Source: Proteromonas lacertae
Taxonomy: Eukaryota
Length of the DNA stretch: 64,000 nt
Direction: 5' to 3'
Assembly (NCBI GenBank): GCA_002245135.1
Contig: NGBS01000305.1
Coordinates: 1-64,000 of the forward strand
Shown here piece by piece: positions 1-64,000 of this stretch. How positions within the stretch are numbered: the first letter of the stretch is position 1; the number at the start of each line of letters is the position of its first letter. The notes under the pieces are model-generated. The model searched no databases and was not told the origin of the DNA. It saw nothing but the letters and a program-made list of their open reading frames with translations. The position numbers and the translations under genes were made by a program.

Positions 1-11239: not shown

Positions 11240-12650
11240 TTACACAATTAAATCATTATTTAAAAGAAATTCAATTTGAGGGTTAACTAAAATAGAAGTT
11301 TCAGTATAAAAAATAATTTCATCTCCCAATTGAAGATGCTATATATACATTTATATACTACTAATATATATATATTATACCCTAAATATAACTCTTCTAA
11401 ACATAGCATTATACTCATTATAAAGAGGAATATGAACATAAACTATTTTTGATTCTCTAAAAACATCATTATTCAATCCACTCAAGGCAGAATCAAGTTT
11501 TGTCTATAATTTTATAAATACAATAATAGTAATATATTTATACTAACAAGTTATATACAATACATCCTTCAGAAGGAGGATTGCAATTAATTTGAACAGA
11601 TACTTTACTTGATTTATAAGTTTTTGTATTTAATTTATAAATTAGACAAGGAATATCGACTGTATCTGATACAACAAGTGTATCTTCTTCTTTCATTAAT
11701 CTTGAGAGAATTAATCTAAAGAATACTACATCTAAATTACTATAAAATTGTTTGGAATATTTGACTTTACATTCTGATATCATTTGTCTCTAAATAAAAT
11801 ATAACAACAACAATAATAATAATAAATATACTGAATAACAAACTAATGGATCAATATCTATGTAAATAATTAAATTTGGTAATTGATTCTGTAGTATTTT
11901 ATTCTTCCAATATGTTTTTAAAAATGTAAATTGTTCATAAGTAATCTATTTAAATAAAATGCATCTAAAAAATACTAAATTCATTTCATATTGTAATAGA
12001 ATAAATGCCCAAATATATAAATGACTTCCATCAAATAAATACACAGTTTTATTGTTATATTTCTATTCATAATAAAAAATGAAAATATACTTTTATTACT
12101 TGGTTTATTAGCACAGTTAGATATATTGAACATAGTGTAAATGAATACTGCTGTGGATTTTTAGTCCATAATTCTGTAAATTCATCATCATATTGAATGG
12201 ATTTATATTTAATTCTGATTGTTTCAACTCTCTTCCCCATATAGTCTTGAATGAATTTAAATAAATTTGTTTTACCACTTTGAATATTTCCATCTATACA
12301 CCATGTTGAACCAATGGAAGTATTTGTAGTTTTTGAATTACGAAATAGTTCTTGTAATTCCTTATTCTGTGATAAAACAGACTAATCATCCATAATATAA
12401 ATAGGGTATATACCAAGATTTTATTGGGATCTACAACCAATCTGTCATTACCTTTAGACTTATGTGTTTCAACGATTTTGGATATTATTTCTTCTGATAA
12501 TGTCTTTAAAACACCTGATAAATAAGCACTTGCTGTAGGAGTTATGTCATTAACCAATTTAGCACTTTTTAATTTCTTTTCTAATACATCTGGTGGGAAT
12601 TCGACTTTATCATCCTTTTTCTTTTTCTCTGATGTTCTTTTTCTCTTCAT
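11240..12650 (-). CDS. Histone H2A-fold / deoxynucleoside-kinase-like fusion protein (398 aa, 7 exons)
   Basis: Introns at 12382-12413, 12063-12090, 11946-11975, 11790-11831, 11504-11543 and 11339-11380 (all phase 0) give one ORF. The N-terminus VEFP..AYLSGVL..LSEEII..P..I...QNKELQELF aligns to H2A. It is followed by the P-loop IDGNIQSGKT and dNK-like PNLIIYIDIDPLVCYSR. Confidence 0.78.
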
Positions 12651-13100
12651 TTCAGAAATTAAAAATTCTTAAAGCTTGTCAAACTAAAAGTGATGAAAAT
12701 AAGTATTGATGAATAAAAAGTAAAATAAAGTTTATAAAATTATAAGAAATGAATAAATTAATGCTTTTAACTATCTAGTGTGTATAACATGAAGTTTTTT
12801 TTATTTATGACATCATAATAGTAAATATCTGTTTAGTAATGAATGCACAATAAATATCTCACATCACAATCACATTTCAATATGTTGGACATTCAAGGAA
12901 TGAAATTCAATTGATTATTATATCAACATTCGATGTATTACTCTACTATTCATTGGAAAATTACACATCATTTAGTCGTATATTCATCCAATGTGTAGAA
13001 AACCATTAAAAACGAAATTGAAAACTTGAATGTGATCAAGCCTTCTATTGATTGGTTAGTTCCTTTATTAATTCAATTTATAGATTTCTAACTGTTAATC

Positions 13101-14131
13101 ATGTCTGATCCACTTGCTGGACTTTCAGGTATTAAAATTGTTATTGTAATATTTATTAACAGGTAGTCAAAGAGTATTAGCTGCTGTTCAACCATATTTC
13201 ACTGGTGGTTGTGGTGCATGCTTTGCTTCATGTGTTGTATAATTGATTAAAATATTTTGTATTAGATACATCCAATTGATTTAATCAAGGTTAGAATTCA
13301 AATTAGTAAAGGTAAAGCTAATCCAATGGCATTAGTAAAAGATTTAATCAAGAATGAAGGTGTAATGAAGTTATATGCAGGGTATATATAATTATAATAC
13401 ATACAATAATTAATTCTCAAAATAGTTTATCAGCAGCCGTTATGAGACAAGCTGTCTATGGTACTGCTCGTTTAGGTATGCACAGATCATTATCAGAATA
13501 CTTAAAGAAGAGAAACGGAGGAAAATTACCATTATGGCAATCCACTGTCTCAGGTTTAGTAACTGGTGCTATTGCTGGTATGATCGGTAATCCTTTCGAT
13601 CTTGCATTAGTCAGAATGCAAGCTGATGGTATGAAACCAGCTGAACAAAAGAGAAATTATAAAAATGTATTTGATGCAGTAATCAGAGTAGCTAAAGAAG
13701 AAGGTATTTTAACATGGTGGAGAGGATGTATTCCAATGATATTCAGAGCTATGGCCATGAACGCTGGTATGTTAGCCGCTTATGATCAATCCAGAAACTT
13801 CTTCTTAAGTCATATGCAAAACATCCTTCTTATTAACTTATGTGCTACTGGTGTTGCTGGTTTCTCATGTGCTTTCTTCTCATTACCATTTGATATGATG
13901 AAGACAAGATTAATGAACATGTCCAAAGATGCTGCTGGTAATTTACAATATAAAGGTTTATGGGATTGTTTCGTTAAAATCTTAAAGAATGAAGGTGTTT
14001 TAGGTTTCTGGAAAGGTTTCCTTACCTATTATTTCAGATGTGCTCCTCATTCAATGGTTATCTTATTGACAATGGAAGGACTTAACTCTGCTTACGAAAA
14101 ACTCTGTTTTGGGAGAAGAATTCACAAGTAA
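13101..14131 (+). CDS. Mitochondrial 2-oxoglutarate/malate (dicarboxylate-tricarboxylate) carrier, SLC25 family
   Basis: Three carrier motifs PIDLIKVR, PFDLALVRMQAD and PFDMMKTR, plus RQAVYGTARLG. The 5' exons are joined by short introns. Confidence 0.9.
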
Positions 14132-14289
14132 GTGAGATTAATTGCTTTTGTAGTTGTTATTTTTTATATCATTAAAAACATATGATTGTGTTTTGATTAT
14201 TATGTTTATTTGTGCTTTAACTATTAAATATAAACAATATTTTAAAAAGAGTAGAATAATAAAATAATAATAATGAAATTGATTTTTGC

Positions 14290-16102
14290 TCAAGCTAATT
14301 GATATCCATTTTCAGCTGTTACCAGTGTTTTAGTAAGTTGGTATTGTACATTAGCATCTGTTTCACAAGATTTAACTCCAACAACATCTAATCCTCCACA
14401 TAATTTATCAGACATAAATGAGATATCTACAGGGAAAAATGCATCTTCTGATGATCCAGAGATAGTAAATTCTAAATTGCCTGAATTACTATCTTTATCA
14501 ATTAAATCAATAGTCCATAAGAATAAACCACTATTTGAATCGTACAAAGAAAATAAAAGTTAAAGAAATATAATAATATATAATAATAAATTAAATAATA
14601 AAAAAAAAAAGATATAAAATGATAATTTCCTCCATCCAACTGATTAATATGTGGTCCTTCAGTAGTACCAGTAGGAATAGCAATAGTAACATTATGTAAC
14701 TCATAGTTCTCATTTTGAAGTGTAAATTCAACAGATACTTTCATTGTATGTGAATTGTCAGCTTCTGGCCATACAACTACACTCAATGGTAATTCGCTTT
14801 CATCATTAAATGTCTTTGTCCATCTTATAGTACTAGCTGTTTGACCTATAGCGGAGATTGGTTCTTTCACATTTTTCATTTGTACAATACCTTGTGCGAA
14901 TAGTGTTTTATCAATCTTAGGTTTTACCATGAAATTAAATCCTCTATCTTCTCTACTCAATAACACTTTTGAACATAATGCGATTGAATCATTGACTGTA
15001 ATATTCAATATACCATTAATAGTCATAGAATTGAATGTACCATCTTTAGAGATATTAGCAGATACTTTTTCTTCAACAAATATACTGATTGGTTGAGATG
15101 GTATAGCAGGACCAGATGGTACTAGATTACTAGATAATTGTTTCTTTGATTGAGGTAACATTCCTAATTCACCTAATAACTGTTGAGTTGTATTCTTTGT
15201 TTTTAATGTCATACCTCTTCCAGCTGATGGTAATGGTTGAGATGTTTCTGGTATTGATGGGGATTGTTGTGGATAAGATGAAGGATAGGATGAAGGATAG
15301 GATGAAGATGATGATGTTGATGATGATGGATATGATGGACGATAACTATCACTACTTACAGCATCTGGATTGAGAGAATTCATGGCTCTATCTATATTAC
15401 TTGTTTGATTACGAGATGCGAGTTGTTTGGCTTTTAATTTCATTTGGTTTTCGGCTTCTTTTTGTTTGCTCTTTTCGATCATTAAGTGGAGTTTCTCTTC
15501 GTGACTTTCCATTCTCTATATGAAGATTAATTTATTAATTATAAAATATAAATATAAATACAAGGTTTGTATCGATTTGATTTAATGTAATTGTTTCTTT
15601 ATAACCACCATATGTTAAAGTTTCATCAAAAGCGAAGATTAAATCAAAGGTATTTTCAACTACTGCTCCTTCAGTTGTATCTTTACCATATTCTGGTATT
15701 AACTTTGATAATAAACGTAAAGGTCGTTAAATCTTCCATAATATTGCTTCCTTTTGTGGTGATAAGAACTAAAATCAGTTCATCGATTGGTTGATAAACA
15801 TAACGCAAGCTATCTGTTTCAACAAATGTGTGTTGTTTTGTTTGATCTACTACTAACTTTGGAAATGCAGCCAAAACATTCTAAGGTGATTAATAGCAAA
15901 ATAAAAATACTTCAACCTTAATTTTAGGCATAGAAACATATTGTCTTGCGATAAGTGCTATAATACATTAATTTATGCAATATTTAAAGGAGAATATTAT
16001 AGATGTATATAATGAATTGATATATACGTTTACCAGCCTTGGTTAATACAGCAACTGAAAGCACGACCTATTATTTAAATTATATCTAATGAAAAATACC
16101 AT
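14290..16102 (-). CDS. ARCN1: Coatomer subunit delta
   Basis: Spliced start [46 protein letters not shown]-terminal mu-homology region ([23 protein letters not shown]). Confidence 0.93.
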
Positions 16103-16187
16103 TTAAAAAAAAGTTTTTGATTGATCGAGTCAAGCTCAAAACATCCAATTAAACCCTAGTTTTTCTATAAACAGCTTTTTTGAAATA

Positions 16188-16637
16188 ATGCCAGGCAATT
16201 TTGTTAAGTCAGTATAATATCGTAAGGCTTATATATCGTTTAGATTATTCAAAACTATCAAGAAACCCCTGAGACCAATAGAGCTAAAATAGCTGAACAC
16301 CTTGCTATTGTTGAAAGACAGAAGAAATCTTCGTATCATAAAAATCCTATAATTGTATTTATATAGAAAGAAGATGTGGGATAAACCAGTTAGACCAATT
16401 CAGTTCTGGAAGTTCCCTAGATATAGTATGGTAAATAATTCACAAAAATATTGGTTACCATGGTATTTATTGTTTTTATTATGCATTTATCTAGTCCTGG
16501 TTACATTATGGGATTTGAAGATAACGATACAAGCAAACCAATTCAAGCTAACACAGTTAGTTCTGTATATTTAGATATAAATAATACGATAATAGGCTTT
16601 ATATCTTACACAAAGAAAAATCGATGGTAAGTTTTAG
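16188..16637 (+). CDS. Small spliced hypothetical protein (~105 aa)
   Basis: Four short GT-AG introns give the continuous ORF MPGNFVKSIIQNYQETPETNRAKIAEHL...KIDGKF*. No family recognised. Confidence 0.55.
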
Positions 16638-16761
16638 ATTAAATTATTATGTAATATTGTTTTTATAATATTTGTTTTTTGTGTTAATATTGTGAAATAA
16701 GAATAAGTCATTAAAACAATAATTCAAATCAAAAAGCTTGTGTTTTTAAATCTCTGTTGAT

Positions 16762-18412
16762 ATGAAGGTTTTCGTTATAGTTTTGGCACTTTTTTCGTTT
16801 GTATTTGCCTCTAAAAAACCAAATATTTTGTTTATCGGTATTAAGATTGTATATCTTGTCATAGTTGCTGATGATCTTGGTTGGTATGATGTTGGCTATC
16901 ATGATTCTCAATTAAGAACACCTACTATTGATAAATTAGCATCAGAAGGAATAAAACTTGAGAATTACTATGTTGAGTATATGTGTACTCCAACCAGAGC
17001 AGTATATCATTCATTTATTTATTTTCGCACATAGACATTTATGACAGGTAGATATCCTATGAGATATGGATTACAAAAAACAGTATTGCAAGCCTGGGAA
17101 GCTTGGTCTTTGCCAGAAAACGAAACATTATTGCCTCAATTATTGAAAGATGAGGGTTATATGAATTATGCAGTTGGTAAATGGCATATAGGATCTTGGA
17201 AATGGCGATATACTCCAACTTATCGTGGATTCGATCAATTTTATGGATACTACTATGGTGCAGAAGATTATTACACTCATTCCGCAAATGGTGGTTATGA
17301 TTTAAGAAATGAAACCAAACCAAATTGTGGTCCAGATTGTTCAATAGTCGATTGGAAAGCTAATGGAACATACAGTACATTTTTATTCACTCAAGAAGCT
17401 GAAAGAATGTTGAAAAACCATGATTCATCAAAACCATTTTTCTTTTATCTTTCACATCAAGGAGTTCATTATCCTACTGAAGCTCCTGAAGAATATGTAG
17501 ATAAATTCAAACACATTGTGAATATGAATCGAAGAAGATTTGCAGCTCAATTATACTTAGTTGATGAAAGTATAAAAAATATAACAAATCTTTTAGGCAG
17601 ACTGTATATACATTTTTCATATAATCATTTATAGTGGTTATTTGAACAATACATTGATTGTTTTCACTACTGATAATGGTGGGTGTTTATGCAACAGTGG
17701 AATGCAAGATAATAATGGTTGTAATTGGCCTTTGAGAAGTGGAAAAGGAAGTCAATTCAATGGAGGAGTGAAAGGAATTTCATTTTTAAGTGGATCAATT
17801 TTACCAAATAAGAAGAATATGACAGTATATGAAGGAATGTTACATAGTGTTGATTGGTTGCCAACGATAATGAGTTTTGTAGGAGGATCAATAAAGAATA
17901 AAACTCTTCCATTAGATGGATATAATCAATGGAATGAAATAATAAACAATGAAAAATCAAAAAGAAATGAAATCCTATTAAATACTGTGAAAAATGAAGT
18001 AGATGCTTATATGATGGGTGATTGGAAATATATAAGTGGTAAAGTGATAGCGTCGTTTGATGGTTGGATTCCAGTTCCAAATACAACTGAATCATGTATG
18101 AATATAATTATATAATATAATTATATTGTTTTAAATAGATAATTTCCCGAGTGAAGAATGTAAAGCACAAACTCCTGGAGATTATTTATTTAATATTAAA
18201 GATGATCCATTAGAAAAGAATAATTTGATAAATGAATATCCTGAGATCGTATCTGAAATGAAAAAGAAGTTGAAAGTCTATAAAGATGCAGCTGCTCCTG
18301 AGTATTTATTATTAATATTCTATAATGAATGAATAGAAATCCTCAAAAACGAGATCCTAAATCTGATCCAAAGAATTTCGATGGTGCTTGGACTCCTTGG
18401 GGTGGAATATAA
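16762..18412 (+). CDS. Secreted arylsulfatase (ARSB-like, Cys-type)
   Basis: Signal peptide; KPNILFIVADDLG after splicing; CTPTRA (CxPxR); TGRYP; VGKWH; RGFD; TDNGG; NWPLRSGK. Confidence 0.92.
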
Positions 18413-18557
18413 GTGAATTGAAGTTAAATTCATAAATTTGTGATAATCACTATTAATAATGAAAATGTTATCAATTTATTACACTTTTTATAATAATTTT
18501 TTCGTATAATCGACTTTTTTAATCAAAAACAAAATATGAAACGAATATGATTTTGAA

Positions 18558-19650
18558 ATGAATAAATTCAAAAATTACTGCAAAGCTGCTAAATCGTTAG
18601 CAAATCAAGCTGTTAGTGGAACATACAAATCTGCTAAAAGTAAATATGATAAATATGTTGATCAAAAGTCTGAGTATTAGTGATATTGTAGCATTAATTG
18701 ATTAGATATATAGAATTTAAAACAAAATCATTAGATGGAGTGTCTGATGAAGAAATTGAATCATTTTGGTTAAGCGTATCTTCATTGCAAAACAAAACTA
18801 CACCAGATCCAGACTTCTTCTTCTTTTTAATGAAGTATATTGTTGAATATTGTTATTAAAATTAGTCAAAATATAAATAAAGATTGTTTAGCGCAAATAG
18901 ATAAAGATCTACCAAGAACTTTCCCAACCCATTCAAAACTAGGTGATCCAGAATATCAGAAACGAATCAAACGAATATTAATAGCCATAACCAATTGTTG
19001 TACAGATGTAGGTTATGTTCAAGGAATGAATTCTTTAGTCGGTTATTTATTACTTTATTGTAAAGAACAAACTGTGTTTATATTAATGACTCGTTTAATG
19101 AAAAGAAGGGAATATTGTTTAAACGAATTATTTAAAGAAGGATTACCGCAGATAAGTGTATTGACAAAACAATTTCAAAAAATGCTAAAAGTATTTTTAA
19201 TTTTATTTATTTTATTATTTTCTTTTTTCTAATTTATAGAAAGATGGTAGTAAAATAGCTGATCATTTTAAATCTTTAGATTTTGATGTAATTTCATTTG
19301 TTCTGTTAAAACAATGGTTGACTCTCTTTACTCAATCAGGAATATTGACTTTAGAAGAATTGAAGAAGTTTTGGTGTTTATTTTTCTTAGATGGTTGGTC
19401 TTCAGCTTTACAATTATCACTTATTATAATATTGAAGCATCAAGATGAAATATTAGAAATAAAAAGAAATGATTCGATGAATGAATATTTCAGTAAATTA
19501 TTCTCAGGATTGACAATTTGTCAAAATGTGGAAGATAAAATGGATGATAGCAAAATGATATATTTGGATGATTATGGTAAGTATAATGTTCCTGAAGATT
19601 TAATGGAGATGTGGAATAAAGCTACAGAGTATATAACAAATAATATTTAA
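18558..19650 (+). CDS. TBC-domain Rab GTPase-activating protein
   Basis: QIDKDLPRTFP (IxxDxxR) and GYVQGMN motifs; exons linked by short introns; start approximate. Confidence 0.85.
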
Positions 19651-19798
19651 TTTAAAAATGAATTTATTCTTTTTCATTTAGTTCTTTTTAATATTAAAGA
19701 AAATAAAAACTATTATATATATTTCAAATAATATTTTAATTTAACAAAAAATATCTATTAAAAAAAAAATCTAATTTCTTTTTTCTTTCTGTTTATAT

Positions 19799-21326
19799 TT
19801 AAATATGTTCCATCTCTTTAATTTCATTCTCTTCTATCACATGACCAATATTCTGTCCCATTTTCACTTTATCACCTACTTTCACATCAAATTTATATTC
19901 CTTTTTAGATTCAAATATCAATACAACTGTAGAACCAAAATTGAATGTTGCTATATCATCTCCTTTGTGTATATGAATAGGATTTGAATATTGTTTTTCA
20001 TAAAAATGTTTTCCTAAGGAATCAGTGTTATTAAATATCTTTAAATTCTCAGTTATAAAATCTCTTCTTAATCTATTGGTTCGAAAATTTGGCTCCATAT
20101 TTAATTCAATACTTCCAACATTATAAGCACCAACAGCAGTTAAACTGAAAAATCCATTTTCACCTTCTCCAGCTAATAATACTCTTTCATTTAAAGCTAA
20201 TAATTTTGGTATTAATTGTACAGCAACAGTATGTACTGGAAATAAAGTACCTGGAAAATGCCTTCGTGTGTTAATACTCCACTTCAGTAGGTGAGTGAAC
20301 TCGATGGTAATCTGCTGGTGATAGATATAACACAATATAATATAAATTATCTCTAACATCAGTGGGTAAGAATTTTCGTAATAAATCATTTTCATTAAAT
20401 CCACCTTTTTCACCATATAACATTGATATTTCATGTAATAATTGTTTTTTCTCTTCTCTTAATATCTTTTCTTGTGGACTACATCCTAAGAATTGATCTA
20501 TTGAATAAGTTCGATGTTTGACTTGCTCAATCAATCCATTTACTACTTTTCCACAAACTATAACTCGACTGTCACAAGGTGAAACAATTGAAGCATTTCC
20601 TATTTGACGAAGTCCTGGTTTTAAATGACGAGTAAATAATGCAGATAATGAAGGGTAATGTGAGGATGGGAATTCTGCTTCTGACATGTTAATTCCTGTA
20701 CTTTTAACAAACCATGTATAAACGGGTGTTCGTAAAAATTTGGGGATGTATAATTTGGATAATTTTCCAAAGGCGTTGGAGACTAAGACTGCTGGAAAAT
20801 CCCAACGGATCTATTTTTAATATAATAATTATATTATATATTATACTCCTAATATATAAACTCCACCAAAAACAGCAGCAATATAGAAAATCACTCTCTT
20901 TATTAGCGTTACAGGTATAAATTCAGATATTATTATATATGCAATAGAAACAGCACAAATAACAGCTAGGATATAGGATTATAGTGTTAAAATATACCAA
21001 CTACTTTCCTAAAATAGTTAAATGCTTTATTTTCTGTTATATAATCTTCATCTTCTACAAAATATATAATAAATAACAATACCACTTTCTAATACGTCAT
21101 TAACTACGTCATCCTCGTTAAAAGTAGATAATTTATGTGGCTGTTTTTTCTTTGAATTATATGACTTCTGTAGGAAGATGTCATGGACATATTCAACTCG
21201 ATCATTCGGAGTTTTGCAAAAACCATTTAAAACCTCCTTTTCATGTGCCACTGCTAAATCTATGGAAATATAAAATTTATATGCAAAAATACAGCTCTCA
21301 GACTTGCTTGCTGGAAGAGTAGTCAT
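19799..21326 (-). CDS. PSD: Phosphatidylserine decarboxylase proenzyme (one apparent +1 frameshift at ~20283)
   Basis: FTRHLKPGLR, SPCD, YLSPADYHRVHSP, NERV, VGAYNVGSI and the self-cleavage motif FNFGSTVVL. The N-terminal exons carry hydrophobic segments. Confidence 0.88.
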
Positions 21327-21426
21327 TAAAAGATTTAAAAAAAATTGTAACGTTTTATTAATGGTGAATGGAGCAAAAGCCCCACAAAATAGTTTTGGCG
21401 CTTTATTCTTTTATTTCAAAAATAGA

Positions 21427-23264
21427 ATGCCTAATATTGTGAGAGAGGTATATTTTTATTATATTACAACTACTGTGAATAGATTAATAATGTTTTCAAG
21501 TTTTCTGGACTTACTCTTCAGAAAGAAGCAGTAAAATCGTTAGAAACATTCCTTTTAGACAATGTAACAGAATCAGCAGATAGAAACGAAATAATTAAAA
21601 ATGTCTTAGATTCATTGAAAAAGAGAATTCAATCAACTGGAAGTATATATTGCTATATAAGCATTTATAATATTAGTTTCCAATATAATCACAGATGATA
21701 CAATGGTATCAGTAATAAATGAATTATATGGGGATAATAAAGACTATGAAGAGAATATGTTTAACGTATAGTTATATGATATTATAAGAATAGTACTATG
21801 ATGCTTTTTCAATTAATCAAATCACTTATGATCCAATCAAACATACATATGTTTCAATTCCACCTCAATCTATAAACTGTCCACCATCAACCAAAATTGA
21901 TATATTCAAAAACAGATATCAATTAATCCGCCAACATTTATTACACAATGAATTATTTCAAAAACCAATTCTAGAAACAGGAAAAGTAACACATTTAGAA
22001 CTTCAACCAGTTGATTCTTTAATATCATCTACTTCAACATGTTATATATTGGGATTATTGAATTGTAATAGTGAAGATAATATAATAACATTAGAAGATC
22101 CAAATGGAAAGATTGTCTTGGATATAAGTAAATGTATATCTTTTTTTTTTTTTTTTACTTCTTTTTAAATATTATTTTTTCTTTAATTTTGATTGTGTTA
22201 TTTTTACAGCTATGGTATTGGTTTATTTACTGATGGATGTTTTGTAATTGTAGAAGGATCTATGAGTGGTGATGTATTCTCAGTTACACAAATGGGAAAT
22301 CCAATTTTAGTTCCACGAATTGAATCTTTGCAGTTAGTTCAACATATCCCAATTCTTGGATTAATTCCTTCATCAATTGTATATATATATATATATTATT
22401 TACTATTTGTTAAATAAAATAGGATTTTCAAAAGTTATATACTATAGAAAGTGAAATAAAAAACACATCAATTATTGTCATATCTGAATGTCATTTAAAT
22501 AAACATGAAGTGTTGGATAATTTCAATGGATTATTCAATGCATATAAAGACAATCCACCATCTTTGTTTATATTAATGGGAAGTTTTGTTTCAAAGGCAT
22601 TATGTATATATTTATTATTATTATTATTATTAAATAGCTGAAGATCAAATAAATCAATACAAATTATATTTCGATCATTTTTCTTCAATATTAGAAGAAT
22701 ATGAATCAATCTGTGAAAAATCATCATTTCTCTTTATTCCTGGACCAAATGATATTTCTCCACATACAATACTACCTCAAAGAGCAATTCCAAAGTATTT
22801 TGTAAGTAGTTTAGAAAAGATATTAAAACATGTAACTTTTGCAACAAATCCATGTAGAATCAGATATTTTACAAAAGAAATTGTTATTTTTAGAGATAAT
22901 TTGTATAATAAAATGTTAAGGAGCTGTATTAATTCACCTGACACTTCACAATTTACTGTTTCTGAGTTGCTTATGAAGACTATTATTGATCAACATACAC
23001 TATGTCCATTGTCATTGAATATTCAACCTAGAATTTGGTCTTATGAAGGTGCATTTTCTTTATTCCCTATTCCTGATATTGTATTATATATATATTTGAC
23101 ATTTATTATGAATATAGTTGATTTTAGGTGATGAAATTAATGATTCTGAAAATTGTTATGAGAAATGCTATTCTTTTAACCCAGGTAGATTCTGTTATGA
23201 TTCTTCATTCGTGACATACAATCCTGGAGCAGAAAAGATTCTATTCTCTAAAATCAGAGAGTAA
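21427..23264 (+). CDS. POLE2: DNA polymerase epsilon subunit 2
   Basis: LEDPNGKI, GLFTDGCFVIVEG, FILMGSF, FIPGPND, TNPCRIRYFTKEIVIFRDNL, DQHTLCPL, LFPIPD, FNPG. Multi-exon. Confidence 0.9.
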
Positions 23265-23356
23265 TTTTTATTTTCTAATTTGTTTAACTATTTAAATACT
23301 CCCCTAAAACACATAAAAATACAACTAAGGAATGTTTCACCTCAATGTAATTCAAT

Positions 23357-23968
23357 TTAACTGAGTTGACCACAATCAGCAATAACAATCTTTATTTTTG
23401 TTTTACCACTATCAGTTCCATAGCTTTCAATGGCTTTTACAACATCCATACCTTTTGTTACACTTCCGAAGACTACGTGTTTGCCATCTAACCATGAGGT
23501 TTCAGTGGTGCAGAGGAAGAATTGACTTCCGTTGGTGTTTGGACCACAATTAGCCATGGATAAGATACCTGGACCAGTGTGCTTTAAGTTGAAGTTTTCA
23601 TCAGCGAATTTTTCACCGTAGATTGATTCACCACCACGGCCATCACCAAGCTATTGAGAGAATATTATATTTATAATAATACAGTGAAATCACCTCCTTG
23701 ACACATGAAGTTTGGAATGACACGATGGAAAGCGCTACATAATACAATATACATGATTAAATATACCATCCCTTGTAATGTAAAGGTTTGCCAGAACGGC
23801 CTACACCTTTTTCACCAGTGCAAAGTGCTCTGAAGTTTTCAGCAGTCTTTGGTACAACATCAGCACGTAACTAGAAAAATAAACAAACTTGATTGATACT
23901 GTCATTTCAATACGGCCTAATGGTTTGCCACCTGCTGTTACATCAAAAAATACTACTGGATTGCTCAT
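23357..23968 (-). CDS. Cyclophilin-type peptidyl-prolyl isomerase
   Basis: [61 protein letters not shown]. Confidence 0.97.
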
Positions 23969-24174
23969 TTCTATGCAATAACAATTACTCTATAAAAAGA
24001 TATACATTTAAAAAAATTAATAAGAAACAAGGGGTGAATATATTAATAGAATTATAATTAAGAAAAAATAAGAAAAAAAGGATTTTAGGTTAAACCCCCT
24101 TCCTTTTCATAACAGAAGTTCTTTGAAAATTATTTTTCATAAACCACAGTTTTTAATTTTCATAATTCTCACAT

Positions 24175-25568
24175 ATGAATAAGCCTTTGAATATACTTTT
24201 TATTTCAATGGAATTTGCTGATCCTATATTCAGTGGAAATGGGTATTTTATTCTTAATATAACATTTTAGAATTTACTCAAGAACTTTAACTCGTATTCT
24301 TGCTTCTGATCCAAGTATTTTGCATTAATATAATGTTTTGAATTAGATGTTATCATTCATGTTGTAACAGCCCAACCAAAAGAACATTACCCAGATTATA
24401 ACATTTTCTTTTTAAACCTGATGAATGATAATGTAACAATGTCATTATGTCCAGTGTCTACATGGAATAAACTAGATCGAAATGGACCATGGGAAGAATT
24501 TGGAAAAGAATCTATGAAAATAATGACAGAAATAAACAGATTCGAAGCAGATATAATAATTGGAATAGATTGGCATAGTTATGATGTTTATAACAACATA
24601 AAGAATACTAACAAAACTGCTTTACCTCCATTTTATTACTGTAATTTCAGAGTTTATTCAAACAGTAGTGGAGTTAAAGAAGATGATGTTAAATTCTATA
24701 AAGAAAAAGAATCGCTTATTATTAATGCATCTAATGGTGTTTCCTGTCTTTGTAAAACTGATCAAATTAGTTTGACTGAATTATTATCAAAAGAAAATAA
24801 AGAAAAAAATAAAATCAAAATATCAGTAATTCATCCCTGTTTAAGATATGATATTGAAGAATTAGGATTATATTATATTAGAGATGGTGGTGAGAATAGA
24901 AAGAGGAAGTATATATTATGTTGTAGTAGAATATGTCCTGAAAAGAGAATAGATTTATTTGTAGAAATTATGATAAATGTATATATATATTATTATATTT
25001 TTTATATTTTTTTTATTCATTATTATTATTATTATTATTATATAAATAGTTAAAAGAAAAGATATTATCCAAAGGATACATTCCTGTCTTAATCGGTGCA
25101 GTAGTTGATAAAGAATATGGCAATCATTGGATTAGTCTATTAAAACACCATTATCCTGATAATAACAGCATAGTTCTTGACTTTATATCACCTTCTGAAT
25201 TATCTAATTATTATAAAGAATCTTTATTTTTAATACATCCATCTACATATGAAGCTTATGGTATGGTTATTGCAGAATGCAGTGTGTTTCAATGTCCTTC
25301 AATCGTTGATAAAGGTGGTGATATTGGAGTAGTTGAAATGTTTGAAGAAAATCATTATTCTTATAGAAATGCACCGTATAAGAAGGAAGAAATGATTATT
25401 TTAACAAATATGAAGAATATCAATGAAGTGCAAAAGACAGTTGATCATTATTTAGATAATACTGAAGAATTAATTTCAATTGGTGAAAAAGCAAGTTTTA
25501 GAAGTATGAGTTGGTGTGAAAAAGATCTAGGTAAAGTATTACTAGGTAAACTGAAGGAACTATTATAA
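24175..25568 (+). CDS. GT-B (family 4-like) glycosyltransferase
   Basis: N-terminal ILFISMEF..P.FSGNG; SRICPEKR; HPSTYEAYGMVIAEC (ExxxxxxxE). Confidence 0.78.
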
Positions 25569-25642
25569 ATAATCTAATAATATACAAAATCTATAATAAT
25601 AAGTATAATTTAATATATTATATTTATTTATTTATAACTAAA

Positions 25643-26467
25643 TTAAGTAAAAAAGTAAATGCACATTAGCACCAAAGCTACTACAAGCAATACACACAAC
25701 ATTCCGATTGAACAGTTATTTTTTGCTCCTAACATCTTCTGTAAACGTCCCATTGCTCCATCTACTTTATTCTGTGCTATATCAACATGATCATCTAAAT
25801 CGTCCAATAGATTATCTTGTTCCTTTAAAGCGTCTTGAATTGTTGTACCAATTGCATCTAAATGGTCTACAGTATCTCCTAGCATTGATAGTTGTACATC
25901 TTGTTCTTTTACTATTTGTGATTGTACTGTTGCTTGCTCGTTGATTGCATCATCATTATCCCTTTCAGCTTGTTTCATACGAGCTGCTCTTGCACCTCCT
26001 GATTTGTTCATTGCTTTTCTGGCATCTGCTTTGATTTTGTTTTGTATTTTAGGACTGTCATATGTGGTTTTTATTTCACGAACATCACTTGAAAATTTTT
26101 GTATTGCTGCATTTCTTTTGTTCAATTCAGGCTATAAATATGAGTAATTCATAACTTCACTATACTTTTGATATTTTAAATTTATCAGGGTTTGATTGAA
26201 CTTCTGTCATAATACTTTCTAACAAACCGAGTTGCTTTCCTACTGCTTTTATTTCTTTTCTTAAATCTAAAACAATTGAATTGGGGAATTATACTGTTAT
26301 TTAATGTATTGAATTTTTTATTTTCAGCTGTGTTTTGATTATCAACAATATCCTTCCAACTCTCATAGTTTTTCTTTAGAGATCTTAACTTGCCTTCAAA
26401 CTCCCTATGTAATAGATTATCAAAAACTATACTCTTTGGCTAAATAAAATGGATCTTGTGCATCCAT
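25643..26467 (-). CDS. Syntaxin-6-like Qc-SNARE
   Basis: N-terminal DPFY; SNARE heptads EQDVQL...EQDNLLDDLD; C-terminal TM helix. Confidence 0.88.
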
Positions 26468-26564
26468 ATTCCTCACAAAACTATAGATTTAAAAAAACAA
26501 AAAGATCTCTTTGAATATCAAAACATTGACAGATAACTATAGAAATTACATGTAATAATTACAT

Positions 26565-29500
26565 ATGTCTCGATTTTTAGGAAGGGGTATATAGATTTAA
26601 ATTCTAATTGTATTAGATTATGTAAAATATGAAAATCAGCAGTTTGTGCCCTTTAAATTCAAAGAAAGAAGACATCATCTTGATACAACTATATACAATA
26701 GTGATGAAATTAGTATTATGATGAACGAAGATCAGACAGACCAAATTTTGAAATTTATCAACAGAATAACTTATTCAAAAGTAGGTGAAAATGAAAAAGC
26801 TTCGTATATTCTAAGTCAAATATAAAATGGTATAGATTACTGGAAGATTGTTTTATTAAAATATTTCATTTAGCTCAATTAAATTTTGAATATCTTGATT
26901 ATCAGCGAAGAAAAATAAAACACAAAATAAAAGACTTTCAGCCACAAATAGATAATGTATATATCAGTAATATAAATTTAATAAATAGAAATTAGATCAA
27001 ATCAACAACAAACTCCAAGTTCTTCATGATAATGCTAAAGATATAATAGACAAGAGAAGGTATTATCGTCAATACAGAACCACTCTTCGTATCTATGAAG
27101 CACTCTTAAGATCAACTCCAATAGTTAACTGTGAAGCAGCCAGAATCTGTTCAATATGTCATAAAGCATTTATGTCTGAAAAGTATTTAAGAATTCATCA
27201 CACAAATAAACACTCCAATTTACCATATCCATCAGATGAATATATACCAATCCCTCCATCAGAAGGAAATGTTACTGGATTAATGGAAAGAAAAGATGAT
27301 GAATTAGAAGAAGAAATTAGAGCAACAAGTAAACTAGATTATCCAAAAGAAGAAAAGAAGAATGAAATAAAAGAAGAAAATGAAGAAGAAAGAGAAGATC
27401 CTTATAAAGAACAACTCAATCAATTAATGGAAATGAATCAACAAACTCAATCACAAATAAAGAAATTAATTGAATGTAAAAATCAAGCATTAGAATGGAG
27501 TGGATTACAACATGAAATGCCTGTTCCAAAGGAGTATGGAGATGAAATACAACAATTACAAAATACAATAAGTGCATTAGAGAACAGAATGAAACAAATG
27601 AAAGAGAAGAAATTGAAATTAGCAGAAGCTTTGCCAATTGTTGTTCAACCACTTCCACCACCTCCACCAACTATTATTTATAAAGAAAAGCCAAAGGAAA
27701 AGAAGGAAAAAACTCCATCACAATCATCATCATCATCTTCTTCAGAAGAAGAAGAAAAAGAAAAAGAAAAAGATCCAACTCCACCACCCGAAGTTAAGCC
27801 TCTTCAACTACCAAAACCAAAACCAAAACCAAAACCAAAACCAAAACCAAAACCAAAAGTTGAAAATGGTCCAAAGTTAAAAGAAAATCAATTCTTCTTA
27901 ATATTTGATATTCCATCTTCTTTAAAGCCAAAATCAATACCATCTCCCTGTATTTATAAATTATCTAGAGATAAGAAAGTGTGGGAAGTTATACTACAAA
28001 TACAAACCGATTTTAATATTCAAAATGATCAAAAAAGTTCAAACGCAAGATTCTTTTCACTGGTAGTAGATATGGGAAATGAAAAAGATATTCCATTAAA
28101 TCCACTGTCAACACTTGAAGAAACACCACTTTATACACACAATATCAGAACATTGAAGTTTAAACATAATTATAAGAAATCTTATCCTGAAGCACCGAAA
28201 CAGTTGAGTTATAGAGATTATACGAGAGAAGTAGATGATGAAGAATTTAGTGAATATATGTCAAGTGTTGTATATAATAAAGAAGATATTAAAGAGCCAG
28301 TATCTCCACCTGTTGATGGTATTAAGAAATCAATTAGAGATGAGTTATTACAGAGATTAAAAGATGATCAAGATATATCTGATAGTGAATTAAATAGCTT
28401 GTCTGTTGGTACAGAAACAATTGTATATATTTATTATTTATAATTTATATTTATGAATAGATGGCTTCTGAAAGTTCAAATGAATTTGGTATATTATTTC
28501 ATTTATAATACTTTTTATAGAATCATTTGTTCAATTTTCACCACAAATTACTCCTCCTTTTAATCCAATACAAGATGATGGACCTCCTGTTGTAGATAAA
28601 CTTAGTTTAGATAAATCATCATCATCATCATCATCCAAAAAGTTCATCTGTATTGAAAAGTAGTAGTAACAGCAGCAGTGAAGGAACTCCATCACCATTA
28701 GTTACTCCTAAGAAAGTTAAGAATGAAGAGAATAATTCTAGAGAATTAATGACAAAAAATAATGATTTAAGAACAAAAAATAATAATGACAAGCCAAATG
28801 AATTACCAGATGCTAATTCTAGAGAATCAAAGAATGAACCTCCTGCAGTAGTTTCTAGAGAATCAAAGAAAGAAAAACCAAAAAAAGAAGAAAAGGAAGA
28901 ATTACCAACTGCAGAATCAATTGAACCAAAGACTAACAATAATAAGTCAAGAAAACCTCCTCCATCTCCAGAACCATATTCATCTTCCCATAGAAAAGAA
29001 CGTAATAGATCATCTTCAAGAGATACACCATTGCTACACAAACGACAATCATCTGAATCATCTTTACCTCCTCCAGAAAAACCAAATGATGAATCAAAGA
29101 AAATACAACGAAATACATCTGATGGTGATTTTGATAAGTATAAATCCGAAGATATCAGTGTAATAAAAACACAAAATCAAGGAAAAAGGCATTTAATAGA
29201 TAATAATAATGAAGCACCTCCGCCACAACCATCTTCTCCATCAGGTGATAGTAATTCATTCAGTGTTGCAATAAAAGGAAATATTGAAGAAATCAATAAA
29301 CAACAGAATATAGCAAGAAAGCATTTAGTTGGTGATGATGATGTAGATGATGATGATGATGTTGATGTTGATGATAATAACACATTAAAGGGAAATATTG
29401 AAGAAATCAATCAGAATTTGAGTAGCGGTAGAAGAGAAGGAAAAGAAGATTTTATTGAAAGTTTTAGTCAACCGCCACCATCTTCACAATCACAACAACA

Positions 29501-29700
29501 ACAACAACAACAGGAACCTCCACCAACTGTAAGTGAGAGTAAATATGTTACTCCTCCAATGTGTATAATTTAATTATCACTGGTTTTATTTTTTTATAGC
29601 ACCAGCAAGAAATCCATTGGCTGATAATTCTCCACCTTCTGGAGGTGATATCTCAGAGTTTTCAGATGATGACAATGATATTACAAATAATATTATTTAA
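26565..29700 (+). CDS. DZIP1/Iguana-like protein (DZIP N-terminal domain, C2H2 finger, coiled coil, low-complexity tail)
   Basis: Spliced N-terminus FKFKERRHHLD...INRITYSKV...FIKIFHLAQLNFEYL, then CSICHKAFMSEKYLRIHHTNKH. Confidence 0.72.
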
Positions 29701-29786
29701 ACAAATATTAACTGTATTTAAATATATTAATATTATAAGTTCTGAATAAACATGAAGTATAGAAAACCAAAATTATAAAATTATTC

Positions 29787-30712
29787 TTAATTCTTCTCAA
29801 AAAACTCAATTGTTCTTTTATACTCTTCTAAAGCACCAATATCAAATCTTCCATTGATCTATTCACAATAAACAGTAAATAAATACAATTAAAACATGAA
29901 AAATAACACCTTCAGAATTAATCATCCACGAAACCATCTTACCTGGAGCATCCTTCTCCTCTAATGGTCTATCCTTCATAACAGTCATAAAATCATTAAA
30001 ATAATGAATATCTTTCGCTCTAAATAAATATACAGCTGGTGAAGCAATTCTTGAAGTAGTTTCTGATTCTTTTGGTTTTTCAAAGAAATGAATTGGATTA
30101 TTCAATTCATTTATTTCTAAAATACCATATCTTGAAGATGGTACACCTTCTGCTAATTCATAACCTATTAAACCAGATACTGTTAATGGTGTTGCTGAAA
30201 TAAACTTCGATAAAGAAAAATCAGAAAAAAATATTGTATCAGCTGGAATAATCAATATATCTCTGTTTTCCATTGATTTTGGGAAGTTTCTAATACATAA
30301 ACAAAGATCACCAATAGCTCCAAATCTATCTTCATTCTTAACGGTGTGATCTGATAAAATATGATCAATTGGGAAAGAGTGAGCTTCTGCCCATAATTTG
30401 AATTTATCGTAACTATCATATATGTGAATAATCAAATATACAATAAATCATTTGTTACAACAATAGTTTCTTCTATTTGTTTTTCTTCTTCGATTTGTTT
30501 AATCCAATAATTTAACAATGGCTCTCCTTTTATTGGCAATAATGCTTTTGGAACACCCTATATTGTTCATCAAATACTAAGGTATACAATTAAATGTTTA
30601 AAATCTCCACTCACATCATTTTTAATATCTTTTTCTAATCTAGTTCCATAACCTAAAAATATTTAGCATGTAAAAATATACCAGCAGCAAGTATTATAGC
30701 TAAATAAGGCAT
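29787..30712 (-). CDS. Sugar-phosphate nucleotidyltransferase
   Basis: AIILAAGYGTRL, PKALLPI, FFEKP, RFDIG. Confidence 0.85.
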
Positions 30713-30760
30713 TTATAACAACCTAGGCTTGAATGTCAGTTTGAGATTCAGAAATAAAAA

Positions 30761-32640
30761 ATGAATAAAAATGACAAGGCTAGTTTACCAAATCCCAATG
30801 ACACATATAAAGCTGATGTATGATTGATATATTAATACATTGAATGTAGTTAGAGAAGAAACTTCAAACAGTTCAAGAATTACTTCACTTTGTTGATGCT
30901 ATTGTATGGTCAAACCCTCCTAAAACTGATATTGATGATGGAACACCAAAAGATAACATCCAAATAGATTTCCCGCCAATTGGTGTTTCTCTTTCTCAGT
31001 CGCAACTGAAAGAATCCTGTTACTTTATGAGAGTTATAGATGATAAAAGAAGAAAGAGATTTACTATAAATTCAAATGGTGAAAAAGTAGCATACAAAAG
31101 AACATATGATCAATCTCAGACAAATCCATCCACAACTAGGAAAAAGAGAGGTAGACCACGAGTATAGTAACATATCTACAATCCAATAGATCCATTCAAA
31201 AGAGGAAATAATTCCTCCACCACTCGTTTTATCAAATGTTTTAAATGTAATGATCAAAGAAATATTAAATCATATAACCACCAGTAGAATTCATATGAGA
31301 AAACTAGGCGAAGATATTTATAGAGATTATATTAAACCATTAGGAGTACTACCACCAGAGACTGTAATTTGTTATGATTATGTATTTAATATATTATATA
31401 AATTGAATTTAATCAATATTAATGAAATTCCAAAACCATCAACTGCTATGAATTCTACATTATTAGATGAATCAGTATATATAATTTATTTTTATTATTT
31501 TTATTACATTTTAAATAGTTAAAACAGTTAGTTCGAGATGGAAATATACAAGCACTTCGTCAACTACCTGTCAATTTGTACAATCAATCAATGTCATATA
31601 TTTACTTACAATCAAGTGAATGGAAAATGAATTCTTCATCTTACACTGTAGGAAATATGATTGGATCATCATCTTTATCATCTTCAGTTGGTGGTAATAA
31701 TGGAATAAATGGAGGTAATGGTAATTATAGTGATATTTCATTATCCAATGACCAAACGAAGTTATTAATGGCAAATGAGAAGATAGCAATGGCTGGGAAT
31801 TTATTATCTACTGGAGCATGGATCTATAGAGAAAGCACACTGTATTTATATAATAATAATAATATTTGTTTAGATTAGATTGGAGTTATAGTGATGTAAG
31901 GCAATGGGATGTAGTTCCAGAAGCACCTCATCGTAATGTTATAGTCAATTATAATGTTGGATTATTCGTATCAAGGAACATTGAAAAGAAAACAATTCAT
32001 TATAATCATTTTCATACATTAATTGCATTTTATACTTATCAATTCAAAGATCCATTGGTATTATTGTTATTAGAGCAAATATTAGAATCATGTTTAAAAG
32101 ATATATGGAATGTAACAATCACTGATGATTCAAGCAATTTTCAAATCTCTGAAATGAAAACTCCAAGAATTACTCCTTCACAAATATCGATGCCTTTAAA
32201 TATAAGTATTAATTTATTATAATATATATATATATATTGATATAGAACCAAATAATAATTTGCTGGATTGTTTTATTGAAGATTTTAATCAAGATGGAAT
32301 GAGAAATTATAAACCAATTCAACAACAACAACAACAACAACAACCTTTACCACTTCAACAACAACAAAATCAACAACTTCATCCTATACAACCGCAACCA
32401 CAGCAGCAGCAACAACAACAAATGCAACAGCAAATACAATTTTTACCACTTCCAATACCGCAACAACCAGTTGAGTCAAAATCTCCACAATTAGTATTAC
32501 CAATGCAAAATGTATTACAACAATCACCACCACCACTACAGACACAACAGATTAAAGATGATATACAACAAAATGACATAATAAAATCATTTAACGACTA
32601 TTCATCTTCATCAATGTCAATATCACTTCCACCACCATAA
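30761..32640 (+). CDS. Hypothetical multi-exon protein with poly-Gln C-terminus
   Basis: Consecutive + ORF segments separated by short GT-AG introns; Q-rich tail. No family recognised. Confidence 0.6.
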
Positions 32641-32730
32641 GTAACATATTTATATGTAATGTATATGATTTATAGAATTGTTTTTGTTGTGATTTAATAA
32701 TAAAATAAACAATTGAAAATAAAACGAAAA

Positions 32731-34028
32731 TTAATATGAAAAAATACTACCAAATGAATTAGCAGTATAAATAAAATCACTATTATTCATAGAATAAGCA
32801 AAACTACCAACAATTGGATCATAACTTGAAGTTGAATACATTTTATATGGTTTATATTCACTGTTATATTGAACAACAACTCCATTTGAAAATGACAATA
32901 GCAATTCATTATTATTTAAACAACTAGAAGTACAATAACCATGAAGAGTATGTAAATGATATATTTCATTATTTCCAACAATATCATATATTATTATTTC
33001 ACCATTTTCTAAAGTAATACATAACGAACTATTATGATGATTATAACAAACACTTGTTATTGAAGATTCAAATGATTTATTGAATATTGATTCTTTATTT
33101 GTTCTTTTATCAAATGTAAAACATTTTCCATTCTCACAACCAATAGAAAATACTTCTCTATTATAAAAACAGAAATAAAAAAAATATATAAAAATACTCT
33201 GAATGAATAGTATTACAATTAACACTTGTTTGCGGTATTCCATTTTCTAATACAGAAGTATCAATTGTATTAACAGCTTGGCCAGTACCACAGTTCCACA
33301 TTTTAACTAATCCATCTCTTGCAGTACTTATCACTTCTTTACCAATTCCAATTATTCCACTACTTAATATTCCTCCTTTATGACCTGTTAATGTTCTTGC
33401 GATTTTAGCTGATAAATTACTTATATGCAACTAAATATAAATATATGTATTTTTAATTATTATATTAGTAAATATACTGTAAAATCAGATGAACCTGTTA
33501 AAATGACTTTATTACTTGGGAAAAAGTGAATTGTATTGATTGAACTAAAATGATGATCTTTGAAAACTAAAGGAGGATTTATTGCTTTTGGATTTGATAA
33601 AAATAGTGTTCCATCACCATCACCCCATGATATACACTCATTATCAGATGATAAAGCAATTGAACAGATCTATTGTGATTAATTCAATAATTTAAACTAT
33701 ACTTTGGGATTTCCTGATGTTGTTGTTTTATATTCCGATTTTGGAGAAAATATTGATAGATGACTATCATTTGAAGTAAAATCACAATGTAATTCTTTGT
33801 TTGTCTATAATTTGAGAATAAAGATGAATACTCCATAAAAATGTATTTTTGGATGTGTATTATCATCAGTATTACCATCTCGAAATAACAACTTGTATTC
33901 TTTTTCACTTGTTGTTGAATTTTCTAAAAATAAATATAAGATTTAATACCATTTATTGGAACTGTTAATGCGCATAATTCACAACAATACCATTGTGGTG
34001 GAATCTCAACAGGAATAGAAAAATTCAT
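32731..34028 (-). CDS. WD40 protein, PAAF1/Rpn14-like proteasome assembly chaperone
   Basis: HFFPSNKVILTGSSD...TLTGHKGGI..IIGIGKEVISTARDGLVKMWNCG resembles the PAAF1/Rpn14 WD repeats. Confidence 0.72.
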
Positions 34029-34088
34029 TTCAGAATAATAAATATATATCCGTTTCAAATAGAAGAAAGATAGTTTTGTTTATTTAGG

Positions 34089-35342
34089 ATGGCTGATAAC
34101 GGGAATAGACAAATGGCTGCCATGAAACAGAAGTATGGAGAGCTGAAGACGAAAGTATTACATTGTTATTTAAAACAATTAGTATCAACATGCTATTCAA
34201 GCTATTCAACAGAAAGATCAGATTATTTCTGATTTAAATATGAAGTATTTATTTTAAAGATAATTATTTTATATAGAATGATGTTTGCTGATAGTGAAAA
34301 ACTACAATTACAGAACGCTTTGAAAGCAAGAGACAATGATAGAAATTTATCTTTAGTAAATGAAAATATGAGCTATCAAGAACTATCAGAGACAAAGAAA
34401 CAATATGATGAATTATTAGCCAAATATAATCAATCTCAACAAGAATCTTCTGATTTAAAGAAGAGATTAGATGATAATGTAAACTCAGTAATGCCAAGTT
34501 TAAAACAAAATCTTCGAGATACTCGTATACAACTGGGAAAAAGTGGTTCAACAATAAAACAACTGAAAGGAGAGATAAACAATTTAAAATATCAAATCAG
34601 TGAATTAGAACATGCTTTATCTGATGCTCAATGGAAATTGGCTTCGCTTCAACAAAACGAAGAAAAAAGTCAAGAGAAAGACAGTGTAATTGAAAAACTA
34701 ACCAAAGAATTAGAATCAACAAACGTATTTATTCATCTTTATATTGAATAGTTTAATTTGAAGAAAGAACAAGAGAATAATAAAAAGATAAAGAATAGTA
34801 TTACAAGTATCTTATATCTTATGTATATATATATAGATATTGATGAATTATTAAAGTATAACTCACCCTTAACGAAATTCATCAATCAATTATCTGAATA
34901 TGTAAAAACATATGATAAAACATATACTGAATTCATATCAAAGAAGAATAAAATACTTGAAGATATCACTAATACTCCAATTCCTAAACCAACACCAATA
35001 CCTCCAGTAGTTTTAACACCTTCAAAACCACCAACTACACAAGCAACAACAACAACAACAACATTATCAGCTAATATCTCTTCTTCTGATAATGCATCTG
35101 AAACTGGAGATGATAAGAAAGAACATAAACATAAACACCACCACCATCATCATCACCATCATAAAGAATCTGAAAGTCCAACACCTCCTCCTGTTCCTTC
35201 AATTCCACCACCAACTGATGAGAATAATGATGATGATAATAAAACAAGACCTCCACCTCCTCCTAAACGAACCAATTTACCTCCTCCTCCTCCTAGAAGA
35301 TCAACTCCCAATGCAACTCCTCCACCACCAAGAAGAGAGTGA
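34089..35342 (+). CDS. Coiled-coil protein with poly-His and poly-Pro C-terminus
   Basis: Heptad-rich exons followed by an H-run and PPPPP motifs; spliced. Confidence 0.65.
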
Positions 35343-35504
35343 TAGTAATATGATGAATATACTTTTATCAAATTTACTTTTAAAATGATTATGTAAATTA
35401 TTGTGTTTGTAGTTTAAATATTTTAATACACTTAGGATTTTAAATAATTGAAGAATATACACATCAAATCCCATCAAAACAAGAAAAATATGAAAAAAGT
35501 GACA

Positions 35505-36940
35505 TTAGAACTCATCTTTAGAAGCTAATTTAGATATAGCACCAGCCATTTTAAACATATCGATCTTCTTCTTCTTAAATATCTTCTCTAATACCTCATC
35601 ACACAATATTTCTTTTCTATTCGATGGATTCTGTAAATCATGTTCATGAATATATCCCCATAGTTTCTTCATAATATCTCCTCTCGAGCTTCGAGCTTTA
35701 TTCATAAATTCACTCAACTGAGGTTTTAAATACAAACCACATTCTCCTCTTTCTAATTTTTCTTTATATTCTTCAGCTTTTCTTTTCCTTTCATTGATTA
35801 CAGACTATTATAATATAGTAAAAAAAAAAGAGTATATAATTATATACAGGCAATGGTACTCCATCAGCATCTACGTTTTTACTATTAAACATGTTATTCT
35901 TAACTATCTGTTTCCATTTATATTGACTTATTTTCTTTTTATCATCACCACCTAAAATTCCACATTCATTTCCCATTTTTATTAACTCATCATTTAATAA
36001 TATTTCATTCTTATTCACACGAAGATTATTTCTTTCTAAATAATTATCTAATCTTTCATATAAATCCTCTGGAACAATAGATCTTATTCCAATTATATCT
36101 GTTAATTGATTTGATAAATAAACTAAATTTGTCAATTTCTTTGTTTTTTTGGAGGATGTTGATTTGGTTGATTCTCTTTTTCTTTTACTTGGCATTTCTC
36201 GATCACTTTCATTTAAATTTTCATCATCATTATCTTCTTCTTCTTCTGATGTATCTAATTCTTTATCTACATTTTTAGGTTTAGTTTTTTTAGTTGTCTT
36301 TTTGGTTGATGTTGATTTTTTCTTTTTTGGTTTTTCTTCTTCTTCCTCCTCTTCATCATCATCATCATCATCATCTTCTACTTTAACTTCTTCTTTCTTT
36401 GGTTTTTCTTTTTTCACTTTCTCTTTTTTAGTTGATCTTTTTGAACCTTTATCATCACCATCTACTACTTTTTCATTATATTGAATTATTAATCTTTTTA
36501 TTAATTTCTTTCTATTGTCTAATCTATATATATATAAAAATTAATAATTCATTAATTATTATTATATACTTCACTTTGAAATGATCTTCCAACATTTCTC
36601 TCACTTTACTTGGTAAAATCTCATCCCCTGTATAATTATCTAATATTCGGTTGATTTCTTCTTCAATTTGTTTATCAGTTATTTCTTGAACCTATGTTTT
36701 ACTATGAAAAAATGCAAATTATACTTCTTCATCAGGTTCTGAAATCACTTTTTCTATTAATTGCTTAATGTCTTTTTTTCTATCAACTAGACTATTTAAT
36801 ATAACGAAAATAATCAAATACTCAATTTTGAATTGCTTTTCAAGTATTAGTCTTACGTCTTTTGGTGTAATACCATTAGAAGCAGGATCTGCTAAGATTT
36901 CCTTTATTTTTTCTTTCAAATCATCGTCTGATACTGACAT
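35505..36940 (-). CDS. DEK-C / SWIB-MDM2 domain protein (UAF30/Tri1-like)
   Basis: N-terminal DEK_C-like IKEILAD..TPKDVRLILE; C-terminal SWIB SRGDIMKKLWGYIHEHDLQNPSNRKEILCD. Confidence 0.82.
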
Positions 36941-37024
36941 ATTTAGAAAAATAATTTTTGAATATTTTCAAGCTTTTGACTCGAACTTAGAAATCTTTTT
37001 CTTTATTCATCGATTTCTAACGAT

Positions 37025-40000
37025 ATGTCCATTTCTGAGACTGTAGAATATAAATACTATGTCTCCACATCAATACCGTTGAAGATACAAGTATAGATAT
37101 ATCTGTTATTCTGATTATGAATAGTTAAAACCAGTGGTAATGGAGATTCCACTTTGTACTGAATCAGATCGTTTAAGTGATTATTATGTAAATATCCAAT
37201 TAGCTTATGACAATGTTCCAGTATATGCTGTTTCAAAGAGGTATTGTTTAATCAAATATAATATTTTATATAGTGTAAGAATGCATTTAGATAGTGAAGG
37301 TATAATTAGTCAAGATGAAACAATCGTATTACCAATTAAATATCGAGATTTACTAAAAGGAACTACTTTGGTATATATATTATATTATAATATCAATTAA
37401 AATAGTTATTGGATATATATAGAAACAATAGTGAAATAGTAGCACATGGAATCTTACCTTTATTCGATGATCACAGTAAACTACGTACTGGCTATATTAA
37501 AGTCAGATTACTACCACATAGATGTATATACAAACCAATATTAATATAAATAGATCCTGATTTAAACAAGTGTGTAATAACAAATGATCCATATGAATGT
37601 GTCAGAATAGCCCAAGACTCCTTTGAAAGTCGTCCAATGAACCAAAGTGCGACTTGGCTCGACACAATCGTCAGTAAACGACTACACACTCTAATCGATG
37701 AAGAAAGAAAATATTCAAGTGAAATGATTAAAACTCTAAGTGATTTGAGTGATATTGATCCATTAATCAGTCGTAAAGAGGATATGAGTATAACTATTCA
37801 ATTCCCATCATTCCCGTATCCAGTAATATTTGAAGAACCAACTTATGGTGATACAATAGTAACTAAACATTTAGGTAATGGATGGATTGAATATAAAGAT
37901 ATTAGAAGTGATAGAAATATTTATATGAATCCAAAAACCAACGATATACAGAATATATATCCAGAAACTGCATTTAAAAGTGAAAGTGATTTAACAGGTG
38001 CAATTATACCAAATAATAGTGAAAACAATAATAATATAAATACAACAACAAAATATTATAATGAGAATTTATTTATAATCAATGATCCAACAGTTGAAGA
38101 GAATAATCCAGCTGAAAAAAGAGCACATAAAGTAGCTAGAGGTAAATTGAGTCAAAATTCATCTACAGATAAGAATTTAAAACCAAATTTGAAGGAAAAA
38201 ACTGAATTGATGAATATAATAAATAACCCCAAAAGTAGAAAGGATTTGAAAGAAGAAGAGCAATTATTGATATGGAAATTTCGTTATTATTTAATTGATT
38301 ATAAGAAAGGACTAGAAAAATTCCTTTATTGCGTTGATTTTAATGATGAAAATGAAGTAAAAGAAGCAATTAGTTTATTGTATCAATGGAGATTTGTAGA
38401 TATAGACGATGCTTTAGTTTTACTAACAGATGAATTTAGGAATGAAATAATAAGAGAATATGCAATAAAAATCATAGAAAAATCATCTGATGAACAGTTA
38501 TTATGGTTTTTATTACAATTAGTTCAAGCTTTAAGATACGAGCCAAACCTTCAAGGTGATAGATTACCTCGTAATATTGAAGATTATAAAATTGAATTAT
38601 GTCCAACACCACTTGGTAAATTTTTAATCACACGAAGTAGTCAATCTTTAGAAATTGCTAATTATTTCCACTGGTATTTGATGGTAGCAATGGAAGATAA
38701 GAAATATAGTGAATTATATGAATATATCCATTCATTATTTTTAAAGACATTAGATGAAACTGATATAGGACGATCTATTAATAGCAGTTTAATGTTACAA
38801 CAGGAGTTTGTAGGAAAACTGTTTTCATTAGCTTTAAAACTACAAGAAAGTGGTGGAAAAGCTGCTAAAAAGACACCAAAATTGATAGAATTAATGGAAA
38901 CTGAGATAGATTTAAACTATCCTAAAGGTGTGTGCTTTCCATTATTACCAAGTTTATATGTAACAGGTGTTAATACAAAAACTGCAAAAGTATTTAAAAG
39001 TGCATTAAGTCCATTTTCATTACACTTTTTAGTTGATTCTAATAGATTACCAGTTGATTTAGGATTGAGTTATTTCAGTGATAACAGTAAAGAAACTGAT
39101 AAATGTTGTGATTGTGAAATGAAATTCAATTTTTGTATGTGCACAAAATGTAAAATATGTGATAAAATAGTAATGATTACAGATAGACATCATTGTAGAT
39201 TATGTGGTTGTACATTATGTGATGATCATTTTAATAAAGAAAAAAAGATATGTAGTGATATAGAAGTTTGTTATATATTTAGAAAACCATCATTTCCAGT
39301 GATGGTGAAACTAGGAGATGATGTAAGACAAGATCAATTGGTTATACAAATGATTACATTAATAGACCAATTATTAAAGAATGTAAACTTAAATCTACAC
39401 TTAACACCATATCGTGTAATAGCAATAAATAGTAATGAAGGCTTGTTAGAGTTTGTTAGACATAGTCAACCTGTTAGTTCAATTGAAAACTTCCAAACTC
39501 ATTTGAGGAAGTATAATCCTGATCCAAATGGTGAATTTGGAATTAGTCCAAAAGCGATGGATGTTTATATCAGAAGTTGTGCTGGTTATTGTGTTATTAA
39601 TTACCTATTATCTATTGGTGATCGACATTTAGATAATATCATGTTATGTGAAGATGGACATCTCTTTCATATTGATTTTGGTTATGTATTTGGTCATGAT
39701 CCTAAAATGAAGAATCCTGTAGCTATGAGATTGACAAAAGAAATGATAGAAGGTATGGGTGGTGCTACAAGTAATAATTATAATAATTTCAAAAGATTTT
39801 GCAGTCAAGCCTTTTTGGAATTGAGAAAGAGAGCTACGTTGTTGATCAACTTGTTGAGATTGATGCTGGATGCTGGAGTTCATGATTTAACTCCAACTTC
39901 CTTGAGAAAGATCGAAGATAGATTTAGACTAGACTTGTCAGAGGAGGATGCTGAAAGTTTAATCTATGGAATAATTGATGAAAGTGTAAATGCTATATTA

Positions 40001-40051
40001 CCTGGCGTTTTAGAAGCATTCCATGCTTTAGTAAGAGATGTAGCTCGATAA
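37025..40051 (+). CDS. VPS34: Class III phosphatidylinositol 3-kinase with an internal FYVE-like insertion
   Basis: LIWKFRYYL, LLQLVQALRYE, ANYFHWYL, FKSALSP, GDDVRQDQL, SCAGYCVINYLLSIGDRHLDN, FHIDFG. 5' C2-region exons start at 37025. Confidence 0.93.
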
Positions 40052-40237
40052 GTCTTATAATAGTAGTTTAAATATTATTCTATGATTTATTTTGCATTAC
40101 TAAATTTTTGAAATTTTTAAAATGGTAAAAATGATGAAAAATAAAAATTTCAAAATTTTGAGTAAGTAAAGTTATTACTCAAATCTATTTGTTTATCAAA
40201 GAAGTCAAAAACCACTAAACATTTACTATTATCAAAA

Positions 40238-43200
40238 ATGTTGGTTATGAAGATAATTATTGCTTTAATAGCGATAATTTTGGTATCAGGAAGCTGTCCT
40301 CAGAATTGTAGTGGACATGGTAAGTGTAAATCTGATGGAGTGTGTGAGTGTAATGAAGGAATAACAGCTGGTGCTGGTGCTGGTGCTGGTTCGATGTACA
40401 TGGGAGCTGATTGCTCAATTAGAGTATGTCCTAGTGGTGATAGTTATGGAGCTGTATTGTTTGAAGGTTTGCCAAATCCTGATCAAAACTACCGTCGAGC
40501 TTTAGAAAGTATATTGGACAGATCAGTAGAAAGGAGAAGTCGAGAATTGGGTATTGCTGCTACTGAGATCAAACAAGTAAGAGATAATTTTTACCAAGTG
40601 AGTGGAGTAGAATATAAATTATTAAGTAAAGGTCAAGGTGAATTGATGTGTTATGATGAGTTAGGAGAATATAAAGGCAAAGTGAAAGTGTTTGGAAAAG
40701 CAAAAGAAAGTGATGATTATCTAATAAAATTACCCTCAACAATATCAAGTGATAATTTCTTTGAATATGACTGTCGAGTTAGTTTTGTCTATAATGATAT
40801 GAGTTTACTTAATCCAGTGGTATCTACAGAAGATACAATAACATGGGATATAAAAGATATACTTGATAAAGTAGATGTTAATGTTGATATTAATGATGTA
40901 TATTTTGCATGTATAAAAGATGGTGTTTTAACTAAATCTACAACTGATACAGCATCATCAAGAAGATTATTACAGAATAATAACAATATTGAATTTAAGT
41001 TTACTACTTCCAAACTTGCTGATGGTTTGAAATGTTATTATTTAGGTAAAGTTGAAACTGATGATACAGATGGATCAAAATTACTAGCTGCATCTGATGT
41101 TAAAAAACTCTCATCCTTTTTATTGAAAGATGGTGTAGATATTGGATTACCAAATGGAAAGAAAATGTATGAAATATACAAAAGTAAAGTTGTAACAGAT
41201 AATTTATATGCATCATTGAATTGTTATAATAAATATACAAATGATTTAATTGGTAAAACATATTTAATGGGATTTGATACTACAAAACATATAGCTAAAG
41301 TAGTATATGATTTTGATGAAGATGTTTATTATGATCCATATGATTTAAAATGTGAAATAATTGAGAAATATAATGAAATAACCTCGTTATTACCAATGAA
41401 AATAACAACAACAGATGGTTCAATAGTAAATAAAGGAATTGAAAGTGTTGTAACAATAGCTGAAGGTGATACTGTAGAATTAGGATGTTATAATCCCAAG
41501 AGTTATGAATTTACAACCTATTTATATACTTATACTTACAGGAACATTTAAGATAAAACCAGCTGATCCTCCATCTAGTAGACGTAGATTAGCAGATGAA
41601 CCAAAACCAGCTAAAGATGATATTTGTTATATTGCAGCTGGAAATGATGGTATTGTAAATGCCAAGACAATTACAACTGCTACTTCATTCTTGCAAAAAG
41701 CATTTGAATATTAACTGGATGTAGATAATAAATATAAATATTATGATGAAAATAGTATTGTTTATTTACCTGGTGAAAGAGTAGCTAATAACATTTACAT
41801 ATTAGAGAATATCACATATATTACTGGTTCAAGTGGTGCATTAATAGAATGTAAAAATGAGAATAATAATGTGATAGAAATACAAATATTACAAAAAATA
41901 AAACAAGAAGGAAATCCATTAGCAGATGTAAAATTGAATAAATATTATGTAAAATATAATAAAAACAAGATTGGAAGTGGTGAATATAAATGTGAATTAG
42001 TTCATTTAACTGATGATTTATCATTATATGAATTATCAAAACCAAATAATTGTAATGCTGCTACAATAAAAGATGGAACTCCAAATCCAAATGCAAAATG
42101 TGAGTTAAAATTAACATCAATGAGTTATTTCGTAACTGTTTTACCTGAAAATAAGAAGATGGATCTTACTAAAGATAATGATGTTAGTATTGCTTGTTCA
42201 AGAGGTGATTCAATAGAAATGTATGATTATGAATATAAAGCTCCAACACCTGATGCTAATCCTGCTAGTAGAAGATTAGCTGATGAAAACACTCCTGATA
42301 AATCTGAAAATGTTGTATTAACAATAAAAGAAGCTTCGACTATTGTTCCATCTAATAATGATATTTGTCATATTATTTCTTATACTCCAAAAACACAAAC
42401 ACCAAGAAGAGTTAGAAGATTAGCTGATCCTGCTGATTTGACTGCTTTAACAGGAAGTGATTATGGTAAATCATTATCAAATTATATCTATAAACCATCT
42501 GAAAATATCACAATTGATATTGGAAAAATAAATCATAAAGTATATGAAGTAAATAATATCAATATAATACCTGATGGAATTGATAGTTATGTTGGAGTAA
42601 TAAGTTGTAAATATGGTAATAATGAAGGAAATGGATATGTGATGGGTAAAAGTGATAATGGATATATGATATTATTTGATTTTATTAATGAGAATTCCAT
42701 TCCTTTAATCAATAGTTATAATTGTAAATTAGAGAGTAGTTATAATGATTTATCATTATATTATTCAAGTGTGATAAAAGGTCAAGGTGATAATGGATTA
42801 GGTGAATGTTATAAAGGTCAATGTGATTTAAAATGGACAGGAATGGGAAAACTATTACCAAAAGTATCATTCACTGAAAAAGAAGATTGGTAAAACTACT
42901 GTTGACAACTTTGACTACAGCATCATCAACATTGAAATTTGCATGTATGAATAAAGCCAAGAAAGTTACAATTTATGAATATACTACAGCTACTAATAGT
43001 GATGGTATTATAACATTCCCAATAAAAAACGGATAGTAATTCTTATCCATTAATTGGTCATGTATGTAATATATTATCTGGATTTAATGGTGTTACTATA
43101 ACAGCAGATAAGAATAGTGATTATGAAATAAATCCACCAAATGGAGCAAAATTGACCACCAACATTAATGATTGAATACTGCCATTAGCTGGAATATATG

Positions 43201-46200
43201 TTTAAAGTAGAAGAGATTTACACCAACACCAACTTTCAATCGGATATTCAGTTTGTAAGAAAGAAGAAGGAGATGGTAAAACAGTATCAACTATAGTTGC
43301 TATATAATTATGGTAAGATTCGAGATAATGTGGTTGATAGTTATTATATTCGATATACTGATAAAGAAGGTAATGATCTAGCTAGTTTAACACCATCAGT
43401 TATTCCAACTCCTGAATTATACAGTTGTGGAACATTTACATATTATGAAGATTTTACATCAATAATAAAAGCTACAGTTCCTGTTGGTTGTACAGATACT
43501 GCTAGTTGTGGATTAACATTAACAGGTTATGATGAAATATTGAAAGATTTAAGATATGTGAAAGATGGAGATAAATATAAAGCATCATTTGCTTGTCCAT
43601 ATACTGCTGATAAAAATGAATTGAAAGTATTTTCATATACATCAACTGATGGTTTAAGCTTTACGACTGCAGGAAGCGAATTCCCATTACCATCTTCTGA
43701 ATGTTCTTTATTATTAAATAAAGATGGAAAAACAATAATAAAATTAGAAGATAGTGAATTGACTAAATTACCTAAAATCATAAAAACAAATACTTATAAT
43801 ACTCTAGTAATTCATAATACTGTTAATGTTGATTTGAAATTAACAAGTGAATTAGGAATAAGTAAATGTTATAATAAATATTCAAATGAATATGTTGGAT
43901 ATGCAATATCCTATGGTAAAGTGAAAGATAATGAGAATAATGAATATTTAATTGGATATAGTGTTGATCCTCCAAAACCTGAATTATATAACTGTAAATC
44001 GTTTGAAGAATATTCTGATTTATCAATGTTAATAACATTCACAAAGCCAGATGGATGTACTGCTGCTAATACCTGTGAGATTACCTTAACTGGTATTTTG
44101 CCATTGATAAAGAATTATGTTGATACTGCTAAAGTAAAAGACTATACTGTAGGATGTGAAGTAGGAGATGAATTATTAGAATATGTATTAACCACAAATA
44201 TAGATGATAGAATAACACCTACACCAGCATCAGGAGGATTCTGCAGGAAGAATACTTGCTGATAATGATTTAGTGTTATATATAAAGAATAAAGGTAATA
44301 CTGAAGCTGAATATTGCTAGGTAAGATTAATAAGATTAAGAAATGTCATTTATTAATGAATGTAAAACGGTAAAACAATTAAACTAGCAGAAAGTGATAT
44401 GAGTAAATTCCCATATTTATTAGATTCAACAGCAGCTACTCCAATATATACTTACTATAGTATGAATTTGCCTTTAACTAGTTTACCAGGTAAGATGACA
44501 TGTTATAAAGAAGGTTCAATGATAAAGCTGAATTATTAGTTTATTACAAAGTAAAAGATAGTAACTTTTACGAAGTAAAGAATACTATTACTGATTTTAG
44601 TAGATTATAATTGTAAAGATGTAGTTCAATTAAATGATTTATCTCTTGTTAATCCCCTAAAAGGTAAAGTGTGTAGTGATAAAACCATAATTTGGACAAA
44701 GATGAGTAGAATATTAGGAAAGATAGGGTTTTACAAATCAAAGAAAGATAGTGAAACAATAAATACAAAATTTGTTTGTATAAAAGATGTCAGTGTTAAT
44801 TATGCAGATGCAAGTTACACATATGAAGATGCATTTGTTACTGAAGATAAAGATATTGTATTTACTTTAACACTAACAGGTGGTGAAACTTCAATTGCCA
44901 CAGATGAGGAATTGTTATTTATTATCATCATTTGATGGTGATATTATTACTAATGATTTCTAAGAGTGATGTTGGTATGAGGTTTGGATTAAAGGCTGAT
45001 ACAACTAACTTACCAACAGCTACAGCACCTGTAACAGTTGAATCAATTGGAGATGGTGGAGTATTTACTGTAACTAATGTTGATTATACACTCAATAATG
45101 ATATAATAATTAATCAATGTTATGATAGAGATACTCATACTTATTTAGGTGAATCATATGTATTGGCCTCCAGTCTGCAGCTGGTGGATATTATATTTAT
45201 TATTCGTGGATTAAAGATTCAGCATCACCAGCTGATTATGATTGTAGTGAAAGTGGAAGATATTCAGATATATCATTATTAACTGAAGTTAACTATTAGG
45301 AAGTACATCCTAAACGTAATAATGCACTTGCAATAACGGAAATATGGCTGATATTCTAACAGCAATGAAAATTACATCTGCTAGCTGCATATAATTTTGT
45401 TTGTATTAATTCAAAGAAAGAATTACATTTATATGAATATACCAGAGATAATACTAATAGTAATGTATTTAATATTAAAGCTGAAAGTGAAATAGTTCCA
45501 TATGTTAATGATAAATGTTATTTATTAGCTAATACAATAGGAAAACCAGTAAATTTATCTAAATCTGAATATGGTAAAAAGAATAATATATTTACTGATG
45601 ATCCAAATGGTCAAAAAGTAGAAACAACTGAAAAGAAAGTAGAAACTGTTGAACCAGAATCAATACCTGCTGAAATACCTAAAAGTGGAGGAATATTGAA
45701 ATGTTATGATAAAGAAAGTGGTGAATATGTTGGAACAATTGAAGTAATAGGTAAAAAGGCGAATGGTGAAGCCATAATCAAATATAATATTCAAAGTGGA
45801 AAGATGGATATTTCTGAAGAAGATTTAAGCATAGATATGTTTGAAACTGAAGTGGAAAGTATAAGTAAAGATTTGAGTATGAAAAATCCTCCAAAGTATC
45901 TTCAATATGTGAAAGTAATCCAAATCGATGTAAATTAATCTGGAAATCAATGGGTGATATTTAATTTGATCCTTTTAAACTATTGATGATGAGAATGAGA
46001 GAATTAGTAGAAAAACGATATTAAGTTGGCATGTCCAAATAAACCAGATGGTGTTTATAAAGAAGTAACATTTACATATGATGATGCTAACATTGGTAGT
46101 GATTTAGAATTAACTGTTAAGATATTACCTTCTGGTTTTCAGTTTATGCCAAATAGTCAATGTAATGCATTAGTTGATGGAGATGGAAATGAAGTTGATA

Positions 46201-47069
46201 TGACTGGTACTGAATTTTATAGTAAAGCAATGATTAATGATGAAGGACTTCCATTCTTACCATCTGATGAAAAGACAATTACAATAGGTAAAACACCTAA
46301 TAATGTATATCAAGCATTAATTACCACTTCAATAATTAAAGAATTTAGTACTGTATATTTTGCTAAGAATCAAATTCCTGTTCCAATTGATGGTTCAATA
46401 AAAAGTCAGAATTTATTAAGTCAAATATCTCTTGGAAGAACTGTAGAAATAACATGTACAGGTGGTAGTGGTAGTAGTTGCAGTGGAAATTCTGTAAAGA
46501 AAGTGATTATCGGAATAGAAAAAGATGATGATCTTTTAAAATCACCACGTTTGCTATTAGAAAATGAAAGAATATTAGCTGATTCACTTCCTGGTGTTGT
46601 ATTACAATTTGATGATTTAACAGGTTTAACAGCCGCAGCAGATTCATTCACTTTATCATTCCCCAAAACAGTTGGTGCTTCTCATTCCAAAATTGAATGT
46701 AGTGGTGTTGGAACATGTGATAGAGAAAGTGGTGTATGTAAATGTTATAATGGATTTACTGGTTCAGCTTGTGAAAGAATGAATTGTCCAAATAACTGTA
46801 ATAATCATGGAAGATGTATAAGTGGTAAAGAATTAACCGAAAAGTCAAGTTATAGTGGATATGGAAATGATGTAGTATTTGGTTGTTTATGTGATAGTGG
46901 ATATAGAGGAGCTGATTGTTCATTGAAAGAATGTCCAAGTGAAGTTAATAATGGTATAAAAGATAGAGATTGTAGTAATCATGGTTTATGTGATTATTCA
47001 GATGGAAGTTGTAAATGTTTTGATGGTTATTATGGTGAAGCTTGTCAACACACTGTTGGAACTGCTTAA
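40238..47069 (+). CDS. Giant mastigoneme-like (Ocm/Sig-type) EGF protein with ~9 internal repeats; many frameshifts (pseudogene or assembly errors)
   Basis: Signal peptide; N-terminal CPQNCSGHG..GADCSIRVCPSG; C-terminal HSKIECSGVGTCDRESGVC..CPNNCNNHG..GCLCD.GYRGADCSLKECP..RDCSNHGLCDY. The interior is broken into many ORF pieces. Confidence 0.7.
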
Positions 47070-47198
47070 AATGAATTATTATTGAATTTCTATTAATTTT
47101 TTAGAAAAGTGAAAAAGAAAAAAACATTAAAAATAATGAAAATTCTTTTCTAAATTGTTTGTATTTTAGGAAAATAAAAATAAAATCATTCCTTTGAA

Positions 47199-48890
47199 TT
47201 ATTTACTATTCATCAACCATTCATTCAAATGTTTTACATCTTCTACATTATTCACATTTACTAAATTTATGCTACATTCTTTACATATCTTTGTTGCTTC
47301 TATATCATTAGGAACTGTTATATAACAATATTGACTATTTGAAGATCTTAATATCTTAATATCTGATAATAAAGTGAATAAATTATGATATGAACTTGAA
47401 TAGAGATTTTCTACTGATATTAACTATATATAAAATAACAAAATGATAAATGAAATACTGAATTTATTCTATATGTTATTAATAATGCTAAAAGTGGAGT
47501 TAATGGATCTTGAGTATGAACAAATACAGAAATCTTCTGGTTTTTACAAATACTCAACATATTGTGAATTTCTAATAGAAATGATTGAGTTATTTGATTG
47601 ATTCTAGCTAAACTCTATTCATTTTATATAAATATATATATTGTTATACAGTTGTCCATATTGTTTCTATATCTGGTCTACAATTGATTTTCTTAATTCC
47701 ATTATAAATATCACAACTATGTCTAACTCTATAAGATAATTTCCTTTTTCCATCTTTTTCAATTCATTAAAACTTTTAGGAGATATAAAACCATCATTTT
47801 CAAAATTATATGAAGGAAGTGGAATATTATCATCAAATGATTTTAACATTGAGATATTTTCTACATCTACATCATGATATGAATTGTAGTACATTAAATC
47901 TAATATATAACCACATTGTTCATTTATTGTATTATCTAAATGAGAAATATAGATATTGATTATTCTATACATAAATTATTTAATTCTTCTTTTACTGGTG
48001 GTTCTATTTTTGTATTTGTTTGTATTGTTGATAAATAATAATGAGGTAATAATGAATCAATATTCCATATTATCACTCTTTCACAATTATTATCTGAATT
48101 TAAGGGAATATAATCTTTCCAAGGATTATACTAATACAAATATTATTATTATTATTATCATTATATGATATAAATTATACTTTTGGTATTAAATTCTTAT
48201 TGACATTATTATTATTTGTTGATGGTGATTCTATTTTTGGTATATTATGAAAAGGTTTTAAATCTGTTGGAGTTGATGGTTTTGGAGTAGAACTATTGGA
48301 TTTTGGCGATTTTATATCTTCATGTAAACTATTATATAATATCATAATAATGTATAATAATAATAATGAATACTACGGTAAGTATTTGTCTAATATATGT
48401 TTTGAATAAACTCCATTATTCAACCATAATTTTGTTATTTTGTCTGTTTCTGTAAGATTCTTTGGATATTTCTCTTTCTATTATATTTATATATATATAT
48501 AATATACCATTTCTGCCATTAATTGGAATAATTCTTTAAGATGGTGTTGTAAAACTGTCAATTTCTTTTCATCACAATACTTTGAACAGATCTACAAATA
48601 TTATAATCCGCAGATTGTATATACTTGTGAAATACTATCAAATAGATATAAATAGGGAATTCTTATCTTTGGATGAGTTACTTTCATTTGCTTTGTTAAA
48701 TAATGAACTCCTTTTCTGGTTCTTGCTACAAATATATTATTTTAGGATATACAATTAACATGAATAATTCTGTCATTTCTTTAATAACTGCCTTGTGTAG
48801 GTTTCAGACTAGATCATTACATAATATAAAATACCTTGGTAATTTATCACAAAAAGATTGTAAATTTTTATCTGAATGTACTTTACTCAT
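47199..48890 (-). CDS. Possible CID (Pol II CTD-interacting) protein with degenerate RRM-like C-terminus; apparent indels near the 5' end
   Basis: SLKPTQGSI..., IPYLYLFDSISQ and ITKLWLNNGVY resemble a CID domain. Two single-base indels (~48786, ~48712) are needed to keep the frame. Confidence 0.45.
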
Positions 48891-49035
48891 CAAATAAAAA
48901 CAAAAATAAATTCTATTCAATCAAATCATAATCAAGCTTATTTAATGAAATGTTGTTTTTCTTGCTAATTAATATCTAACTTAATTTGAAAATGTTTTAA
49001 AATCCAATATAAAACTGATAAAAATAACAATACAA

Positions 49036-50557
49036 TTACTTCTTCTTACCATATCTCTTCTTCTTTTTATTTGTGTCTCTCTTTGGCTTTGGCTTCTTTT
49101 TAAATTGCTCCATAAACTCATCCTTGATTTTTTCATACGGATTAGGAATTTGGAAGAATTCTTCAGGATGTTCAAGATTTTCATCAAGATCAGTTCCATA
49201 CCCCTCATCAATCTCTTTTTCTAACTCACAGCTCTTCATAACATTTTCTTGATCACTCAAATCCTGATAATTATAGGTTCTCACTCTCATATTCGTATTA
49301 TCTCTTTCCTTTGGATCTGTGGTCTCAATAATAGTTGGTTTGGTTGGATCATACTTCGGATTCTTTGTTCCCATTTTACTAATACTTTTCCAATTATTAG
49401 TTAAATCATTCAGCATAATTGACTTTCCATTAAAGTCTTCCACCTTTTCTTTATTAAAATCATACTCAGCATATTGTGATACAAATTGTGAAATAGTTGT
49501 TGGGTTTGGTGTTTCTAATTAAATATAAATTATAATAAATATACTATCCATTACTTCCTTTAATTTCTTAGTAATATCTCTTCCATCTTTTATACTCTTT
49601 TCATCCACTTTCCATGGCTGAATTGGCTCATTTGTATCTGGATCTCTCATCCCTTCACTCCATTCTCTACTATTCAAATTCTCTAGTCCATTTAATAAGT
49701 CTTCAAATCCATGAAGTATTCGTTTATTGTGCATGAAATAATCAGCATAAGTATCAGGTAATTCTTTCACATCTTCCGCTAATTTATTCTTCAAGTCAAC
49801 AATTGTGGATGAAAATGGTTTAGAAAAAAGTGAATTATATCGTTCTTCATCTTCTTTATTTTCAAATTTGTATTCTAAATTGGGTAATTCTATTCCATAT
49901 TTGTCTTTTAAATCTTTTAATATATTTTCATCCAATTGTGTTGAATCGAATTCTTCTTTTGTCATTTTCATTGATTGGTTCATTAAGTCTGAAAACTGTT
50001 TAATCATTTCAGGGGACATTTCGTTTAAATCAATTTCTATTGTTTTAGCTTCTTGAGGTTTTTCTTTTATTCTTTCTTCTTTTGTTTCTGTTTTTTCTTT
50101 TGGTTTTTCTGTTGGTTTTTCTGTATTATTTTTATCATTATTAATTGATTCCTTTGTTTGTTCAGATTTTGTTGAAGGAGTTTCTGATTTTGAAGGTGAT
50201 TTTGGTATTTTATTTTGATTTGGTTGTTTTGATTTATTATCATTTCCAGATTTTGGTTTTTGTGGAGTTTTATTTGGCTTTTTAATACTCTTATTATCTT
50301 TTTGTGTTACTTTTTGATCCTTTTGTGGATTAGCTTCTATTGAATAAAAATGAATACTCTAAAGTGATACTATCAGTAAATGACCTTATTGAATTGTAAT
50401 AATTTACATGAATTAGACTATTTAAAGGAGAGTTTGAATAATTTGTAGTAATAGGATGATTATAAAATGCATTTGAAAATTTACATGCACTTTTAATGCA
50501 ACATTTGATATTATTAGAATGAACAACTCTCGACAGATTGAGAAAACTAAACATCAT
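49036..50557 (-). CDS. Hypothetical protein with mitochondrial-presequence-like N-terminus
   Basis: S/N-rich start MFSFLNLSR; three - strand ORF blocks linked by short introns. Confidence 0.55.
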
Positions 50558-50664
50558 TAAAAATTTGATTATTTTTCAAACCCCCAAAACGAATCAATTT
50601 ATAATAATCTTTAAATCTCCATATTTAAAACAAAAATTATTATTATAATAATACATTTATTATT

Positions 50665-52055
50665 TTAGAAACCAAATCCACCTTGATTAAAACCTTGTTG
50701 GCCAAAGCCACCTCCCATATTATTCATTCCACCCATACCTCCTCCCATGCCTCCCATACCACCCATTCCTCCTTGCATTCCACCCATACCTCCATACATA
50801 CCACCTTGCATTCCGTTCATTCCACCCATTCCTCCATACATGCCACCTTGCATTCCATTCATTCCTCCCATGCCAAATGCCATATCTACATTTGTGGTTT
50901 GTTGTGACATCATAGGTGTAAGTGGATTACCGAATTCATCAACTTGAGCACCACCAAAGCCAATCTTTGGAGCAGCCATACCATAAGTAGTTCCTTGTAA
51001 TGCTGCTGTTGGTTTTGCTAAGTTCTTACGTGTTTCTGTAGCAGATGCACCAGCAATCTTTGGTTTTGGAGCTTCTTTGAATTTTTGTGAGAATCCTGAG
51101 CCTAAATCTACTAAACCATCGAATGATTCATAATTCTCTTCCTTCTTCTTTTCTTCTTGTTGATGTTGTTGATATTTAGCAATCATTTCTGGATCGATCT
51201 TCATTGTGAGGTTAGCCATCATATCTTCAACAGATTGTTCACCAGTAAAACTATTAAGATCTTCACCTTCATCTAAATCAAATACATTCACATTCTCTTC
51301 TTGTTTTATTATTTTTTTAACAACCTTCTTCTTTGCTGGGGCTTTTTTGGCTGCAGTTTTTTTGACTGGTTTCTTTGTTTTTTTGGCACCAGCTTTATGT
51401 TCAACTTCTTCTTCTTCTTCTTCCACTGGTTCTGGTTCTGGTTCTTCTTCTTCCTCTTCTTGTTCTACTTCAACTTCTTTAACTTCCTTCTTTCCAGCTT
51501 TGGCTTTCTTAGCAGCTTCTAATGCCTTTGATACAGCCAAACGATCCATATGTGGAAGCTCTCCATAATTAATACCTTCTACTATTAAATCTATTTACAA
51601 TTATAAATTAAATGGTTTGAATCTATACTATATAAGAAACCTTCACTATCTTGAGATACATCCATATGAGCATGTAAATTAGCAATTCTGAAATCATGTG
51701 ATAATGTGGCTGAAAACTAATTAAATAAATCAAACCTAAAAATATACTGTTTTACTTTCGAAAACTGTTGTTTTATCGAAAAAGATGATTTTTTTACCAC
51801 TTACAACTGAATGTTTTAACATGACAACGTGTTCCTAAAACGAATTACTTTAAAAATAGAAATACGGCTCCTTCGAAGAACAAACCCCATTGAATCATCT
51901 TTTTGGTTGAAGCTACAGTTCGACCTACATTTTTTGCAAGTACAACACTATTAATGGATTAGATTATATAAAATAGTGATTAAAAAAAGCAAATATATTA
52001 TATACGTTCTGAAAACTTCTAATCTTTTTGATCCAGCGCTCTTAGGTTTTGGCAT
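50665..52055 (-). CDS. Protein with FAIM-like N-terminal domain and Gly/Met-rich tail
   Basis: Spliced IQWGLFFEG..HVVMLKHSVVSGKKIIFFD; acidic/basic linker; GGMGGM repeats. Confidence 0.55.
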
Positions 52056-52509
52056 TGCGAGAATAAAGCAAAGATTGTATCTTAAGGTAGATTTTAATTG
52101 GATATTCTCTCAACTGTATTTAGTTAATTTGAAATATCATATTAAATAAGCCTCATATGGTTAACGAAAAATAAATGTTTTCGCACCACAAAATAAAAAC
52201 GATTGATTTTACTAAAATATCATCTGGAACTCGCTCTAGCATATTTACTTTACATATTTACTAACAAATGTAATTATGCTATGAAATTCTATAAACTGCA
52301 TAATTTGAGGAATTACCTTTTTTATATTTTATTGAACATTATAAAATGTCCTCCTTAATTGCACAGTGTATATAACTTATTATTTGAAAAAATAGCTGGA
52401 TTTTATAAAGTCATGAAGTGAAACACATTTATTCATTTCTCATTATACCCATAAAAACACTTAATAAACATTTATCATCCTCTTTATGCTATTAATCACT
52501 ATCATTAAT

Positions 52510-53225
52510 TTAATACTCAAAATCAGGTTGTGCTGGAGCAGCTTGTTGTGGTGGTTGTTGGTATGAATAAGGTGTGGCATATGCTGCAGCATACGTATTA
52601 GCAGGAACTGGTTGTGGTTGTACATTTATTGATCCAAGATAAGCAGAGTAATCATAAGCTGGTTGTTGTGTTGTTTGTGGTTGAGCAGCACCTCCTCCCA
52701 ATTGATTCACTATATTTGATAATATTATATTATATATTATACTATAAGCTTCAAATTCATTATCATTAACATTTGCATTGAAAAACTCATTATTTGTGTC
52801 GTTTGAGCCATCTAGCAACTCATTCATTGCTTCAAACTTCTTTCCAAATTCTTTATTGATTCTTTTAGCATTTTCATCTGGTCTTAATGATAAAAGTATA
52901 TTTTTTAAATCCATCATCGATAATGCGTCCTTAGCACTATCTAATTGCTTTATTATACCTTCAATTCCCTTTAAGCAAGTATCTGATGTTTTCTTTAATT
53001 CAAAACAGTTTTTAGCTAATAATAACCACATGTTCTTCTCAGGATGATTTGGAGGTAAATGATTAATTATATTCTTATATTCTAACATTTGCTTTTCCAT
53101 TTGAGCATTTCTAATAACAAAAAAGTATAAAATCTACTTTTATACCTAGCTACTATTTCATTCTTCCTTTGAACAGCATAGCTCTTCACTTTCTGTATAA
53201 TTTCCTCAGAAGCTGTGTTTGACAT
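52510..53225 (-). CDS. Helical protein, possibly a divergent ESCRT-III/Snf7 member
   Basis: About 220 aa, basic N-half and acidic C-half, P/Q/Y-rich tail. The family call is weak. Confidence 0.4.
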
Positions 53226-53366
53226 TCTAACTGTACAAATCAAATCAAAAAAAAGAAAAGATAAAATATGAAACGACTATCAAGCTTCTTCAAGTTCAAA
53301 TTTAATGTGAAAAAACAACAATAATTCATGATAATAAAATACTATACATCATTTCTAATTAAATAT

Positions 53367-55071
53367 TTAAAATTTAGACGAAAAAGGACGAGTTAGTTCT
53401 GTCAGTTTATGTTCCATTCTCATTTCAGCGAATTTCTGTGTGTGCAATTCTCTTTCTCTTCTTTGATCTCTCTTATGCATCAAATCAATTGCCATTCTAC
53501 CAACAGCCAAAGATCCTTTTTCTTCTGTCTCTCTACACTTCTTTATATTCCTATTCATCGTCTGAATATATTCATCAGGTAATAATTGCTTATTCGCTAA
53601 TGTCTTCTTTTCTTTATAATATTCTTTACGAACATCATCCTTTTCTACCATCGCTATACAAAATTATGTAAATTAACTTATATACTCTTAGTATCATGTG
53701 GTCTAAATGTATTAGTACCACCATATTTACACCTTGGAATAGGTGTAACCCTTCCTAAGAACAAATCTCTCTTAAATCCTGTCGGTTGGTATAATTCCTT
53801 CTTCAGTGGGTTTAATGTAGTTAAATCAAATCTTCCATGTAGTTGCCTCATCCTCATTTTACCTTTACTCAAAGATTCAGTATCATCATAAATATGAATA
53901 GAAGGTAAGGTTTTATCCCTTATACTATTTACCATATATTTCTATATAATAAATAAATAAATATATATATATATTATACTGGTTTTTGTTGAAATAGTGA
54001 ATCAGCTGTATTATCTTCAGTTAATTCAAAAATATCTTTCTTCTTAATTCCATTATTATTATTATTATCAGGGAAATATTGATTAGATAATAAATCAATA
54101 GAAGCAGGACATAATTCTTCACCTAACAATCTTTGTGATAATCGTGTGTAGATCTCAATCTCGAATGTTCTATCCATAGTATATCGAGATGAAGGGAACA
54201 TATAGTAAAATGTCTTTAATATTGCATATCCGTATAAAAATGGTAACATCTATTAATCATAATAATAATAATTATTATTATTAATACTTTTAGAAAATAC
54301 TCTTTTCTATATATTTTACAATTTTCCATTTTTACATATAAGAATGCAATAGAATGATCTAATTGTTTAATAATATTTTCATAATCATAATCTTGAAAGA
54401 ATAACACTATAATGTACCAATATAAATCTTCAAATAATGCCATTCCATCATCACTTAACATTATTTTTGATAATACATTGTAAGGATAATCACATACCAG
54501 ACTGTATAATGCGATATTCATTGTATCTTTATATTGGAAATCATATGGTGGATTGTGAAAGGTGTATGGATCTTTTTCTAATCTTTCAACTCTACGATGT
54601 AGATAATCATTAGATAATATAAGCAAATGAGCTGATAATGATTCTTTCTCTGTTTCATTGTGGATTGTTTGTTCACTTAATATACGACGTGGATCTTTAA
54701 AATCATCATGCGATAAGATTCGTCTTGAAAAGTTCATAGATGAATTCTTTTCAGTTGTTGGCGGTGAGTCATCATCTGAATCAGAATCGGATCGGTTTCT
54801 TTTTACTTTTCCACCTATTGAGTATAATTGACTGTGAGGATCTAAGTCATATTTTAATCTTCTTCTTCGATCATTGACTATAATATATAAATATAATATT
54901 AATACTTCTGTCAAGCAGACCACCATATTTTTTATTTAGAAATTGAAGAGTAGTTTTTGATATTGTTAATCTTGTTTCATAAGGTAAATACTCTGTATCA
55001 GTAGCAGAATTATCAGATAAGGATGATCTTCTTGTGGATGATCTGTCTTCTCCATTATCAGGAGCATTCAT
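53367..55071 (-). CDS. FAM227 (FWWh-domain)-like protein
   Basis: FEDLYWYIIVLFFQ...IAFLYVK...KEYFLK.LPFLYGYAILKTFYYMFPSS resembles the FWWh domain. Multi-exon. Confidence 0.6.
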
Positions 55072-55140
55072 TTCAGAAAATACAAAAATATAAAAAACGA
55101 TAGTTAAAACGACTATATTTTTAAAATCAAATTCAAATTT

Positions 55141-55752
55141 ATGAGTATGTTTATTGAGTGAGTTATTTAACATATAGGCAAATCAGGTAATAAATGTGAG
55201 ATTGAAGATGTGGAAGAAGTTGCAGAGAGAGTCAAAAATGGAATAGAAAACATGAGCGATTCTTTAAGAAGATCGTTTATAAGTGGTCATGTTGTAGGTA
55301 GTGTATTATACCTTAAATATGCATTTTTAGAATGAATATGATTCTCTTGATTGGATTATTGATAAATCTGTTGAATATTTACCTGCAATGAGTTTATCGT
55401 TTGGAACTGGTTATGCTACTGGGTATTAACAATTCATTATTTACAAATATAGTGTTTTAATTCATGATACAAGTAGAAAGTTCTTTTTATTTGGTGGTAT
55501 GGTATTTATGGGCATTCAATTTTTGGCTTATAAAGGATATTTAGATGTACATTGGCAAAGGTTGGAAGATGATATGAAAAAAGCATTAGATATTGATAAA
55601 AAAGGCAAAGTATGAGTATTATTCGTTAATTTGTGATATAGGTAAATAAAGAACAAATTAGAAAGAAGATAAAAAGCTTTATTAAGTTTTGTACATACAA
55701 TTTACCTTCCAGTAGTGCATTTGTAGCAGGTTTATATTTTGCATTGAGTTAA
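55141..55752 (+). CDS. FUN14-family mitochondrial outer-membrane protein (absent from the ORF track)
   Basis: Manual splicing gives LSFGTGYATG..GGMVFMGIQFLAYKGYLDVHWQRLE...NLPSSSAFVAGLYFALS*. Confidence 0.85.
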
Positions 55753-55908
55753 AATAGTGTTAATGATATATGTAGTATGTTTTTTGAGGGTTGAATGTGA
55801 TTGAGATAAAATTCTTTATAAAATTATATTTCCAACCATCTTTCTAGAATAATTAGTCTGTTTAGCACAGAGTTATTATGTTTTATTACATAATGTATAT
55901 TTACATAT

Positions 55909-55964
55909 ACTCTTATCAAGCTTTCATTACATTTTTGTCAAGATCTTTAAATAGAAGATGATAT
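55909..55964 (+). repeat. 56-bp direct repeat, left copy
   Basis: actcttatcaagctttcattacatttttgtcaagatctttaaatagaagatgatat is identical to 60198-60253. Confidence 0.95.
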
Positions 55965-56286
55965 ATGGCTATTGATAGAATGAAATAGATTTTACAAATG
56001 AGGATGAAGTTATGACACCAATATATATATAATTATTACAATAGTTGTCAATTAGAAGGAACTGTAATACCAATTTGTATAACTGATATTCAGTTAATTG
56101 AAGAGCATGAAAGAAGGAGTATTCATATGCTTTTAACAAAATTACGTTTGTAATAATGTAGAAAATGAAGATAAATAGTTCAAGCTTGATCAAACTCTAA
56201 ATATAATTCTTTAGAATTCTTAGTGTTTATTTTTGCCCAATTTGCTCAATCCAGTAAAAATAAAAGATGTATATTTTTAATTATTT

Positions 56287-59200
56287 ATGTGTAGGGCAAT
56301 GAAGAGACAAGTAGACTATACTTCCAAAAATACTAGAAAAGCTAAAAGAGCGAGAATAGCTGAAGGTATTAACAGTGAAAATGAGTTTGATAATTTTGTA
56401 GAAATCATTAATAGTTTGAGTCTTTGTGATGATGATGATAAATGTTTAAAATTTAGTGATACAGTGGATATATTTCAGTTTCCTCTAAGAAAAATTTATA
56501 TGAGAGGGTGTTATGAAGTGATGTTTAGAGACATATGTAAAAGTATGTTGTGTTATGACAATGTAGTGATAACAGGTCAACCAGGCATAGGGAAAACCTC
56601 GTTTATATATGCTTTACTGTATTTCATTAAGAATTTACGAATAGACTTTAATAAAACAGAAAAGAAATATTTATTAGAAAGAGAATTGAATAGAGAAAGT
56701 GAAGAAATAGAAGAACTAATAAAAGAATTAAATGTAAAATTTGATGAGAAAAAAGAATCACTAGAAAATGATTTATCAAGCATTGATAGTGTGATAAATA
56801 CATGTAATGTTCGTAAAGAAGAATTGGAAAAAGAAATCAAAACACATTGTGATAATCTAAAGAAGATGATAGTTAATGGTTGTATTAATATATATAATAA
56901 TTTATACTTAATAAAAAATAATAAAAAAAATTGCACATTGTACAATATCGATCAAAATAAAGATATAATACTATCAAAAGAAAAGATGCGTGAACATTGT
57001 CAAGAACGTGGATTATTTTATTTGGATAAAATTAACAGCAGTATGAGTAATATAAATACTGCTACATTTGATGTTAAAGATACAATAATGAATGATTTAG
57101 AAGAAATAGAAAATAAATATAAGAAAAAATCAATTCCATTAAAAGAAATGATTGAATTTTATATCTTAATTAAAAAGATAAATACTAGAATGATGAACAT
57201 AATCAATCTAAATTATTCAGTAAATATAAATAATGCAAGAAAGAGCAAATTAGAAAGTGATTTGGCTGGATTAGATGGTTTATATGGGAAGATTCGAGAC
57301 ATTATGAATATTTCAATGAATAAAAGAAAACAAATAACAAGTGGATTTAAAAAATGCAAAGAATATGAAGAAGAAGTAGAAGAATTAAAAGGATTTAATT
57401 ATTATTTCTTAGATGCTTTTACTAGAAGTGTTAATAAAAAAGGCAACAAAGTTACAATCAACATATTAAAAGATATATATATAGTGAAAGGGAAGAAAAA
57501 CGGAAAGAATGAAGCAATAGTATATCTATTCAAAAATGGTAAAGTTTCGAAAGTTCCAATTCAACCGTGTGATATAAATGATTCAATAATAATAGTGGAT
57601 ACATTTAATGGTACATTTGAAGGTAGAAATAAAATCATATCAATCAGTTCACCTGATCATAAAAATAATGACAAATATACAAAAAATACTACTAAAAAGA
57701 AAGAATTATATTTTGATTCATTAAATGATGAAGAAATTAAAGAATGGTTTGAAAAATGTATTGGTTTTGATGTTGATGTAAATAATGATAAATTTAAAGA
57801 GACATGTCAAAAATATGGTAATATTCCAAGACAGATTTACTTTCACTATTTATATGCAAAGAATTACAATAAAGATTATTGGAAATATTACACAGAATTA
57901 ATCGAAGGTGTAGTTGGTTGTACAAGATATAATGATTTTTTAAAGAATTATATGGATAAAGAGTATTTGAAGAAAGAAGATTCATCAAATATTTTATTAA
58001 AATATGATTTAGAAGAACAATATGATGAATATTTAGGACATAATATATTAACTCCAAAAGATCATTTAAAATTCGTTTCAGATGCTGTAGAAAAATATAT
58101 AGTTAATAAATTCTATCCTGTTAAAGATGAAACAGAATACCAAACAATAAAACAAAACATCGACACAATTGATGATGATGATAAATTTATGAAAAGAATA
58201 GCTATGAAACAAATAATAGCATATGAGTTAAGTACTGGAATTATTGAATTAGAAATGAATCGTAGGGATTGTAATGATGAAGTTACTATAATTGACAGTA
58301 ATCCTGATTTCAAATTAAATTCTGAAAAACATGTATCAATTCATTATCCAGTTGGTGCATTACATTATGTTTATTACATATTGGATGAAGAAAACTATTT
58401 TGATTTGATTATAAATGGAGTGTTTATAAAAATATTCTTAGATGATGAAGAATTTAAAGATGATGATGAATTAGGTTATATTGTTGAAGATGAAACAGAA
58501 GAAAGAATCAGAAAATCAATAAAAGTATCAATATATTATATAATATTTAATTTTATTCTAGGATTATAGTGAAGATAAAAAAGGCACATTCATGTATGCT
58601 GTAATAAAGAATTATAATCTCTATGCATATGATGTAAACTTTGTAATTGAACATTCACCAGATGAAAAACCATCACAATCCTCAGTAACAGAAAGAAAAG
58701 GAAGAGCAGAGAGAAAAATTGCAATAGAAGTTAATACAGAAGTATATGTAGATAGAAACACATTATTGATAATGAGAAAATGTTTCTATGATATGTTGAA
58801 TATTATTTGTAGAGATAAATTTAATTATGATAATCAAAGAAACTATTTGATATTTGGTCATTCTAAAATCGGAAAATCAGTATTATCACACCTTATAAGA
58901 GATTATATTCATGAACACTATAGAAATATTAGAATAGTCTATAAATATAATGATAATACTGTTTCTTATGTTAAAGAAAATTATTATTTTAATAAGAATC
59001 TTCATCCATATATTGTAATTTCTGATGGAGGAGTAATAGGTGAAGATGATTATGCCGATGCAAAATCAGTAATTCTATTAGCTAATCCATCTGAAAAAGA
59101 GTATAAAACTTTTCAAAGTAAAAGATGTCCATTGTTGATATATATACCACCATTTACAAAAGAAGAAGTAAATAAAGTAAAATTAGTTCAAGATGTAGAA

Positions 59201-60127
59201 CTAATTGCAAAAGTAGACAGTGGCATTTATGAATTCAAAGAGTTGAAAAAGAAATCTCTTATAATGAAGAAATATGATTTTTATAAAAGAAACACAGCAA
59301 CTAATGAAGAAGAATATTTACATAATTCTCATAAAGCTGTTTTAGAATTATATGATGAGAATTTTGAATATTATGGTGGTGTAATAGGAAACTATAAATT
59401 TAATGATGTTGAGATTAATAAGCTAATAGAAAGAATTGATGAGAAAATGATTGATGATATTCTAAAAGGTATTAGTAAATCATCATTATGTAAGACAAAT
59501 TATGATAATATACTAATATATGAGACATATGAAGATGATGTTACTAAATCTGGTAATCTTAGATTTATAACTGAGACAATCAGAGATTTGGTAATTAGTA
59601 AAAAAAAGAGAATTGATTGAAATGGCAGATGGAAGAGATTATGCAGGAAATTTGTATGATAAAATTGTATTATATTTGATGAAGAAAGGTGATAAATTTC
59701 AAGAGAATATTGTTAGAAGTATATCTGAAATGAATAGAGCAGATAAATGGTTGAATTTTAAAGTTGTTCCAACAAGTATAACAACAGATGCAGATTTAAA
59801 AAATGAAATTCAAAAATAAATTCCAAACATATCATGATGAATTTAAAATGCCTGTGATTGATTTAGGTTACAGACCTAATTTCCCTGATGTTGATTTATT
59901 TATTGGACCGATAGATATTCAAATCACAAAAAAGAAGTAATAAAGAAAATCCTGAAATGGGATTTAGCAGTAGAACAATAGGAAAATATCCAGAATGTAT
60001 CAAAAATATAGCAATAGAATTAAAAGGTAAAAATGCACATGATTTATTTAAATTAGCAGATGATAATAAAAGTATAATACATATTACATTCCAAGAATTA
60101 AAAAACTATGCTTACTATTTAGCATAA
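56287..60127 (+). CDS. Second Crinkler/RHS-like gene: NTPase B + NTPase A + REase-like motif (three frameshifts at A-runs in the 3' part)
   Basis: GQPGIGKT, SSPD, YGNIPR. A 37-nt intron at 58525-58561 joins in frame to GHSKIGKS, SKRCP, YGGVIG, LRFIT. After shifts at ~59600, ~59815 and ~59930 it reads GYRPNFPDVD...IQIT and runs to TAA at 60127. Confidence 0.75.
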
Positions 60128-60197
60128 CTTCCATTTTATACTATTAATCTTTCATTGTATGTTGTTTTTTGAGAAAAATGAAAATAATATTTGTCAA

Positions 60198-60253
60198 ACT
60201 CTTATCAAGCTTTCATTACATTTTTGTCAAGATCTTTAAATAGAAGATGATAT
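60198..60253 (+). repeat. 56-bp direct repeat, right copy
   Basis: Identical to 55909-55964; similarity continues ~13 bp further with mismatches. Confidence 0.95.
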
Positions 60254-60829
60254 TTGATTATTGATATAGTAAAATCAATGTTTTTAGTTACATTTTATAA
60301 ACAATTTATATACATTTTGTAAACAATTTTACTAATTTGTAGTCAATTTTAATCGATTAAACTCTCCAATTTAATATATTAAAAAAGTTAAAATATTAAC
60401 TTGCTAAAGTGAATGCATTACTTTTCTACTGATAGAATATATTGGAATATTGGAATATAATTATTTATAATACATGGTGGGATTTCACTAAAATTAATAA
60501 AAAGGTTTTTATAATATAATAAAATTATAATAAAATTATAATAAAATATACTGATGTTGTATTATAAAATATTATAATGGATAGGCAAGATGTGACTCCA
60601 TATACATAATTTCAATAACACCAGGTAATATACATTGTTTTTGATAACCTTCAATACTATCACTTTGTAAATATAGATTAGGTTTATTATCATTCATCAA
60701 TATAAAATGTGTTGGTATGTATTCTGGTGGGTATTGAGAATTATTATAAACTTGTAATGGGAATATTATACAATTACTACCATCATTAGGGTATGATTGT
60801 ATAAGTCTATTATAATAATTATATAGTAT

Positions 60830-63800
60830 ATAAATGGGACTCTGGCATAATGTACCATAGTCCCATTTATGTAAGGTTCCTACGGGATTCCTCCCAACAG
60901 GGTCTACTTCTCAACAGAGTCTACTTCCCTACGGGGACTCCTCTAAGCTATTTCTATACCTATCTATGAGACGATCTCCTACAGGTACTCCTGTAAGCTA
61001 TCTAGAAGTGTTGGTTACCTCGAGGTGATGATTCTAATCATGCTCTTGACTCTCCTTGCTACGCTGGTGACCTTGTAAGGGCTTTTAATTGAACCGTGGA
61101 AACCAATCGTGGAACCGGGAGTTTACAATTGTTAACTTGTTACCAATTGGTAACTTCGATAGACTTGAATAGTTGAAATCATTTACCTTGTGAAGTATAA
61201 ATGGATCCAACCCAAGCAACATCTCCATTGAATGATAAAGTAGTCATAGAACAAGACTCTTCCAGGGACTTCAATTTAGCTTCTCAACTATCCCAGGTAA
61301 GCAACTACACACCACTGGTAGAATCATCCTCCGAAGGTAAGGTCAAGAGATCACATAAGGAACTTCATAAGGCAGCTGAGGATCATCCAGCTAAGAAGTC
61401 ACGGGTCAACAAAGTTTATTTCATCGAAGCACTGCTGGAGGTGCCCAAGGAAGTGATTGATCCTAGCAGTATTATAAATGTACGTATTGCTATGTTCAGC
61501 TTTGCTTACTCCGCAATCGCAGCTCTTCATCATCATCAACTCAGTAAGAACGCAGCCACTGAGAATCCCGAGATGTACTCCAAGTACTTAAGCAAGTACA
61601 TCATTAACTACCAACACCCTATAGCAAATCCAATATCATCTTCCAGGCTCATCGACTCCTTTGAAGAGAACAATAACGTGGGTGTTCACATCTATCAATT
61701 GAAGGGATCGCATTTACGATTAGCCAGACGCAGTAGCTGTACTTTACCGATGACTTCTCCTGATCATATAAGTAATGCAGATGATGATGAACGTCTTACT
61801 AATAGAGATTTTGAAGATATCATTTATGATAATGCTAAAAAGTTAGTAAGGTTTAGGTTAGATGAAATAATTGATAAAAGACTTATACCTGTAGAATGTG
61901 TGCATATGAAGTTATTTAATTGGTGTAAATCGTTATATCAACATGGACCATTTTCAAGAAATAAACCTTTACATCAATACAGTTATGAATCAAATAATGA
62001 TGTTAAAATAATAGTTGATAGATTAAATAAAGCAATTGATGAATTATGTATTGCTTCAAATTATATACTTAGGAATAATCCATTTGTCGTGCTTCATCCT
62101 AAAGAAAGATTGAATGTTGTCAAATTAGAAAATAAAAGAATAATAAAAATACAAAAAGAGACAAAGGATCATACTCATCCATTTAATGAAGAAGATGATA
62201 AAGATATATATGATAGTAATAATTATGAAGCAAATACATCAGCACCAGCAAATTCATCACATAATGTTGTAGTACGTCAATCAGCTCAACCACATGCACA
62301 ACAACAACAATCACAAGATAATAATAATGATGATAATGATGATGAAGAAGATGATAATGATTTACCTGATGATCCTTATGAAGATGATCAAGGTAATTTT
62401 TTGCCTTTAGAAGATAATTCTATTCATGCACAAACAATTCAAGTATATAGTTCAAATGCAATAAATAAGATTAGAATTTTTATAAATAAGTTACTGAAAA
62501 CAAAATTTTGGTATATAACAAATCAGCAAGAAAGAACTACATTTTCAATAGCTGTATTAATATATAATTGTGTAACAGAATTATTTTACTTAAGCAAATA
62601 TAGATCACCTAGTTTAAGAGATGGTCATGCATATCCTGAACCTGCTGATTATGATAAAAGAAATATAATGGGTTTACCTTCATCTATTTCTAATGGATAT
62701 CGAATGAATTATATAGCAACAATTCAAAAAATATTAGAGTCAAATAATATAAGGGAAGGTCAAAGAGACACAAATCATTATGCAGATGCAATTATGTTTT
62801 ATATGAATAAATTAACACAAAAGAAGAAATATATTAGTTCATTTCCACCATTATTGCCAGTAGAAGAAGCATTATCTAGAGATTATAATGGAAGATATCA
62901 AGTTACAAATCCTAATAGAGGTAATGTAAATGTAAATTTTAGAAATAATGTTGAACAACAACCAGTTGTTCCACAATTACAATCATCTCAACAGCAACAA
63001 GAAGAAGAAGAATTATCTCCTATATCTTCATCATCATTACAAGATAATCGATCTCAAAATAATAATATAGATGATAATAATGAAGATACATATAATCTTA
63101 GTTATGATGATGACAATATAGCACAACCACCTCCTTTAGTTTCAAGTGATTATAATAATAATTCACCAAGAGAGGTATCACCAGTATATTCACCAGTAAC
63201 ACCACCATTAGCTCCTTATTCTCAACCACCACAACCACCACCATCATCACAACTATCAAATACAGTTCATCATTTTAGATTTGATGGTACAACAAATCAA
63301 GTTCCTTATTCGTCTATTTTGCATATAGGAATAATGGGAATGATGATGAAACTAGTGATACAGATGTTTCTGAAACAGAATGGAATGATGAATATATTTT
63401 CCATTCACTTAAATTAAAATATGATCCAAATAGTAGTAATAATATAAATTATACAAAAATTGCTGATTTAAAACCTCCTACATTTGTTTTATATAGATTT
63501 AATGATGAATCCTAATGTAGTAAATAAACCTAAAAGGAATGTAAGAGCATTTACTCTGAAAGAATTATTACGTTATTATGCAATAGATTTATTTACTAAA
63601 GTAACTTATATATATGATATACAAGGCTATATGAATAATAAATTTAAAAAAGAAAAGATTGTAATAGTAAAAGATAATGTTCATTATGATAATTTTAAAG
63701 AATATGTAAAAAAATTCAATATTCAATTACCAATTAATACACCAGATATATCCATTTAATACATTAGATAAAAAATCACTTATGCTAAGATTATACGGTT

Positions 63801-64000
63801 ATGACTATTATAATAATATTTATACTGAATGTCAATTAAGATTCTTTAATAATAATTTAGCTAAAGCTAAAGAAGATTTATATTTGAGATATCCTTTAAT
63901 TAATATAATTAATGATGATGAAGCTATAGAAAGAGAAGTTTTATTTCCTAAACGATATAGAGTAAATTGGAGTGAACAACCTGGTCAATCTGAAGAAGAA
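60830..64000 (+). mobile_element. Candidate Polinton/Maverick- or virus-derived segment (ORF 61201-63417 and frameshifted continuation off the window)
   Basis: Abrupt GC rise (27/60 GC in line 61381 versus 14/60 in line 61801) and intronless long ORF. The N-terminal motif VPKEV..SIINVR..FAYSAIAALH..NPEMYSKY..PI..IDSFEENNNVGVHIY resembles the region N-terminal to protein-primed PolB in Polintons. Confidence 0.5.

Follow-up and report, generated by a model that had tools for sequence, protein, structure and literature searches.

A predicted Proteromonas lacertae gene that joins an H2A-like histone fold to a degenerate deoxynucleoside kinase-like domain

A locus on contig NGBS01000305.1 of Proteromonas lacertae raises the question of whether a histone H2A-like fold and a deoxynucleoside kinase (dNK)-like domain are encoded there as one protein and, if so, whether that protein would act as a nucleosomal histone, as an enzyme, or as neither. 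A first-pass annotation had proposed a possible new histone variant carrying a nucleotide-sensing pseudo-kinase, with a giant-virus origin worth testing. We addressed this question computationally in a window of 64,000 nt, the whole stretch of DNA analyzed, in which all coordinates below are positions; the gene lies at 11240–12650 on the minus strand, as do all of its exons, introns, and motifs.

Results

A single predicted gene

The window is AT-rich (GC 0.23–0.32 per 2 kb) and carries eukaryotic genes for a mitochondrial carrier, an adaptin-medium-chain family protein, a PI3-kinase, and a DNA polymerase alpha/epsilon B subunit. The predicted gene begins with an ATG at 12650 and ends with a stop codon at 11242–11240. 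Removal of six GT-AG introns of 32, 28, 30, 42, 40, and 42 nt (introns 1–6; GC 0.10–0.17 for introns 2–6) joins seven exons into 398 codons with zero internal stops, which reproduces the 398-aa product foreseen by the first-pass annotation. At each junction the candidates were all stop-free, in-frame GT-AG introns of 22–59 nt (6, 3, 1, 3, 2, and 2 candidates at junctions 1–6), and the shortest one starting with GTA was chosen each time. A neighboring sulfatase-like gene has three introns of 27, 33, and 31 nt, and GTATWW-to-TAG distances of 30–34 nt are enriched in the window (54 observed versus 31 in shuffles); the six predicted introns of the gene are typical of the surrounding genome. All six are in phase 0, and the three introns of the sulfatase-like gene are in phases 1, 0, and 2.

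Exon 1 (12414–12650, aa 1–79) is predicted to encode a basic N-terminal tail and H2A-like helices 1 and 2, reaching the beginning of helix 3, as judged from PDB hits, atlas neighbors, and AlphaFold. Intron 1 (12413–12382, 32 nt, phase 0, GTATAT..GATTAG) would, once removed, unite both segments of the histone fold, and exon 2 (12091–12381, aa 80–176) would supply the end of that fold (aa 80–92), a 12-aa linker, and the N-terminal half of the dNK-like domain, an assignment based on Pfam, the atlas, and the P0001 fragment described below. Exon 3 (11976–12062, aa 177–205) lies between intron 2 (12063–12090, 28 nt; the same acceptor with a 37-nt intron would likewise keep the frame) and intron 3 (11946–11975, 30 nt), the sole stop-free, in-frame candidate at its junction. 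The gain in dNK score assigns exon 4 (11832–11945, aa 206–243) to the dNK helix and strand preceding the lid. Intron 4 (11790–11831, 42 nt), placed by splice signals and frame, leads into exon 5 (11544–11789, aa 244–325), which would hold a degenerate lid, the end of the dNK-like domain, and the start of a third part. Intron 5 (11504–11543, 40 nt) and intron 6 (11339–11380, 42 nt) were placed by splice signals and frame only, and exon 6 (11381–11503, aa 326–366) and exon 7 (11240–11338, aa 367–398 plus the stop), the predicted middle and end of the C-terminal part, by splice signals only.

Exon 2 holds both the last part of the histone fold and the P-loop. The frame of this exon has a stop directly upstream at the acceptor and its first Met at residue 127, past the P-loop, and the P-loop must therefore be spliced to an upstream exon. 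Left unspliced, the exon 1 frame stays open to 12294 and overlaps the first dNK strand, which is read in a different frame. When the first 110 aa of the model were compared with the H2A profile, the 32-nt splice scored 16.5 bits, compared with 13.0 for exon 1 by itself and 11.8 for the unspliced reading. A 68-nt alternative for intron 1 scored 21.4 bits, above the 32-nt splice, and it also keeps the fusion in frame; it would be atypically long for this genome and would shorten the histone fold. The predicted 32-nt intron at 12382–12413 was thus found, completing both the H2A match and the reading frame, and we infer that it is spliced. The proposed in-frame fusion is borne out by an H2A match that crosses intron 1 and a colinear dNK match that runs over exons 2–5, and both profile matches lie above all shuffles. 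We conclude that the H2A fold, the dNK-like domain, and the C-terminal third part very probably make up one predicted spliced gene.

Several other features of the window were recorded. Directly downstream of the fusion gene, at 3345–10608 on the minus strand, are three long intron-poor ORFs of 507, 780, and 1135 aa. The outer two give weak P-loop hits, the last also contains a ubiquitin-hydrolase (UCH) domain (E 4.7e-15), and these P-loop ORFs may resemble CRN/RHS-type P-loop proteins. A 45-bp tandem repeat (10661–10867, 4.6 copies, 89% matches) lies just upstream of the 507-aa P-loop ORF. On the plus strand, long ORFs of 762 aa (56281–58566; weak AAA_24 hit) and 738 aa (61201–63414) have no confident Pfam family.

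The histone fold and its missing H2A features

We scored the model with an H2A profile built from 24 sequences and with 2001 shuffled or reversed controls. The profile matched aa 8–94, across intron 1, at 13.2 bits, with the best control at 4.7. Against PDB sequences, 41 of the 42 hits of exon 1 were H2A, all of them weak (best E 0.12, a cellular H2A). The atlas neighbors of exon 1 are histone-fold clusters at 0.80–0.84, which we treat as a lead only; CENP-W, H2A, and NF-Y-type clusters rank alike there, at 0.82–0.84. Pfam returned no histone match for exon 1. Single-sequence AlphaFold modeled exon 1 with helices at 20–29 and 38–66 (29 residues) and a pLDDT of 72.7. A Foldseek search with this model gave four matches, all with E > 2 and three of them nucleosome chains, and the best Z in a VIA fold search was 3.6; neither comparison was informative. 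The sequence pattern of the histone part thus appears closest to H2A, weakly so.

The predicted N-terminal tail is basic, with 7 Lys and 2 Arg within 15 aa. Kept from H2A are the Phe-Pro with which helix 1 begins and the Tyr/Leu/Val/Leu core of helix 2, a helix that retains its hydrophobic core pattern while its surface charges are lost; the H2A majority residue is matched at only 16 of 88 aligned columns. H2A contacts DNA through arginines R29, R32, R35, R42, and R77, whose equivalents here are V22, K25, K28, D35, and V72, and the equivalents of R81 and R88 are N76 and S83. The acidic patch of H2A is formed by E56, E61, E64, D90, E91, and E92; these positions are occupied by K49, E54, S57, N85, K86, and E87, so that two of the six are kept. 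The H2A alignment stops at about aa 94–96, and the docking domain is absent.

The H2A-type fold proposed in the first-pass annotation therefore stands, and the term histone variant is weakened because DNA-contact arginines, acidic patch, and docking domain are missing (the equivalents of R29, R42, R77, R81, and R88, together with four of the six patch residues). As read from the predicted protein, these lost features argue against a canonical nucleosomal role, which they leave doubtful. They do not bar entry into a nucleosome, because Medusavirus H2A, which has a divergent docking domain and a weak acidic patch, forms nucleosome-like particles (PMC11500106).

A dNK-like domain that lacks its catalytic residues

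The dNK profile was built from 86 sequences, consisting of 78 from viral contigs (chosen by P-loop pattern) and 8 annotated phage enzymes. It matched aa 107–244 of the model, across four exons, at 37.4 bits (E 1.2e-13; best control 10.1), and when only the 8 phage enzymes were used to build it, the profile scored 15.5 bits versus a best control of 9.3. Pfam dNK (PF01712) matched exon 2 alone at E 5.1e-5 and 23.6 bits, below the 27-bit cut-off, and the atlas dNK clusters for exon 2 were at 0.92–0.93. The dNK score climbed from 16.9 bits for exon 2 to 37.7 for exons 2–4, with profile columns 5–149 in order, and this growth supports introns 2 and 3. The dNK-like domain could be aligned to about aa 275 and, by eye, to about 290. 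Single-sequence AlphaFold of exon 2 gave no usable fold (pLDDT 42).

All of the dNK-like motifs quoted by the first-pass annotation are present in the sequence, and the dNK residues that are kept are G110, G115, K116, T117, D187, and R244. The P-loop (12268–12291, aa 110–117) retains the Walker A pattern GxxxxGK[ST], with Gln113 in place of a dNK-specific Gly found in 86/86 references and Asn118 in place of the next Thr (83/86). At the position of the catalytic Glu, which is present in all 86 references, there is Lys139 (12202–12204). In the nucleoside pocket, Tyr (85/86) is replaced by T152, Gln (79/86) by C163, and Arg (69/86) by V169 or L170. Exon 3 has D187-G188-S189 where dNKs have the E/D-R-S motif, G188 replacing an Arg found in 83 of the 86 references. 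Of the lid, R244 alone is left; the profile alignment ends there, and the next 20 residues contain no Arg.

The reported loss of the catalytic Glu, the D/ERS Arg, and the lid is confirmed against these 86 references, and, as predicted, the domain cannot be a deoxynucleoside kinase of known mechanism. The P-loop may still bind a phosphate or NTP. The nucleotide-sensing role that had been suggested fares less well; Walker A and Asp187 are kept, and the pocket Tyr, Gln, and Arg are also lost. Specific dNTP sensing appears less likely because the missing pocket residues are ones that dGTP-binding NDUFA10 keeps.

A C-terminal third part

The model also contains a C-terminal part of ~105 aa (about aa 290–398) that was absent from the first-pass annotation. 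By eye, aa 290–398 show alternating hydrophobic stretches resembling an alpha/beta domain. Exon 6 had no Pfam, NCBIfam, PHROG, or PDB hit, exon 7 had no family match, and exon 5 gave only brief PDB alignments to unrelated proteins, with E 0.058 or worse. A 52-sequence macro domain profile did not match the whole model, and single-sequence hhalign of the C-terminal part against macro domains scored 12.4–12.6, under the best shuffles. For dCMP deaminase there was no HAE or PCxxC zinc-ligand motif, the profile score was −0.4 bits, and the hhalign and glocal scores fell within the shuffle range (143/500 shuffles as high). For a second dNK repeat, the internal-repeat score was reached by 145 of 1000 shuffles. 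A degenerate macro domain, a dCMP deaminase, and a second dNK would thus each be assigned from scores no better than shuffles, although a very degenerate deaminase copy could escape these comparisons.

Conservation

Our searches for conservation, run with single exons or exact words, have little power. Exon 2, compared with 1.84 billion representatives, gave two hits, P0001 and a 3420-aa protein; the latter was set aside, as it had no aligned stretch. P0001 is a 51-aa fragment from another assembly, found on 9 contigs and 58% identical to exon 2, and conservation rests on this one fragment, whose span does not include the P-loop. P0001 shares the Lys for the catalytic Glu and the Cys for Gln, suggesting that the dead state is under selection, and it ends one residue beyond the end of exon 2, as would fit reading into the same intron.

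The homologue search called for by the first-pass annotation yielded no full-length orthologue. Longer proteins searched with exon 2 included no orthologue among 42 candidates, and those searched with exon 1 none among 111. An alignment of dNK plus H2A gave 77 hits among 7987 scored candidates, with both domains in none, and metagenome scans contained a full-length orthologue in 0/596 and 0/471 stretches. Within the 64-kb window, tblastn returned the fusion gene itself and no paralogue. The searches also retrieved many proteins of 350–440 aa (P0007–P0028) that fuse a dNK with an RNase H-like domain (PF13456/PF00075), and proteins of 1114–1557 aa with strong dNK hits (P0003–P0005).

Discussion

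The best explanation of this gene, which we hold with roughly even confidence, is that it encodes a non-catalytic histone-fold adaptor and not a working enzyme or an ordinary nucleosome histone. The H2A-derived fold would serve as a dimerization handle in a nuclear complex, its partner being H2B or an H2B-like protein, and the basic N-terminal tail would take the protein to the nucleus. There the histone fold would work apart from stable canonical nucleosomes, or at most replace H2A in a strongly destabilizing way. The dead kinase domain would serve as a scaffold for binding other proteins, and its intact P-loop may hold a phosphate group or NTP; the domain would neither recognize nor phosphorylate a deoxynucleoside, and together with the C-terminal part it would provide binding surfaces.

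We consider it rather unlikely that the protein is a true nucleosomal H2A variant built like macroH2A, in which a nucleotide-binding dead kinase links nucleotide pools to chromatin. Its architecture would suit such a variant, with H2A first, then a short linker, then a globular ligand-binding fold, and the P-loop domain has kept the Walker A residues Lys116/Thr117 and Asp187. There is also precedent for each half, since divergent viral H2A still makes nucleosome-like particles (PMC11500106) and NDUFA10, a 42-kDa complex I subunit with a dNK fold, binds dGTP with no kinase activity detected (PMC9226000). However, NDUFA10 keeps the Glu, Tyr, Gln, Arg, ERS-Arg, and lid that are replaced here, and the H2A part lacks its docking domain, four of the six acidic-patch residues, and the arginines that contact DNA. 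An old and undescribed H2A variant family in microbial eukaryotes, parallel to macroH2A and using the dead dNK and third domain as a nucleotide or phosphate reader, is a possibility to which we give limited credence. If true, a dead-dNK H2A variant would couple nucleotide metabolism to chromatin. As a second case of H2A joined independently to a dead domain of enzymatic origin, the fusion would show that the design arose more than once.

It is quite unlikely that the P-loop domain remains catalytic, as a kinase or NTPase that the histone fold brings to chromatin and whose substrate is new, larger, or not a nucleoside. This reading is favored by the intact GxxxxGKT, by the acid kept at the Mg-binding position, and by conservation of the domain in P0001. 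Against it, there is no general base, there are no lid arginines, Asn replaces Thr after Walker A, and P0001 does not span the P-loop.

Capture by the host of a giant-virus histone and dNK pair is a question of origin that is compatible with the other readings, and we regard it as very unlikely. Medusavirus H2A (8UA7) was the second PDB hit for exon 1 and the one aligned across most of it (aa 12–78), but its E of 0.14 is not significant and equals that of the top cellular H2A (0.12). Similarly, the top pairwise dNK score belonged to a viral-contig dNK (23.2 bits), but bacterial FolK-dNK (20.7) and eukaryotic dNK (20.5) were about equal to it, phage dNK reached 16.5 bits, and the viral set had been picked by a P-loop pattern like that of the query. 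We built a dNK tree of 49 rows, drawn from 32 of 78 viral, 8 phage, 8 of 36 FolK-dNK, and 2 eukaryotic sequences plus the model, in which the dNK domain lies on a 6.93-substitution branch with no placement among the 48 references. Capture is further opposed by the gene's six introns and cellular neighbors and by the count of viral-contig dNK ORFs carrying an H2A domain (0/78). The giant-virus origin raised by the first-pass annotation consequently found no support, with Medusavirus H2A no better than cellular H2A and the dNK domain unplaceable on its long branch; on these comparisons a viral origin would be neither supported nor contradicted. Two other viral matches came up: L001 was rejected as a chance hit to a small phage ORF adjoining a portal-like gene, and L006, a 911-kb IMG/VR contig, has a near-canonical H2A beside an H2B-like ORF (3-1062).

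Finally, it is highly improbable that the fusion is a modeling artifact or a decaying pseudogene in which a histone-fold gene merely adjoins a broken dNK gene: both domains are very divergent, six stop-free in-frame candidates at junction 1 mean that an in-frame join alone proves little, and P-loop ORFs with no family cut-off matches and a tandem repeat lie just downstream, but removal of the six typical introns leaves 398 codons free of stops and frameshifts, the P-loop exon that carries the end of the H2A fold has no start codon of its own, and P0001 carries the same residue losses.

As an adaptor, our preferred reading, the protein can be set against known systems, and on its predicted sequence it is not macroH2A, an active dNK, or NDUFA10. 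To our knowledge, macroH2A is the one widely known H2A with a globular extra domain; it is about 400 aa long, and its linker is long and basic. The fusion protein resembles it in having an N-terminal H2A domain, a linker, and then a globular domain from a nucleotide-handling enzyme family. It differs in that a dNK P-loop fold takes the place of the macro domain, the H2A part, which has no docking domain, agrees with the majority residue at only 16 of 88 columns, the 12-aa linker (1 Lys and 1 Arg) is not basic, and a third part is present. MacroH2A occurs in holozoans and Meteora according to a survey of eukaryotic chromatin, whose accessible portion names macroH2A and no such fusion and whose supplements may bear on novelty (bioRxiv 10.1101/2021.11.30.470311). 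Full-text literature searches found, with the terms chosen, no report of an H2A–dNK fusion.

The likeness to dCK, dGK, TK2, Dm-dNK, and the bacterial or viral dNKs (PF01712) consists of the colinear profile match over aa 107–244 and the kept Walker A, whereas the catalytic Glu, the substrate Tyr/Gln/Arg, the ERS Arg, and the lid are replaced here. The other long dNK fusions that were retrieved carry RNase H-like or FolK domains, not a histone. NDUFA10 offers a dNK (PF01712) domain in a non-catalytic role. Its nucleotide contacts are K70, E88, R139, E160, R161, K221, and E226, and mutation of its ERS motif lowers or abolishes dGTP binding (PMC9226000). Mapping such contacts through the motifs of the family, rather than by aligning NDUFA10 directly, leaves the fusion protein with just the P-loop Lys and the ERS-motif acid. 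NDUFA10 thus keeps its nucleotide contacts, whereas the fusion protein has lost the equivalents and has a histone fold and a basic N-terminus.

The histone folds of NF-YC, NC2-alpha, POLE4/Dpb3, CENP-W, and H2A.B lack a full docking domain and are used for dimerization. We know of no member of these families with a dNK domain, and the PDB hits of exon 1, 41 of 42 from H2A, include none from NF-YC, NC2-alpha, POLE4, or CENP-W. The fusion protein is like these proteins and H2A.B in having no full docking domain, and its atlas neighbors include CENP-W and NF-Y-type clusters.

Follow-up and report, generated by a model that had tools for sequence, protein, structure and literature searches.

The Vps34 encoded in the window (the whole 64,000-nt stretch of DNA analysed) carries, inside the N-lobe of its kinase domain, an insert that is predicted to be a FYVE-derived zinc finger. 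Vps34 is the universal kinase for PI3P production. Conservation and the nearest profiles support the FYVE-like module proposed in the initial annotation as real and coding; it is also conserved, and the finger was found to be common to this organism, Blastocystis and a few kin. The enzyme itself is a known Vps34; the finger variant is new relative to the literature searched.

ORF 37550-40051 (+) covers two domains of a class III PI3K, the helical and the kinase domain. Its best PDB match by phmmer was human PIK3C3 (E 3.6e-125), compared with only 3.7e-50 for class I PI3K, so that it lies nearer to PIK3C3/Vps34 than to class I/II enzymes; Pfam PI3_PI4_kinase matched with E 3e-51. The frame is open from the ATG at 37025 in two gene models. 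The 33-nt intron 37241-37273, which is in frame, is putative, proposed from its borders and its 12% GC, and reading through it would give 975 aa. Residue numbers of the insert and motifs refer to P0001, the translation of ORF 37550-40051 (+). The features of the gene are:

37025..40051 (+): Vps34 (class III PI3K) gene, 964-aa model from ATG 37025 with four introns
37091-37124, 37241-37273, 37371-37405 and 37524-37553 (+): Vps34 introns, 30-35 nt each
37125..37397 (+): exons 2-3, encoding a portion of the PI3K C2 domain; Pfam PI3K_C2 E 0.013, below the cut-off, in a frame that contains introns
37871..37942 (+): weak candidate for a degenerate WW-like element, in the linker between the C2 and helical domains; Pfam WW E 0.14
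38174..38755 (+): helical (PIK) domain; Pfam PI3Ka E 1.6e-44
38993..39037 (+): kinase P-loop (FKSALSP) and the strand running into the insert, aligned to human 612-626; strand present in the model
39038..39289 (+): 84-residue insert at the turn of an N-lobe beta-hairpin, where human VPS34 has 3 residues
39308..39682 (+): catalytic motifs Lys587 (39308), DRH (39620-39628) and DFG (39674-39682), aligned to human VPS34
40013-40051 (+): C-terminal stretch lacking the Trp of the membrane-binding helix, as in 39 long-loop relatives

The catalytic motifs are all present (K587, D691-R-H and D709-F-G). The C2-helical-kinase architecture was found, PI3K_C2 scoring above the cut-off in the relatives P0019, P0033 and P0139, and no Pfam match to a Ras-binding domain was obtained in the window Vps34. 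The WW-like element had no WW match in the PDB search; a clearer stretch of this kind occurs in the finger-less relative P0163 (Pfam WW E 0.2), and others were seen by eye at a similar place in P0019 and P0033.

Elsewhere in the window, a run of ORFs at 40238-47069 (+), probably forming one very large multi-exon gene, encodes a protein that is secreted or exposed at the surface. Its N-terminus is signal-like, EGF repeats of teneurin type lie at either end, and RR(R)L recurs as a motif, perhaps at cleavage sites. Three long adjoining ORFs at 3345-10608 (-) (1135, 780 and 507 aa), whose sole match was a ubiquitin C-terminal hydrolase, are probably one giant gene. The long ORFs at 56281-59620 (+) and 61201-63417 (+) (762, 352 and 738 aa) gave no Pfam match at E 0.001.

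The phmmer alignment to human VPS34 ends at D496/E626 and restarts at S581/K630, leaving 84 residues in the window protein against 3 in the human enzyme. The insert site is the turn between the post-P-loop strand and the strand of the catalytic Lys587, and both strands are present in the predicted model. The initial annotation had reported about 85 extra in-frame residues; the insert was borne out and each of the motifs quoted was present in the translation, the figure itself being 81 extra residues (84 replacing 3).

Base composition of the insert is of the coding type (GC 0.27/0.36/0.11 by codon position), and only 1 of 20,000 shuffles of it stayed open in frame. The insert is coding, since ten Vps34 clusters share this 12-Cys module and its position, among them named Blastocystis proteins with only about 30% identity across the finger. 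In the nearest cluster, P0002 (88% identical), the whole insert is kept in 12 of 12 members with mostly conservative changes, and in P0002 itself 72 of the 84 insert residues are identical to those of the window protein.

The insert, or its Cys-rich middle, could in principle be intron sequence that is readable in frame by chance. A candidate of this kind was located:

39135..39170 (+): 36-nt GTATG...AATAG intron look-alike, in frame, rejected; its codons carry four conserved Cys

Its GTAT...ATAG borders and its size resemble those of the four introns of the gene. However, the four Cys encoded there recur in distant relatives, and at the would-be acceptor relatives read K-M-V or K-N-V, where AG is not possible, so that they cannot encode the acceptor. 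Conservation is at the protein level and conservative in kind, in all 12 members of the P0002 cluster as well as in distant lineages, and the Blastocystis proteins P0046 (976 aa on a 3,260-nt contig), P0146, P0139 and P0140 read through the entire finger. An intronic origin, which the initial annotation had named as a possible objection, is therefore extremely improbable.

The Blastocystis ORFs P0332, P0333, P0337 and P0341 lose the frame within the finger, the behaviour expected of an unspliced intron. In the NMH/DL-type Blastocystis lineage there is an apparent intron within the finger-coding sequence, just before HHCR; the window gene has none at this place. Read-through of the finger in P0046, P0146, P0139 and P0140 indirectly implies a spliced mRNA that contains it. 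Gene models with RNA-supported introns were chosen in the paper listing strains NMH and DL, according to the part of its text used here (PMC12129017), and the NCBI proteins P0139 and P0140 presumably derive from that annotation.

Within the insert, the following elements could be distinguished:

39038..39103 (+): variable linker into the finger, 22 residues including YFSD; length and sequence vary among relatives
39104..39142 (+): N-terminal four-Cys knuckle C-x2/4-C-x6-C-x-C (C519, C522, C529, C531), candidate third zinc site
39149..39271 (+): FYVE-derived core (C534, C537, C549, C552, C557, H560, C568, C574), last pair C-x5-C
39182..39199 (+): D-R-H-H-C-R, a remodelled R(R/K)HHCR pocket motif, with [RK]HHCR in 10/10 clusters

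A canonical FYVE domain has eight zinc ligands in four CxxC pairs. The putative core ligands in the window finger are seven Cys and one His, with four further Cys on the N-terminal side, and the family as a whole follows the pattern C-x2/4-C-x6-C-x-C, then C-x1/2-C-x7..12-[RK]HHCR-x-C-x4-C-x2-[C/H/D]-x7..12-C-x5-C. The twelve ligands suggest three zinc ions, and by this count the insert would be a three-zinc finger with the knuckle as its third site.

The four extra Cys had initially been assigned to the membrane-insertion loop. This assignment was not borne out: in the alignments to Pfam, Vps27, EEA1 and RUFY1 the FYVE core begins at C534-x2-C537, at the canonical distance from HHC, and C519, C522, C529 and C531 thus form an N-terminal knuckle, which by alignment occupies the place of the WxxD segment and is not an enlarged membrane-insertion (turret) loop. 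The knuckle is conserved in 11 of 12 aligned rows. Its pattern was detected in 31 of 364 proteins examined, namely 30 Vps34 or Vps34 fragments and one finger-only fragment (P0296), and in none of 53 canonical FYVE proteins. The YFSD of the linker was rejected as a true WxxD; Blastocystis-type copies do not keep this look-alike.

At the sixth FYVE zinc ligand (39227-39229), His was observed in the window, Asp in P0002 and P0296 and Cys in the other seven clusters, a distribution that points to repeated ligand exchange at this position. Finger identity to the window was 16/56 for P0019, 18/56 for P0033 and 16/53 for P0139; in the closer P0002 and P0152, the finger (47/56 and 39/56) can be compared with the kinase segment (105/120 and 88/120, respectively). 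Outside the Cys and HHCR positions the finger is poorly conserved.

The initial annotation had proposed a HMMER search of the insert with the FYVE profile. The profile did match (E 0.0021, 18.6 bits, profile positions 8-45), with a score that missed the gathering threshold of 27.8, as did every member scanned whole; five of eight finger-bearing relatives scanned in this way gave 13.5-20.2 bits and the other three had no listed match. Once the inserts were cut out, Pfam FYVE matched seven of eight (best E 5e-6) and FYVE_2 one of eight (E 0.52). A profile built from the insert found PI3P-binding FYVE structures first among PDB sequences, Vps27 with E 5e-5 and EEA1 with 1.5e-4. No FYVE is listed in the precomputed domain annotations of the finger-bearing proteins; standing below the Pfam threshold, the finger is left out by automatic annotation.

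An AlphaFold2 model of residues 170-833 (helical and kinase domains, 102 rows) had a mean pLDDT of 90.3 and a pTM of 0.89, with 81-94 per block in the insert. Modelled by itself from a 12-row alignment that left out canonical FYVE sequences, the insert reached pLDDT 92-96 over residues 11-70. The structural check suggested at the outset therefore predicts a confidently folded domain. The top nine Foldseek rows were FYVE entries (best E 0.04, TM 0.40-0.45), none of them at E <= 0.001. In VIA-align the first five rows were FYVE or FYVE-type, with rmsd 2.4-4.0: Hrs had the highest score (Z 4.3, rmsd 4.0, 58 aligned), followed by endofin (4.0), RUFY1 (3.9), CARP2 (3.6, rmsd 2.4, 49 aligned) and EEA1 (3.6). 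RIM and Slp4 scored 3.4, and rabphilin and the Rubicon RH domain 3.0. With RIM and Slp4 within 1 Z of the best match, the fold alone cannot separate lipid-binding from protein-binding fingers. By sequence the insert is FYVE-derived, and its modelled shape is FYVE-like but much changed.

The distribution of the finger was analysed from the span between the P-loop and KxGDD, measurable in 122 of 127 Vps34. The canonical span of 29 residues was found in 81 of the 122 (animals, fungi), the others ranging from 32 to 230. Long loops are usual in stramenopile-type Vps34, but these are of low complexity. It had been conceded beforehand that such an insert might be common in stramenopile Vps34. Alignment gave a different picture: 8 of 8 named oomycete proteins were long-looped but Cys-poor, with 0-2 Cys in the loop span of each, and the finger was absent from all named Vps34 examined from oomycetes, animals and fungi.

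Among the 122 measured Vps34, the Cys-rich finger occurs in P0001, P0002, P0013 and P0033. By motif it is also present in two of the five unmeasured ones, P0019 (Blastocystis sp. Blastoise) and P0046, whose cluster includes Blastocystis sp. NMH and DL. Searched with HMMER, 1.84 billion representative sequences yielded 536 matches; of the best 150, 146 were measurable and four had at least 8 Cys (P0152, P0153, P0033, P0019), to which the partial P0155 is added. The insert profile found 66 proteins, 13 with the finger (12 with Vps34 flanks, P0296 being finger only), and the remaining 53 all carry Pfam FYVE. The initial protein search on the insert region had yielded one finger-bearing cluster among six matches. 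Taken together, ten clusters carry the finger: P0001, P0002, P0152, P0019, P0033, P0046/P0139, P0153, P0300, P0155 and P0296. A metagenome scan gave 30 loci with best segments of 29-48% identity and no close relative, and an ESM Atlas search gave no usable match.

A tree was computed from an alignment stripped of the insert (31 rows, 518 columns, five rows being fragments under half filled; another tree had 56 rows). Eight finger-bearers form one branch (87/85), in which the window lineage is sister to the Blastocystis group (97/96); by this tree the window organism is a relative of Blastocystis. The enclosing 13-row clade (99/99) also includes the finger-less P0154, P0156 and P0158, and within it P0155 pairs with the finger-less P0163. 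Because of this pairing, strict monophyly of all finger-bearers was rejected (nine rows held together, AU test, p-AU 6e-6). The simplest reading of the tree would be one gain at the base of the 13-row clade, then losses.

A C-terminal membrane helix is predicted in the window Vps34, but the (Y/F)W pair is missing, there being no Trp. The Trp is absent from all 39 long-loop Vps34, finger-bearers included, and kept in 74 of 84 others (a few unmeasurable spans among the 84). Its absence is thus a trait of the clade and not the sign of a broken gene. The C-terminal helix of Vps34 is described as membrane-binding in a portion of bioRxiv 2023.09.28.559894. Loss of Trp from such a helix could make an extra anchor useful, a circumstantial argument; the 39 proteins are relatives and amount to one event, a single data point and no correlation. 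Among oomycete and other long-loop Vps34 (P0020-P0047), the low-complexity hairpin inserts of the oomycete-type proteins end in a conserved basic-hydrophobic RMINYL-like segment, which could be an amphipathic membrane helix.

The lipid pocket was compared with that of 103 distinct canonical copies from 53 FYVE proteins, a reference picked by profile similarity and biased toward HHCR. The first motif position is Asp or Glu in seven of the ten finger clusters (Q, S and K in one each) and in 0/103 canonical copies. WxxD was found in 0/10 clusters against 57/103 canonical copies, RVC in 0/10 against 79/103 and the C-x5-C last pair in 10/10 against 2/103. The net charge of the window finger is 0 over 60 residues. 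In passages of PMC3017826 on canonical FYVE domains, the first Arg is the residue that reads the 1-phosphate, and replacing it causes a substantial drop in PI3P affinity; other phosphoinositides are kept out by the WxxD Asp and the second His; and zinc is not coordinated by the [RK], H, H and R positions of the motif. For EEA1, an excerpt of PMC8491906 gives a 6-fold loss of PI3P affinity for R1400A (RVC) and a substantial loss for W1349A.

Lacking WxxD, the full R(R/K)HHCR and RVC, and lying below the Pfam cut-off, the insert is not a canonical FYVE domain. A canonical FYVE is its probable ancestor, and it may act as a weakened version of one; taken by itself, such a domain would serve poorly as a PI3P probe. 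The product sensing first proposed for this finger is weakened by the loss or charge reversal of three PI3P-pocket features and by the sub-threshold Pfam scores of all members scanned whole, whereas HHCR is kept: four residues that are not zinc ligands are invariant in a finger only about 30% identical, which argues for a ligand with phosphate. On these sequence features PI3P binding is plausible.

Vps34 is described as C2, helical and catalytic domains only in the parts of PMC3024228 and PMC6358306 devoted to its layout. The window enzyme shares with Vps34/PIK3C3 this layout, the P-loop, the catalytic Lys, DRH and DFG, and differs from it in the predicted folded finger at the 3-residue turn and in the absent C-terminal Trp. 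With canonical FYVE domains (Vps27, EEA1, Hrs, RUFY1) the insert shares the order CxxC ... [RK]HHCRxC ... CxxC and has them as nearest profile and fold; apart from the pocket differences given above, it deviates in the His or Asp sixth ligand in three of ten clusters and in the added knuckle. Fab1/PIKfyve also combines a phosphoinositide kinase and a FYVE domain in one chain, with a canonical FYVE at the N-terminus (sections of PMC3823935). That domain is remote from the catalytic one and its ligand is the enzyme's substrate, while the present finger is degenerate and inside the catalytic lobe, and PI3P would be the product of the kinase. Class II PI3K with PX and other proteins with FYVE and PI3_PI4_kinase likewise join a PI3K-family catalytic domain to a lipid-binding domain. 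In a 2010 survey, the portion used here (PMC2837644) counts two proteins with FYVE and PI3_PI4_kinase (one protist, one virus) and 38 PX proteins; its FYVE table (file 2) has no PI3Ka entries and so no Vps34-type architecture. No report of the insert was found in the open literature searched, by title or abstract, and 'vps34' is absent from the main texts of the Blastocystis genome papers PMC12129017 and PMC5608401.

At slightly under an even chance, the finger acts as a weak, kinase-tethered sensor or anchor for a phosphoinositide headgroup, most likely that of PI3P. In this view, a hairpin loop that was already able to expand would have received a FYVE domain a single time, close to the base of the clade; the four-Cys knuckle would have replaced the WxxD segment, and some branches would later have lost the finger. 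The retained [RK]HHCR pocket might still bind the phosphate of a lipid, though with an affinity too low for targeting by a free domain. Other subunits already bring the kinase to the membrane, and low affinity might then suffice once the complex is docked; the finger could lengthen the stay of the kinase on PI3P-containing membrane, or sense the product there. It might act in cis as PI3P feedback loops act in trans elsewhere, where feedback on Vps34 runs through separate proteins, Rab5-Rabex5-Rabaptin5 and WIPI2d (as outlined in part of PMC8624279). In favour of lipid reading are the [RK]HHCR kept in all ten clusters and the PI3P-binding FYVEs found first by the insert profile. Against it are the loss of WxxD and RVC, the acidic first position in seven of ten, the zero net charge, fold matches that are modest (Z 4.3 at most) with RIM and Slp4 within 1 Z, and the close relatives P0154, P0156, P0158 and P0163 that have no finger.

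FYVE-type fingers of rabphilin, Slp and RIM bind proteins, through which they recruit or regulate. Like them, the present finger might recruit the kinase or regulate it by binding a Rab GTPase, Vps15, some other subunit or a phosphopeptide. In favour of this, the lipid pocket has lost features and had its charge reversed, the knuckle adds a new conserved surface, and the RIM, Slp4, rabphilin and Rubicon RH fingers, at Z 3.0-3.4, are not far from the best score of 4.3. The fingers of rabphilin, Slp, RIM and CARP2 (Z 3.0-3.6) resemble the insert in having a FYVE-like fold without the full lipid signature; the insert differs from them in keeping HHCR and in its negligible match to FYVE_2, found in one of eight inserts against seven of eight for FYVE. 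Rab-binding FYVE-type fingers are not known to carry [RK]HHCR, and a protein-binding role leaves this invariant motif to be explained. Vps34 is regulated mainly by Rab and Vps15 contacts, in the sections consulted of bioRxiv 2023.09.28.559894 and PMC8624279, which favours such a role; overall we regard protein binding as somewhat unlikely. The finger could also be a structural passenger, a FYVE that landed in a tolerant loop and was kept for folding or for packing on the kinase, with no ligand. In many Vps34 of stramenopile type the loop accommodates unrelated low-complexity sequence of considerable length (spans of 57-230 against 29), close relatives do without the finger, conservation is low outside the Cys and HHCR positions, and packing would agree with the pTM of the insert-containing model. 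Against this explanation stand four invariant non-ligand pocket residues, an acidic first position that recurs in seven of ten clusters, and a finger conserved about as well as the kinase segment in the comparisons with P0002 and P0152; we consider it improbable.

Returning to the weak, tethered sensor or anchor, a bolder form of it would have PI3P feedback wired into the Vps34 of Blastocystis and its kin: a three-zinc FYVE derivative, a 12-Cys finger type missed by current profiles, would read the enzyme's own product and amplify or limit PI3P patches with no separate effector. We hold this to be doubtful. The finger is a zinc-finger type that stays under the Pfam threshold. Blastocystis is the commonest eukaryote of the human gut, according to the portion of PMC12129017 cited, and in it the finger is a feature absent from the human enzyme. 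If true, a folded, lineage-wide domain inside the catalytic lobe of Vps34 would be a new way of regulating this kinase, and if the finger reads PI3P, nature would provide, within one polypeptide chain, a test of product feedback in the identity of endosomes and autophagosomes.

Follow-up and report, generated by a model that had tools for sequence, protein, structure and literature searches.

The window analysed here, the whole 64-kb stretch of DNA with a G+C content of 27%, is eukaryotic, as it carries genes for mitochondrial carrier, TBC, SNARE, PI3-kinase and FUN14 proteins together with short GT-AG introns. He_PIG and EGF-repeat surface genes and introns of 31–37 nt are also present, features that may point to a Blastocystis-like stramenopile. 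The human-subtype downstream motif of Blastocystis is not enriched in the window (3 found, 5.5 expected), and AT-rich Blastocystis members are likewise described, in the available sections of a published account, as lacking it (PMC12129017). Self-comparison of the window yields seven rows, namely four tandem repeats, one inverted repeat and two dispersed direct repeats. These two are the only dispersed direct repeats in the 64 kb, and each encloses one gene of the Crinkler/RHS (CR) type, referred to below as member 1 and member 2 (Table 1). With approximately 28 gene loci in the window, both repeats would fall at CR genes in about 1 in 378 cases if loci were independent. This figure overstates the case, since both CR genes are found at the edges of the housekeeping block, which are rich in repeats, so that the loci are not independent; n is also only 2.

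Table 1. Features of the two bracketed CR loci, in window coordinates.
Feature	Position	Strand	Remarks
Intact 5S rRNA gene	3069..3187	+	88 bits; inside repeat unit about 2900-3236 flanking member 1
Member 1	3345..10599	-	beta-NTPase and predicted nuclease / linker with 198-nt repeats / alpha-NTPase / UCH peptidase
Decayed 5S-unit copy	10874..11108	+	5S gene lacks about 50 nt in its middle
FUN14-family host gene (3' part)	55430..55752	+	last gene of the housekeeping block; stop 156 nt before left copy
Left copy, perfect 56-nt core	55909..55964	+	exact match to right copy
Left diverged tail	55965..55986	+	16/22 nt match right tail; 20/29 out to 55993
Non-coding leader of member 2 cassette	55987..56286	+	
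Member 2 exon 1, NTPase module alpha	56287..58524	+	Walker A GQPGIGKT
Predicted 37-nt GT-AG intron	58525..58561	+	phase 0, frame kept
Member 2 NTPase module beta	58562..59620	+	GHSKIGKS; nearest to RHS/Crinkler-type clusters
Predicted restriction-endonuclease-like part, three frames	59595..60127	+	NFPDVD, IQIT motifs; weak profile support
70-nt trailer	60128..60197	+	without poly(A) tract
Right copy, perfect 56-nt core	60198..60253	+	exact match to left copy
Right diverged tail	60254..60275	+	homologous to left tail

Member 2 occupies a cassette of approximately 4.2 kb and is built from two long open reading frames joined by an in-frame intron, the first (56287–58569) with a canonical and the second (58562–59620) with a degenerate Walker A motif, followed by three further frames. 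Its modules run in the order alpha-NTPase, beta-NTPase, predicted nuclease; in module alpha, the Walker A part is separated from the remainder of the domain by about 270 residues more than in member 1. An earlier note on this DNA had placed the repeat copies ~320 bp before the ATG and ~70 bp after the stop of an NTPase-REase gene. The distances agree with those measured, 323 nt from the left copy to the first ATG and 70 nt from the end of the last frame to the right copy. The gene description holds for the NTPase modules, which are of CR type, but no single open frame spans the gene, and its nuclease part is broken over three. A TG-rich word shared after the stops of the FUN14 gene and the cassette was rejected as a general 3'-end signal, as it follows only 2 of 10 genes.

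Judged from its sequence, the bracketed gene is of CR type. In the Atlas, module beta lies closest to clusters of unnamed proteins from oomycetes and fungi (0.97) and of RHS proteins from trypanosomes (0.96); its recognition value, 1964, is below the 2300 mark. An exhaustive search with the first ORF of member 1 gave 13 relatives at 28–36% identity, by which the family appears multi-copy and diverse elsewhere, and a profile of nine relatives run against the 1219 ORFs of the window picked out at E <0.001 only four modules, the NTPases of members 1 and 2. The nSTAND3 profile is found below threshold in 11 of 18 alignment members, and Pfam RHSP matched none of the window ORFs or alignment members scanned. 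Pfam scans likewise gave no N-terminal header, either ubiquitin-like (LXLFLAK) or helical, although diverse helical headers could be missed by such scans. The model of one relative (P0003, pLDDT 57) resembles STAND, Cdc6/Orc1, NLR and TnsC-type AAA+ folds at Z 8–9.6, where the best match (Z 9.6, rmsd 4.1, 167 residues aligned) is tied with AVAST5, Dda, Cdc6/Orc1 and NLR rows, helicases included. Word-based protein searches returned nothing for module beta among longer proteins or for residues 380–746 of module alpha, a profile search returned only five of its own members, and a PDB sequence search gave nothing below E 0.17. No related locus was confirmed in viral, metagenome or genome contigs. 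The ten relatives that were looked up are unnamed proteins on contigs of 1.5–4.8 kb, and therefore offer no flanks to inspect.

The call of the nuclease part is less firm. The pieces of member 2 reach an hhalign probability of 25%; read through with X at the breaks, they score 6.2 bits against the nuclease profile, a value reached by 8 of 1000 shuffles. In the alignment of the nuclease domain, an E, a P-x-x-D and a T are invariant in all 15 rows, columns that we take to fit the CR-REase pattern. The model of the domain in member 1 is poor (pLDDT 48), and its fold search, with no restriction-endonuclease chain among the 50 matches listed, is uninformative. The frame breaks in member 2's nuclease part fall at A-runs. 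Hidden introns were considered for the three breaks and rejected as a common explanation: one has no GT-AG bridge of 20–80 nt at all, and the intron candidates at the other two have 28–34% G+C versus 6–11% in three clear CR-gene introns, although candidates at housekeeping junctions span 8–34% G+C, so that an intron reading keeps some standing for these two. Possibly the breaks reflect decay or a poor consensus, as similar ones occur in the right neighbour gene. Frame breaks without typical introns cluster from ~59.6 kb to the end of the window, in the cassette gene as well as in this neighbour. An unassigned ORF at 61201, beyond the right repeat copy, has no match.

Member 1 runs open for about 2390 codons across two predicted introns, both in frame (9126–9096 and 6784–6749), and its module order is swapped, beta-nuclease-alpha as against alpha-beta-nuclease in member 2. 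It lies between a repeat unit that contains an intact 5S rRNA gene and a decayed copy of this unit, which aligns to the intact one in three blocks at 84, 74 and 81% identity. Since the intact gene is a host 5S gene, at least one of the two brackets consists of host-type DNA. That both members are bounded by direct repeats of different sequence, as claimed before, is borne out as far as bracketing and unlike sequences go, but the repeat of member 1 is an inexact one. The two cassettes are laid out alike, with 274–323 nt from repeat to ATG and 70–108 nt from stop to repeat. The brackets themselves differ strongly in length and age, the 5S bracket measuring 235–340 nt, and no sequence was found that is common to the two brackets or to the leaders and trailers of the two cassettes.

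The perfect 56-bp direct repeat reported around member 2 is confirmed: its copies are identical at 56 of 56 positions and spaced 4289 nt apart. In all 20 windows simulated with an order-4 Markov model, exact direct repeats reached at most 16–20 nt. A 27-nt core of the repeat matches twice in the window at up to three mismatches, with 0 expected. It is also not of low complexity, as stated in the earlier note, given a trinucleotide entropy of 4.9 that lies within the range of other complex repeats. On its 3' side, the core continues into a diverged tail, giving 78 nt in total at 92% identity. The 22-nt tail has six mismatches (73% identity), equalled by 46 of 100,000 random pairs of non-coding sequence. 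The 5' side starts sharply, as 8 of 22 positions agree there, which is chance level. All six mismatches of the 78-nt match thus fall in its final 22 nt, and a perfect run of at least 56 nt arises in only 0.2% of trials in which six mismatches are placed randomly over 78 nt. A perfect core with mismatches confined to the tail fits poorly with a uniform old duplication or with a clean target-site duplication. As far as the alignment goes, the repeat combines a perfect core with an arm that is diverged but truly homologous (homeologous). With no difference in 56 positions, the core can have diverged by about 5% at most.

A longer duplication upstream of the core, since deleted, is unsupported (103 of 1000 shuffles at two settings, 19 of 1000 at a third). 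The core does not resemble its own surroundings significantly in any of 4 tests, which included a 22-nt tandem repeat (60289–60351) and an 8-nt word where the right copy ends, and a 9-nt iteron-like motif occurs 7 times versus 4.8 expected. Similarities to the 45-nt tandem repeat of member 1 (4 of 300 shuffles) and to the region upstream of the 5S gene (7 of 300) are borderline among 14 comparisons.

Could the 56–78-mer simply be a small dispersed repeat, or an unrecognised small-RNA or promoter element, with the CR gene merely lying between two copies? The bracket of member 1 is a multicopy gene type, 5S, and a loose motif derived from the 3' half of the repeat occurs 10 times versus a simulated mean of 2.5, with 8 of the 10 lying in non-coding sequence close to one or other CR locus, although this pattern was picked post hoc. 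Against this explanation, which we regard as improbable, the 64-kb window contains no third copy of the 56-mer. None of six folds of the repeat region is more stable than its shuffles (6/6; z 0.46, 1.37), and the repeat has no match in Rfam, which at E up to 1 finds only the 5S gene in the window. The 56-mer is absent from viral contigs and its 30-nt core from metagenome and prokaryote contigs (0 copies in each), collections that contain little eukaryotic DNA, so that these nulls say little.

A more active origin is suggested by the sharp left edge and the perfect core, which would be expected if the cassette were an autonomous element in which the NTPase forms a TnsC-like polymer on the target and sets two nicks of the nuclease 56 nt apart, leaving a true long target-site duplication. 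The TnsC-type folds matched by the P0003 model, alongside STAND and Cdc6/Orc1, agree with such an activity. R9, an element with a restriction-fold nuclease that resides in rDNA, is described in the available sections of its report as generating a 126-bp target duplication (PMC6895275), and sections of a review describe CR proteins as combinations of NTPase, HTH and REase, with NTPase-REase pairs tied to prokaryotic transposons (PMC5289972). However, the model leaves both the diverged tail and the 235–340-nt 5S bracket unexplained, and the nuclease part is broken. The cassette also lacks the usual equipment. Terminal inverted repeats are absent, inner and outer cassette ends being equalled by 262 of 300 and 243 of 300 shuffles and the inverted repeats listed for the window including none, and no strand-transfer enzyme or reverse transcriptase was found: Pfam scans of five cassette ORF pieces and PHROGs scans of the two long ORFs gave no DDE transposase, and Pfam gave no reverse transcriptase. 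We therefore consider this origin unlikely. The predicted introns in both genes, and a trailer that shows no A-tract at the right repeat, argue against an RNA intermediate and for copying as DNA. A plain long target-site duplication, one of the origins put forward earlier, does not account for the diverged 22-nt tail, nor for the bracket of member 1, which is old 5S rDNA (74–84% identity, with deletions). As to the suggestion of an att-like integration, the identical 56-nt core with a diverged arm (22-nt tail, 73%) is an att-type trait, but the cassette encodes no tyrosine or serine recombinase recognisable by Pfam or PHROGs.

The locus may also be the remnant, or the collapsed assembly, of a head-to-tail tandem array with a unit of 4289 nt (repeat plus CR gene), in which unequal crossing-over between repeats would add and remove units; an older unit, of 5S and gene, would then be represented by member 1. 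The permuted module order of the two members is in line with this, as are helitron-linked, tail-to-head CRN copies described for Phytophthora infestans in sections of PMC5289972, and inserts in 5S spacers, which the available text of PMC10946416 calls fairly frequent. Only a single unit is assembled, however, and what follows the right tail bears no relation to the leader (266 of 500 shuffles do as well), which makes an array unlikely in our view.

An assembler could also have created the bracket. The length of 56 nt is close to a common assembler word size, and by looping or joining at a 56-mer common to both places the assembly could have threaded a circle or a distant copy into the contig; the frame breaks from ~59.6 kb onwards may likewise point to poor consensus. 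Yet the diverged tail is real homology that no assembler would invent, the comparable bracket around member 1 is far from exact, and even a loop requires both gene-repeat junctions to exist in DNA. An assembly artefact is therefore highly improbable.

What, then, placed member 2 between these repeats? The bracket of core and diverged arm, the host 5S unit around member 1 and the permuted modules are together best explained by recombination of a cassette end with a similar stretch of the chromosome. Our tentative reading is that the bracket may well mark the DNA-level insertion of a cassette of about 4.2 kb by homology-guided recombination or break repair, possibly begun by its own nuclease. 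The end of the cassette would have carried an ~80-nt look-alike of the target, and a crossover with a circular copy, or break-repair copying, would have left one copy of the repeat on each side. The 56-nt core would then represent the tract made identical in the insertion event, and the 22-nt tail a residue of older divergence. Least certain is how the event started; by analogy with homing endonucleases, a cut by the family's own nuclease may have initiated it and host repair may have finished it. The swapped module order is expected from circles or tandem arrays. No source of the look-alike end was found, as the window holds no third 56-mer and the repeat matches no RNA family.

A broken nuclease beside a core with less than ~5% divergence counts against all models in which the cassette is active. 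Unless the breaks stem from errors in the consensus, it is hard to square with a very recent movement driven by the cassette itself. A wider proposal seems unlikely: the CR NTPase-nuclease genes here might constitute a selfish mobile element without transposase, recombinase or reverse transcriptase, whose protein cuts sites that resemble the cassette end (5S rDNA units or the 78-mer), after which host repair would copy the cassette between long direct repeats and circles would shuffle its modules. If such a self-mobile CR cassette does exist, it would be a living form of the transposon proposed as ancestor of Crinkler/RHS effectors. If a genome-wide survey agreed, the flanks would provide defined target sites and make the self-mobility of NTPase-nuclease cassettes directly testable; if not, the bracket would be an unremarkable scar of recombination in a repeat-rich region.

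In comparison with known systems, the bracket itself resembles the products of Campbell-type integration (attL/attR) and of homing-endonuclease copying, in which an identical core is joined to a diverged arm and a nuclease gene is either passenger or driver. Unlike in those systems, the cassette has no tyrosine or serine recombinase, and the two brackets share no sequence. The genes themselves follow CR proteins in placing a predicted restriction-endonuclease-like part after a P-loop NTPase, with a peptidase fusion in member 1. They differ from them in that each gene holds two NTPase modules, whose order is swapped from one member to the other, in showing no ubiquitin-like header in Pfam scans and in their long flanking direct repeats. 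In the literature searched we found no report of long direct repeats or target-site duplications at CR genes, a point on which Zhang et al. 2016 may bear. Medea1 of Tribolium, described among mobile CR-like elements in parts of a review (PMC11342252), also is a CR-NTPase and CR-REase gene on a mobile element. Its carrier, however, is a 21-kb composite Tc1 transposon, according to the available sections of PMC3144190, in contrast to a cassette without transposase or inverted termini here. R9 and related LINEs with restriction-like endonucleases share with our loci a restriction-fold nuclease (predicted in our case), a very long direct repeat and an association with rDNA, whereas here there is no reverse transcriptase, introns are kept, poly(A) is absent and the tail is diverged. 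Crinkler genes carried by helitrons or by hAT/mariner elements are likewise copied as DNA in repeat-rich regions (PMC5289972, PMC12957317). For Crinkler-like genes copied by adjacent TIR elements (hAT/mariner), the available sections of PMC12957317 mention neither direct repeats nor target sites, and in our window no helitron, DDE transposase or TIRs lie beside either member. While reviews, in the sections available, tie the spread of CR genes to prokaryotic transposons, helitrons, Tc1 and hAT carriers (PMC5289972, PMC11342252, PMC12957317), both members described here (2 of 2) lie between long direct repeats without a carrier transposon, one of them using a 5S rDNA unit, and if their relatives were flanked alike, the predicted nucleases would represent a new kind of mobile gene.

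The right end of the window looks like AT-rich DNA with a foreign element fused on. G+C rises sharply to 40-43% across 60800-61800, a strong hairpin lies at 60827-60873 (z -4.7), and GC3 is 0.43 over the first 193 codons and 0.08 over the later ones. Its 738-aa ORF, after which the frame breaks come, has no match in Pfam, PHROG or Atlas. The short tandem repeats beside the right copy of the perfect 56-nt direct repeat around the second Crinkler/RHS (CR)-type gene show no significant likeness to that repeat.

Repeats and other features in the window
Feature	Position	Location
Imperfect palindrome, non-coding, ~1.1 kb	arms 1496-2034 and 2078-2633	
In-frame 198-nt tandem repeat, 2.4 copies, 98%	7019-7499	member 1 linker
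In-frame 18-nt tandem repeat	8244-8365	member 1 linker
45-nt tandem repeat, 4.6 copies	10661-10867	
Tandem repeat, 22 nt x 3	60289-60351	just right of right copy
Tandem repeat, 11 nt x 3	60515-60547	just right of right copy
Segment with raised G+C, hairpin, 738-aa ORF, frame breaks	60820-64000	

At the other end, the palindrome sits a short way to the left of the 5S gene. Its arms are 89% identical over 297 nt and 95% over 177 nt, and it represents either a fold-back duplication or a MITE-like relic. The 45-nt array lies between the decayed 5S unit and the ATG of member 1, the first CR gene, whose linker also carries CxxC pairs alongside its two in-frame repeats.

Among the relatives of member 1's first ORF (P0001-P0008), nearly all ORFs stop ~15-20 residues past the nuclease QxT motif, in a tail rich in V-Y; these shared endpoints suggest that the genes have a common intron position at this point. 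Member 1 itself ends in a fused UCH/USP deubiquitinase domain (3345-4100, minus strand; Pfam E 4.7e-15). Such fusions to a deubiquitinase have also been reported in the related Wolbachia CifB nucleases (PMC11342252).

Follow-up and report, generated by a model that had tools for sequence, protein, structure and literature searches.

Two Crinkler/RHS-like (CR-type) loci in a 64-kb window, the whole stretch of DNA analyzed in this study, carry the same two modules in opposite order: locus 1 reads A, linker, B and a USP deubiquitinase domain, and locus 2 reads B followed by A. We assign a probability of roughly 55% to the reading that A and B are old paralogues that were reordered by duplication and then by deletion or unequal crossing-over among tandem copies, and that their products would be nuclear, with A a putative ATP-controlled DNA nuclease and B its nuclease-dead counterpart.

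Two loci with the same modules in opposite order

The window has a GC content of 23-32% (2-kb blocks) and contains eukaryotic genes for a Vps34-type PI3 kinase, a mitochondrial carrier, adaptor mu, FUN14, and a sulfatase. At 13 of 22 close junctions between long open reading frames (ORFs), the frames were bridged in frame by an AT-rich intron, and the first-listed candidate at all 13 began with GTAT, ended with TAG, and was 27-49 nt long. Its intron size and a putative-Ig surface gene tentatively suggest a Blastocystis-like protist. In Blastocystis, human isolates are described as having 30-nt introns and 39-55% GC, and tortoise isolates longer introns and 21-23% GC (PMC12129017); we claim no correspondence with either. 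The A/B loci contribute three in-frame GTAT..TAG introns (31, 36, and 37 nt) that match the other 10 of the window. These introns occupy all three junctions near the module limits, as the original prediction had proposed; splicing in both loci is predicted from the sequence.

Several other features of the window were recorded. Positions 328-1500 hold a decayed surface-protein gene with many stops and frame changes and a weak putative Ig match (He_PIG, E 0.012). At 1566-2526 lies a large inverted repeat with 297-nt arms that are 89% identical and a best core of 177 nt at 95%; this foldback- or MITE-like element lies just to the left of a 5S gene. A large multi-exon gene with EGF-like cysteine repeats (40166-47069) apparently encodes a surface protein. 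The GC content rises to 41-43% at 60900-61800, and a 738-aa ORF then follows (region 60900-63417). This ORF received no Pfam, PHROG, or IMG/VR support, and a stretch of it resembles what we presume to be a motif of Polinton-like ORFs. Reading frames past 63300 are broken.

Locus 1 runs on the minus strand from an ATG at 10599 to a stop at 3345, in three frames, and would encode approximately 2,400 aa. Its features are as follows:

9127..10599, minus strand: exon 1 (491 aa), module A with NTPase, helical part, and nuclease-like domain (E..FPAVD..QVT..H); ORF and profile search
9096..9126, minus strand: predicted 31-nt intron, in-frame GTAT..TAG
6785..9095, minus strand: exon 2 (770 aa), charged linker, CxxC-containing stretch, and 66-aa repeats; ORF
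6749..6784, minus strand: predicted 36-nt intron, in-frame GTAT..TAG
3345..6748, minus strand: exon 3, module B, which lacks the nuclease motif and has a helical hairpin inserted ahead of Walker A, then a Pro/Gln linker and the USP; ORF and Pfam
about 4100-3420, minus strand: USP deubiquitinase domain within exon 3; PF00443, E 4.7e-15, above cut-off
10616..10885, no strand assigned: 45-bp tandem array, five listed copies, between the locus 1 start and a decayed 5S unit

The NTCYMN (Cys), HHY (His), and FND (Asp) motifs of the USP domain align with USP4. The linker repeats (198 nt, 66 aa; 7019-7499) are 98% identical and are a recent expansion inside an otherwise deeply diverged gene. The 45-bp array lies directly upstream of the ATG and is a possible promoter repeat.

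Locus 2 runs on the plus strand from an ATG at 56287 to an end at 60127, in the order B, a 37-nt intron, A, and a frame-changing tail:

56287..58524, plus strand: exon 1 (746 aa), basic leader and module B (NTPase and helical part, no nuclease motif); ORF
58525..58561, plus strand: predicted GTAT..TAG intron of 37 nt, in frame between B and A; sequence
58562..59617, plus strand: module A NTPase and helical part, Walker A GHSKIGKS; HMM of A relatives, E 6e-21
59600..60127, plus strand: nuclease-like tail in three further frame pieces, holding FPDVD..QIT; ORFs

The locus 2 tail switches frame at about 59600, 59810, and 59935, where the sequence is A-rich; NFPDVD is read in a different frame from the rest of A, past two of the three switches. 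For the middle piece, 3 of 500 shuffles scored as well against A1 (the locus 1 copy of A) and P0003, 13 of 500 against P0012, and 146-422 of 500 against the other three targets. The other two pieces, scored separately by shuffling, were not significant. Because the intron candidates in the tail are weak, purine-rich, 68-76% AT, or over-long, odd splicing, assembly error, and decay are indistinguishable here; the 3' end of locus 2 is probably either in decay or mis-assembled. A TGTT(G)TTTTT-like motif that follows both the FUN14 stop (55778) and the locus 2 stop (60160) is perhaps a 3'-end signal, and it is common throughout the AT-rich window.

Modules A and B as two NTPase subfamilies

All motifs originally listed for modules A and B were present in both loci, and the proposal that like modules are closer than unlike ones held. 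By blastp, the A copies of loci 1 and 2 (A1 and A2) scored 68.9 bits (30% identity over 147 aa) and the B copies (B1 and B2) 58-62 bits (35% over 134 aa), versus at most 37 bits for A-B pairs. The shuffle z-scores were 18.3 for A-A and 13.3 for B-B, and 8.6, 5.5, 2.0, and 1.5 for the four A-B pairs. HMMs derived solely from relatives outside the window sorted its copies into the same two groups as blastp and the tree: the A HMM scored A1 at 198, A2 at 71, and B1 at 22 bits, with B2 absent from the matches listed, and the B HMM scored B1 at 158 and B2 at 77 bits, with A absent from the matches listed.

The 17-row tree, in which A1, A2, and B2 have long branches, supported the B clade at 99/99 and the separation of A from B plus P0012 at 100/99. 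The two copies of locus 1, or those of locus 2, formed one side of a branch in none of 200 bootstrap trees. The AU test, run on 15 of the 17 rows with the two longest outside rows left out, rejected both A1+B1 (p 4.5e-6) and A2+B2 (p 1.9e-4). An independent duplication inside each locus was rejected by the same test. The A and B profiles aligned over 286 columns (hhalign 99.2%, E 9.3e-20); this alignment starts at the strand preceding Walker A, spans the NTPase and helical part, and reaches the first nuclease-region helix. P0012 matched all four copies. These comparisons indicate that A and B are two old subfamilies, or paralogous copies, of one STAND-like NTPase unit. The swapped order would thus be a permutation of a tandem duplication and not a shuffle of unrelated domains.

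The family had been described as recombining. This description stands for an old event but does not extend to ongoing exchange: the loci share 30-35% protein identity and self-blastn found no DNA match between them at E<1e-4, so the order swap is old. At third positions, 6 and 4 sites could be compared, too few for dating the split or for a dN/dS estimate.

The predicted difference in the position of the B inserts was likewise confirmed. Before Walker A, B1 carries 79 aa versus 12 in B2; after Walker A, B2 has an insert of approximately 280 aa, and its Walker A and Walker B lie 332 aa apart, versus 61 aa in B1. The B1 insert is a helical hairpin in the structure model. Inserts before Walker A measured 41 aa in P0022, 79 aa in B1, and 268 aa in P0023; homology among the B inserts was rejected, with 37, 21, and 241 of 500 shuffles scoring as well. 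The claim that the Walker A of module A is non-canonical falls, because GNRLIGKT and GHSKIGKS both match G-x4-GK[ST]. This pattern, the P-loop criterion of CR-type proteins, was found in all four copies and in 9 of the 10 A-clade relatives showing a Walker A. Walker B is odd in A1, which has E where its relatives have D.

The AlphaFold models had a mean pLDDT of 59.5 (A1) and 52.9 (B1) and were confident over the NTPase core only (76-88 for A1 residues 71-210; mostly 33-54 in the A1 nuclease region). In Foldseek, both models matched STAND/AAA+ proteins, the best being the STAND protein Avs4 (E 6e-5 and 5e-5, with a low TM of about 0.2), and weak nSTAND3 matches were obtained for at least 10 of 19 and for 4 of 7 alignment members. 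A wide fold search with A1 listed no nuclease fold, its results being dominated by the A1 C-terminal helices. The motif FP.xD..[QK]xT occurs in A1 and in all 10 A-type representatives that reach the region, with a following H in 9 of the 10. Neither B1 nor B2 has it, nor does the only full-length B cluster (P0021/23/24); P0022 and P0025 stop short of the region. The E..FP.xD..QxT..H pattern, conserved in A1 and its relatives, may be the CR-REase catalytic site, a reading based partly on the Atlas placement. Module A is likely a nuclease-type unit and module B its nuclease-dead partner, as predicted from these motifs.

In the Atlas, where placement reflects feature similarity without alignment or E-value, A1 and the B relative P0023 scored 0.96 with a CRN cluster, 13% of whose members carry RHSP, and 0.90-0.91 with RHS clusters. 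Pfam RHSP (PF07999), RHS_N/PF20445, and Crinkler PF20147 were not among the families listed at E<=0.1 for the window ORFs and the A and B alignment members, one listing covering the first 25 of 31 families. The LxLFLAK header was absent from the five window exons and 11 relatives, and the five exons contained no hydrophobic or signal-like N-terminus and no transmembrane stretch. The loci resemble CR-type proteins but are neither strict CRN, for lack of the header, nor RHS by Pfam. Of the original phrase "recombining modular effector family," a modular CR-type family with swapped order is retained, whereas the effector part finds no support. Clusters of K[KR]x[KR], which are common in lysine-rich proteins generally, were seen in each of the five exons and also in 4 of the 11 leaders from relatives; these short basic clusters look like nuclear localization signals, and a nuclear role appears the more likely one.

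At E<=0.001, a full HMMER scan with A1 recovered 13 relatives; searching with the B1 region recovered 2. All 15 representatives and the listed cluster members were Logan proteins on contigs of <5 kb. Word-based searches for homologues, started from A1 or from the A alignment, gave no matches, which reflects their sensitivity, given the 13 relatives from HMMER. No related loci were found in JGI metagenomes (A and B), IMG/VR (A), or GTDB (B), and a PDB sequence search with the A profile reached E>=0.2 at best. The leaders of the relatives were 20-218 aa long and unalignable.

Flanking repeats and the origin of the order swap

Once the tandem arrays within locus 1 and a single inverted repeat are set aside, self-blastn of the window revealed only two dispersed direct repeats, each bracketing one CR gene. 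The four repeat copies are as follows:

55909..55986, plus strand: left member of a 78-bp direct-repeat pair, 300 nt upstream of the locus 2 ATG
60198..60275, plus strand: right member of the 78-bp pair, 70 nt downstream of the locus 2 stop
2900..3237, plus strand: left locus 1 repeat, an intact 5S rRNA gene (3069-3187) with flanks; Rfam, 88 bits
10874..11109, plus strand: right locus 1 repeat, a decayed copy of the 5S unit; self-blastn

The 78-bp copies are identical at 56 of 56 positions and then match at 16 of 22; they gave no RNA fold signal (z 0.2-0.9) and no Rfam match. The decayed 5S copy, which had no Rfam match, consists of the upstream flank, a deleted 5' half, the 3' half, and the downstream flank, and its blocks match the intact unit at 47/57, 40/51, and 84/110 positions (76-82% identical). 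The slack between locus 1 and its repeats is 107 and 274 nt. The repeats scored 93 and 114 bits versus a best of 67 bits in 20 simulated windows, and the probability that random placement would enclose both genes, computed after the pattern was seen, is approximately 4e-5.

Under the reordering of tandem copies that we favor, an old duplication would have produced A, which kept the nuclease motif, and B, which lost it. A tandem (A-B)n array would then have been rearranged by deletion or unequal crossing-over, so that the B of one unit was joined to the next A, and the flanking direct repeats may be scars of this amplification and collapse. Mosaicism by unequal crossing-over is described for the RHS family (PMC7563717, in part). 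Both loci would be spliced into single proteins acting on DNA in the nucleus, and the USP domain might undo ubiquitin-based removal of the locus 1 protein.

The architecture is known from two loci, and the two-locus data are fitted equally well by two separate fusions of free A and B genes. In this main rival, intron-mediated exon shuffling would have joined free genes or first exons in two independent events, giving A-linker-B-USP in one and B-A in the other. Introns lie at or near module limits in both loci, and B relatives begin close to the IFQYP motif. All 10 A-type representatives that reach the nuclease end carry V[YL] at one fixed site, after which comes a run rich in I/Y/F/L; in 9 of the 10 the protein stops within 25 residues, as would be expected for read-through into a common intron judging from the protein; such an intron-like tail in every one supports a modular exon. 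However, each locus contains a single A and a single B, which points to an inherited pair, the A1 intron lies 83 aa past the nuclease motif and off the common intron-like site, and the three predicted introns, as read from the sequence, are not all of one phase. We regard a double fusion as unlikely, although it deserves the most serious consideration among the alternatives.

The bracketing repeats also raise the possibility of self-mobilizing cassettes of CR-type NTPase-nuclease units. The nuclease would cut a target, a circular copy would integrate by a single crossover and duplicate that target (the 5S unit or the 78-bp site), a re-opened circle would permute A-B to B-A, and the nuclease-dead B and USP would serve as built-in control or protection. 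Both genes, with nothing else coding found, lie between the only dispersed repeat pairs of the window, the locus 2 pair is identical over 56 of 56 positions though the CR genes are deeply diverged, and NTPase+REase units have been linked to mobile elements (PMC5289972 and PMC11342252, in part). The units nevertheless share no terminal sequence by self-blastn, and a Pfam scan found no transposase, integrase, or reverse transcriptase family in either. The two repeat pairs are of different types and sizes (78 bp versus approximately 340 bp with deletions), and both genes retain introns. We judge this scenario improbable; if true, it would provide a living eukaryotic case of the transposon stage proposed as the origin of Crinkler/RHS proteins.

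It is more doubtful still that the loci encode secreted effectors acting on host or competitor cells and diversified by shuffling. The CR-family likeness in the Atlas is in keeping with this idea, the combination of nuclease and deubiquitinase recalls Wolbachia CifB/CidB (PMC11342252, in part), RHS proteins have been found in trypanosome secretomes (PMC7563717, in part), and CRNs are said to need no hydrophobic N-terminus (PMC5289972, in part). Against it stand the absence of LxLFLAK and of any signal-like or membrane stretch, the unalignable leaders of the relatives, and a locus 1 protein of approximately 2,400 aa. Finally, that A and B are separate neighboring genes, or that locus 2 is an assembly artefact and the swap one of gene order only, is very improbable despite the predicted nature of the splicing and the three frame changes in the A-rich tail, for an in-frame GTAT..TAG intron of the size usual in the window is present at each of the three junctions, and the frames leave no intergenic space between them.

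Relation to known Crinkler and RHS systems

The loci resemble the CR NTPase+HTH+REase proteins (PMC5289972, review of Zhang et al. 2016) in their STAND-like P-loop NTPase, helical part, and nuclease-type motif, and also in an accessory peptidase domain and in having CRN and RHS as their nearest Atlas clusters. They differ from these proteins in having two NTPase units, in either order, one of which is without the nuclease motif, and in lacking the Ubl/LxLFLAK header. Their peptidase is a USP, whereas the review lists trypsin, zincin, and Ulp1. With trypanosome RHS proteins, as described in PMC7563717, the loci share a related NTPase unit by Atlas features (0.90-0.91) and membership in a mosaic family, formed there by unequal crossing-over and containing many broken copies. 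In contrast, the window copies are 30-35% identical and RHS copies 75-100%, the change in the window is a swap of whole-unit order and not a patchwork, and the window genes had no PF07999/PF20445 match and no retrotransposon inside.

Wolbachia CifB/CidB and Tribolium Medea1 offer analogies only. CifB combines active and inactive nuclease-type domains with a deubiquitinase, and Tribolium Medea1 is a selfish unit of CR-type NTPase and REase; CifB has four REases without interleaved NTPases and carries Ulp1/OTU instead of USP (PMC11342252). No antidote gene was seen at the window loci. AACRNL (PMC12957317), a Crinkler-like gene with a degenerate header, spreads within its own genome and is counteracted by ubiquitination; its payload is an ADP-ribosyltransferase, and it is carried by hAT/mariner inverted repeats, unlike the window loci with their direct repeats and no transposon ends. 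A nuclear role of the window genes is in line with the nuclear location of RHS proteins in trypanosomes (PMC7563717) and with the selfish AACRNL (PMC12957317).

Our literature searches yielded neither a twin-NTPase layout (nuclease-positive and nuclease-negative, in either order, with USP) nor repeat-bracketed CR genes, and the supplements of Zhang 2016 may list twin-NTPase forms. Because shuffling in the Crinkler/RHS families is well known, the order swap alone is modest news. The loci represent an architectural variant of a known shuffle-prone family, with a hint of possible cassette-like mobility, and their bracketing direct repeats bear on whether CR-type NTPase-nuclease genes still move alone in a eukaryote.
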